A stretch of 64,000 nucleotides of DNA, taken from contig OY740786.1 in the NCBI GenBank assembly GCA_963514005.1, positions 66,340,001 to 66,404,000 of the forward strand, read 5' to 3'. The position numbers and the translations under genes were made by a program. How positions within the stretch are numbered: position 1 is the first letter of the stretch; every line of letters starts with the position of its first letter. Shown here one piece after another: positions 1-64,000 of this stretch. Source of the stretch: Raja brachyura (lineage: Eukaryota). The notes beneath the pieces were generated by a model. The model was not told the DNA's origin and did no database searches. It saw only the letters and a list, made by a program, of their open reading frames with translations.

Positions 1-2294
1 TAACTCAGGGGGACGGGGGTGTGAATAACCCGTGGGAGGGAATGGGGAGTGTGAATAACCCATGGGGGAAAGGGGGCAGGGGGTGTAAATAACCTGGGGG
101 GGGGGGGGGAAGAGGGCAGGGGGTGTGGCAATCGGCAGCTTGAGAGACCATTGTGATTATCATTACTAGGGGGGGGGGGAGACGGAGGCACCGAGAGGGA
201 GACACGGAGCCACACAGGCAGGGACACGGGAGAGGGAGCCGGAGGCGCGGAGAGGGAGCCGGAGGCGCGGAGAGGGGGGGAGGCGGAGGCGCGCGGGGGG
301 GGAGGCGGAGGCGCGCGGGGGGGGAGGCGGAGGCGGAGGCGCGCACGGGGGGGGGGGGGGGGGGGGGAGACGGAGGCACCGAGAGGGAGACACGGAGCCA
401 CACAGGCAGGGACACGGGAGAGGGAGCCGGAGGCGCGGAGAGGGAGCCGGAGGCGCGGAGAGGGGGGGAGGCGGAGGCGCGCGGGGGGGGAGGCGGAGGC
501 GCGCACGGGGGGGGGGGGGGGAGGCGCGCGCAGGGGGGGGTCGCGGAGGCGCGCGCAGGGGGGGTCGCGGAGGCGCGCGCAGGGGGGGTCGCGGAGGCGC
601 GCGCAGGGGGGGTCGCGGAGGCGCGCAGGGGGGGTCGCGGAGGCGCGCAGGGGGGGTCGCGGAGGCGCACAGAGGGGGTCGCGGAGGCGCACAGAGGGGG
701 TCGCGGAGGCGCACAGAGGGGGTCACGGAGGCGCACAGAGGGGGTCACGGAGGCGCACAGAGGGGGTCACGGAGGCGCACAGAGGGGGTCACGGAGGCGC
801 ACAGAGGGGGTCACGGAGGCGCACAGAGGGGGTCACGGAGGCGCACAGAGGGGGTCACGGAGGCGCACAGAGGGGGTCACGGAGGCGCACAGAGGGGGTC
901 ACGGAGGCGCACAGAGGGGGTCACGGAGGCGCACAGAGGGGGTCACGGAGGCGCACAGAGGGGGTCACGGAGGCGCACAGAGGGGGTCACGGAGGCGCAC
1001 AGAGGGGGTCACGGAGGCGCACAGAGGGGGTCACGGAGGCGCACAGAGGGGGTCACGGAGGCGCACAGAGGGGGTCACGGAGGCGCACAGAGGGGGTCAC
1101 GGAGGCGCACAGAGGGGGTCACGGAGGCGCACAGAGGGGGTCACGGAGGCGCACAGAGGGGGTCACGGAGGCGCACAGAGGGGGTCACGGAGGCGCACAG
1201 GGGGGTCACGGAGGCGCACAGAGGGGGTCACGGAGGCGCACAGAGGGGGTCACGGAGGCGCACAGAGGGGGTCACGGAGGCGCACAGAGGGGGTCACGGA
1301 GGCGCACAGAGGGGGTCACGGAGGCGCACAGAGGGGGTCACGGAGGCGCACAGAGGGGGTCACGGAGGCGCACAGAGGGGGTCACGGAGGCGCACAGAGG
1401 GGGTCACGGAGGCGCACAGAGGGGGTCACGGAGGCGCACAGAGGGGGTCACGGAGGCGCACAGAGGGGGTCACGGAGGCGCACAGAGGGGGTCACGGAGG
1501 CGCACAGAGGGGGTCACGGAGGCGCACAGAGGGGGTCACGGAGGCGCACAGAGGGGGTCACGGAGGCGCACAGAGGGGGTCACGGAGGCGCACAGAGGGG
1601 GTCACGGAGGCGCACAGAGGGGGTCACGGAGGCGCACAGAGGGGGTCACGGAGGCGCACAGAGGGGGTCACGGAGGCGCACAGAGGGGGTCACGGAGGCG
1701 CACAGAGGGGGTCACGGAGGCGCACAGAGGGGGTCACGGAGGCGCACAGAGGGGGTCACGGAGGCGCACAGAGGGGGTCACGGAGGCGCACAGAGGGGGT
1801 CACGGAGGCGCACAGAGGGGGTCACGGAGGCGCACAGAGGGGGTCACGGAGGCGCACAGAGGGGGTCACGGAGGCGCACAGAGGGGGTCACGGAGGCGCA
1901 CAGAGGGGGTCACGGAGGCGCACAGAGGGGGTCACACAGAGAGGGTGGAGTGGGCGGGCGGGTGCGGGGCGGGATTGAAATTGCGATGACAGCGTCCGGC
2001 CTTTACCCCGCCCGCCCGTCACCGTATCTCTTCTCTCGATCTGCAGAGCAATTTGAGAACTGGGGGGGGGGGGGGGGGGAGTGGGCGGGGCGAGGGAGTG
2101 CAGCTGTGGGCTTCGCACTCTATGTGTGTGAGTTTTGTGATCAATTTTCCTCAAAATCTGGGGAAATGACCATGGAGTGAATGTGCGAATGTAAAAGTGA
2201 AATCGCTAGAGAAATGGAAAAAAATGACGGCGTTTTTGCGTCTGGTTTGAGCGGACTAACAAATCAAATGCAAAAAGCCGTACACCCACACAGA

Positions 2295-2335
<41 letters not shown>
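1..2335 (-). mobile_element. Probable non-autonomous Helitron-like element hosting the minisatellite (5' end in the (TA)n tract)
   Basis: Minus strand begins (TA)n-AAAACTCTGTGTG, resembling the TCTATATTACTAAAAGTC 5' end of the Helitron at 60743; 3' end lies outside the window. Confidence 0.45.
530..1935. repeat. 22-bp GC-rich minisatellite (AGAGGGGGTCACGGAGGCGCAC)n, about 60 copies
   Basis: Direct 22-nt periodicity; nearly invariant from ~720 with a 1-nt deletion near 1200; variant units on the left. Confidence 0.97.
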
Positions 2336-2342
<7 letters not shown>

Positions 2343-2381
2343 AATAAGGATTAAAAGTACCACTATTGCTTATTTAAGTAC

Positions 2382-2470
2382 CTCTTGATCCAGATTATAT
2401 TCTTCACTCGAATTAAGGGCCAGTTTTACTGTCAGGTAGTTTCCATTTTTCACTGCATCACGCAACACAC
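2382..2470 (-). CDS. MPHOSPH8: MPP8 coding exon 7, start of ankyrin region (VLRDAVKNGNYLTVKLALNSSEEYNLDQE)
   Basis: Matches human VLRDAVKNGDYITVKVALNSNEEYNLDQE; acceptor ctgtag|, donor GAG|gtactt; remaining exons lie left of the window. Confidence 0.96.
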
Positions 2471-2729
2471 CTACAGGTTTATAAAAGCAATGCTGATTTT
2501 CAATTAGGAGCGATCATTAAACATAAGTTAGATTCTTAAACTGATGCTAGTACACTTGAGCTATCATTCATCATCCCCAATGTAGTACGAATATATTTTA
2601 AATAAAATGATCACCTTGTGGTCTACACACCAACATATATTTTGAAATATATATTTCAAGAAATTAAAGAATGAGGACATCTCAGATGGGAAGAAGTGTA
2701 GTGGAGATAGTTGTGGGAGCCAGTGGGTT

Positions 2730-3060
2730 TGTAATAGGCATCTACACCCAAAATGAGATGTTCCATACCAAGACATCTGAGATGTCCTCATTCTTCAGGG
2801 AACAGGGGACCCCCTCTTCCATCATAGACAAAACCCTCACACATGTCTCCTCGGTACCCCACAGCTCCCCTCTTGCTCTCCCTAGCCGCAATAGGGACAG
2901 TGTCTCCCTAGTCTTTACCTTTCACCCCATCAGCCATCGCATACAACACATAATCATCCGACCTTTTCGCCATCTCTCACCACGAGTCACATCTTCCCAT
3001 TTGCACCCCTTTCCGCCTTCCGCAGAGACCGTTCCCTCTGCAACTCCTCGGTTAACACTC
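2730..3060 (+). mobile_element. Penelope-like element fragment
   Basis: FHTKTSEMSSFFREQG...LVFTFHP matches the PLE ORF at 29822..30850. Confidence 0.85.
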
Positions 3061-3084
3061 CTTCTCCCTGGTCTCTCCTCACAG

Positions 3085-3665
3085 TAACTTGTCTATTGTC
3101 TCCCCTGTCCCGGTGGCCGCGGGGGGGGGGGGGGGGGGTTCAGTGGAGGCCCTGGACCCATTACTCTCTCCCTCATCATTCACCCCTCTCCCCCGCCTGC
3201 CCTTTGCGGCAATGGTGATCCCGTCTACCCGTCCCCTTGGGTCCGTCTCCTCCGCCCCTGCGGTAACTCACCCTCACGGCCTCCTCGGAGATCTTCTCCA
3301 CCAGCTCATCGAAATTCGTGGTGCCCACCATGACGAACACCGACTCCAACCCCCACCCCGGCAGCGAACAGGCAGACAACGGGCCAAGCGGCAGCAGTGG
3401 GCTGGCGGGGACAGGCTGAGATGTCGGCTGAGCCGGAGTGGGCAGAGGGAGGGAGGGAGAGTTGGGTTGCAGGGTGGCCGAGCAGTTTGCGTGGAGTTTG
3501 AGTAACTCACACACACACACAATGAATATAGTTGAAATATTGTGTTGGGGGGACGGATTACATTGGCGGAAAACGGACGAGTGGTGGAATATTGCATTGG
3601 GGAATGGGTTGCGTTGGGGGACCAGGCCTCCCGTGTGACAGGGACCTGGGTCCCACTTAGTCTAG
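3085..3665 (+). mobile_element. Helitron 3' portion carrying a captured gene fragment
   Basis: Ends in hairpin GGGACC-TG-GGTCCC, then ACTTAGT-CTAG|T (3662-3665); subterminal sequence shared with the Helitron end at ~62015-62071; 5' boundary uncertain. Confidence 0.75.
3272..3349 (-). pseudogene. ALG13: Captured ALG13 exon 1 fragment (LESVFVMVGTTNFDELVEKISEEAVR|gtgagt)
   Basis: Resembles the ALG13 N-terminus MKCVFVTVGTTSFDDL; followed by a consensus donor; no ATG (TTG instead); no further exons nearby. Confidence 0.78.
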
Positions 3666-3861
3666 TCCACACTACAATTCATAAGCATTGGTAAGTCCCC
3701 ACCAAAATCCATTCTAAGGTTTCAATATAATCTTTAACATTAATAGAACTTTAATCAATTATCAATCATGAATGACTTCATAAATGTTCATTATATCGAT
3801 AATATTTAGAAAACACCTTCTAAGATTCCTCTACTTACTATATGATTATCACACTACTCAC

Positions 3862-3981
3862 TGTTGGATATCACTTTTGGTGGAGAAAGTAAATCATCAT
3901 TTCCATCCAGATGTTTTTGAAAATCTTCCAATGTCATCCAATCAAGCTGCAAGTCCACACCCAATTTAAGCATTTTGCCAT
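3862..3981 (-). CDS. MPHOSPH8: MPP8 coding exon 6 (DGKMLKLGVDLQLDWMTLEDFQKHLDGNDD...)
   Basis: Matches human LGMDLQLEWMKLEDFQKHLDG; acceptor tttag|, donor A|gtgagt; 120 nt. Confidence 0.95.
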
Positions 3982-4567
3982 CTAAATTCAATAGCAATAC
4001 AAAATAATAATTACCATCCAAATCACCAATACTTAAGAACTGATATTGAAGATATTTATATCATTTACTAGAAATATTTAAAAAATAATTAAGGGAAATA
4101 AAACCTATGCAAAGTAACGTTTTATCAATGAAAAATCACAACCCGAGTAGTTATTGGTAATATTATCGAAGTATTCAATCAAAGTCACAGAAGGATTCTC
4201 TAAAATTATACTATACTACATTTACAAAATGGTTGATATTATGTCGCTCCCTGGAAAAAGTTCAGGGCACGCTATAGAAGTGATTTCTGGCATGTAGAAT
4301 CTTTGTTACTCACACTTGCTTACATGGGCAAAAACAATCAATTATAAAATAACATAGACATAGAACAACTGATAAGGATTTATAACATAATGAATGGGCT
4401 GGATCAGATTCCTTAATACTATTAACCCAGTTTGCCAGATAGGGGCTAGAAGTTATGTATTTAAATTGTGTGAGAAAAACAAATCAAGAAACTAAATGTG
4501 AGCCAATTTCACAATGTAACAAAGACAAAATTTACTCTGTCAATTAACGCAATAACATTTTTTGTAC

Positions 4568-4807
4568 CTGCATTCTCCTCAGTCTGAGGCATGGTGTCAA
4601 GAATCTTATGGGTTTCTTCAACTGCAGTCTGAATTCTTGACTCATTCTCTTTTTTCTTATCTTTTTGCAACAGTTTCTCTTTAGCTCGGTTCTCGTCAAT
4701 TTTAAGATCATGGGAAACCGCACGTTTATTTTCTCTGTCCTCATGATCAGTAACATCAGAAAGGGGAATGAAAAACTTGTCAAAAAGGCCCTTCATCTCT
4801 CGATTAT
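4568..4807 (-). CDS. MPHOSPH8: MPP8 coding exon 5 (NREMKGLFDKFF...TEENA)
   Basis: Lies within ORF 4509..4796; acceptor tttatag|, donor G|gtacaa; 240 nt, phase 1-1. Confidence 0.87.
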
Positions 4808-5472
4808 CTATAAAGTAAATGAAAAGAGAAAATATCTACTTCGGATAATTGGGAAGGACCATGAATTCCAGATTTGTTTTCAAAACACAGCTTGCTCTCA
4901 ATGGAGGGAATCAAAGAATCTTTAGAAAGCATTTCTTCTTCTGAAAATAACTACTGTGTGCAAATAGCAGCATGGTGTGGGATGCATGTTAATATTTTGG
5001 CCTACAAACTCCCTCCAAAAAATGTTGGTTTCTCCCTGGCGACTCCTTTGAAATGGTTGAAAATACAATTTCAACTTTGGAGATTTGAACAAAAACTATG
5101 CTACCTTTGAGACTTTAAGAAGAATTCTGTCCATTCTGGTCAATGTATACCGGTCCACATTTCCTGTTGCCTGCCAAACCATTTAAGAGCTTTTTGTCTT
5201 CCATTGGCAAGATCAGCATTCATGTTAAATGAATGTTCTGACAGAACTTCATCAAGCTAGTATGTTAAATCTAAGTTTTTCTTTCAACAAATGCTGCCCA
5301 AGTGCTGCCAATATTTCAATTGCTTAGATGTTCATACAATTTGTTTATTCCTATCCAGGAAGTTCCATTAAGTCATTCTTTAGGAAAGAATAGGCAACTA
5401 ACATTATGGTATGCACACTGTGGTGTTGCACGTGGAAGCCATCCATAAAAGGAACAGTTTACATTGACTTAC

Positions 5473-5578
5473 TGCAATCCCCACTTTGTTCCTTTCGCCC
5501 TTTCTCGATATCCTGCCTCTTATCAGATAGCTCTTTGGCTGCTTCACCTTTCTTTCCCAACTTTTCCCGAGAATAAGG
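5473..5578 (-). CDS. MPHOSPH8: MPP8 coding exon 4 (PYSREKLGKKGEAAKELSDKRQDIEKGRKEQSGDC)
   Basis: Acceptor ttttcag|, donor A|gtaagt; EKGRKE as in human MPP8; 106 nt gives the phase 1 required by the next exon. Confidence 0.85.
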
Positions 5579-6910
5579 CTGAAAATATAAATAGTAATTT
5601 TAGCCAGATAACCATACATTTCAGCTGAAAATGCATAAAGATAACTAAAAATAAACTCAACATGTTCATATGTTCGATATTTACATATTTCAAGCAAAAA
5701 CAACTGCTGGAGGAACTCAGCAGCTCAGGCAACATCTGTGGAAGGAAATGGCCAGACAAAGCTTTGGGTTGGGACCCTCCTTCAGACAGATGGAGTATAG
5801 GGGAAATAGCTAGTTGAAAGAGATGTGGGGTAGGGGTGAGGCAAGAAGTCACGATATGGTGAATGCAGATGAGAGGAGGTCGAGTGGCACATCAGATAGT
5901 TAGATATTTCCAAATGAATTCAAATTCTCAAAAAAATAACAATTCAAGTAAAGAAAGATAATGGGTTTTAACTTAAAAACATTCATATTTACTTTATATT
6001 CTCAACCAATTTATTTTCATTCTTTATTCTGCAATGTATGTGTTCCTTTCGTTTTCACCTGCTCTACAGCAGAGAAAGATAACTAACTAAAGTCGTGAGA
6101 TGTTAGATGTGCACTATCATAAAATGGATCATGTTAACCAGCATTTGCATTGAATGCCTATTATTATATTCAAAATACAGATTTCTTCAGAATTTAGCAG
6201 TGACACTTAAGATTGCAATAATCTTCAGGAGGAACACTGACTTGGTGAATTCCCTCAACAATTTGTTAATCCGGTTTCCAGCACTTGCAGGCACAGGGAA
6301 ATGCAGATGCTGGATTTAGTCTGAAGAAGGGTCCCTACCCAAAAAGTCACCTTTCTCCATCACCCAGAGGTGCTTTCTGACTCGCTGAGTTCCTACAGCA
6401 CTTTGTCCTACACCCAGATTTGCAATCCTATCAAACTACACCTCAGATTGACTGCATTCTATTCTATTCTAGTCATGCCAGTTTGAATAACATGTTACTG
6501 TCTATAAATTTATCACACAATGAAAAGTGAACATCAACAGCAGGTTGTTTTATTATTTAATATAATCAAAATTGATATGTCTTTATCAGACATTCCTTCT
6601 CATGATAAAACATAAATAACACTAGAAATCAGAAGAAAATGTTTAGCTGCAGAAACATTTGCTATTATTCCATTTCCCATTCCTCACCATCTTACTTGTA
6701 CTATACTACAGCTGCAGGTACTATTAAGGCCTAATAAGGGCCCCAATTGAATCTATGAACCGTACCAATTTAAAGTTACACAGTACATTTAAATATTAGC
6801 TCAGATTTTTTAAAAAGGGAGCTCAAACTTCAAAATCTTTAGGAAGCACATTAGAAAATGATAGGGTAGGCAAAAATGCTAGAGAAACTCAGCGGGTGAG
6901 GCAGCATCTA

Positions 6911-8295
6911 ATTAATGGAAAATTAATTCAGTGGGCAAATTAATGGAAAAGATACTTAGAGATAATATATATAAGTATCTGGATAAAGAGGGTCTAATTA
7001 GGAACAGTCAACATGGATTTATGCCTGGAAGGTCATGTTTGACTAATCTTCTTGAATTTTTTGAAGAGGTTACTAGGAAAATTGACGAGGGTAAAGCAGT
7101 GGATGTTGTCTATATGGACTTCAGTAAGGCCTTTGACAAGGTTCCTCATGGAAGGTTGGTTAAGAAGGTTCAACTGTTTGGTATAAATGCAGGAATAGCA
7201 AGATGGATTCAACAGTGGCTGAATGGGAGAAGCCAGAGGGTAATGGTGGATGGCTGTTTGTCGGGTTGGAGGCAGGTGACTAGTGGGTCCTTTGGGATCA
7301 GGGATCTGTGTTGGGTCCTTTGTTGTTTGTCATGTACACCAATGATCTGGATGAAGGGGTGGTAAATTGGATTAGTAAGTATGCAGATGATTCCAAGATA
7401 GGGGGTGTTGTGGATAATGAAGAGGATTTCCAAAGTCTACAGAGTGATTTAGGCCAGTTGGAAAAATGGGCTGAAAGATGGCAGATGGAGTTTAATGCTG
7501 ATACATGTGAGGTGCTACACCTTGGCAGGACAAATCAAAATAGGACGTACATGGTAAACGGTAGGGAATTGAAGAATACAGTTGAACAGAGGGATCTTGG
7601 AATAACCGTGCATAGTTCCTTGAAGGTGGAATCTCACATAGATAGGGTGGTAAAGAAAGCTTTTGGTATGCTAGCCTTTATAAATCAGAGCATTGAGTAT
7701 AGAAGCTGGGATGTAATGTTAAAATTGTACAAGGCATTGGTGAGACCAAATCTGGAGTATGGTGTACAATTTTGGTCGCCCAATTATAGGAAGGATGTCA
7801 ACAAAATAGAGAGGGTACAGAGGCGATTTACTAGAATGTTGCCTGGGTTTCAACAGCTAAGTTACAGAGAGAGGTTGAGTAAGTTAGGTCTTTATTCTCT
7901 GGAGCGCAGAAGGTTAAGGGGGGACTTGATAGAGGTCTTTAAAATGATGAGAGGGATAGACAGATTTGATGTGGACAAGCTTTTCCCTTTGAGAATAGGG
8001 AAGATTCAAACAAGAGGACATGACTTTAGAATTAAGGGACAGAGGTTTAGGGGTAACATGAGGGGGAACTTCTTTACTCAGAGAGTGGTAGCGGTGTGGA
8101 ATGAGCTTCCAGTGGAAGTGGTGGCGGCAGGTTCGTTGGTATCATTTAAAAATAAATTGGATAGGCATATGGATGAGAAGGGTATGGAGGGTTATGGTAT
8201 GAGTGCAGGCAGGTGGGACTAAGGGAAAAAAGTTGTTCGGCACGGACTTGAAGGGCCGAGATGGCCTGTTTCCGTGCTGTAATTGTTATATGGTT
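6911..8295 (+). mobile_element. CR1 LINE, 5'-truncated RT and C-terminus, inserted into a short Penelope-derived element
   Basis: QHGF.PGRSCLTNL, YMDFSKAFDKVPH, LGPLLF, KYADD, RRLRGDLI, WNELP; one frameshift near 7290; ATCTA duplicated at 6906-6910 and 8296-8300. Confidence 0.95.
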
Positions 8296-8379
8296 ATCTA
8301 TGGAGCGAAGGAAATAAAATTAATATGTAACTTTGGTTTGCAAAATGTATTCTGTTTACTAAAGTTTATAAATGCTTAC

Positions 8380-9354
8380 CTGATTTGTGGTTTTAACTGT
8401 TTCCAGCTTCTCCTCGGTATTTATTGCTAAACAGTTTGATTTATTAATTTTCAAATTTTCTCGATTAACTTCAGAATCCAGTCGTAATTTGTCAAAGAGA
8501 CTAGGCTCAGTGAATAGGGGTTGCTGTCCTGAAGTTGTTACATTGGATTCAGAACCATGAATTACTTTCTCAGTTGCAGATCGAGAATTCTCATTTACAT
8601 TGTGGATTTTGCTAATTTTTTTCATTATTTTTGCAGAATCTGGTTTAGGAGTGGTACTGTTTTCACCATCCATTGACTTTCTGCCTTTGGCTTCTTGCTG
8701 AAGTTTTGGGGCCTTAATTTCATGACTTTTCTGTTTCTTGGCATGACTGGTATTCTCTTTATTTATGTGTTTTTTCTCTGAAAAATCTTCCTTCTGATTT
8801 TTTTTTTGTTTCATCTCTTGCTTCACACTGTCCACCTTGTCCCTTTTCTTTTTCTTTCTCTTTAACACAAGTTCAAAGTCATCTTCTTCAGAGCTTTCCA
8901 GAGATCGTTTAGATACCGTAATGTTATCTGGCTGGGCCGTATCCTTACATTGATCAAACATTGTGTTTTTTAAATCCAATTTGTCCTGATGTTTGCAATC
9001 ATCAAGGTTCAATGATGGTTCCAATAAAGAATCATCTTCTGGAGCTGAATTTGGTAGAGACTTATGTGTTTCAGCATGTTTTTTCTTCAATTTCTTGGAT
9101 TCAGTTAAAGTCCTTTTCTTCACTTTTTCGTCATCCGAGAGATCGCTCAGATGTTTCATCGAGTTGTCTCTTACCTCCTCACTATTTGATCTGACAGATT
9201 TCACTTTTTTTTCCATTTTGGGACTGTCAAGTCTCATGTCCAGTTCAAATTTAGTTATCTTCTTCTTTTTGACCTTTGGTGAAGAGATTTCTGGTGCTTC
9301 TCCAAAATCATCACCAGATTCATCTTCAAAAATATCTTTATCAAAGTTAAGTTT
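8380..9354 (-). CDS. MPHOSPH8: MPP8 coding exon 3, Lys/Glu/Ser-rich disordered region
   Basis: Lies within ORF 8359..9423; acceptor tttcag|AAA, donor CAG|gtaagc; 975 nt, in phase with exon 2. Confidence 0.88.
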
Positions 9355-9734
9355 CTGAAATAATACAATTAAGATAGAATAAATCGAGCTAGTATTGCTA
9401 AAAACTTCAATTTTTTTTGACATTCTCTCTAAAAAATATCATAACTTAAGATGTGATTTTTTTTCCCATTCCAATATCCTTTATATCTTTGTTCCATACA
9501 TTGTTGTTTCTAATCTTACTTCATTTTTATTTCAATATTTAGTGGTTCTTGGGTTTGGAGTCGTCAATTAATTAAGAGTTTTCATTGTGCCCATCTAACT
9601 GGTTGGATTGAAGAAAATGTCAATTCAATTTTTAACAAACTGTTTTAGATGAATTAAAGATCAACGCAGAAAAAAAATCATAATTCGATTGTGTTAAACT
9701 AATATATCACGTATATCAGAGGGACAATGCTCCT

Positions 9735-10332
9735 GGGGGACCCGACCTTTTCTCTGTCGGGTCTCCGTTGTCGTTGGGGCCTAGCACCGTGGAGCGTCCT
9801 CCAACCGGAACGACCTGTGGGCTCCAGTCACAAAGTCTGCGGACTAGTCACCATCGAAGGGCTGGCCGAGTTCGGAGCGCGGAGAGCTGTGGACGCGTGC
9901 TGCTGTGGCCCGACCCCAGGAGCTTCGGAGGCTCCAACCGCAGGCCCGGTGGACGGTAACACCAGGAGCTCGCGGGTCCCTGGTGGGAGACCGCTTTTCG
10001 GAGCTTCCGCAACGGCAACTTCTCCCACCCGAGTTGTGGGGTTGAAAATGACCTGGAGCGGGGCCGTACATCGCCCGGCGCAGCCTTAATGGCCGCGGGA
10101 CATTTACCATCGCCCGCCGGGGGGTTTGACTTTGACATCGGGAGGAGAATGGGGAGTGCAGGGGAGAGATAAGACTTTTGCCTTCCATCACAGTGAGGAG
10201 GAGATTCGCTGGGATGGATGCTTGTGTAAATTGTGTTGTGCCTTGGTTCTTTTTCTCAGTTGTATGACTGCAGAAACCAAATTTCATTTGAACTTCAATG
10301 AGGTTCAAATGACAACAAATAAATTGTATTGT
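9735..10332 (+). mobile_element. GC-rich non-autonomous retroelement (SINE-like), partial copy
   Basis: Homologous to 11992-12878; 3' stem-loop, AATAAA and (TTGTA)n tail. Confidence 0.7.
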
Positions 10333-10894
10333 ACTGAACTTCAACCCAAGAGTTTGAATGTTGAATTCTCCAATTTTAGGCAACTTCAAATGGCCCAACC
10401 CCCTTTCTTCACCTCCCCCTTCTCTCCCCTGTGTCTCACCTGGACTTGCACCTATTCCCCCACCCCCCCCACATTCCTTCCTCTAGCTTCATAATTCTCA
10501 ACTATTTAATCCTTTTGTTGCACACCTTCTGTCTTTTCATGTGTAGCCATCTATTACTTACCAGGCTTGAATCAGTTTACAGAAGATCAAGCAGGGCAGA
10601 ATTATAAACAATTCCTAGCTCATTAAGACCATAAACTCAAACAACAATGAGTCCATCAGAATAGGACTTTCTTCTTTTACAAAACTTGCAGGGCTCATAT
10701 CAGTTTAGAAATCTTAATTAATGGCAAAAAAAGATCAACTTACACTGAAGCGATTTTAAAATTGCATCATATTACAAACTGCTGCTGAAGGTTCAGAACT
10801 TATATGAATAGTATTAGATAAAATGGAAGGAAGTCAAAGATGGTTCTATGCCATAAATCCAAATATTGTGTAATACAATCAAGCAAATTCTCAC

Positions 10895-11041
10895 CTGATT
10901 GTCTCTTGCTGGTGACTTTTCTTTTGATTTTTGCTTGAAAACGTGTAGCACTTCTGTGCAGTCCTCCAAATGAGCCTCTGGCTCCCAGGTATCATCGTCA
11001 GAAGGATAGCCTTTCCAGTGAACTCTGTACAAAATTTGACC
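10895..11041 (-). CDS. MPHOSPH8: MPP8 coding exon 2, chromodomain core (GQILYRVHWKGYPSDDDTWEPEAHLEDCTEVL...)
   Basis: Matches MPP8 LYKVRWKGYTSDDDTWEPEIHLEDCKEVL; acceptor aacag|, donor CAG|gtgaga; 147 nt, phase 0. Confidence 0.96.
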
Positions 11042-11705
11042 CTGTTGTAATAATTAAAATCATATTTATACATGACCTCTCAAACTATGCAGATAGTATT
11101 AGCAGATATAAGAAAAATATTCATTGAAAAGATAGCCACCGTCTCATAATACCAGAATCATACAGGGTCCATTACCCAACTATTTTAAAATAAAATCACG
11201 TGACATATTAAATGACATATTGGATAAAGTCCTAAAAATGATACTGGATATACACCCACCATGATGTGTAATGTGAAGTAAGAGGACAAGTCATCTTTTT
11301 CCAGGGAGTATTTCCTGGCTCACAAAAGGTATTACATCCAGTTTCAGGATCTCTCTGGGTTACGGAAAACCTAACCTTCATAAATTCGACAATTCGCAAA
11401 TTCACCCATAAATTTTTTTTAAAGTAGTTTTCAAGATAGGAAAGTTAGCTACAGATATAAAAACATTTTCAAGAATTATCAAATAGGGGTGGATAGCTAA
11501 TTCAAAAGCCAACCTGTCTTCCAAAAACGAAACTATTTTCATGTAACTTCCCCGCTATAAACAAACAGATAAATTGTCCTTTAAGAACGCAGCTGCTTGT
11601 TCACAACATGAGGCCATTTAAGAGACTGTAAACCGAGAAGGCAAATCTCTTATATTGACACTTGTAAAATGTTTTATCAAATATCAATATCCATTGATAT
11701 TTTAA

Positions 11706-13058
11706 AGGGCCTGTCCCACTTGGGCAACGTAATCCACGAGTTTGCCCTCAATTTATACTCACAGCATGGCCGACACGTGGTCTTCGTAACTCTCCTTCAT
11801 GCTCGAGTGGTCTTCGCGTACTCGAGGCCTCAGCTAGGTCGCGGCGTGTTTCCCCAATATGTTAAAAAATGCCCACGAGTAAAAAAAGGTTGCCATGGAA
11901 AAAATCTATACTTTTTTTTACTCGTAGATTTAGTCGTAGTAGGTCAACATGTCAGTCAAATGTAATCGAAGGTAGTCATAGATAGTCTCCATCAAAGTGG
12001 GCGGGCGCGACTCACGTTGCAGCGGCCCCTACAGCCTGTCTGTCTTTTTTTTTATTTTTTGTCTAGTTAAATGTAGTTGTTCGTGTTTTTTTTTGTATCG
12101 TGTTCCTAACTGTGTATGTGTGGGGGGTGGTGGTGGGGGGGGGGAAATTTTACAATCTCTTCCCTGCACGGGAGACCCGACTTTTTTCCCTGTCGGGTCT
12201 CCGTTGTCGTTTTGGGCCCAGCACAGCGGAGCGGCCTCCGACCGGGATGAGCTGCGGACTCACCATCGTGGGGCTGGCCGGCCTCGGAGCGTGGGGAGCG
12301 GTGGTGGCTCGCCGGTGCAGCCCGACTCCGGGCTCCGGAACTCCGCGTGGGGAGCGGTGGTGGCTCGCCGCTGCGGCCCGACTCCCGACTCCGGGTGGGC
12401 TGTGATATCGGGAGCTCGCGGGTCCGGGTGAGAGACCGGTCTCCGGAGCTCCCGCAACACAGCTTCTCCGGCCCGTGTCGCGGGGTTGGAGCGACCCGGA
12501 GCGGGGCCGTACATCGCCCGGTGCGGCTTCGGTGTCCGCGGGACATTCCAGCGGGACATTCCAGCGCCCGCCGGGGGCTCCAACGCTGTGACTTTGACTT
12601 TGGGCCTAGAGCGGGGCCGTACATCACCCGGCCCGGGCCTGGGACTTGGCACCGCCCGCCTGCAGCTTCGACCTCAGGAGAGAAATGGTGCGGGGGAGAG
12701 AGAAGACTTTGCCTTCCATCACAGTGAGGAGGAGATCCACTGTGATGGATGTTTGTGTCAATTGAATTGTTTGTGTGTTTTTTTATGAATTGTTCTGGTT
12801 GTAGAAACGGAGTTTCGTTCGAGCCTCTCTGAGGTTCGAATGACAAGCAATAAAATCAAATCAAATCAAATCAAATCATATTTGAAGGGAGGTTGAAGGA
12901 GATTGTCTTCACTCTCCACTATTCGGTGTCCAATTTTCCCGAAGTTAATCGTAGCTAATCGAAGCTAGCCTTCAACATAGTCGAAGGAGTTCTTCAACAT
13001 GTCATTTTCAAAACTCTTCTAAACTCGCCAATTAGGTCGCCCAAGTGGGACAGCCCCT
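11706..13058. mobile_element. PIF/Harbinger-type MITE
   Basis: TIR AGGGCCTGTCCCACTTGGGC / GCCCAAGTGGGACAGCCCCT; TAA and TTA flanks. Confidence 0.8.
11992..12878 (+). mobile_element. GC-rich non-autonomous retroelement nested in a Harbinger MITE
   Basis: Internal repeats, 3' stem-loop at 12815-12843, AATAAA and (AAATC)n tail; second copy at 9735-10332. Confidence 0.72.
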
Positions 13059-13289
13059 TTAGGTCAGCGAAATGATTAATTGGATATGAGATATTCTGGT
13101 TCTGCACTGTTGCAACAAAACCAGGAAAACAATAAACATAGTAGAGTAGAGTCTCGACCCGAAACGTAACCCATTCCTTCTCTCCAGAGATGCTGCCTGA
13201 GTTACTCCAGCTTTTTGTGTTTATCTTTAGTTTAAACCAACATCTGCAGTTCCTTCCTACACAAATCATACTATACATGAGTACAAAAA

Positions 13290-13866
13290 AAATATGGCCC
13301 CCGGGCCGAATGCAACCTGAAATCATCCGGCCCGCAGGCGTATTTTCCCCCCGTAATTATTCGACCCGCAGACTTCCGTCATCTCCAGTACATCCCGGAC
13401 CTGGGGTCGCAGCGTCCAGGCACAGTGACGCAAGGATGCCTGCGTTGGCGGAGCTGCCGAGCTCTGGTTGTACTGCATGCTGCGCAAAGCCTCCGACACG
13501 GCCACGCACCTTCTGTGTCGGGATCAGGTTTGTCAATAGGTCGGGGACGAGTAAGTGTGAGTATTTGAGCTTCGCTATCGGGATCGGGGTTGTCAGTAGG
13601 CTGGGGACGGGTGAGCGTGAGTATTTGAGCCACCGCCTGCAGGACAGAGCCAAGGCAATGATCCGTAGGTATACCATGTTCGTGAGCGCCTGTAACTTGG
13701 CCAATGCTCTGGGTGGCCTCCTCGAAGTGGCGGGATCCACGTGTGCACGTGATTTGATGCCTGCCATCTGGGGCAGGATCCATGTGTATACGTGGTAGAT
13801 ATGGCCAGCCATCTGCTCACAGACATGCCTCCTGGCCCCTATGCAGAACAAGGTTTCCGACCCCTG
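13290..13866. mobile_element. Non-autonomous hAT (Charlie-like) element, left end missing
   Basis: Right TIR AAGGTTTCCGACCCCTG; body homologous to 27490-27982. Confidence 0.7.
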
Positions 13867-16308
13867 CATTAGTGCAACAGGTAATGCAAAGATAAAAATA
13901 CCAAAGTGTAGCAACGTTGCAGTTGCAATGAAAGTATAGCAAAACAATGCTAGGTTTTTAATGAGGTAGGCTGGGAGAGCAGGGCTAGCAGCAGAAATAT
14001 TGTATGTCTGATGATGACACATAAAAATGCTGCCAACAAATTTAGAATTAACAGCCTAGTAAAATTGAGGAACCGAAGGAAATTAAAGTAACAAAGAATT
14101 CAGTGGAACTGAAAAACAATAAATCCCAAGTACCTGCTGATTTATTTTCAGGTTATGAAAGCAATAGCAATAGAGATTGTGGGTACAATGATATTCGTCC
14201 TTCAAGACAGTTTTATTAATCACAGGCAGGTGAGAGGCCCTCCATCCTGGACAGCTGCTTAAATCTGCAGTAGTGGAAGATTGCAATTCGGCCAAATGTC
14301 AGAAATTTCTCACCTGGGACACTAATGCCTAATCTCAATCTTACATGTTTTGTATTTCATGCCTAATCTCATACTTACATGTTTTCTATTTATCGATATA
14401 CAGTGCCCTCCATAATGTGTGGGACAAAGACCCATCATTTATTTATTTGTACTGCAAAATTTGAGATTTGTAATAGAAAAAACTTATGTAGTTAAAGTGC
14501 ACATTGTCAGCTTTTATTAAAGGGTATTTTTATACATTTTGGTGTCACCATGTAGAAATTACAGTCGTGTTTATACATAGTCCCCCCATTTCAGGGCACC
14601 ATCATGTTTGGGACATGGCTTCAAAGGTGATTGTAATTGCTCAGGTGTGTTTAATTATCTCCTTAATGCAGGTATAAGTGAGCTTTCAGCATCCAGTCTT
14701 TCCATCAGTCTTTCCATCACCTTTGGAAACCTTCATTGCTGTTTATCAACACGAGGACCAAAGTTGTGCCAATAAAAGTCAAAGAAGCCATTATGAGACA
14801 AGAATAAAACTGTTAGAGACATCAGCCAAACCTTAAGTTCACCAAAATCAACTGTTTGGAACATCATTAAGAAGAACTTAAGAAGCTAACTAATTGCAAA
14901 GGGACTGGCAGGCCAAGGACAACCTCCACAGCTGATGACAGAAGAATTCTCTCTGTAATAAAGACAAATCCCAAACACCTGTCTGTTGGATCAGAAACCT
15001 TCAGGAGTCAGGTGTGGATTTGTCAATAACTACTGTCTGCAGAAGACTTCATGAACAGAAATACAGAGGCTACACTGCAAGATGCAAACCACTGGTCAGC
15101 CGTAAAAATAGGATGGCCAGGTTACAGTTTGCCAAGAAGTACTTAAAAGAGCAACCACAGTTCTGGAAAAAGGTCTTGTGGAAAGGTGAGATAAAGATTA
15201 ACATATCAGAGTGATGGCAAGAGCAAAGCATGGAGGAGAGAAGGAACTGCCCAAGATCCAAAGCATACAACATCATCTGTGAAACACAGTAGTGGGGGTA
15301 TTATGCCTGGGCATGTATGGCTGCTGAAGGTACTGGCTGACTTATCTTCATTGATAATACAACTGCTGATGCATGGGTCGAAATTAACGGTTGCCCAGGT
15401 GCCAATGGCTACCTAAAGTCCCACCGGGCAACCTAAAAGCCATGTCATTTTGCCTGGCTTGGCAAGCACCCGGTACACCTATCATTCAACTCTGAGCAGG
15501 CCCCCTTCTCTATCTCCCTCTTTCTGTCACTCTCTGTCTCCGCCGTCCATCCGTGTCTGGGCCGCCCGGTCTCTGCTCTGAGGCTGCTCCTCATCCGCTG
15601 GCACGCCCCGCCGCCTTGCACATGCGCACAACCACGGCCAGCACATCATCGGCCGCCTGCACCGCCACGGCAACTGGTCAGCGCCGGGCACTTTCTCCCT
15701 CCCTTTGCATTGTGGGAGATCTGGCCGCCATTGCAGTCTGGTCGCCGCCTCGCCGCGACCGCTGAAACCCAATGCAGAATCACTCACTGGAGTATCTGTT
15801 GTGCTGCAGCAAGCAAGAATTTCATTGTCCTATCTGGGACACATGACAATAAAATTCTCTTGGACTTGGACTTAAGCAGAAAAGTGTGCTTGGGGGGAAA
15901 AAAGAGCTACCTTAAATTTAGTTGTGTCAGGTTGGATAACTATGGTAGGGTGAAGACTATTCCATGCTTTAATTGTGCGGGGGAACTTCATGGAGCAGCC
16001 AGCATCTCTGGATAGAAGAAATTGGATTACTTTTTGGGTAGAGGCGCTTCTTTAGACTCCCTCTGGTTTTAGTGTTTTTAGTTTAATTTAAGGATACAGC
16101 GTGGAAACAGGCCCTTCGGCCCACTGAGTCCACGGCGACCACCGAGTTCTATCCCACACATTAGCGACGCAAGTCAAGAATGTTTTATTCTCTCACATCC
16201 CAGTTAGAACAATTACATCCTTAATCGCAGCAGCACAACAGAATATGTAAACATAGTACTCTGTAAACAATGTTATAAACTAGAAAAAGTGTGTGTATAT
16301 GTATGTGC

Positions 16309-16310
<2 letters not shown>

Positions 16311-16358
<48 letters not shown>
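16311..16358. repeat. (TA)n microsatellite
   Basis: Direct inspection. Confidence 0.97.
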
Positions 16359-16362
<4 letters not shown>

Positions 16363-16639
16363 AGACACACACAATACTTCCCTCCTGGGATTAATAAAGT
16401 TTTTCCGTATAGTATCGTGTGTGCAGCAAGGAACTGCAGATGCTGGTTTAAACCGAATATAGACACAAAAAGCTGGAGTAACTGAGCAGGTTAGACAGAA
16501 TATCTGGATAAAAGGAAAATATTACATTTTGGGTTGAGTCTGAAAAAGGTTCCTGCACACCTTTGGAATGTGGAAGGAAACAAGAGCACCCGGCAAAAAA
16601 CCCATGCGATCAAAGGGAAAAGGAGCAAACTTCATACAG

Positions 16640-17556
16640 CTATGGAGCGAAGGAATAGGCGGCGTTTCGGGTTGAGATCCTTCTTGAGATTGATGTCGGG
16701 GTTGGGGGGGGGTTAGGGTGAAATTGGAGAAGCCAATGTTCATACTGCTGTGGTGTAAACTACCCAAGCGAAGTATGAGGCGCTGTTCTTCAAATTTGCG
16801 GTGGGCCTCACTCTGGCCATGGAGGGCAGAAAGGTGGGATTCGGAAGGGGGGGGGGAGGGGAGGGGAGTTGAAGAGCTGAGCCACCGGGAGATCAGGTTG
16901 GTTATTACGAACTGAGTGGAGGTGTTGTGCGAAGCAATCGCCATGCCTGCGTTTGGTCTCACCGAGGGTACACAAAAGGCTGGAGAAACTCAGCAGGTGC
17001 AGCAGCATCTAAGGAGCGAAGGAGATGGGTGACGTTTCGGGTCGAGATCCTTCTTCAGACTGGTTAGGGATCAGGGAAACGAGAGGTATAGATGGTGATG
17101 TGGAGAGATAAAGAACAATGAATGAAAGATATGCAAAAAAGTATCGATGATAAAGGAAACAGGCCATTGTAAGCTGTTTGTAGTGTGAAAAAGAGAAGTT
17201 AGTGCAACTTGGGTGGGGGAGAGATAGAGAGAGAGGAAATGCCAGGGCCCGAGGGCTGAGGGAGAGGTGGGGAGGAGACAGCAAGGGTCAACAGAATTGA
17301 GAAAATTCAATGTTCAAGCCCAGAGGATGCAGACTCCCCAAGCGGAATATGAGGTGCTCTTCCTCCAACTTGCGGTGTTGCTCACTCTGGCCGTGGAGGA
17401 GGCCCAGGACCGAGAGGTCGGATACGGAATGGGAGGGGGAGTTGAAGTGTTGAGCCACCAGGAGGTCGGGTTGGTTATTGCGGACCGAGCGGAGGTGTTC
17501 GGCGAAACAATCGCCAAGCCTCCGGTTGGTCTCACCGATATAGATCAGCTGGCTCA
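16640..17556 (-). mobile_element. Two tandem Penelope 3' fragments (GIY-YIG end plus pseudo-LTR)
   Basis: IYIGETNRRLGDCFAEHLRSV...VAQHFNS...LIFRLGSL; 16968-17556 is highly similar to 29185-29770. Confidence 0.9.
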
Positions 17557-20189
17557 CTGAGGTTGATCATACGCTGAATAATTCAACCATATTTTTGTTT
17601 GGAAGTGGAAAGAAATAATAGAAATTTTATTTATTGCAACGTGTAAAAAGAGTTGAGATACTGTATTATAATTTTGCTGCATGTCATTGTGGTATATATC
17701 ATGTCTTGATTGGTGAATATGTTTAGTTTGTGACTTTATTTGAAGCAGAAATAATATGCGAATGCTTCATTGAGCATAATTCCGACTGGTAACTACGCAC
17801 TTAGTCCGAGCACATCATCGCATGCGTCATGCAAACAGTCTTAAATGACCACCTAAACTGTGATTTTGCAACCTAGCTGACGAGAAAAAGTTAAGTGAGA
17901 GCCCTGTGATGGTAGTAGCATAATGAATTCTGAAGTGTTACATCCTATCTGCTCAAGTTCAAACAAATGCCTCTAAACTCATTGTCCGGCAGTTCATTCT
18001 ACAGCAAGGCATTGATCCCAAACATACTGCTAAAGCAACAAAGGAGTTTTTCAAAGCTAAAAAATGGTCAAATCCTGAGTGGTCAAGTCAATCACACGAT
18101 CTGAACCCAATTGAGCATGCCTTCTATATTCTGAAAAGAAAACTGATGCTATCCCCCCCAAACATGCATAAGCTAAAGATGGCTGCAATACAGGTCTGGC
18201 AGAGCATCACCAGAGAAGACGGCCAGCAACTGGTGATGTCCATAAATCGCAGACTTCAAGTAGTAATTGCATGCAAAGGATATGTAACAAAATACGACTA
18301 CTTTCATTTACATGACAATGCTGTGTCCCAAACATTATGGTGCCCCGAAATGGGGGAAGACTATGTATAAACACTGCTGTAATTTCTACATGGTGAAACT
18401 GTATAAAAATGGCTTTTTATTAAAATCTGACAATTTGCACTTTAACCACATGTGATTTTTTTTTCTATTACAAATCTCAGAATTGCGAGTACAAAATCAA
18501 ATAAATAAATGAACGGTCTTTGTCCCAAACATTATGGAGGGCACTGTATAACTAAAAGTATCATCTTGTATGTATGTATGTTCCCGAAATACAGCCAAAA
18601 CGGTGCCTTAATGGTAGCCATACTCACCATTCGCCTGGGGTGTGCAGTAGCAAGTTTGGTTCGATTTTACAAAGTATTTCTCTTTATAACCAATTTATAA
18701 ATTTACAATCATTCAAAATATTTACCCTCAAAAGAACATTTTTGTTTTTTTTAGCATCAACATCTAAAACATGCAAGATCTTTATTTATTTGTGAACATC
18801 ATAAATGTGATCACCCCTGAAAAATTGGTTCTAAATTCATCTCCAGTTTTGTTTAGAACGTCTCTGGTGAATATAACTAGGGGATATTTTGGGTCGAGAT
18901 ACTGTGCCTGGAATCCAGGTGAGTTGACATCCCTGGCCATCGGTAGGTCAGCCACCATAACTGAAATCTGTTATAAAGAGTTCAATTAAAACGAGAGTAT
19001 ACTGTATTTGTTTGTGATCAAATGTCATAGATAAAATTAATAGTATTAGCCAATAATTCCAATCAAAACTGGTTAAACGATTATTCCATTAAATAACTGA
19101 AAATTCCAATTTTAATGCTTCATTTAGTAACTGACAAACTAACCTGCCACATGCCAATTTTTTTGTTTTTTGCGTATGTGTAGATTACTTCATGATCTTT
19201 ATTATAATCAATTGTCACCTCAAATACCCAACCCATGCCAACTTCTTCATTCTATATCACAGATAACTTTTTTTCAAAAAAATACTTGTGTCTAATTTAT
19301 ATCAACCACCAGCTCTGGCAAAATTTAGGGCATCTTGGTATATTTACATGAGATATGGAATGTGAGCATTATCAGATGTAAACTGAACAATCTAAAAGTT
19401 ACATGTTCCCTTGATGGTCCCCAAATAGATCTTTTTTTTAAGCCAAATTCCACTTTTTAGCTCTTATCCCATTTGTGCATATTAAGTTTTGGAAACATTG
19501 TTCTCAAAATCACATTAAAGCTTTATTTTAAAACAATAAGACTTTGTAATCTCTGTGTACTCTATTTGCATCTTATCTTTACAATAGTTAAAACTAACTA
19601 AGATATTCCTGAACAAATATTTTCAGGCCAGAGTACTGATCTTTGAACTTGTATTTCACCCACGGTTCTCCACAAAACATTTGTATTTCAATTGGACTCC
19701 CTTTTCATTCTCTCAGACCATTTGCTCCAGTTTACTTATCCAAACTCAAATTTCCATCATTGAATGCAATTTCTTTTCATTGAGTTTTTATCTTCAGAAT
19801 TCAATTACTGCCACCAGATAAAAGATCAGAAAAAGCACTTTTATTCCATAATGTTATAATTTAACAACTTTCTCAATTACACTCTTCCCAAATGTGAACT
19901 GAGAATTTAATATTACTAACCTTCATAACCTTGTGGAGTAAAATGTTTGGTAAACAAAAAGAGATTGTTACTAACGAATGAATTCATCTATTCTTTCTTC
20001 GGAAAAAATCATTATATACGAATTATACACAAATATGAGGAGAAAGGTAAATTAATTTTGGTCTAATAATATGGATTTTAGGCTTAATGATCAATGTTAT
20101 TCATCTCCCAATGTTCCCAAAGCCCAGGTGTCTCTAGATTTCTGATGCAGGCAATCAGATGTCAGAAGTAAGAAAGGAAAAAGGGCAGA

Positions 20190-20635
20190 GACCCTTCAGA
20201 CAACCCAAAATGTCAAAGAAGGAACTGCAGATGCTGGAAAATCGAGGGTTTACACAAAATGCTGAAGAAACTCAGCGGGTGCAGCAGCATCTATCTCCGG
20301 AGGGAGGAGGAGAACTTCTTCAAAGTAGGCATACCTTGAGGAGATTTTGCAGTGGAGTAGACAAAGTGTTAAAGAAGGAACTGCAGATTCCGGAGGGAGG
20401 AGGAGAACTTCTTCAAAGTAGGCATACCGCGAGGAGATTTTGCAGTGGAGTAGACAAAGTGTTAAAGAAGGAACTGCAGATACTGAGTCTGAAGAAAGGT
20501 TTCGGCCCAAAACGTTGCCTATCTCCTTCGACCCAAAATGTCACCTATCCATGTTCTCCAGAGATACTATCTGACTAGCTGAGTTACTCCAGCATTCTGT
20601 GTATTATCCAGCATCTGCAATTCTTTGTTTCTACA
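20190..20635. mobile_element. Penelope pseudo-LTR-derived composite with a 93-bp tandem duplication
   Basis: Unit starts at 20296 and 20389; degenerate CTGAAGA...AAAC motif near 20489. Confidence 0.7.
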
Positions 20636-22309
20636 TTGGTCAAGAGAGCACCTGCTCTGTAGAAATGGGAGATGTAGTTGCATTTTCTTGTTCGAAGGTA
20701 ATCACAAAAAATGTACTCACTGAAGGCAATTACCCAGCACATGTCCATATGATCATAAAAGAGTTATCCAACTTATACTGCACTTACTGGCACTTGGTCC
20801 ATTACCTTGAAGTTAAATAGTTCTTCATTTTCAACTATTTAAAGTTTAGTCATAGAGCTGTATAGCACCAAAACAGACCTTTCAGCCTAACTCATCTATG
20901 CCAACTAAGTGGCGTGATTGAGATAGTCCCACTTGCCTACTACGCCTTGCCATTTTCGCTCCAAACCTTTTGTTTGCAAATGGCTGAACAAATGTATTTT
21001 ATGTCATAATTGCACCCATCTCTACCACTTCCCCTGGCAATTCATTCATCTATGTGAAAAAGTTGCCCCCAGGTCTATTTATTTTTCCCCTCGCATCTTA
21101 AATCTATACTCTCTAGTTTTAGACTTTTCTACCCTGGCAAAAAGACTGTGGCCATCCATTTTATCTATGCTCCTGTTTGTTTTATAAATCATTAAGGTCA
21201 CCCCTCAATGTCCTACACCAGGGAAAACAGACCCAGCCTATCCATCCCTACTCAAACCTTCCAGACCCAACAACACCCTCATAAATTAGCGATGTTACAA
21301 ACCCTCCCCCCAGTCAGCGGCGCTGTAGATCTGCCACTGGCTGTGTGTGCAACTCCGGAGCCTTTGAGGGGAAGTGCGGGATTAAAATGCAGGGTTGTAT
21401 CGCTTGTCGGAGAGGGATTTGCTCGGGCTGCTAGTCGATGAAGAAAAATCGATCGGACTTCTGTTCCCTTTTTTTAAAAAATAAATTGCTGGATTAAAGT
21501 AAAAAGCGACTTCTAACGCCCTCAACGTCATGGATTGCAATATCAGGACAAAACAAAAGGTAAGTCGTTTATTCCACGTATAATCTTGCTTCATGGGGTG
21601 GCTTTAGTCTAATTTTATGATGTGAAAATGTTATTTAGTCCCCATATGAGTCGGCCATGTCTTGCCTGCTGATATGGGCTTAAAATTCACGGCAACGGCA
21701 ACGTTCCAATCAATTGCATTCCAGAAACACCCACTCGAAAAATGATTAAAATTCTCTTTTTTTTTTAAGACAACCATGTCATAAGAGCATCTAAATTGTC
21801 TATATTTTGTATTATTGTCTATTCATAATCAATATTTTTATACTAAATAGCCACAACAGTTTTAGTCACATGTATTGTGCAAAAAATAATAATTTTGATT
21901 ATGTTGAGAGTGGATGTTTCTAGATTAATTTATGGGAATTAAGCATTAAATTCCTTCCATTTCTGCATATAAGTTCATGACAGTGAGATTTAAAAATCAT
22001 GTTATATTGTCAATCTTGTGTGTATGGGATTAGTTTGTTATTTGGATACTTAGGCAATTTTTTTTTTTTTGCCCTTTCTTCAGAAATGGATAGATGTTTA
22101 GATCTAGTAATTGAATTTAGATTAATTCAATTGATTAGATGAATTTAATTGATTTGATGAAACTGATTAATATGATTTTTTTTGTTGGTTATTTACTATT
22201 TGTTTTAGTGTTTAACTTTATCATTTCAACCTTTTTTTCTAAAACTGCAAATAATAACTTGTTTCTGTTAATGCTGTTCAGTGTTTTTTTCCCTTTACAT
22301 TTAAAACAG

Positions 22310-22654
22310 ATGTCTCCAAAGAAGAAACGGAAAATTGCCAATCCAAATGCCCAGCAAGAGACCGATTTAAACAGCATTCGCAGAGATTATCCAAATTTGG
22401 ACTGCTCCAAATGTGATGATCTACAGGACATTCTTAATGGGAAAGTAGTGGGTAGAAAGGCATGTCATGCGTGGTTTAAAGAGCTAAAACCTGTAGTTTG
22501 CAATGGCAAAAAGTTGAGGAAAAACAAGGTGTACAAAGTTCCTTATTGGTTACAATCTGAGGAGTATGATGATGCTACTGATTATGATATGCCAGTGTAC
22601 CAGCTAGCAACTGATCTTCTCCATACAGACTTGGTTTATTGCTCGAAATTGTAA
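22310..22654 (+). CDS. Transposon-borne ORF or terminal exon: NLS plus Spindlin/Ssty Tudor-like domain
   Basis: Pyrimidine tract and cag|ATG; PKKKRKI; VGRKACHAW...YKVPY...VYQLATDLLHTDL resembles the Spin/Ssty repeat; 114 aa, uninterrupted. Confidence 0.55.
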   Translation: MSPKKKRKIANPNAQQETDLNSIRRDYPNLDCSKCDDLQDILNGKVVGRKACHAWFKELKPVVCNGKKLRKNKVYKVPYWLQSEEYDDATDYDMPVYQLATDLLHTDLVYCSKL

Positions 22655-22805
22655 TTTATTTATCTATCCGTTACGGACTTACAGCATACAATACAATAAT
22701 ATTAAAGTTCTGATCTTGAGAACATCGCATTTTTAAATTTTCTTTTTGTCTTTTTTATATATACCCCTTTTTTACATTTAATTTCTTTTAAGGCTTTTTT
22801 TAAGG

Positions 22806-23650
22806 CTCTGAACACCAAGAAAACCAAAGAGCTCATTGTCGACTTCAGGAGGCACAGCACCGACTTAGCCTCCTTATACATCAACGGCGAGTGTGTGGAG
22901 AGGGCCCACACCTTCCGGTTTCTCGGCATCCTCATCTCCGCTGACATCTCCTGGACAGACAACATCACAGCGGTCATCAAGAAGGCTCAGCAGCGGCTGC
23001 ACTTCCTGAGGGTCCTCAGGAAGCACAACCTGGACTCCAACCTGCTGCTGACCTTCTACCGCTCGTCCATTGAGAGCCTGTTGACATACTGCATTACAGC
23101 ATGGTACGGCAGCTGCACCATGGTAGACAGGGAGAGGCTTCAGAGGGTAGTCAGGGCAGCACAGAAGATCATCGGCTGCCCTCTCCCCTCTCTGATGGAC
23201 ATTTACACCTCCCGCTGCCTCAGTAGGGTGAAGAACATTATCAAGGACAGCTCCCATCCTGCATTTGGCCTGTTCAACCTGCTGCCCTCAGGGAGGCGCT
23301 ATAGGTGCATCAGCACAAGGACAAATAGACTCAAGAACAGTTTCTTTCCAAAATCCATTATCTCCCTGAACTCACACATGCACTGACTTCACAGCCTAAC
23401 CCCGGACTTTCATCTATCCACCTACTGTAATTTGTACTGTAACTGTAATTTCCAATATGTGCAATAACCCATACTGGATATAGGAATCCTATTTATTCAT
23501 TCTATTTATCCATTGTCTTTTTATAGATGTGTATATAGCGCCGCAGAAACTGTGCACCTTATCCCCCCCCCCCCTTTTGTTTTGCACTGAGTCGGATCAG
23601 CTTTTAATCTCATTGTACATGTGTATAGTGACAATAAAAAGGCATTCTCA
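22806..23650 (+). mobile_element. Rex1/Babar LINE 3' fragment
   Basis: LNTKKTKELIVDFRR, KKAQQRLHFLRVLRK, FYRSSIESLLTYCITAWYG, LLPSGRRYR; AATAAA tail. Confidence 0.93.
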
Positions 23651-23654
23651 TTTA

Positions 23655-24190
23655 GAAAGGAGAGGGAAATAAATACCAGCAAAGAAAGTAGTAAAGTGAA
23701 AAATAGATGTGAAAGTGCAAAAGCGTGACATAGGGAAAGGAAACACTTGAAGAGTTAGAGACCGGAGATTAAGAGATAGACCCTGGCGAGGAAAAAGAAA
23801 AAGGGAAAGATAGAGAAAGAAATAAGAAAAGCCAGTTACTTTATTATAAACATCTCACAAAAGGAATCTACCAAATCGACGTTTTTCTTCCCCCTTTACC
23901 AAGACCCGACACCGGTACTTTTTTGAGGTATTCTTGTAATAGATTTATTATAAGAACCTTATCCTTGTAATAGATTTATAAATACAGACCACGTCTTATA
24001 GAAACAGTCTGATTTTCCTGCTAGTCAAGAGTCTCATATCTTCCAAATGTAGTGTTTCGAACATAGTTGAAATCCACATATTAACTGTTTATAGGAGAAT
24101 TTTCCCAGAATTTTAAGATTAGCTTCTATCCAGTTATTAAGCCATATTCAAATAGAGTATTTTGAAACACATTTAATTCAAGGCAGTCTG
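23655..24190 (-). mobile_element. L1-clade LINE 3' fragment
   Basis: Degenerate ORF2 C-terminus and pyrimidine-rich 3' UTR similar in style to 35305-37120. Confidence 0.55.
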
Positions 24191-25212
24191 GGTGTGTATT
24201 ACTATTTCCGTCACAACGGTCAATTTTGTAATTAGTTACAATTAGGTAACTAACTAATTATATACTTTAATTTCAGGTCATCCAAGTAAGATGTTTTGTA
24301 TTTGTTTCAGAATGCTTCAATCTATAATAACTGCAAATTTCATTCAGCTCTCCTAATTTTTAAGAAAGTTATGGGCTTTTGACTGACCTCGATCACAGCT
24401 TTTGTGTTAAGTCAATGCAAAAGCAATAGGGAACAAGATGCTAATTTCCGAGTATGCCGTAACATTTTTAATACTGAAGATATGAAAGAGAATTAGGTGT
24501 CAAATTAAAGTTCTTTTTAAGCTTTATCTGATGGGATAAATTACAGGCTTGGTTTTTTAAATGTTGTAACATTCATACATAAATCTACTCTGCAGCCTTT
24601 CCAGTTTAACGACATCAGGGCTGCCAGAACTGTACTCCAGATGTGGCCTTACCAATGTCATGCATTTTTCTACTCTGATCCCAACGTCTGACACCACAAT
24701 GTTTAAAGTAAATTAGCACAAGTCTGCGGGTCCCAAATGAAGTATTTATTTCGCGTTAAATTCATGCAGTTCTATTATGAAAGTGAAAAGGCGCACGAAA
24801 TGTATTGCCCAAAATTGGACAGGCACACAATATTTTCTGAACTATGTATTATTTTAAAAAGCCATAGCAAGAATAGTTCTCATAATATTTAAATTCACAC
24901 AAGCTATCCGTTTGCCGAGATACCAATTTGCTGTCATGTATCCCTTTCTTGACATTTAATTATCGGGATCCGACGATAAATAAACACCATAGTAATATGA
25001 CACTCCAGCAATCGGATTTACTATCTAAAATTAATGTAGTGAGTACACCGGATCGTCAAGGCGAAAATGAGGCAACACAGTGGAGCAATCGCACGGTGTT
25101 GTGGCACTTGAAGAAAGCCGAGCCGCAGGCCTCACTCCGCAAACACACCGCCTGCCTCCATGTTCGGTGAGGCACAGCAAACACCCTCGTCCGATCAATC
25201 CTGCGCTCCTAC

Positions 25213-25317
25213 CTCAGAAACTTTCATGTCCACTATCCTCTCCACTTCGTATACATCTTCCTCTGCTTCGCTTTCTTGCTCAGAATGCTCAGATTTCTCC
25301 GCCTCCACCGCCGCCAT
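25213..25317 (-). CDS. MPHOSPH8: MPP8 coding exon 1 (MAAVEAEKSEHSEQESEAEEDVYEVERIVDMKVSE), start of chromodomain
   Basis: ATG at 25317; EDVYEVERIVDMK matches human MPP8 EDVFEVEKILDMK; donor GAG|gtagga; 105 nt, phase 0. Confidence 0.93.
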
Positions 25318-25399
25318 CGCCTCGGTCGCTCACGTTCGTGCCTCTGAAAAAAACTATCAAGGAGAAACGACAACCGGAGGGCGAGGCTTGGATGACGGA

Positions 25400-25610
25400 G
25401 TCTCTGCCCCGAACCAATCAAAGGTGGGAATACAATGATTGGCATTAGAAGTTAACCAATCGGCGATGGATGGCTGTTGTTGACGTCGTCCCCATTCGTT
25501 AACGGCACCGCCCCGTCCCTCCAATGGGCGGTGTGGAGGGCGGCGATCAGTTCACGGACATCACCAATCACAGCTCACATCCCTCGAAGGACACATCGTT
25601 CAACCAATTC
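25400..25610 (-). promoter_or_regulatory. MPHOSPH8 CpG-rich promoter with clustered CCAAT boxes, CRE-like site and GC box
   Basis: CCAAT/ATTGG near 25414, 25438, 25456, 25521, 25564 and 25603; TGACGTCG at 25481; GGGCGG motifs; directly upstream of exon 1. Confidence 0.7.
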
Positions 25611-25994
25611 AAACTATAATTATTAATAAAGGTAAGTATTTACATAAGGCCTTAGGCACGGTAAGAAGGCGAGGATATGTTTTGAGTCTGTTCTATATAT
25701 TTTAGAGGGGAAAGCGGAAGGAAAAGGAAAAAAGACGAAGACAGTAATAACATTATCTGTGGCGTAGTGAATATAAACGACGCAAAATGTATACTCAAGA
25801 ATAAGGAGCATTTTCTGTGATAACCTGCGATGCTGTGATGGCTGCCTCGTCACTTCCACTGCCAGAAATTATCGCGTTCTAAGAGTTCAAAGCTTCACTT
25901 GGTCACCTTGCAGTTGCATTTGTTTTCCATGCTTTTGTGTTTTACATGATGTTCGTGTAGCAGATTTCCGAAACGTTATGTTTACTCCAGTGGT

Positions 25995-27152
25995 AGACAA
26001 AAATGCTGGAGAAACTCAGCGGTGAGGCAGCATCTGTGGCAAAGATACTCTTTGATCAATGGAGCGAAGGAAATAGGCAACGTTTCGGAGAAGAAAGGAA
26101 GAGGTGGAGCCAGTGGGCTGAGGGAGAGCTGAGAAGGGGAGGAGAAAGTAAGGACTACCTGAAATTAGAGAAGTCAATGTTCATACTGCTGAGGTGCAAA
26201 CTGCCCAAGCGAAATATGAGGTGCTGCTTCTCCAATTTACAGTGGTCCTCACTCTGGGCATGCGAGGAACCTGAGGACAGACAGGTCGGATTTGGAATGG
26301 GAGGGGAAGTTGAAGTGCTGAGCCACTGGGAGATCAGGTTGGTTATTGCGAACTGAGAGGAGGCGTCCGGCGAAGCGATCAACAAGCCTACGCTTGGTCT
26401 CACCGCTGTAGAGCAGCTGATATCTGGAGCAGCGAATGCAATAGATGAGGTTGGAGGAGGTGCAGGTGAACCTCTGCCGCACCTGGAAAGACTGCTTGGG
26501 TCCTTGGGGGGAGGTAAAGGGGGGGGGGGGGGGGGGGTAAGTGTAGCATTTCTTGCAGTTGCAAGGCAAAGTGCCCGGAGAGGGGGTGGTTTGGGTGGGA
26601 AGGAACAAATTGACCAGGGAGTTATGGAGGGAGCGGTCTCTGCGGAAAGGAGACTGGGGAGGCAGACGGGGGGGAGATGGGAAGATGTGGCAAGTGGTGG
26701 GGTCATGTTGGAGGTGGCGAAAATGACGGAGGATTATTTGTTGTATGTGACGGCTGGTAGGGTGGAAGGTGAGGAGAAGGGGGACTCTGCCATTGTTACA
26801 AGTGGGGGGGATGGGGAATGAGAGTAGTCACGGGGTATAGAAGAGGCCCTGGTGAGAGCCTCATCTATGGTAGAAGAGAGGAGCCCCCGTTCCCTGAAGA
26901 ATGAAGACATCTCCGATGGCCTGGTGTGGAACACCTCATCCTGGGTGCAGATGTGGCGTAGACGGAGGAAGTGGGAGTAGGGGATGGAATCCTTAAAGGA
27001 AGCAGGGTGGGAAGAAGTGCAGTCCAGATAGGCATGGGAGTCAGTGGGTTTATAGTGGATGTCGGTCAGGAGTCTATCCCCTGCGATGGAGATAGTGAGG
27101 TCAAGAAATGGTAAGGAAATGGTCCAGTTGTATTTGAGTGCTGGATGGAATT
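25995..27152 (-). mobile_element. Penelope-like element fragment (RT thumb, GIY-YIG, pseudo-LTR)
   Basis: SLPFLDLTI, HYKPTDSH.YLD, FTCTSSNLIYCIRC, Y.GETKRRL. Confidence 0.92.
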
Positions 27153-27489
27153 TTTTATCCAGTGCCATTTTAGTTTGAATGGAATAAGCGAGTTTGGTAT
27201 TACAACTGCACCTGCCCAGGTCATGGATAAACATTCCCGTCAGCTGAGCTGTGTGTGTATGCACCAGCGTATTCATTTCAATACGATTTATAAATAAATG
27301 TCAAATATGTCAGCAGTAGGCCACAGGGTACGGCAGGCTGCACAAATACACAATTCTATCTATTGAAATGATTGACTCAACACAGAACCGGCCTTGCAAA
27401 CGCAAGGATGCCTGGAACGAACCTGTCAATTAACAAATCCCTGGCATTAGCCCGAGTCACAGCCATTCAAATTTGATATTGATTTACAC

Positions 27490-27982
27490 CAGGGGCCGGC
27501 AACCTACCACCCCCGGGTCAAATCTGGCCCTTAACCCAAAATCATCATTTTTTCCTCAATCATCTGGCCCGCAGACTTCCGTCATCTCCGGCACCTGGAA
27601 TGTTTAAGAAAGAACTGCAGATGCTGTAAATATCGATCGTAGAAAAAAATGCTGGAGTGAATTTGGAAGGCGATTTGGCAGTAAGTGAATTTGGCTGGAG
27701 TGAATTTGGAAGGTGATTCTGCGCAAAGCCGTCGGCACGGCCGTGCACCTTCTGTGTCTGGGCTTCACTGTTGGGATTGGGGTTGTCAGTACACCGGGGA
27801 CGAGTGAGTATGCTATTTGAGCTCAGTGCTCCAGGTGGCGTCCTCAAAGGGATCTACGTGAACACGTGATTTAATGCCTGCCATCTGGGGCGGGTTCCAT
27901 GTGTACACGTGATAGATGTGGCCCACCATCCGCTCACAGACATATGTCCTGGCCCCTTAGCAGAAAAGGTTGCCGACCCCTG
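27490..27982. mobile_element. Non-autonomous hAT (Charlie-like) element
   Basis: TIR CAGGGGCCGGCAACCT / AGGTTGCCGACCCCTG; decayed 8-bp flanks atttacac and atttgcgt. Confidence 0.82.
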
Positions 27983-29179
27983 ATTTGCGTGAGTTACAAG
28001 TTGTGTGGTCAACCAATTTGAGATAGTCCTTGCATTCCAATCTAAACAATCTTCCTGGATTGAAGGAAATGAGAAAGTGCTGTGTGGGGGGTAGGTTGGA
28101 AAGTTCAGATTGGATTCGAACAGGCTGGTTAAACTTTCGAGGTGGGTTGGCTTAAAATGCTGTCGCTTTAACCTCTGGGATTGGTTCCACTCCGTCGGGG
28201 CACACAGTTGGGAGCCGGGTCCGGGTGACCGGGTGGTGATAATTGTGAGAATTTGCAGCAATTTGAACCGCAGCCAAACTAGACTGGCCAAACTAGCCAA
28301 ATCCACCCTTCCGCCACTCAGCAACCTGGGCTGATCTGATCTGACAGCCCTCTCGCTAGCTTGCAGTGTGCCCGATCCTAATGCAGAACCTCCACAAAAC
28401 CTTTGGGCTTCGGGTAACATCTGCACAGAGAGCCTATGCTAACAAAGGTTGGTGAACTGAGCTGTGCTGGGTGAGATGGCTGGGGGAAACGCAACACAAC
28501 CACGGAACAGCACAGACCCTCCACTCAATCTATCCAATACTAAAGGGCAGGCATATCGCAGTTAAACGTCGTATATCAAATTGGTGGCTCCTTCACAGGG
28601 CCAACCCTGTACTCAGTTTTCCTCTGAGATGAATCTTTGTCTTAACGGTACATTCATACCGCCTGTAGGTAAAGCATCAACCCACATCACATTGATACAG
28701 TCACTGCCTGCCTCAGATTAAATATATTTTTACACATCAATTATGAATAAAGATAAGAAAATGTTTCAAACACGAGTAATATTTTCTTATTCCAGTAACA
28801 AACACATTAAGGATTAAATGAAAAAAATAAATTCTTTAACTGTTTGAATATCTCATCATTGCAGATTAATGAACTGAACTAGAACTGGGACTGTGTAAGT
28901 TGTGTGTGAACAGCAGAACAAGAAAGGAAGCTATTGAGTTGACAGAATTCTAGATTAATTCCTTGGTAGAATAGTTAACAATGTTTGCACCGAGCTGCGT
29001 TTGCTTTTTTAAAAATCCCAAATGACCTTTGACAAATTCCACAATCCCTTGCGTTTATCGAGATACCGCTCGCTTATTGAACACTCCTTGTTTTTCAAAG
29101 AACGCATGTGTACTTAAGTATGTGCCAACGATTTAAAAAAAAATTAATAGCAATATCATGGTAAGTTTTTTTACAAACA

Positions 29180-30850
29180 GGGTTACACAAAAAGCTGGAG
29201 AAACTCAGCGGGTGCAGCAGCATCTAAGGAGCGAAGGAGATAGGCGACGTTTCAGGTTGAGACCCTTCTTCAGACTGGTTAGGGATCAGGGAAACGAGAG
29301 ATATAGACAGTGATGTGGAGAGATAAAGAACAATGAATTAAAGATATGCAAAAAAGTATCGATGATAAAGGAAACAGGCCATTGTAAGCTGTTTGTAGTG
29401 TGAAAATGAGAAGCTAGTGCGACTTGGGTGGGGGGGGAGATAGAGAGAGAAGGAATGCCAGGGCTCGAGGGCTGAGGGAGAGGTGGGGAGGAGGCGGCCT
29501 GGGTTAACAGAATTGAGAAAATTCAATGTTTAAGCCCAGAGGATGCAGACTCCCCAAGCGGAATAGGAGGTGCTGTTCCTCCAACTTGCGGTGTTGCTCA
29601 CTCTGGCCGTGGAGGAAGCTCAGGACCGAGAGGTCGGATACGGAATGGGAGGGAGAGTTGAAATGCTGAGCCACTGGGAGGTCGGGTTGGTTATTGCGGA
29701 CCGAGCGGAGGTGTTCGGCGAAACGATCGCCCAGCCTCCGCTTGGTCTCACCGACGTAGATCAGCTGGCTTCTGGAGCAATGGATGCAGTAGATGAGGTT
29801 GGAGGAGGTGCAGGTGAACCTCTATCGGACTTGGAAGGACTGCTTGGGTCCCTGAAAGCAGTGGATGGGGGAGGTGAAGGGACAAGTGTAGCATCTCTTG
29901 CGGTTGCAAAGGAAAGTGCCCGGGGAAGGGAAGAATTGACAAGGGAGTTGCGGAGGGAGCGGTCTTTGCGGAAGGCAGACGGGGGGAGATGGGAAGATGT
30001 TGCGAGTGGAGGGGTCACACTGGAGGTGGCGAAACTGGCGGAGGACTATCTGTTGTATGCGCCGGCTAGTGGGGTGAAAGGTGAGGACCAGGGGGACTCT
30101 GCCCTTGTTTTGAGTGGGGGAATGGGGAGAGTGGGCAGTGTGGCGTGGTATGGAGGAGACCCTGGTGCGAGCCTCATCTATAGTGGGGGAGGGTAAACCC
30201 CGTTCTCTAAAGAACGAGGACATTTGTGATGACCTGGTGTGGAACACCTCATCCTGGGAGCAGATGCGGCGTAGACGGAGGAATTGGGAATATGGGATGG
30301 AGTCCTTACAGGAAGCAGGGTGGGAGGAAGAGTAGTCCAGGTAGCTGTGGGAGTCAGTTGGTTTGTAGTGGATGTCGGTCAGGAGTGTATCACCTGCAAT
30401 AGAGATGGTGAGGTCAAGGAATGGTAGGGAAATGTCGGAAATGGTCGAAGTGTAACGGAGGTAAAGGTCGGGGGTGGGGCCCTGGTACGCCGAGAACAAA
30501 GATTGTTCGACGTGCCCGACAAAGAGGCAGGCGTAGCTAGGGCCCATGCGTGTGCCCATAGCTACGCCTTGTGTTTGGAGGAAATGGGAGGAGTCAAAAG
30601 AGAAGTTATTGAAGGTAAGGACCAACTCTGCTAGGCGGAGGAGGGTGTCAGTGAACAGGTATGGGTTGCTCCTCTGGTCGAGGAAGTACCGGAGGGCTTT
30701 GAGACCATCCTGGTGGGGGATGGAGGTGTATGGTGAAGATGAGGGGATGGGGGCCTGGGGAATGGAATGCGTGGAGCCAACGGAGAGTGTCTGAGATGTC
30801 TTGAACATAGGTGGGGAGGGATTTAACAAAGGGGGATAGGATGGAGTCAA
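29180..30850 (-). mobile_element. Penelope-like retroelement (RT plus GIY-YIG), 5'-truncated, with 13-bp TSD
   Basis: YTSIPH, QTQGVAMGTRMGPSYA, YLRY (catalytic DD segment deleted), PFLD and GIY-YIG motifs; TTTTTTACAAACA at 29167-29179 and 30851-30863. Confidence 0.95.
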
Positions 30851-31684
30851 TTTTTTACAAACATTCTGGTATTTGTTTCTTGTCTAACTAGTTACATTGG
30901 GTAATCCATTTGGTTGAGGATGATTTGCGTTCACTTTGGAGTTCTAAGGTGGCTGAACATGTGTGTGTAGGAAGTGCAGGTGCTGGTTTATACCGAAGAT
31001 AGACACAAAATGTTTGAGTAGCTCAGCGGGTCAGGCAGCATCTCTGGAGAAAAGGAATAGTAGAAATTGCAGGTTGATAACCTTGCACTTGGACTAAATG
31101 TTATTCCCTTATCACGTACACTGTAAATGGCTCGATTATAATGAAACATTGTCTTTCTGCTGACTGGGTAGCACACAACAAAAGCTTTTCACTGTACCTT
31201 GGTACATGTGACAATAAACCTATCTTTTTTAGACCAAAAAGTTATTTTGTGTCCATGTAAGATGGCTGATATGATTGTGATTTACGAAGTATACAGTTTA
31301 GGAGTGTTGAGTGCTCCCGTTTGAATGATATTCGCGAGTTCTAAAAGAATCTACAACATCGAGGTAGTTCCAAAGCTCTGAATATCATCCGAAGTCTGTT
31401 ACAGTAGGCATGGACTAAAAGTCAGCCTAGTACCGTCTAGCCAGAGTGAGAGCTATATGAAGCCTTGGTGAAGATCCTGAAAGGGAGTACCAGATGACCC
31501 CAGTGATTCAAATTACTGCAAAAGATAATATTCAAATATCTATTATGAGTCAGAATATTCAAAGTAGTGTGAAAACAGGCACCAAGGTGAATGTTTTTTT
31601 TAAAGTAACCAAAGTAGTGGCAATTGTGTTCAGTCATCTGGTAATGTACCAAATGCAATCTTATTGTAATTATTTGTTAACAGT

Positions 31685-32178
31685 CATAGACAATAGGTGC
31701 ATTAGTAGGCCATTTGGCCCTTCGAGCCAGCACTGCCATTCAATGTGATCATGGCTGATCATCGCCATTCAATGTGATCATGGCTGATTATCCCCAATCA
31801 GTACCCCATTCCTCCCTTCTCCCCATATGCCCTGACTCCACTAGCCTTAAGAGCCCTATCTAGCTCTCTCTTGAAAGTATCCAGAGAACCGGCCTCCACC
31901 GCCCACTGAGGCAGAGAATTCCACACTCACAACTCTCTGTGAGAAATAGTGTATCCTCGTCTCCGTTCTAAATGGCATACCCTTTATTCTTAAACTGTGG
32001 CCCCTGGTTCTGGACTCCCCCAACATCACAAACATGTTTCCTGCCTATAGCGTGTCCAAACCCTTACCAATCTTGTATGTTTCAATCAGATCCCCTCTCA
32101 TCCTTCTAAACCCCAGAGTGTACAAGCCCAGCCGCTCCATTCTTTCAGCATGTGACGAGTCCTGCCATCCCGGGAAGA
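31685..32178 (-). mobile_element. CR1 LINE 3' end
   Basis: Reverse strand encodes RMRGDLIETYKI and the CR1 3' UTR. Confidence 0.85.
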
Positions 32179-33459
32179 ACTATGTATTATGTAGATGATT
32201 TAGTCTACGTAGGTGGCATTAGGAAGGTGGTGGTTACTTTGGTTACCCAATGTTTGTTTAGGATAAATAATGACTCCTACCAAGAGTGGCAGTGATGAGA
32301 GAGTTGAATGGCAACTGCCTACATGCCTGACATCTTAAGATAATGTTATCAACACTGGCAGTATATAATATAATATAAAATATAAGACCTAGAAATTAAT
32401 ACCTAAGGTTAATTGGGTAAGGGAAGAAACTAATGGAAAGAATCGTCTGGCTATAATTGGATCATCAGTAAAAAAAAGTATTGTCCCACTAATTTAAGGA
32501 AATGGAGAATAATTGTTTTTGGTGATCAATTAAACAATAAATTATTGGATAGATTTTGGATGAGAACTTGATGCATCACAGGTAAGTACTGAAGATCTAA
32601 TTGTATTCTTCATTGAAGTGAAAACATGACAGAATGAATTCAAACAGTCATGAGGGAAAATATTAACAAATTTAGAAGCTGGCAGTGGAAGCATTTTAGA
32701 AAAAGGGAGTTAAAGAAGGTGCATTACTTTAAAAGTTTTTTTGGGGCGATGCCTTCACATTACATTGGTTAGACATCTGGTGTACTTTGTATTGTTGTCG
32801 ACACTGCCTCAGAAGGACTACAAATTCACCAAAACATTACCAAAGCTTATTTTATATAGCAAAATAATCAAGACTTTTATTTCCTAATTAAATTCATTTT
32901 AGGTTTTTGAAAGCAAATGCCAGAGTGATTGGGCAGATCAACAGAACATCACAGTGAATGGAAAACCAAAATGCCATTGTGTTGGAATTATTTTTACACA
33001 GATTTGTGTACATGGGGAAGAACGGAAGTAAGTAGTTATTTGTGTATATTGAGGGATCAAGAAAATAATCAGAAAATGCCTTGTTTAAGAATGATAATTA
33101 GAATAAATACACGGTTGATAGAGTGAAGTGTCCTGATAATAGAAAAAGTTATTAGGGGTTATTATTTTAAGCAATTTGGGCATTTTTCAGATAATTGGAG
33201 GTTAGTAAATGACTCTAACCAAAATTAGTAGGTAAAGCATAATAGCTCTTGTATATTATTCCTTATTTTATTGAATGTGATAGTCCAATTAAAATGAAAT
33301 ATTCTAGTGCTTGCAATAAAAATTATTAAAGCACTCTTTTAACAATCTAGATTTAATAATAGATTTGTCTTTACATCAGAAATGTTTTATTTTTGGTTAG
33401 AAAGAGGGCCATGAGAAGAAATTCACCACCATTATTTTCATTTCAATGTAATGGTATCC

Positions 33460-33805
33460 TTCCTATAACTGGGGAAAGGGAACTGTATATAGTACTCCAA
33501 GTGTGGTCTTACCAACTACTTGGAGAGCAGCATTATGATGTCTCAGCTTTTGTACTCTATAATACCCATTGAAGGCAAGCGGGCCATTTCCTTCTGTCAC
33601 TTGACTCGCCACTTTCATGGAACTCCCATATCTCTGTTCGACCATTTACTGCCTGATTTGACATACCACTGTGCAACTCCTTTTGTTTGTCAGAGTTAAA
33701 TTCCATATGCCATTCCATGACCCAACTGAACCAGATCCTGTTGTAAATTTTGATATCCTTTCATACTGTCCGGTACACCACCAATTTTGGTGCCACCTGC
33801 AAATG
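33460..33805 (-). mobile_element. Degenerate CR1 RT fragment
   Basis: Reverse-strand remnants of the KFA..TKIGG and LVRPHLEY regions. Confidence 0.65.
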
Positions 33806-34112
33806 TTTCGGGTAGTGGTTGCATGGAGGGGGCGGAGGTGTTCGCAAGAATGTGCGGATTATTATTTTTAAAGATTAATATAAATGGGTGGTCGACGGAG
33901 TCTCTGTGGCCGAGTTCCCGTGCTATATATCTATAGAAAGTTTCGAAACATCTATAGTTGTACAGGTCAACACGGCTTTTAAATCACGTTTGTTATTTGG
34001 GAGCCTTTTGTATAACTGACAGCCATAAAATATTTAATGTTCCAATTATTAAATCACATTCGATTTTGCCGTTGCAACGAGCGTTAATGTATCACTAATT
34101 GGCTGCATTGTA

Positions 34113-37100
34113 TAGCGATGTTACAAAACCTACCTTCAGCGGCGCTGCAGTTTTGCCACTGGCCGTGTGCGCAACTCTGGTGCCTTTGTGGGGGGGGGGA
34201 GGGGATTAAAATGCAGTTTTGTACTGCCTGTCGGAGGAGGAATTCCCTCGTGGTGCTAGCTGATGAAGAAAAATCGATCGGACTTCCGTTCCCGGTTTAT
34301 TTAAAAAATAATTCGCTGGAAAATTTAATAATTGGATTAAAATAAAAAGCGACTTCTAACGCCCTCAATGCCTACAACATAACGGATCGCAAGAATTCAA
34401 TTCAATCTTTAATTGTCATTGTGCAGTATACAGTACAGAGCCAACCAAATGCAGTTAGCATTTCCCCAGAAGAGCGAACTTAGAATAATGAACGGTAAAA
34501 AAAATATATGTACAAACAGTATCAGTACTGCAATTATACTGGGAGAAGGAGTGTCCGGGGAGGGGGGGGGGGGGGGGGGGGTGACTGGCAATCACCGAGG
34601 TGCAGAGTTAAGTATTGTAACAGCCGCAGGGAAGAAGCTGTACCTGAATCTGCTGGTCAGGCAACGGAGGGACCTGTAGCGCCTCCCAGATGGGAGGAGG
34701 GTAAATAGTCTGTGGCTGGGGTGAGACCAGTCCTTGACGATGCTGCGCGCCCTTCGCAGACATCGCTTGCTATTGACAGATTCAATGGAGGGGAGTGAGG
34801 AACCGGTGATGCGTTGGCAATCACCGGGACAAAACAATGGGTAAGTTGTTTATTTTACATATAATCTTGCTTCTTGGGATGGCTTTAATCTAATTTTACG
34901 TTGTGAAAATGTTATTTGGGCCCCATACGAACCGGCCATGTCTTTCCTGCCGATATGGGGTTCAAATTCACCGCAAATGCAATGTTCCAATCGATCGCGT
35001 TCCAAAATCACCCACTCACAAGATGATTAAAATGCTCTTTTTTTTGGACAATCAAGTCATAAGTCATCTAAATTGTCTATATTTTGTGTTATTCACTCTC
35101 CATGATCATTATTTTTAAACTAAATATTCACAACAGTTTGAGTCACATGTATTGTGCAAAAAACAATAATTTTGATTATATTTTGAGTGGATGTTTCTGG
35201 ATTAATCTATGGGAATTAAACATTAAATTCCTTCCACTGTCATGAACCTATAGGCCATAGGTTCATGACAGTGAAATATAAAAATAATGTTATATTGTGA
35301 ATTATCCACAATTATTGAACAAACTAAAAAAGAATATTCTATATTGGAAAACACTACCAATATCAATGATTGGCAGAATAAATGCTATAAAAATGATTTT
35401 TCTACCACAATTATTATATTTATTTCAATCTATCCCTTTATACCTCTCTAAAACTTTTTTTTAAAATCGATTCTATTGTTAATAGCTTTATTTGGGATTA
35501 TAAAAGTCATAGGATAAGTAAAAAACATTTATGTAAATCTAAGATAAATGGAGGATTAGCACTACCTAATTTTTTATATTATATTTGGGCAGTTCAGATT
35601 AAGAATATGAATTTTTGGTTGGTAAATATGGATCAGGAACCAGCTTGGCTAAAGATGGAAAAGGAAGACTGTTTACCTTTTGATATAAGTTCGATTCTCT
35701 TTGCTCCAAGGGAAGTACAAAAAAAATTTATAGAGAAAACCCTATAATTTATAGCAATAGACGTATTTGGAAACAAATAGTTAAGTCTCTACATTTGGAT
35801 AATATGTCGCTTTGCTTACCAATTATGAATAATCGTTTATTTAAACCCTTTATATTGGATAAGGGGTTTAGACAATGGAAACATTTAGGAATTATAAGGA
35901 TAGAACATCTTTACAGGAAAGGAAAATTTCTCTGATTTCAAGAGTTAAAAGATATCTATGGATTGCATCAAAATAACTTGTTTAGGTATTTACAAATCAG
36001 AGACTATATTAAGTCAAACATGGAACACTATAAAAATAGAGAACCAGGATTACTGGATGAATTGCTTAACAAGCACCCAAATACAGAAAAACTAATAGCG
36101 TATATATATAATACTCTTTTGGATAGGGAAATTCCAACAACAGAATCATATGGGTAAATGAAACGGGCTTATCTATAATGAAAGATATTTGGGAAGAAAG
36201 TCTACAACGTATGCACCATTGTTCGTTAAATGGCAGACATACCTTGATACAATTCAAAGTATTACATAGATTACATTGTTCAAAAACGAAATTAAATAGA
36301 ATTTTTCCTAACATCTCTATTTGTGATAAATGTCAGAATTCAGAAGCTAATTTAACGCATAGTTTTGTAACATGTATAATACTTAATAGTTATTGGACTG
36401 ATATTTTTTAAATCATTTCTGTAGTTCTTAAAATCAAATTGGATCCCGACCCAAAGCTAATAATATTAAGAGTTTCAGATTCAAACCTAATATTAACAGT
36501 AAATCAAAGAAATTTCCTTGATTACTGTTTGATAATTGGAAAAAATATATATTAAAATTTTGGAAGGGAACATTATCCCCCACAATTAAAATGTGGACAG
36601 TGGAAATGTCGGAGGCGTTGCATTTGGAGAGAATCAGGTTTGTCCTAATGGATAAATATGAACTTTTTGAACAATTATGGTCTCCATTCACTGACTATTT
36701 GAAGGGGTAGCTGAGCTCAGCATTTTAACTCAACAAATACCCAGTTGTAGGATTAGATGAAATGATCTATTTTGAGATTTGTATACACGTCTGTATAGAT
36801 ATTGTTATGTGAAATTGTTCCATTCATTGTTAAGATGTATACTTCAATCATTTTTAATTATATAATAATTGTTTGCTTGGATTATTTTTTTTTTATTGTT
36901 TTGTTTTATTTTTCTTATATAATCATAATCAATATTATTTAATCTCCATCTTCGTTGATTATACACCTATTCTTTTACTTTACTTTCTAAAAAAAAGAAG
37001 CTTTCATAAATCATTTTGTAATATTTGTACAACTTTTGAAACAAGTTAAATGTGTATTTTAAAAACTGTTATATCATTGGCAATGCATTGCTTCTAATAA

Positions 37101-37730
37101 AAATATAAAAAAAATAAAATATTGTGAATTCTTGTGTGAATGTTATTTGGACACTTAGGCTATTTAAAAATGTTAACCTTTTCTTAAGAAATGGATAGAT
37201 GTTTAGATCTAGTAATCGAATTTAGATGAATTAAATTGATTTTGATGAAACTGATGAATATGAATTTCTTGTTGGGTATTTACTATTTGTTTTAGCGTTT
37301 AACTTTATAATAACTGAAAATTTCATTCAGTTCTCTTAATTTTTAAGGAAAGTATGGGCTTTTGACTGTCCTCTACAATTAGATAACTAACTAATTATAT
37401 GCTTTAATTTCAGGTCATCCAAGTAAGATTGTTTCATATTTGTTTCAGAATGCTTCAATCTATAATAACTGAAAATGTCATTGAGTTCTCTTAATTTTTA
37501 AGAAAGTTATGGGCTTTTAACTGTTCAAGATCAGAGCTTTTGAGTTTAGTCAATTGAAAGGCAATGGGGAACAAGATGCTAATTTCCGAGTATGAAAATG
37601 GTCATAACTTTCTTAATACTGAAGATATGAAAGTGAATTAGGTGTCAAATTACATTTCTTTTTATGCTTTATCTGATGGAATAAATTGCAGACTTGATTT
37701 TTAAAATCTCAAAATTTGGTAACATTGCTA
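34113..37730. mobile_element. Unclassified TIR DNA transposon, copy 2, with nested Rex1 (34395-34820, minus) and L1 (35305-37120, plus)
   Basis: TIR TAGCGATGTTACAAAA / TTTGGTAACATTGCTA; long homology to 21287-24577; lacks the Tudor-like ORF segment. Confidence 0.85.
35305..37120 (+). mobile_element. L1-clade LINE 3' fragment
   Basis: WKTLPISMIGRINAIKMIFLPQ, GGLALPNF, IQFKVLHRLH, CDKC...H...C zinc knuckle; AATAAA and A-rich tail. Confidence 0.92.
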
Positions 37731-37959
37731 ATGTAAGTGTCTGAGGCAACCAGAAATGTATAATGCCGAAGGTGTAATAACGTATAATCACGAAGGTTAA
37801 CACGGAAATAATACTGACTCCATCGAATGTAAAACTCTAACGATACCTGGCTTACATATGAATCATCTGAACGTTTTAAGAGTTTGCAACTCTCGGTGTA
37901 CGTTGCAGAGGCGAAGTATTTATCTTAGAGAGATTGCATTTCTCGAAGAAGGGAGGCGC

Positions 37960-38100
37960 CAAGGGAAGGACTACAATCCCAGGATGCTCAGAGTCGGTGC
38001 ACATTACGCAGTGCTGACCAATCTTTGGTGCTGACGGCGGGTTAACGTTTCAAAATGGCGGCAGATTTGAGAGTGGCCCGGGACGGTTGGGATTGTCCGT
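37960..38100 (+). promoter_or_regulatory. CENPJ promoter and probable non-coding first exon
   Basis: ZNF143-type ACTACAATCCCAGGATGC at 37970-37987; CCAAT at 38018-38022; reverse CHR TTCAAA at 38049-38054 overlapping YY1-type CAAAATGGCGGC at 38051-38062; CpG-rich; 1.8 kb upstream of the acceptor at 39871. Confidence 0.72.
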
Positions 38101-38439
38101 TAAACTGTTGCGCGTGCTAGCGGCAGGCGACGCTGCACAACAACTAAAGGAAACGATTTAATACTCGGATTGTCAGTTAGTCCTGGGTTAAACTGAACGA
38201 ATGCAGTCGTGCAAATTGAGGTTTGTTATTGGTGATTAAAGTGATGCGGGTTTTAATGTTGACGCGTACACTCGTTGATGGTAATCGGAAATATGTCAAA
38301 GAATGTTGGGGATACTGAGATCGACCACAGCACGGAACTTATTACTTTCAGCAAAACACCGTGCTAGAGGACCTAGTGCTGCTTTAATGCAAGGAGTATT
38401 GTGGGGAAATCAGATTAATTTAGAGACTATTATGTTGTG

Positions 38440-39725
38440 GCCATTGCGGACACGTAGTTGTGAGAGGGACATGACTGGTAGCTCTGGGGTTTTGATGTTT
38501 CAGAAATTAAAGAGAGGGTGACAAAATAGGCGGAGGAGTTTTGCTACTAAACAGAGCGACTGTCAATGTGGCACTCGGAGAGAACATAGGGAGCGTTTGT
38601 CCGTTGAGGCAATTATGGGTAGATCTTAGAAATAAGAAAGGTACACCACTGTAATGGGATTTGTACTACAGTCCGGCCGCCCAATAGGAAGAGGCATATG
38701 GCGGACCAGATATAGACAGTTTACTGAAAGTTGCTGAAGCTGCAGATTTGTTTTAGTGAATGACTTTAACTTCCACAGTTTATTGACTGGTTCTTGTTCA
38801 GTGCCAAAGACCTAGGCAGTTCAAAATTTGTGAGGTGTATCCAAAAGGGTTTCTTGAAACTGTATGTTGATAATCCAACCTGACTACACAGGACCTTGTG
38901 TTGGGAAATGAGCCTGACCACTTGACTGGTATTACTGTGGAAGAGCAGTTTGGGTGTGGTGATCACACCTCCATAAGGTTTATGCAATTGGACTGCAATC
39001 AGTAAGAATAAGTGGTAAAATATACCCCATGATAATTCTCAACACTGGTGCTCCACAAGGTTGTGTTGCCATGCCTTACTATACTTCCTTCACACACACA
39101 ATTGTGCAGCCAAATTCTGCACTAACTCCATCGACAAGATTGAAAATCGCCTCACTGATAGTGGGCTAGATTTCAAACAGTGATGAGATCGAGTACAGGC
39201 AGGGATAGAGCACCCAGTTATATGGTGTTAAGGCAGCAACCTCTCAATGTCAGCAAATCAAAGGAACTGGCCATTGACTTCAGGAAGTGGGTAGAGGATG
39301 CACCTCAGTCTGCAACAATGGTGCTGACGTGAAGACGGTCGAGAACGTCAAGTTTCTAAGTGTAAATAGCACTAACAACTTGACCTAGTCCAGCCACATT
39401 GATGTTACAGACTAGAAAACACAGTAATACCTCTACTTCCTCAAAAAAGTAAGAACATTTGGCTGTTCCCGAATGGCTCTTATCAATATCTACAGATGCT
39501 CCATTGAAAATATCCTATTGGGATACATCACAGCTTGGTATGACAATTGGTCTGTCCAAGACAGAGAAATTACAGAAAATTGTGTTTGCAGCCCCGTCCA
39601 CCTCACAAACATTCCTCCCTCTTTTCCCCCCCCCCCCCCCCAACCAGTGATCACGTTTACACTTAACATCAAAAACATAATCAAGGACCACTCACACTTC
39701 CATCAATCTCTTTTTTTCCCCCTTT
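38440..39725 (+). mobile_element. Old CR1 (to ~38990) and Rex1 (~39000-39725) fragments in CENPJ intron 1
   Basis: Degenerate DFNF.. endonuclease motif; LNTGAPQGC and YRCSIENILLGYITAWY motifs. Confidence 0.75.
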
Positions 39726-39951
39726 AGATGATTTGCGGTAAAATAATTAAACTTAGCAGTGCGAAGAAACATTCAAGGTACTTGCTGGAAAGTTTCAAAA
39801 TGGTTGAAGAAACTAGGTTTGGATTTGAATTGTGAATTTCAAAACTAATAACTTTTTTTTAACTTTGGCAGGTAATTATTTGTGCAAAATTGTGAAATGC
39901 TGGGTACTTCAAAGCAAGACCTGAAATTTTCTACGTGATCCAGATAATTTG

Positions 39952-40377
39952 ATGGAGACTTCTGAAATGTCTGTGATTATTAACAACCAGGGGCAAAACT
40001 TCTTAGCTGAATGGACAACGAATGCTACTCGTGCGGGAGTAATACTGAATCCTCCTCTTAGTTTCAATGATGTGTACACCTCCCCTCAGGAGTGCGGAAG
40101 TATAAATGACTCGTTCACTACTGAGTTTGCTCCACTACAATTCTCAAACAACAGTAGTTGCTTCAGCTTGGATTCTCTTTGTAATGAGCCTGTTTTGGCA
40201 GTATCCACGCAGAATGGAAATGAACAACATGTTTTTGATGGTGCATTGTCTTCAGATCCTTGCCCAAAAACAACACAGCATACAATTTCTCCTCAAAATG
40301 GTTTAATATCCTGTAACAATATGGCAGGGAAGTATGCTGATGTATCTAATAATGACCTCATGCAAAGACTTGAACAG
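39952..40377 (+). CDS. CENPJ: CPAP/SAS-4 first coding exon (exon starts ~39872 with 5' UTR)
   Basis: GQNFLAEWTTNATRAGVILN matches human CPAP [20 protein letters not shown]; ends RLEQ|gtctgt; 426 nt. Confidence 0.93.
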
Positions 40378-41344
40378 GTCTGTACATCGAAATCTACTTA
40401 ATCTTACTCTGTACATTGCTATAATTTACCAAACTATTGCTCAGCACCATAGGTGGCTGCTATTTGTATACATTGTGTATGCAAGCAAAGAATCTCACTG
40501 TGCCTAGGAACATGTGACAAAGTATTCCTATCCTATCCACAATGGTGAAAGATCAGAATTTAGTTGAGAAGTGAATTTCTATAATTCTCTCTAATTATAC
40601 CAAAAAACATTTATAATGATTCACAGAAAAAAAATTAAACTGTAACATATTTTCTGTGCAGTATTTTTGTTATAAAGTTTATGCAGCTCTCTTTCCTTTT
40701 CTTGCCTACTTTCTCCAGTTCCTTGCTCCCTTGCTTAAAGATCCTAATTCCCATTAATAGGTCTGGTTCAGCTCTGTCAAAAGTTGGTCCTTGGATTCAT
40801 CTTCAATCCGAACTCCAGAGCGAATAATCTCAACAAATGTTTCAATGGAGTACTGACCTGTTGTCTAAGGTGGTATTATTTTGCTGAGGCCCAACAAAGG
40901 CCCCATCTGATGTTCCAGTTTATTTAAAAGACTGCAGCACTATTAAAGGACAGGCTTACTAATCAACCAACACCCATACGATATAATATTGGAAATAAGA
41001 TCACTAGACCCAGAATTTCATTGTCCTATCTGGGACACATGATAATAAACTCGACAAGAATCTTGATATATCACTACTATAAATTGACCCAACTTAACAA
41101 CATTTGTATATCTGGAGAATGAACATTTCATATTTTCCAATTTTTATTTTTCTCTGTTTATTGCTCTTTAATTTTTTTTTCTTTTCTTTTTAGGTAGCTT
41201 TGTTTAATTTGATGATTGTCATGTACTGAATTTTACCTGGTTCATTATCAAACAATCAATACTTAAAAGTTAAGAGCAACAAATTACTTGTACGGCTTTA
41301 ACACTTTGGGTAATAATAATTAGATGCTAATTTTGTAATTAAAG

Positions 41345-41465
41345 TTGAGAGAGTGGCAACAGGAAAGGCAAGAGCAACTGAAGAAACAGCATCTACAGCA
41401 GCTCCAGCGATTGGTAAATGAACAGCAAACACTACTTGGTCTTATGGGTACCCAAGGATACACAG
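41345..41465 (+). CDS. CENPJ: CPAP coiled-coil exon (LREWQQERQEQLKKQHLQQLQRLVNEQQTLL...)
   Basis: Matches human [31 protein letters not shown]; acceptor aaag|, donor G|gtagca. Confidence 0.93.
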
Positions 41466-42352
41466 GTAGCAATAACTTTGCATCACATTAAAAGTAGATT
41501 TAGATGTGTTATCCTTAGTAAATCATATGATGATGGCAGTGTGATTATGAAATATGTTTGAAGTTGTGAAAGGGTGGCAGTGAATAATTGCTTTCAGGCT
41601 GGGGTAAGGATGCAGTGATATTTATAAAGGATTGATGTTAGGATTACTTTTCCTTAAAAACACGTTAATAATGAACTTTGTAATGAAATCATAAGCCACT
41701 CCTTATAAGGAGATAATCAAGAAAGTTATTAATTTATTTAAATTTGTTTAACATGACCAATGATTCCAGAAAGTATTCCTCAGTTTTAGGTGAAGAGATT
41801 GCAATGCAGTTTCAGTGAACTGTTCCTGAATATTTATATATTCCAGTTTTCAGTCACATTCCAAGTGGATTTAAAAAATCAAGAACTATTCCTGACTTTC
41901 TTAAAAATTTGAAACTACAACATGTATAATTCTTGTCCATTCAATATATAATTCAAATAACATGTCAAGTGGCAAAGTTTAAGATATCTTTTCCCTGATG
42001 GACCTTTGAGGAGCTGTTTTGAGATCAAGTGTCATATAGATGTCAAACTAATCACAAATTTTCAGTTCTTTTTCTCATTACCTGTTCTGATTTTTGAATT
42101 ACATGAACATGTGTTATCCCCTTGACTACCTATTTATTGCCTTGGCATAAGACACTTAAATCGTAGGTCTCAAAATGCAATCCTTCAAGATCACCAGTGT
42201 AGTGAATTATTTTCAGTCACATTAAGAGTGGATTCAAAAAGTAAAGGCAAAAAATGTTAAATTTAAAATGTGTTCACTGGTGCATTTACTAAACAGAATG
42301 TTAAAAAAAAAACTTGTATATATGTGGGCATCTTGCGCTTTTTATTTTCCAG

Positions 42353-42451
42353 AAACTTTAAGTAGCTTGGATGATATTGAAAACAAAATTCCATTAAAAG
42401 TCGTCCTGCAACAAGAAGCATACATGGCACAAGAGAATGCTTTCCCTGAAG
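42353..42451 (+). CDS. CENPJ: CPAP exon (ETLSSLDDIENKIPLKVVLQQEAYMAQENAFPE)
   Basis: Strong acceptor tttattttccag|, donor G|gtaagc; phase 1-1, open frame; sequence poorly conserved. Confidence 0.75.
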
Positions 42452-42867
42452 GTAAGCAAATATAGCATGCATTAACATTGAGGTTGGGCATAAATAACAT
42501 TTGCCCTAAGAAATGAATGTTGTCCTAAATCTTTAGAAATGAAGATGTATCTCTTTAGAGTTGAGGTATAAAAGTTTTGTATTTATATTATAGAACTGAA
42601 AATATCTGCAATATTCTTAATTATATCTACTCTTGAATCTAAGAATATTGCAGATTTAAAATTCATTATTTTATAAAATACTTTGACATTTGTAATACAA
42701 ATCCATATTTCTTGCATCCTTGGAATTCATTTCAGTTGACGCTCAGTTTCAGTTGGTTAATAAATGTTTCTAATTAAGTTAGCACTGTTTTCAGAGTATG
42801 TACATGGCTAAAAAAAATTAACGTGTTTAATCACAGGTATATGTAACCCTGTAATTTTTTTTTAAAG

Positions 42868-43033
42868 GTGAGATTGAAATTCACTGTGAAGAAAGTTCTG
42901 AATCAACATCTTCAAGCGAACCTTTTAATATACATCAGAGTAATAAGGATTCTAAAAGTGGAACATCAGTTCAAAGCCAATCTGAAAAAGCTTATTTTGA
43001 TGATCCGCCATCCTTTAACTCTCTAGAAGAAAG
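42868..43033 (+). CDS. CENPJ: CPAP exon ending ...NSLEER
   Basis: Acceptor ttttaaag|, donor AG|gtaaat; phase 1-2; splicing gives EERPIK as in human CPAP. Confidence 0.87.
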
Positions 43034-43277
43034 GTAAATAAACAGCTAGGAGAACACATCAAGTTTCAAATGAAAGTCTATTTTGTTATACTAATAAACT
43101 TGACCCAAGGCTTAATTTGCCACGTCATTAAAAAATAATAAGGTAGTTGTGCATATTTGGTGCAGTGTAATTAAATTATTTTCAGTATTGTATAAACAGA
43201 CATTTGAATTAGCAGATTATGAATCTTTCTATTTTTGGAAATACAACAGTTCTACAGATATTATCTCTCCCTGATAG

Positions 43278-43395
43278 ACCAATCAAGCCTGGAGTCAGTG
43301 GAGGAAAAAAAACTTTTGAAGAGTTCCTGGAGAAGCAGATGAAAATGGAAGAACAGAGACTGCAACAACAGCAACTTGAACTGAAGCAATTACCG
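43278..43395 (+). CDS. CENPJ: CPAP PN2-3 tubulin-binding region, first part (RPIKPGVSGGKKTFEEFLEKQMKMEEQ)
   Basis: Matches human [27 protein letters not shown]; acceptor gatag|, donor CCG|gtttgt. Confidence 0.92.
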
Positions 43396-45398
43396 GTTTG
43401 TGTTTGGAACAGTAAATCTAGCCTTCTCAAAATCGGATGTACAATTGACGATTTAATGTCGCAGCAACAACAGATAAATATTATACCTCAGAGGTGTATT
43501 CTACTGAATGATCAGAATTCAACAAATGGTATTGGTAAAGAACATCACTTAATGATGTGCTTTACTGTATTGTACTGTAAATTAAGGGCATTAACTTGGG
43601 AAACAATTTAAAGAATTAAAGAAACAGATGCCATAGCAACTTCTCAATAATAGTGGAGTAACTTCCTGAGAAAATGACAGAGCATGGTTACATGTAACTG
43701 ATTACTCCGCTTGATTGACTGAGCACAATTGCTTTCATTCAACTTTGCTTTGTTACCATATGAAGCCTTAAACTCAAAATGTTGGGAAACTCATATGTGC
43801 CTCTTTGCTATATGATTGACTCCTTCTGAATCAGACATTCTTCATTAAAAAAGACACCAAGTGCTGGAGTAACTCAGCGGGACAGGCAGAATCTCTGGAG
43901 AACATGGATAGGTGGTGTTTCGGGTCGGGACTCTTCTTCAGCCCGTTTGAAAGTGGGGGGGAGAGGAGGAAGAAAAACTGGAAGAGAGGAGAGCAGGCCT
44001 GGCAAGTAATAGGTTGATACAGGGGTGGGGGGGCTTCTGCAGCAGATAATGAAGAAAAGCCAGAGATAAAATGATTGAATAGTTGTTGAATTGTGAAGAT
44101 AGAGGAAGAGATATGGGGGGGAGGAGTGATGGGGGGGGGGGGGGGGTTTCCAGACGGTGATGTTTATTGGAAGCCTATTTAATGTTGTAATGTAATGTTA
44201 ATCAGGGTGGGTTTTGTTATTTTTGCTGCAGCTTATTAAAAAGTTTCACAAATCATAGATTATTTTGAAATCATTGCATAGGCAACCGCAAGTAGCAGAG
44301 AAGAAACACAAAACTAATCTTGTTAACATTCATTTAAGAGGAATGATTGCCAGGAAGCTGGGAGAGTTTATTGAGGAAAACTGGAAGAGAGCAGGCCTGG
44401 CAAGTAATAGGTTGATACAGGGGTGGGGGGGCTTCTGCAGCAGATAATGAAGAAAGGCCAGAGATAAAATTTATTGAGGAACTGGGACACTGCTGTTGAT
44501 ATCTTTCCTGCCTGTCTTTAAACAGAGAGCATACCAGTTTTGGTTGAAATCCAAAAAGTACTGTTAAGTTAACATGTACGGAGATATGTTGTTCTGTGGG
44601 CTGGACAGTTACTGCCATTCTAAAATAATGTGGAGGAAGAGAAAAAGTTTAAAAAAAATTTAACGATGCCTATACAAATAATATGGATATTTCTTTTCGG
44701 GGGGGGAGAGGTTGTGGTTTAACTGCAGCATGTTTAGATTGCACAATATAATTGTAGCAGAGAATAATGGTGCATTACAAATCTGCACATTTCTGGATAA
44801 TTTGTGCTACTCTCCTGTTAACTTTATTACATTTTGATGTTAATTTCTTCATAGATTATAGGAATTTAAAATAAATTTCTGCTGTAGAAAGTTATGTCTA
44901 ATATTTAAAGCCTTGGAATGCTTTTAATAACTAGATTTAGTTTATTGTATTGCTAATTAACCTTTTTACTCCTAAAATATTGTATCTGAAAAATGTCAAA
45001 TTACATTCTTGCAGGAAGTACATTGTACATTAAAAATACAAGGTATAACTTATTTCTTTTCCTTTAACTCGAGTTCTTAATCCAATTTTTCAATCCCTTT
45101 TTAGTTTTTCTCTCTATCCAATTTGATTCTGGTCCAAAAATGGAAAATGTCTAAAATACGCTGCTCAGGCAATCTGTGGTGAGCAAGGAATGTTTCAGAG
45201 CCAAAATGTTTATGATTAAAATTATCGATGTTAAGTGCTAATTCTATTTTTCTTTTCACTGGTGCTGCCTGAACTGCTGAGTATCTCCAGCATTTTATTT
45301 ATTTTTAAAATTTCAGAATCTGCAGTAAATCTGCACTGTTTCCTTAAGTAGTTATTAAGTTCTTAATCATAGTTGTCTGATATGTCTTGTTATTATAG

Positions 45399-47028
45399 TT
45401 ACTTCCAGAATTCTCTGAGGATAAAGGCAACAAAAATAAGTTTCTGAAGCGCGGTGAAGGACTAGCAAGATTTTCAAAAATCAAGTCGCGTAATCTAGCA
45501 ACTATCAAACCCGATAGGGAAGATAACCTAACCGACCAGGATTCTGTAAGTTTAAAGAAGCCAACTTGTCAACCGATGCTGAGGAAATTGACACTTTTAA
45601 ACAAGGAAAGACATAATACTGTCTCAACCAGGATTGGCGACAAACCAAAGGCATTTGGAAAAGGAAAGAACTACTCTGCACTGTGCATTAAAAAAGTAGC
45701 TGTCTCAGGAAATTGTAATGAAGATGATGTCTTCCAGCCACCTCTGCAGGCAGAGGAAATAATACATGCATCCGAAGTTCATGTTCAAAATGTCTATCAA
45801 ACGGGTTGTATAAATGTGGTTCAGGAGTATGAACAAATAAAGACAAAACAAATTGGACAAGACAGTAAATCTCTGCAAAAACTAACATCAGTGCATGAAG
45901 CTGAGAGATTGCAAAAAAGTGCAGAAAATATACTTCCCACTTGCCCAAATGAAAGAGCAAAAAATGGAGTTGAGAATTCATTTGAGAGATCATTTCAGAA
46001 AAAGATGAAGAACTGGAACAAGGACAATGAGAAAGAAATCGTTGAATTGAATGAGTTTGAGTTTTTGGAGCAGGCAGCTGAAGAACTTTCCTTCTCCAGT
46101 AATTCCTCTTTTGTGCTAAAAATGGTACACAATGATTGGCAATACAACAAAGATCGCAGGTTGTCCTCCACCCCAATAAAATCTGTTCAACATCATAAAA
46201 TGCTTGAAAGTCCATGTGATACAACGCACACCAGAAAGCTGGCTGATAGGGATAAGGAAAATGTTAAAAGTAATTGTGTGGTATTAGAGACAAAGTGCAA
46301 AAGTATTTTTGATCCACCAGTCAGCAATGAAGCAGTGATTCAAAATGTTGAAAATGATTCCCAAGAATATCGGTATGCTATTTGTGATACCACTTCAGAT
46401 TCGGAGGGAGATCTTGATTGTACACTGACAAATGACAATAAAACACGGGTGCAGTCAGTGATCTGCAGTAGTGACAAAGAAGATGATCCTAAATCTGTGT
46501 GTGGAAGACAACCAACGGACAGTTTCAACAAAGACAAGAATATGGACACAGATCTTGACCTGTCATCTGATGATAGTGACGATGATGTTGAAATGTTGAC
46601 TGTGATAGAAAAAGATAAACTTGGGTTGAGCCAGAAAGCAGATTCCTCTCTCTTTTATACTGAAAGCAAAAGCAGCACATCTTTGCATCAAGAAAAGGTT
46701 GAGTTTGATGATGACCAAACATGGACTGACCAAGATGAAACTGAATTAATTAAGGTTGAAGATAGCTCAGCAGTGCCTGTCCATACTTCTGTATTAGTAA
46801 CTCAAAGTATCTCTTCCAGTAAAGTTACTGAGGACAAAGTTATGAGAAGAAAAATTGCTTCTGCTAAAAAGGAGATTGAGTGTGAAAATTATTTGAACAA
46901 ATTTGAAGAATCCCCTCCTACATCGGATCTAATCACAAGATTATTTCCTTCACTGAAACCCAAGTCAAAGCCTGAGTCTCTTCAAGGGCTGGAACAGAAA
47001 TCTAAAATCGTGAATGACAAACCATCAG
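45399..47028 (+). CDS. CENPJ: CPAP large central exon
   Basis: FLKRGEGLARF, ELNEFEFLEQAAEELSFSSNSSFV, RRLSSTPIK, EFDDDQTW and PPTSDLITRLFPSLKPK are CPAP motifs; contains ORF 45576..47072; acceptor ttatag|, donor G|gtatag. Confidence 0.95.
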
Positions 47029-47952
47029 GTATAGTTCACATCATTTTTCATTTTGATATAAAAGTAATTTAGCATCTTTCAGGCATCTCAGATCGAGGGA
47101 AGAAAAATAATTTCCAAACAGCCGCTGGTTTTAAATGTAACATCTCCAATACCTTTTTGGTATGTTAAAAAAAATCTTTTTTTGTCTTGAACTTTATATG
47201 TACTAATTTAGGATGTGGTCAGTCCATCAATGGTGGTATAGAGTAGGATGGAACGGAAATTTAAAGCTGTGAAGATAAATCATTAACTTCAAATCGATTG
47301 TAAATTAAAAAGGCTTCACCAGAAATTGAACTTTGCCTTTTCTCTATTGATTGGTTGCAGTTCCTTTGATCTTATTTCCCAACAAGCCAGCCATACAGCA
47401 TGAAAACGGGCAAATTATGTCCACACCAACCAATGGGCATTCATCAGCATTAATCTTGCCTACCGGCTCTTGGACCATAGCCATCTATACCTCGGCGATT
47501 TTTTAAAGTACGCATCTAGTTACTTTATACATGCTGCAGTACACTTTTCCCCATATGAGGGGTGAATAAAACTAGAGGACATAGATTTAGGTTAATGCTA
47601 ATAAAAACCTAGGGGGTCCATTCTCACCCGAGAATGTCGATTGTCTAGAATGCACTGCCAGAGAGTGTGGTAGGAGCACAGTAATCTCACCCCTCATTTG
47701 GGGAAAAGGTTAGAAAACGTCCAACGGAACGCGGCAGAAATAGATACATAAAGAGCAGCCAGTTATGAACTTGGTATCGCCCAACTTAATTGCATTGAGT
47801 TGCTGTGTGTGTCTGAGTAATTGAAAAGAAGCTGAACCTTCAGGATATTTGGAAATCAGGTCGAGACATACTCTGTATTAAAGTGCATTGTTGACAAGTA
47901 GTAAGTGGTCTGTCATCCACCATGACTTTAGGCTTTCAAACTAAAATACATA

Positions 47953-49940
47953 CAGTGCCCTCCATGATGTTTGGAACAAAGACCCATCATTTATTTATTT
48001 GTGTTTGTACTCCACAATTTGAGATTTGTAATAGGAAAAAATCACATGTGGTTAAAGTGCACATTGTCAAATTTCAATAAAGGTCATTTTTATACATTTT
48101 GGTTTAACCATGTAGAAATTCCAGCAGTGTTTATACGCAATCCCCCCATTTCAGGCACCATAATGTTTGGGACACAGCAATGTAATGTGAATGAAAATAG
48201 TCTTGTTTAGTATTTTGTTGCATATCCTTTGCATGCAATGAGTGCTTGAAGTCTGCGATTCATGGACATCATCATTTGCTGGGTGTCTTCTCTGGTGATG
48301 CGCTGCCAGGCCTGTATTGCAGCCATCTTTAGCTTAGGTTTGTTTTGGGCGCTAGTCCCCTTCAGTTTTCCCTTCAGCATATAAAAGGCATGCTCAATTG
48401 GGTTCAGATTGGGTGATTGACTTGGCCACTCAAGAATTAACCATTTTTTAGCTTTGCCAAACTCCTTTGTTGCTTTAACAGTATGTTTGGGATCATTGTC
48501 TTGCTGTAGAATGAACCGCCGGACAATGTGTTTTCAGGCATTTATTTGAACTTGAGCAGATAGGATGTGTCTATACACTTCAGAATTCATTATGCTACTA
48601 CCATCAGCAAGAGTCAAGTCAAGAGAGTTTATTGTCATGTGTCCCAGAAAGGACAATGAAAGTTGTATCATCAATGAAGATAAGCAGTTGTATCATAAAT
48701 GAAGATAAGTGAGCCAGTACCTTAGGCAGCCATACATGCCCAGGCCATAATATCCCCACCACCGTGTTTCACAGATGAGGTGGTATGCTTTTGATCTTGG
48801 GCAGTTCCTTCTCTCTTCCATACTTTGCTCTTGCCATCACTCTGATATGTTAATTTTTGTCTCATCTGTCCACAACACCTTTTTCCAGCTTTGTGGTTGC
48901 TCTTTTAAGTACTTCTTGGCAAACTGTAACCTGGCCATCCTATTTTTGGTGCTAACCAGTGGTTTGCATCTTGCAGTGTAGCTTCTGAATGTATTTCTGT
49001 TCATGAAGTCTTCTGTGGACAGTGGTCGTTGACAAATCCACACCTGGCTCCTGAAGAGTGTTTCTGATCTGTTGGAGTCAAAGTCAAACTTTATTGTCAT
49101 TCAGAAATACATCGATATATGCAGTTTCAAACAAAATTCCGTTGCATTTGGCTCCCTGTGCAACACGATAATTAACAGAAGGATAAACATGGATAAAATG
49201 GATAAAAATAATAAAAGGATAAATAGACAATGGTGGCAGCCCATTACATGGCATTCAGGAATCTGATGGCTCGTGGGAAGAAGCTGTTGCAGAACCTTGA
49301 TGTTCTGCTCCTTATGCTACGATATCTTTTGCCCGATGGCAGCAGAGTGAACAGTCCGTGATGGAGATGTGTGGGGTCTTTTATAATACTGCTGGACTTA
49401 GATACACAACGTTTGGTCGCAATATCCCCAATGATTTTTTCCACTGTCCTCAGCACTCTCTGCACAGACTTCCAGTCAGAGGCTTTACAGTCCCCAAACC
49501 AGACAGAGATACAGCTGGTCAAAATACTCTGTATGGTGCCCCTGAATGGACAGGTGTTTGTGGATTTTTCTTTATTATAGAGAGAATTATTCTGTCATCA
49601 GCTGTGGAGGTCTTCCTTGGCCTGCCAGTCCCTTTGCGATTAATAAGTTCACCAGTGCTCTCTTCTTAATGATGTTCCAAACATTTGATTTTGTTAAGCC
49701 AAAGGTTTGGCTGTTTTATTCCTGTTTCTCAGTCTCATAATGGCTTCTTTGACTTACATTGGCACAAATTTGGTCCGCATGTTGAAAAACAGCAATAAAA
49801 GTTTTCAAAGGTGATGGAAAGACTGGAGGAAAGACTAGGTGCTGAGAGCTCTCTTATACCTGCATTAAGGAGGCAGTTAAATACACCTGAGCAATTACAA
49901 TTACCTCTGAAGACATGTGTCCCAAACATTATGGTGCCCA
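47953..49940 (-). mobile_element. Second Tc1 IR-DR copy, right TIR truncated, with nested Rex1 fragment (49075-49545, minus)
   Basis: TA-CAGTGCCCTCCATGATG; transposase ARCKPLVSTKNRMARLQFAKK...VLWTDETKIN on the minus strand; same family as 14401-18546. Confidence 0.92.
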
Positions 49941-50269
49941 GAAAGTGGAACTGGAAAAACTGGTTCAAGTTCTAGCATCAAAGGTTAGATAGACTACATG
50001 CAGGGATATCTTCCCTAGCTGGGAAAGCTTCAACTAGGAGTTCAACCATTCAAGACAGAGGTGGATAATTTCTTCACCTCTTGAGTTCCTTAACCAAGAG
50101 GTGCAGTTTCTTACTACATTCAAAATTAATAAGACTTTTGAATATAAAGGGTTGCGAGAGTTAGGGTTGATATATAAAAGAGGATCTGAGGTTAAAAATC
50201 AGCCAATTGAATGACAGGGCAGACATAATGGGTTGGAAGGCCTGTTACTTGTTTATGTTGTTCTATTCC

Positions 50270-50785
50270 ATTACTGGTATCAAAGGGAAGACGCCAGCAT
50301 GGATAGCAGGTTGGCTGGATGGCAGAAGAGGCGCTGGAGAGGGTCCAGAGGAGGTTTACAAGAATGAACCCAGGATTGAATGAGTTAATATATGATGAAT
50401 GTTTGACGGCATTGAGCCTCTACTTGCTGTAGTTTAGAAGGATGAAGGGACCCCTAACCTCATTGAAACTTACTGAATAGTGAAAGCCCTGGATAGAGTG
50501 AATGTGGAGAGGATGTTTACACTAGTGGGAGAATCTAGGACCAGAGGTCATAGCCTAATTAAAGGACGAAAGGAAATGAGGACAGAAGGCTGTGGAGGCC
50601 AAGTCAATGGATATTTTTAAGACACATAGATAGATTCTCGATTAGTATGGGTGTCAGGGGTTATGGGGAGATGGCAGGAGAATGGAGTTGGGAGGAAGAG
50701 ATAGATCAGCCATGATTGAATGGCAGAGTAGATGATGGGCCAATGGCCTAATTCTGCTCCTATCAATTATGAACTTATGTATGTT
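50270..50785 (+). mobile_element. CR1 LINE 3' fragment
   Basis: LERVQRRFTRM motif and CR1-type 3' UTR. Confidence 0.8.
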
Positions 50786-50895
50786 ATACAGGGAGAGTTC
50801 AACATCAAAATAAAGGATCCCATTTGCCTTTTGAGTCAGCACGTAATTCTTAGCCAGAGATAACAGCTGGGATTTGCACATCTCTTTTGCACTTA

Positions 50896-51485
50896 TGGGC
50901 CTGTCCTACAGGCAATTTTTTTTCAGAGACTGCCGTAGTCGTAGCAGGTCGTCGAAGAAACGGCGACTAGACCCCCCTTCCCCCCCCCCCCCCCACGACA
51001 ATGTCTACAACAATGTCTACAACAACCTACCACCTAGTCGACGTCAAGGTAAGGCAAGCTACCGACAACCATCGACCCATTAAGACGTCCACCTACGACC
51101 ATACCTACGACAACCTATGTCAACCCGTGACAAACTACAACAAGGTACGACACTGTCGGTGACAACTTAAGACAATTCAGTCGCCGGTACCTGTCGCCGG
51201 TTGACATAGGTAGTCGCCAATGGAATACACAGAAGTCAGCACCGGTGACAACCTACTTCACCTGGCGACAACCTACATCATCCTGGCGACAACCTACGAC
51301 AACACCTACGTCAGGAGAAGTCAAGCTATGCTCATTGGCGTCAAGCCAACTGTAGCCGAAAAGTTTTGAACATTTCAAAATCCAGCGGAGACCAGACTTT
51401 GATTCTTCTGCGACCTAGGAGACTACTCACGACCATACAGGCGACACCCCGGCGACAGCCTAGTCGCCCAAGTGGGACAGGCCCA
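50896..51485. mobile_element. PIF/Harbinger-type MITE with internal (GACAACCTAC)-like repeats
   Basis: TGGGCCTGTCC...GGGACAGGCCCA with TTA duplicated on both sides. Confidence 0.82.
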
Positions 51486-51994
51486 TTATTCTCGGTCAAA
51501 ATCGAACCTTATGAGGTGTTTTGGATAGCAAAATATGCTGCGTTAGTTTATTCAGATGAACAGATTTGAGTTTTACTGAACAGTGTTTCGTTATCATGTA
51601 TTTTTAATTTTATAGAAATACGGGATAGTGGATAAGGGATTTGTTATACTTTGTTGGGGATTCTCTTAAATAATGATGGTTGGGGAGACAGTACCTGGGG
51701 ATTGGGAAAGTGCTGTCTGGTGAGATAAAAGTAGCAACATATAGCTGAACCGGTCACAAAAGAGAAAATTTACTTATTTTTTAAATATTTACTGTTTAAT
51801 AATGTTAAGGTTACACAACATTAATTTAGCATTAAGGAAATGTATGTATGATTTAATGTTTTACTGCCATTAGAGTTACAGCGGAAATGTATTCTCTTCC
51901 ATATTTTCAATCATGGATTATGTCTATAGCAACGTTGAAGTAAGTTTAAAATAAAAATTAAACATCAAATAAAACACATTGTACTGTTTACTAG

Positions 51995-52127
51995 GTAGTG
52001 GTGCCCAGTCCAAGTTGATGCAAGAAAAACTATTAGAATTGGAATTTGAAATTAACCAGTTTCGTGCAGAAAATACTTCACTGGCTAAACTCCGAGATGA
52101 TAAAGAGAAAGCAATGAAGGGCCTTAG
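51995..52127 (+). CDS. CENPJ: CPAP coiled-coil exon (SKLMQEKLLELEFEINQFRAENTSLAKLRDDKEKAMKGLR)
   Basis: Matches human [29 protein letters not shown]; acceptor actag|, donor AG|gtaagt; later exons (TCP/G-box) not found in the window. Confidence 0.94.
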
Positions 52128-52637
52128 GTAAGTGCACTGTTCTTTTCAGTAGAAGGCATTTGGGCCATTTTATTTTCCTTTGCCGAAGTAATGACCTTTT
52201 GCCACGTCATGTCAAAAGTTAATATAATAACACAAGTCTGCATGCGCATCATGCAACACAGGGCACTATTTGACATCAGTTATAGGTTTCTCTTGCATAT
52301 TTTTTGTAGAATTTTGCTAGTCACTCTTCGGTGTTTTTAATACCTTATTCCCTGTCTTGTATTATCCTTTTAAAACAGGGATGCAACAATTATAGCCCCT
52401 TGAAATCTGAACACAGTTATTTTCATTTGCTGCAAATGAAAAATTTCAAAACATCGGAAGGCAAATCGAGAGAGTCAGGAATGATGTGTTATTTTGCAGG
52501 CAACATTTTGCTGAATTCTTGGAACCAGGAACCTCTTCAAAAAAATATGTTTGAAATCATCAGTATGAAATCTTTACTGATGCCCAAGGCAGTCTGATTA
52601 CTCATTTTAGTCTTTTTGAAATGATTTTAATATTTAC

Positions 52638-52800
52638 TAGACCAAGTGGGACCCGTTGAGGGTCCCGTTCCCTCAACGCGCGGTTGGGGGGGGGGGGGGG
52701 GGGGCGGCCTGCGGACACATACACGCACGTGCACACACTAACCACCCTGCACACACACTAACCCCCCCCCCCCCCCCGATATTATGATTCATATTAATTA
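52638..52800 (-). mobile_element. Helitron 3' end fragment
   Basis: Reverse complement ends in a GGGACCC/GGGTCCC hairpin and ACTTGGT-CTAG|T. Confidence 0.7.
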
Positions 52801-53158
52801 ATATTTAATTAAGAGAGAGACAGAAGGAACTGTAGATGCTGGTTTACCAAAAAAGACTCTGTTGCAACTCAGTGGGTCAGACAGCATCTCTGGAAACGTG
52901 GATAAGTGACATTTTTAATCAAGACCCTTCTTCAGATTTATTTAGTTAGATTTAAATCCCACAGATGCCTTGGAGGGATTGAACACCTCTCTCTGGTTCC
53001 CTGGACTATCAAGCACATAGTTTACTGATCAGGAACATTGACCTGTGGAGTAAATCTGATCATTCCAATTTGGAAAATATCCAATGTTGAAATGTTGTAG
53101 TCAATTAGTGGCTTTGGCACAAAGTGACCATGGGGCACTTGGAATCCTAAGCGTCTAA

Positions 53159-53725
53159 AGGGCCTGTCCCACCAGCATGCAACTCTATGCGATGAACGCG
53201 ATCAAACCGGCAGCGGGGGCCGCGCGGAGGTCGGGTGATCCCCTGTACAGGGCCGTTCCCACCAGCATGTGCCTGCATGCGGCAAGCGCAACTAAACCGG
53301 CAGCGAGGGCCGCGCGGAGGTTGGGTGGGTGGCGCAACGCGGCGCAAAGCGAGGCGAACTTGAAGCAAGTCCAAGGTAAGTTCGCCAGGACTTAGAGGGG
53401 CACACAGAGAGGGGCACCGAGACACACACACATACAGGGCCACGGAGCCACACACATAGAGGGTCACGGAGGCACTTACAAATGGGTTCACGGAGACACG
53501 ATGTCCGGGCGGTGTGTAAATGTCGAGGCGACTGCGAGCCGACAAGCCGTTGCCGCGCGGGATTTTTGGACATAGTCGGTTTTTCGGAGCCCCGCGCAGT
53601 GTCGGGACGAATTCCGCGCGGCTCCGGCGATCGACGTGGGACCGGCCCCGCGACGCAGGACGGCTCAAGCGACCACGTTAGGTCGCGCTAATCGCATAGA
53701 GTTGCATGCTGGTGGGACAGGCCCT
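53159..53725. mobile_element. Young PIF/Harbinger-type MITE
   Basis: Perfect 35-bp TIR (53159-53193 and 53691-53725) with TAA TSD. Confidence 0.9.
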
Positions 53726-54224
53726 TAAGGTGGATGGTGCTGCAAGGTTTGTAGTATAAAAGATCAGTTCCCCAAATGCTTGCTTCCATTCACATTCTGG
53801 AACCTGGTCTATGGTTCTCTTCAAACTGATTTTCCATTGTTTGTTTTATAATCGTGACACAAATCCAAATTGAAGTCTGCAGACTGTTCATCTAAATATA
53901 TTAAACCTGGGAGCTTTGTCTAACAGCAGTCAGGTTCTGGGGACCTTTGCAAATGTAGTGTTGATGTCAAATGTATTATAATGGAGCAGGTCAATAAATT
54001 AACTCTCCATCCCATTCCAAAACTGACCTTTTTGTCCCAGGTCTGCTCCACTGTCAGTGTGAAGCCAAACGCAAATTGGAGGAACAGCACCTTTTATTTC
54101 TCTTGGGCAGCATACAACCCAGGATTTGAACGTTGATTTCTTTAATTTCAAGTATGGCTTTCATTCGCTCCTTTTTCCCCATCCCCCGCCCTTTCCACTC
54201 GGACATTGCCCCCAACTGCGCAGG

Positions 54225-55000
54225 CGAGGCGGGAGAGGGAGGGGAGTAGAGGAGGAGGGGGGGGGGGGTAGAGAGGGTGATGGGGGTAGGGAGGGGGAGG
54301 GGGTAGAGAGGGAGTGGGTTGGGGGGGGATAGAGAGGGGGATAGAGACGGGCAGAGACATGGGAGGGGGTAGAGAGCGTGTGGGGGGGGGAGGGGGAAGA
54401 GAGGGTGAAGGGGTAGAGAGTGTAGAGGTAGGGGAGAGGGTGGAGAGAGGGAGGTAGAGTCGGGGAGGGGGGTAGCGTGGGGGGGAGGGAGGGTGTGAAG
54501 GAGTGTAGATGTTTGAACAACTCTCCCTCCCCCCTCCTCTCCCTCAATCCTCCCACACTCCCTCCTCAACTCCCCCGGATTTTCTATCTCTCCACTCCCC
54601 CAATCCCTACCTCACCTCTTTGAGTGGAGCCGATGGAGCTGGGCTTAATGGGTCCGAGCGGAGTGCGCGTGGCCGAAAGGGGTCCCAGCGGGGCCGAGCG
54701 TGTCCCAGCGGAGCTGAGCTGGGCCAAACGGGTCCCAGCTGAGCTGAGCGGGGCCGAACCGGTCCCAGCGGGGCCGAATGTGTCCCAGCGGGGCCGAACA
54801 GGTTAGAGTGCTGGAGTTCCCCTCGTAGGGGGGTAGAGAGGGAGGGGGAGGGGGTAGAGAGGGAGGTGAGGGGGGTAGAGAGTGAGGGGGTAAAGAAATG
54901 GAGGTGAGGGGGGGTAGAGAGGGAGGGGGTAGAGAGGGTGAGGGGGGTAGAGTGGCAGAGAGTGAGGGGGTTAGAGAGGGAGGTAGAGTCGGGGAGGGGG
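54225..55000. repeat. Purine-rich composite repeat (GAGGGGGTAGAGAG and CCCAGCGGGGCCGA units), second unit at 62121-62580
   Basis: Shared core GTGTAGAYRTTTGAACAACT...CCACTCCCCCAATCC...GTCCCAGCGGAGCTGAGCT on both sides of the ERV. Confidence 0.75.
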
Positions 55001-55990
55001 TACAGCATTCTTGCCCAACGATGGCACAGGTGCCCCCTTTGTTGGTCAGAATGAAATCAAAGGCCATTCGATTCTGTAGCACCACTATCATCATGGCAGC
55101 CATTTCAGCTGTCAGTGACCCGATCTGGCTTGAGTTCCCGTAAGGGCAACTGCTGTTTTATTAGCCAATTCCTCCAATAGCCCAGTAAGATGGTGCTAAT
55201 CTCCGGAGATTAGTGCATTCCGATTTACTCCATACCAGGGGAGCATTGTCATCCCAACACTCTCACCTGGGGAGAATTACAGTTTTGTGAACTGAGACCT
55301 AGGTGTGAGATTTTTAATGTGGGATGGTCTGTTATTAGCTTAAAATGGCATACAGCAGGGATCACATAAGCAAGGTAACAGCATCCTGTCCAGTAATGAG
55401 GGCCATATACCATACTTCCATCGTTCGGTGCATCCCTGGTAAACATGGATTGGCCCATGATCCACATATAAAATAGGTACCATTATCAGATCGAGGTGGG
55501 CCAGAGGTAGCACTAGTGTCCATTGTAGTGCATGAGCTGTTTCCCAGGAAAACCCGTGTGCCTTTATGTGATGGTGACAGATGGCATTAACTGGTTTCTG
55601 GGTAGCTTCTATTATCTTTAATCGTGTGAGCTCTGCCCCTTTTTTAACATAAATTTTCCAATCCGCCTTAAAAGGTGGGACGTACCATCCCTTAAAGTTG
55701 TTTGACTTTGAAGAACCCTCCCTGTTACCCCTACGGATCGTTTTATTAAAGGAAGAGGACAAAAACTGTAAGGCATATTCAGTGTTATTCAGTGGGATAG
55801 GGACCAGGGGAATCCCTCCCTTCCCATTTCATGGCATTGAGCATACCCAGCAGGACTAATCAGTAGGAGTGAAACTGCGTATGCATGGGCTGCTTTAAGG
55901 TACACATTCCTCTCGCATGGTTCAGTTATCGGGGTCAGGGAACTGATGATAATGAATACTGTCCAGCACCAAGCTATGGCAAAAGTGCCT
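55001..55990 (-). pseudogene. ERV env (gamma-type), frameshifted, truncated after CX6CC
   Basis: CWVC at 55841-55852; WTGCCYLAYVIP; LQNRMAFDFILTNKGGTCAIVGQECC. Confidence 0.92.
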
Positions 55991-57830
55991 TTATTTGTGG
56001 CTCGGTGCAGCTGTCTTCTTGCAGTCAGGGTTATGCACCCACCAAGGGTGTCCTTCTACTTTAACGGCTGTTGGAGTGGTGAGTACAAGGTATGGACCTC
56101 TCCAGCGGCCACCCAATTTATTTCGATCCCAATTGCGTATCAGAACGTAATCGCCAGCCTGTAACAGTCCTTCCATCGTCTAAGGACCGTTGTGTCTCTC
56201 GAACCTGTGAGTGCAAAACTCACAAAATCCATTAGTAATCGCACGTATGTCATCAATTGTTCATCCAAGGCAAGGAGATCATAGGTTATCTCCACAACTT
56301 CATCGGCCCACCCCCCCCCCCCCCCCCCAGCGAGTCTTGAGGGGCCTCCCATACATTAGTTTAGCAGGGGTCAATTGAGCAGTAGAATGGGGAGTGGTAT
56401 GCATAGCAAATAAAGCCGTAGGCAAAACCTGGACCCAATTAAGCTTTGTCTCTTCAGTTAGTTTAGCAAGCTTGCTTTTTAAAATTCCATTAACTCGCTC
56501 CACAATTCCTGCAGCTTGTGGATGGATGGTGTACACAGTGAAATTGTTGTCGAATGTTCAATTGCTTACACGTTTCGTCATTAACCTTAGCCGTAAAATG
56601 TGGCCCGTTGTCTGAACTAATAACAGTAGGAAGTCCGAATCGTGGCATAATTTCACGTAGCAGAACAGCAACAGTAGACTGGGCCGTAGCATTAGTAGTA
56701 GGGATTGCTTCAACCCATCGACTGAAAAGATCTCTAATAACTAAGCAATGTTTATAATAATACATTCTAGATAAGTCAATAAAATCAATTTGAATGCACT
56801 GAAAAAGCTGATGCATTACAGTCATTTGTCCTGGTTCGGTCCGCACGGCTTTTCCAGGGTTGTGTCTCTGGCAAATCTGACACTGGATACAATTTGTAAT
56901 ACTTCTTTCATCAAATGTGGGTGCCACCATGTAGCTTTAGAGTTTTCTAACATTCCTCCCTTTCCATTACGTGTAAGGGAGTGTACATATTGCAACAACA
57001 TAGGCAATAAAACATGGTAGGATAAGCAATCCATTTACTAAAGATGTTTACAATAACCAATACATATTTATAAAACTGACATCTTGAATGATTGCCATTG
57101 ATTTTTCTGAGGGAGACATGTATTTTTCTATGCTTTATCAGCATCATCATTTTAGGTACCACCACCCCGTACCCTTGGAACATTTCCTTAGCTTCTTGGC
57201 AATTTGTTTTAGCTACATAACGGGTTGTAACAGATCTGATATCAATTGCTGGTGAGAAGTCTGTTCCTGCTGATGTCAAGAATCCCCTATTTATCCACAA
57301 CTGACCAAAGTCACAGATCACTCCAAAAGTATATCTGAAGTCAGTGTAAACGTTGATTCCCAAGTCCTTCCCTGATGCAGGCTCTTATCTGGACAAACAG
57401 CTCCGCTTGTTTTGTAGAGAATGATGTTTCAAAGGTCGACGCCTCCACATTATTGCCATGCTGATCTATAATTACGTATCCTGAAAGTCTTTCACCTAGA
57501 GATCCACTCCCACCTATATACATAGTTAAGTCAGGGTTTGTCATGGGAATATCTGTCAAATCTTCCCAAACGTATCTTCTTTAATCACAAATGGGCAGTC
57601 GTGCCCTGACTCAGCTAGTTCCTCCGGTTGTTTGACGAGAAAGGATGACGGATTGATGGTGGTATAATACTTAAATTGCAAGCTTGCCTGCTCCTTCAGC
57701 CGGTACTGTCATATAGAGTTAACTTTATAGTGTTAACTTTTCTGGGGAGCTACTTGGATGGGGTTAATCTGGACACATCCAACCTTAGTGGAGTCTTCTT
57801 CCCACACCTGTGGGTCCACATACTCTGTTA
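55991..57830 (-). pseudogene. ERV pol remnants: RT N-terminus, RNase H and integrase
   Basis: VDPQVWEEDSTKVG; INPSSFL..HDC; QAELF; NVYTDFRY; CIQCQICQRHN; IQIDFI; RFGLPTVISSDNGPHF; HPQAAGIVERVNGILK; WRGPYLVL. Confidence 0.93.
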
Positions 57831-58547
57831 CCTCACTCCCCAGATGATGTTGTAACTGTGTAGTAACCCTCCTGGGTCATTGATAAAATTGAACAGTACA
57901 ATTATTAGACAGTTCTTGTTCCTGGCTCGTGTTTGGATTTGCCAGACCAATTGCTTGCTTAACCATAGCTCCCAAATCCTTTGCATTAGATGGGACGTTC
58001 ACTTTATTTGTGATATGCACGGCAACCTCATAGTCCTGCTTCCACAATTCCAAAGGCACCTCATATCAATACGTTTTAGTATAGTGGTAGTAAGAGCAGT
58101 AAGGATTGCTTCCTCTCTGGCTTCATTCTGAGCATGTTAATTAACCAGCACATCATGGGTTCGGAACCACAAGTTAGCTTGGAATATTTTGTGTTCTACT
58201 GGGGTTAGAACTTGTTGGATAGGTTGGCTCTTTTTAGTCTTATTCTTGGAACAGAGCGTGACTGGGGATGCCACCAAACGGGTGCTGTCAGAGTTAGGGA
58301 ACTCTGCCTGTGCTGCTGGAGTGGACGCAGGTGGTGCTGCAAGGGCTGCAAACTCGATTTTACCGTAGGTTGGGGGCTGTATGAATGGTGACGGTTGCCA
58401 CAGCACGTAAGCGTTAGTACAGATTCTCTCCCACTCATCCAAACCAATCCTCGTCTCTCTATCAAAACCAAAACCAACCATTAGATCACGCAAGCTGCTG
58501 CTTGAGTCCTCGTTAAGTCTATAGTGGATCACAGTTTTAAGTTCTTT

Positions 58548-58795
58548 ACACTGGCCTTCAGTCTGTCAAACAATGGATTTCAAAATATTACTGTTGGTTT
58601 ATAAAACATTGAATGGTCTAGGGCAAAAATACATTTGTGATCTTCTGCTAAATTATGAACCATCCAGACCTCTGAGGTCATCTGGGATAGGTGCTTTCTG
58701 TAAAAACTGAAGATGGAGGACCATCGTTTATTCTTTTATCCACCACATATATGAATCAACTTCCATAAAAATGCGGGTCCACTCAAATTAATAAC
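58548..58795 (+). mobile_element. L2-clade LINE fragment inserted in the ERV
   Basis: LHW..., DFKILLLVYKTLNGLG.KYI.DLLLNYEPSRPLRSSG. Confidence 0.8.
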
Positions 58796-59426
58796 ACAGA
58801 ATACTAATGGCATTAATCAGCCAAGTTCTAACATGTTTCTATTCTGTACCAATTCATTCTGTCCCCTTATTCGATCTAATTACCATAACAGGGCCCTTTT
58901 TATCTGCAAGCAATGCAATAGCAATTAGCGCTTTCATGCCTGTGAGTCATTTTGGCCAAAACTTTCACACAAAACAATTAGATTCTTACAACACAAAATT
59001 CCACAGTGAAATAAATTCCACAGTACACCTCCACAAAACTCAGTATTTAGAGTCACAAAAGTAAAAAAAAGTGGCAGCCTCCCCACCTTTTCAGCATAAG
59101 TAAACATCATGCGAAGAATATGCAAAGTTAAGCCAGAATATAAGCAAACGTAAACAAAAAAAAGTCACTATATACTCCCGCGGCCAAGCAGTCAAACTGC
59201 TCTTTCGAGGTGATCGATGTTAAAGCCCCCAAACAATAGCCATTTCTTAAAGGGACATATATACATCTGCTCATAGCTTCAAAGTGTAACTACATTCCAC
59301 ATACAATAGCATTTTTTTTTCACAAGCAGTACATAATATTTCACCTTCAAAGACGTCTATTTGTAATATATCCTCCCGTTTTCTGACAAGTCTGTTCTAT
59401 GTACCAGAATCCTGGTTGCAAAAAAT

Positions 59427-59823
59427 TTACAAGAAGCAATTTAGAGGTTTAGCTGTATTAGCAGCCATGAGTCTCTTGCTTTTTCTTCCAACTCCAATCT
59501 TTTTATAACAGAATTGCTTTTCAGAAAAAGGGGTCCCCGGCGTGATTTCTTCCACTTGTCGCTTAATTTGTGACCCAACGCTTTTCTTATCTCTTAACTC
59601 TATTCCTTTCTTACTTGCAGTATCCATCCAGCTTCGATCTCTACTCTCCTTGTGCAGTTTAATTACCTCGTTTCCACGTTCCACCTACTGGCCAGGCTTC
59701 ACCATCCAGTCGCTTAGTCAAAGTCGCTGACAATTGTCTCAAATTTCTACTTCTACCCTGATCCGTAAAACACATAGGCTGCACTGGCGACCTGTTGTCG
59801 CTCTTATCTAAACCTTGTCCCAT
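59427..59823 (-). pseudogene. ERV gag matrix-like region
   Basis: MGQGLDKS myristoylation-type start at 59823; WPVGGTW motif; frameshifted. Confidence 0.7.
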
Positions 59824-60236
59824 TCTATCTTCCCTCCTTCGATTCTCAACCCGACAAATCCTCGGATGTCTCAACAAAGCAACCTCCATTCCGTGTTTCT
59901 CAACCCAGCAAACCCTGGATCTCTCAATAAGGCAGACGCACTATACGTCCGGTATCTCTAAACCCGACAAATCCCTCGGGTGTCTCAACAAAGCCGACGC
60001 ACCACAAAATTCACAATAATCCAGGTGGTTCACTCACCTCAATTCCCTTATCCCCTCGTTCGTCTTGGATATCGGTTGGGAACACCAGATCTGACCACAG
60101 GCATGGGGCCACAATGTTCCAGTGAGTCGGATGTTGGGGACCCAACTCAAGGGGTCAGGATTATGCACAGAATCCCCCTTCGAAGTCTCTGTTTCACTGT
60201 TGCCACTTATTCATCCGTGCCATCTATCCCAACGAA

Positions 60237-60254
60237 ATCCTGCCGACTACACCA
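60237..60254 (-). other. Primer-binding site complementary to tRNA-Ser
   Basis: TGGTGTAGTCGGCAGGAT versus expected TGGCGTAGTCGGCAGGAT (17/18), 2 nt after the LTR-terminal CA. Confidence 0.9.
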
Positions 60255-60256
60255 AA

Positions 60257-62120
60257 TGTGAAAGTCTGCCGAGCTTCCAGTGTAAAATAACTCAAAACAC
60301 AAGTCTCAGTGAACGAGTCTTTACTAGAAGTCACACCCGGGTGATAAGAGGACAGTCACTTATATGGACACGGAGTCCATACAAGAGGCTGCCGCTGTCC
60401 CTTCCTGAGCATACAAGCGAAATACAGTGTATACAGATAAAGCAGCTCGAAGCACATGGTTGTGAACAAAGGCACTCAGTTAAAAGAAGAGATACATATT
60501 GAAGTTCCTTAGACAGGTTAGGGAGGCATGGGAGAAAGAAGAGTATGGTCAGCTGGACATAGCTAAAGGCCCCATTGTTTGATAACACACGGACTACGAG
60601 ATGTTACCATTAGAATGGAATGTCACAAGGACGAGAATGGCTCTTATCTATGTTCTCTCAGCTACTGCAAGGCCGTTCTGCCGGATGACTGCAAAAGCCT
60701 GTTTTACTATATGCTAACATCTTTAACTGAAAATGGAGGTTATCTATATTACTAAAAGTCTGATCTTGACCACTTCTTGTTGTTCTGTATATTGATTGTA
60801 GAAAGAACGCTGCCACTTACTCCTATGATTTTTGGCCATCTTACTCGGAGTCCCCCTCCGCTGTGCAGGACAAGAGGATTATTCTCATCGATACAAAATA
60901 AAAGAGTTATTAGTTTTTAAAAAATGTTGAGATTCTCTCCTGAAGGCCACGCCCCTTCCGGAGGGACTATAAAACCCGGAAGTGTTGAGTGCCTCAGTCT
61001 CTGCAAGATGGGGGAGCGAGAGGGTCACGTCTCTCAGTCTGAGCTGTGAATAACACTGAACACGTGTCCACTAAACTGCGAGTGTGGTTTTACTAACCTT
61101 GAGTGCCCTTAATGTGGTTTGAAAATGAAAATATGGTTGGGTTGAAATAAAGCACAGCAAATGGTTGGTGGTGGTTGCTTTGAAATAAAGCACAGCAAAT
61201 GGTTGGTGGTGGTTGGATTGAAATAAAGCACAGCAAATGGTTAGTTTGAAATAAAGTACAGCAAATGGTTGGTGGTGGGTGTTTTGAAATGGCAAATGAT
61301 TAAAAGTCTAAACTTGACAACTTCCTGTTTGCACTGTATATTGATTTTAGATAAAACACTACCACTTAGGGCTGTGAATTTTGGCCATCTTACTCAGTCC
61401 CCCTCTGCTCATCAGGTGCAGAGGATTCTTCCCATCAATGAAAATAAAAGTGTTATTAGTGTTTAAAAAATGTTGAGAATCTGTCTCCTGTCAATCATGC
61501 CATTAAGGCTCCTGGTGAGAAGGGGGATTATAAAACCCGGAAGTATGGGTGGGGCTCAGTCTCTGCAAGATGGGGGAAGGAGAGGTCACGACTCTGAGCT
61601 GTGAATCAACTAAACACATTGAATGTCTACTGAACTGCGAGTGTAGTGTTTTGTGTGGTTTTATGGTGGTTTCACCCTGCTTGAAATGTTATGAAACTGC
61701 ATTTGAATTTGGTGGCCTTGCACCCAACTTGAAATGGTATGAAACTGCACTTGAATTTGGTGGCCTTGCACCCTGCTTGAAGTGGTATGAAACTGCATTT
61801 GAGTCAACTGCCAGCCCACCAGCCGTGAGTGAGATGCCAGCACATCAAGCTTGAGTGACTGAGCTGCCACCCCAATAATCCATTTGGCCCACAATGTGCA
61901 TACTAGCCCTCTGGAAACCAGTCCCAGCCCCTTCAGCCCACAACACCCATACTAGCGCTCCAGAAAGCCCCCCCCCCCCAACTGGCCACCAATATTGGAA
62001 TTGGTGGAGAGGTGGAATATTGAGTTGGAGGAGCAGCCCTCCCGTGTGAACATGTGTCCCACTTAGTCTAGTAGCGAATATAAGCTAAATAAAATGGCGG
62101 CTGGCACATTAACTTTTACA
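60257..62120 (-). promoter_or_regulatory. ERV 5' LTR (~535 bp after removing the inserted Helitron)
   Basis: TG...CA ends with imperfect inverted repeats; TATAAG near 60360 and AGTAAA near 60323 on the minus strand. Confidence 0.85.
60743..62071 (+). mobile_element. Complete non-autonomous Helitron inserted in the LTR
   Basis: A|TC...CTAG|T insertion without TSD; internal ~350-bp duplication and short tandem repeats. Confidence 0.88.
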
Positions 62121-62794
62121 GGGAGGGTAGAGAAGGACGGGTGTAGAGAGGGGGGAGGGAGGGTAGAGACAGGTGGTAGGGAGGGGGTAGAGAGGGAGGG
62201 GGCGTGAGAGGGAGTGTAGACATTTGAACAACTTTCCCTACTCCCCAGAATTGTTTTTCCTGTCCTCCACTCCCCCAATCCTTCCCTCACCTCTCCATGT
62301 GTGCGGGACCGTATGTGTCCCAGCGGAGCTGAGCTTGCGAAGCCGAATATGTCCCAGCGGAGCCGAGCATAGGGAGACAAACTGGTCCCAGCAGAGTCGA
62401 GCATGCGGGGCCGAACGGGTCCCAGAGGAGCCTAGCGAGGCCAAAGTGCTATAGTGCCCCTTGTAGGAGGGTAGAGAGGGAGGGGCAGGGGGTAGAGAGG
62501 GAGTTGAGGGGCATAGAGGGAGGGGGTTAGAGAGAGGGCATAGAGTGGGAGGGAGGGTAGGGATGGAGAGGGCGAGAGGTTCCCAGCTGGTGGGAATTTT
62601 TTTCTTCAAAATTAGAGCTTGGAAAACTTTAATATTTTGAAGCTGTTTTTAAAAGGTTGGTAACTTGTGAAATATATGTTGAAATACGACGGGAAGGAAG
62701 AGTTTTTTACTGATCACAAGAAAGCATTGGCGTATGTTCGGAAGATTGTGGGCCCGAGTGTGGACTGAATAACATTCATATAATATCGTCATCT

Positions 62795-64000
62795 TTGTTT
62801 AATATTTTTATTAGAAGCAATGCATAATGCCAATGATATAACAGTTTTTCAAATACACATTTAACTTGTTTCAAAAGTTATACAACTATTACGGAATGAT
62901 TTATATAAGCTATTTTTTTTTTAGAAAGTAAAGAGGTGAAAGGATAGGTGCTTAATCAAAGAGGAGTCTGATTAAATAATATTGATTATGATTATATATT
63001 TTAAAAAAATGTAAAAAACACAATAAAAAAATAAAAATAAAAATTAATAAAAAATAATACAAGCAAACAATTATTATACTTCAAAAAAAAATGTAAAAAA
63101 AGGAAGTATACATCTTAACAATGAATGGAACAATTTCACATAACAATATCTATAGAGACGTGTATACAAATCTCAGAATAGATCTTTTCATCCAATCCTG
63201 CTGCCGGGTATTTATTGAGTTACAATGCTGAGCTCAGCTACTCCCTCATATAGTCAGTAAATGAAGACCATATTTGTGCAAAAAGTTCATATTTGTCCAT
63301 TAGGACAAACCTGATTCTCTCCAAATGCAGCGTCTCCAACATTTCCACTGTCCACATTTTAATTGTAGGGGATAATGTTCCCTTCCAAAAATGTTAATAT
63401 TAATTTTTTTCCAATTATTAAACTGTAATCAAGAACATTTCTTTGATTTACTGTAAATATTTGATTTGAATCTGAAACTCCTAATATTATTAGCTTTGGG
63501 TCAGGATCCAATTTAATCTTAAGAACTATAGAAATGATTAAAAAAATTTCAGTCCAATAACTATTAAGTTTTGTACGTGTTACAAAACTATGCGTTAAAT
63601 TAGCTTCTGAGTACTGACATTTATCACAAATAGGGGAGATGTTAGGAAAAATTCTATTTAATTTCGTTTTTGAATAATGTAATCTATGTAATACTTTGAA
63701 TTTTATCAACGTATGTCTGGCATTTAACGAACAACGGTGTATACGTTGTAGACTTTCTTCCCAAGTGTCTTTTAATATAGATAAGCCTGTTTCATTTTCC
63801 CATGTTTGTCGGTATGATTCTGTTGTTGGAATTTCCCTATCCAAAAGAGTATTTTATATATATATATATATGCTATTTGTTTTTCTGTATTTGGGTGCTT
63901 GTTGAGCACTTCATCCAATAATCCTAGTTCTCTATTTTTATAATCTTGCACGTTTGATTTGATATAATCTCTAATTTGTAAATACCCAAACAAGTTATTT
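62795..64000 (-). mobile_element. L1-clade LINE 3' fragment, same family as 35305-37120
   Basis: YLQIRDYIKSN, IKFKVLHRLHYSKTKL, CDKC; 3' UTR homologous to 36720-37120. Confidence 0.93.

What the first reader, a model, noticed from the sequence alone, without database searches (positions are those of the whole stretch)
3085..3665. Helitron carrying a captured ALG13 first exon with splice donor and CpG-island flanks, inside an MPHOSPH8 intron
Seen: the minus strand at 3349-3272 reads LESVFVMVGTTNFDELVEKISEEAVR, followed by a consensus donor AGG|GTGAGT, within GC-rich DNA; the segment ends in a Helitron-type hairpin and CTAG|T shared with the Helitron at 60743-62071. Known: ALG13 begins MKCVFVTVGTTSFDDL and, as I recall, its first exon is about 27 codons; Helitrons capture host gene pieces at the DNA level (maize, vespertilionid bats). 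Inference: this is DNA-level capture of the ALG13 promoter, exon 1 and start of intron 1, because the retained donor argues against retrotransposition. The fragment is sense to MPHOSPH8, between exons 6 and 7, so it supplies a cryptic donor just before the ankyrin exons. I do not know of Helitron gene capture being described in chondrichthyans.
Basis: partly seen in the sequence, partly recalled or inferred. Interest (0 to 1): 0.82.

Follow-up and report, generated by a model that had tools for sequence, protein, structure and literature searches.

The report
Skate Helitron carrying ALG13 first exon
A rolling-circle jumping element in a skate-like fish carries a copy of the start of the housekeeping gene ALG13 (upstream DNA, first exon and splice site) at hundreds of places in the genome, and the damaged copy inside the MPHOSPH8 gene is likely a harmless passenger.

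Summary
Capture confirmed; effect on MPHOSPH8 not supported. Window 3075-3665 is a truncated copy of a non-autonomous Helitron family: 170 exact hits to an exon 21-mer against 0 for the control, roughly 550-850 copies. The internal piece aligns to the real ALG13 gene on another contig: upstream DNA, exon 1 and about 100 bases of intron 1. Exons 2 and 3 hit 0 of 70 family loci, so capture was from DNA. Full copies run A|TC...hairpin-CTAG|T without target duplication, with paralogous empty sites. The exon copies drift neutrally and lose CpGs. This copy has lost its 5' end, ATG and CpG-island status. Its donor is out of frame with exon 7, and RNA-like contigs of 4 of 4 runs show only the normal splice. 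It closely parallels bat HelibatN3/NUBPL. My searches found no such report in cartilaginous fishes. The scan noted Helitron gene capture before on other DNA (mosses).

The parts
3075..3665 (+). Truncated, internally deleted copy of a non-autonomous Helitron family (lacks about 337 bases of 5' arm and about 610 internal bases relative to a 1542-base copy)
3075..3164 (+). Remnant of the family's segment between the 5' arm and the clear ALG13 homology; origin not found
3165..3271 (-). Captured start of ALG13 intron 1, beginning with the donor GTGAGT (3271-3266)
3272..3349 (-). Captured ALG13 coding exon 1 (start codon mutated, one codon deleted; 20 of 27 residues identical to the host exon)
3350..3524 (-). 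Captured ALG13 5' UTR and upstream DNA, CpG-decayed; holds two candidate splice acceptors (exon starts 3427 and 3401) that would both give a premature stop
3533..3665 (+). Helitron 3' arm with shortened hairpin (3641-3654) and terminal CTAG (3662-3665), followed by T
2739..3055 (-). Fragment of another repeat abutting the truncated end; 69-70% like window 26610-26953 and 29944-30267, which lies in a reverse-transcriptase-like frame (Penelope-like label is recalled, not tested)
3862..3981 (-). MPHOSPH8 exon 6 (upstream of the insertion; intron phase 1)
2381..2470 (-). MPHOSPH8 exon 7 (downstream of the insertion)
60743..62071 (+). Related non-autonomous Helitron of another family; shares only the terminal 40-60 bases with the ALG13 family, and both ends with RepHel-bearing loci

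Best explanation
This is an old, damaged copy of a non-autonomous Helitron family that carries about 540 bases of the ALG13 gene's 5' end between its two arms; the piece was likely copied from genomic DNA once, likely spread to hundreds of sites by a RepHel transposase supplied in trans, and this copy is likely inert in its MPHOSPH8 intron. Shown: the ALG13 origin and extent of the piece, its antisense position inside Helitron ends, dispersed copies, insertion between A and T without target duplication, neutral decay. Inferred: capture by a template switch or recombination inside an existing element (both arms are shared with sister elements that lack the piece, and the upstream junction joins into a repeat unit of the 3' arm at a 3-base overlap) rather than plain read-through to a new end; mobilisation in trans; silencing by germline methylation; capture before the host's Glu2-to-Ala change.
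For: Source gene: exons 2 and 3 found by Pfam on C13, exon 1 lies 5.8 kb upstream; copies align from a dispersed-repeat tail about 345 bases upstream of the ATG to about 100-115 bases into intron 1. A copy's frame finds only ALG13 orthologues (6 of 6 hits among 43 candidates). Exons 2 and 3 hit 0 of 70 family loci. Copy counts 170, 165 and 115 exact hits, controls 0. 39 of 40 loci picked by the arm motif have an ALG13 hit; 5' end found in 27 of 40 (A before it in 24), 3' end in 18 of 40 (T after it in 17); 3' end followed by T in 18 of 18 found among the first 30 loci. No target duplication over 2 bases in 22 of 23 full copies; joined flanks match an uninterrupted repeat in 5 of 23. RepHel remnants: 96 matches; two of 10 examined end in the same last 60 bases at 81-84%. 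Neutral exon: 121 synonymous changes against 135.6 expected, p 0.13, 13 frameshifts, in 59 of 70 copies; 503 of 1551 CpG cells mutated to TpG or CpA. Age: 53 of 59 copies keep the ancestral Glu2 codon base shared with named orthologues; flank contigs of 4 of 4 other organisms run 18-46 bases into the 3' end at this site.
Against: No autonomous element with this family's 5' arm was found among 10 RepHel loci. The roughly 130-base segment between the 5' arm and the ALG13 piece has no source in the 60 kb around ALG13, so the capture route is not settled and a 3-base overlap can be chance. The orthologous contigs show only the shared 3' end, not the ALG13 piece, at this site. The RNA evidence is assembled contigs of guessed-RNA runs from other or unlabelled organisms, which drop rare isoforms. 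The donor GT survives in 50 of 59 copies and the ATG in 37 of 59, so many copies remain structurally able to splice.
Confidence: 0.85

Rival explanations
1. Same capture, but by read-through: a Helitron inserted antisense in ALG13 intron 1 bypassed its own end, copied through exon 1 and the promoter, and stopped at or fused with a second Helitron end.
For: The order in element direction (5' arm, intron, exon, upstream DNA) fits; end bypass is shown experimentally for Helraiser (PMC4778049, passages).
Against: The 3' arm is shared with sister elements and RepHel loci, not a new end; no family 5' motif lies in 60 kb around ALG13 today; the piece joins inside a repeat unit of the arm.
Confidence: 0.35
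2. This copy works as an exon trap, alternative promoter or poison exon for MPHOSPH8.
For: Sense orientation, intact GTGAGT, pyrimidine-rich candidate acceptors at 3427 and 3401; bat HelibatN3 copies do this (PMC4778049, passages); the insertion is old and retained.
Against: Only the canonical junction in 4 of 4 RNA-like runs, one from an organism that has the 3' end at this site; ATG lost, out of frame, both candidate exons end in a stop; CpG content decayed; 8.5% divergence from the family majority, like other copies.
Confidence: 0.07
3. The piece is a retrocopy or spliced RNA fragment that landed in a Helitron.
For: Retroposed mRNAs inside Helitrons exist in bats (PMC4224331, passages).
Against: Intron 1 and upstream repeat DNA are retained, exons 2 and 3 are absent from 0 of 70 loci hit.
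Confidence: 0.02
4. The ALG13 likeness is chance, or ALG13's first exon derives from the repeat.
For: The 26-residue peptide is below Pfam's cut-off on its own.
Against: The exon is conserved in named ALG13 proteins from horn shark to platypus; non-coding flanks align too; the ALG13 locus lacks Helitron arms.
Confidence: 0.01

Closest known systems
HelibatN3 of vespertilionid bats carrying NUBPL (PMC4224331 and PMC4778049; passages read)
   Same: [quoted passage not shown]
   Different: Different lineage (cartilaginous fish) and gene; whole 27-codon coding exon against six codons; no chimeric transcript or protein seen here, whereas a few bat copies drive transcripts.
Heli1Xen1 of Xenopus laevis (PMC12001565; passages read)
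   Same: Non-mammalian vertebrate Helitron with captured coding fragments, 17 of 19 from gene 5' ends.
   Different: Young family with low copy numbers per capture (up to 17); here one capture reached hundreds of copies and is old.
Gene-fragment-carrying Helitrons of maize (as described in PMC4778049 passages; otherwise recalled)
   Same: DNA-level capture with most fragments drifting neutrally.
   Different: Maize elements often stack fragments of several genes; only one identified gene here.

Membership tests
Helitron (canonical, non-autonomous) | 5' terminus begins TC | tested here: met
   Family 5' motif found in 21 of 30 and 27 of 40 loci; missing in the window copy by truncation
Helitron (canonical, non-autonomous) | 3' terminus CTRR | tested here: met
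   CTAG at 3662-3665; 3' motif in 18 of 30 and 18 of 40 loci within the fetched range
Helitron (canonical, non-autonomous) | Short hairpin about 11 bases before the 3' end | tested here: met
   7-bp stem in many family copies; shortened to 5 bp in the window copy and no better than shuffles there
Helitron (canonical, non-autonomous) | Insertion between A and T with no target-site duplication | tested here: met
   A before 24 of 27, T after 17 of 18; duplication of at most 2 bases in 22 of 23; gapless empty-site match for L022 (89%) and L164 (77%)
Helitron (canonical, non-autonomous) | Ends shared with a RepHel-encoding element | tested here: inconclusive
   3' end shared with 2 of 10 RepHel loci at 81-84%; 5' arm matched in 0 of 10, linked only through about 37 bases shared with the 60743 element
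Helitron (canonical, non-autonomous) | Rolling-circle mobilisation by RepHel in trans | not testable with these tools
   Needs a transposition assay or circular intermediates
DNA-level gene-fragment capture (HelibatN3 type) | Host exon with flanking intron and upstream DNA between the element's ends, source gene intact elsewhere | tested here: met
DNA-level gene-fragment capture (HelibatN3 type) | Amplification after capture | tested here: met
DNA-level gene-fragment capture (HelibatN3 type) | Captured promoter and donor drive chimeric transcripts | tested here: inconclusive
   None at this locus in 4 RNA-like contig sets; no chimeric protein among 1 and 6 hits; other loci not tested with RNA
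ALG13 exon 1 | Sequence match to ALG13 N-terminus and 27-codon exon ending at a GT donor | tested here: met
Processed retrocopy | Spliced exon junctions, no intron or upstream DNA | tested here: not met

The most novel reading that the evidence does not exclude
This Helitron lineage is a serial collector of housekeeping-gene first exons in skates (ALG13, and a second exon-like, donor-bearing cargo in a larger sister family), and some of the hundreds of ALG13 promoter-exon-donor cassettes act as portable promoters or exon traps that have created new skate transcripts, as HelibatN3 did in bats.
Probability: 0.22. Interest if true: 0.72.

Novelty: new member of a known kind. Interest (0 to 1): 0.5.

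Why it matters
It extends the bat pattern (Helitrons capturing and amplifying a housekeeping promoter, first exon and donor) to cartilaginous fishes, giving an independent vertebrate case in which to ask why gene 5' ends are captured and amplified preferentially, and whether such cassettes are silenced or co-opted. The hundreds of ALG13 pseudo-exons could also confound read mapping, gene models and methylation calls at ALG13 in skates. The MPHOSPH8 copy itself is probably of no consequence.

Tried and rejected
Peptide alone against Pfam and PDB: not significant. First exon statistics cut 8 of 30 rows short by a slicing error; replaced, where 11 of 70 rows with partial or absent exons were dropped. 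No holder of the stretch is on record as RNA, which is no evidence either way; the four RNA-like runs are guesses. Contig depths were not used as copy numbers. No empty orthologous site was seen. The source of the family's 130-base segment was not found near ALG13. A source gene for the sister family's exon-like middle was not found: no protein at E up to 10 among 8000 scored candidates, and 29 of 30 top genome hits sit behind a Helitron 5' arm while the other is a truncated copy. Chimeric-protein searches found only ALG13 (weak, lengths 99-2000 only). Pfam did not name the repeat fragment at 2739-3055. Look-ups of earlier findings for this genome and for the ALG13 words were empty.

Full report
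Observation. The minus strand at 3349-3272 gives the stated peptide and is followed by GTGAGT; CTAG ends at 3665 before a T. The host gene is MPHOSPH8. Its chromodomain exons lie near 25250 and 11040, and the insertion sits in the phase-1 intron between 3862 and 2470, which I count as intron 6. The closest named ALG13 protein is from Leucoraja erinacea, so the host is a skate-like fish.

A family, not a single event. A 331-base query gave 709 first-look candidates, 40 scored, at 73-87% identity for the main matches. Exact motifs from the exon, the upstream piece and the adjacent arm occur 170, 115 and 165 times, controls 0. Overlap of the listed places on the largest 8-9 contigs gives about 550, 690 and 850 copies; this assumes independent survival of motifs and is rough.

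Source of the piece. PF04101 found two ALG13-like exons on C13 among 37 matches; the others cover only the later part of the profile. Exon 1 lies 5.8 kb upstream. Full copies align to this locus from the tail of a dispersed repeat about 345 bases upstream of the ATG, through a TG run and the 5' UTR, the 27-codon exon and about 100-115 bases of intron 1 (the repeat has 81 hits in 42 fetched loci). One RNA-like contig carries 61 bases of the true ALG13 5' UTR. Exons 2 and 3 hit 0 of 70 family loci. A copy's frame finds 6 proteins among 43 candidates, all named ALG13. Capture was therefore from DNA.

Helitron features. The ALG13 piece is antisense to the element. Among the 30 best hits, the 5' motif was found in 21 and the 3' motif in 18, each followed by T. 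I fetched 40 of the 100 listed (165 total) arm-motif places, skipping most that were already fetched or that also held the exact exon motif, so this set leans to diverged exons. Of these, 39 have an ALG13 hit, 27 a 5' end (A before it in 24) and 18 a 3' end (T after it in 17). In 23 full copies, 22 have at most 2 duplicated bases, and the joined flanks of 5 match uninterrupted repeats: gapless for L022 and L164, weak for L016, and with extra TCTA units for L012 and L151. The genome has 96 RepHel-domain matches. Of 10 examined, 2 end about 4.1 kb downstream in the family's last 60 bases at 81-84%; none matched its 5' arm, so the direct partner is unidentified.

The window copy. It holds positions 338-795 and 1408-1542 of a 1542-base copy and abuts a fragment of another repeat. 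Its start codon is mutated, one codon is deleted and the hairpin is shortened. CpG observed/expected is 0.55 against 0.79 at ALG13. It differs from the family majority by 8.5%. Flank contigs from 4 of 4 other organisms, three of them about 4-5% divergent, run 18-46 bases into the Helitron end here, so the insertion is likely older than their split; the ALG13 part at that site is not shown.

Function. In 59 of 70 copies with a near-complete exon, 121 changes are synonymous against 135.6 expected (p 0.13) and 13 have frameshifts; ATG survives in 37 and the donor GT in 50. CpG sites vary 2.5 times more than others, as expected of methylated DNA (inference). Splicing from 3272 to exon 7 would stop after six codons, and both candidate cryptic exons carry stops. 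RNA-like contigs of 4 of 4 runs show the canonical junction and none to 3272; these runs are guessed RNA, from other or unlabelled organisms, and contigs drop rare forms. No chimeric protein appeared (weak).

Mechanism. Both arms are shared with sister elements lacking the piece, no family 5' motif lies within 60 kb around ALG13, and the upstream junction enters a repeat unit of the 3' arm at a 3-base overlap. I favour an internal template switch or recombination over read-through to a new end, about 60 to 40; this is inferred. The copies keep Glu2 as named orthologues do while this host has Ala (53 of 59), so capture likely predates that change.

Known cases and novelty. Bat HelibatN3 amplified the NUBPL promoter, first exon and partial intron to a thousand copies and can trap exons (PMC4224331; PMC4778049; passages only). 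Xenopus Heli1Xen1 captured 19 coding fragments (PMC12001565, passages). A full-text search for helitron with ALG13 gave 0 papers; helitron with skate, genome and repeat gave 2; helitron with shark gave 47, of which 30 were listed, none on capture in cartilaginous fishes by title or abstract start; two broader searches showed none in their 25 and 40 listed rows. Two little-skate genome papers have no 'helitron' in the main text (PMC10115646, PMC9605692; term searches), the dogfish paper only in references (PMC10468316), and a vertebrate survey treats Helitrons as widespread (PMC4350176, passages). I saw no supplements, subscription papers, Repbase or Dfam, where the family may be catalogued. 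Earlier scan notes report Helitron gene capture in mosses (unchecked).

Verdict. A real, well-supported new member of a known kind, in a lineage where I found no report; this particular copy is likely inert. Interest 0.5.

Noticed in passing
L090-L149, L190-L219 (genome-wide): A larger sister family shares the 5' arm (670 exact hits to the terminal 22-mer; only 4 of 30 sampled carry the ALG13 piece) and holds a different GC-rich middle with an exon-like frame followed by a donor-like GTGAGT (121 exact hits to a 26-mer; 1632 first-look candidates). It may be a second capture; no source gene was found.
   Followed up: partly
L012, L151; L013, L019, L023, L025, L026, L174, L177, L180: Some copies carry extra TCTA units at the 5' end that are absent from the empty site (8 and 16 bases), and several show a 3' end fused to a 5' end lacking its first four bases, as if elements insert at the A|T inside their own 5' terminus.
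   Followed up: partly
L152, L163, L166, L171, L176, L177: A minority of copies keeps host-like bases at three exon sites where most copies share a change (host-like in 8, 6 and 8 of 59) and some share an extra intron segment, suggesting successive master elements.
   Followed up: partly
G000 C13:8803280-8804270: The real ALG13 intron 1 holds a GC-rich minisatellite of about 1 kb right after the captured stretch.
   Followed up: no
window 52637 (minus strand): A third Helitron-type 3' end with hairpin and CTAG|T.
   Followed up: no
window 2300-150 (minus strand): Just after exon 7, a TA run followed by a Helitron-like start and a long 22-base tandem array.
   Followed up: no
window 45399-47072 (+): A 557-codon open stretch, probably a large exon of a neighbouring gene (CENPJ is my recalled guess from synteny; untested).
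   Followed up: no
window 6916-8222 (+): Reverse-transcriptase fragments (RVT_1) of a retroelement in MPHOSPH8 intron 3.
   Followed up: partly
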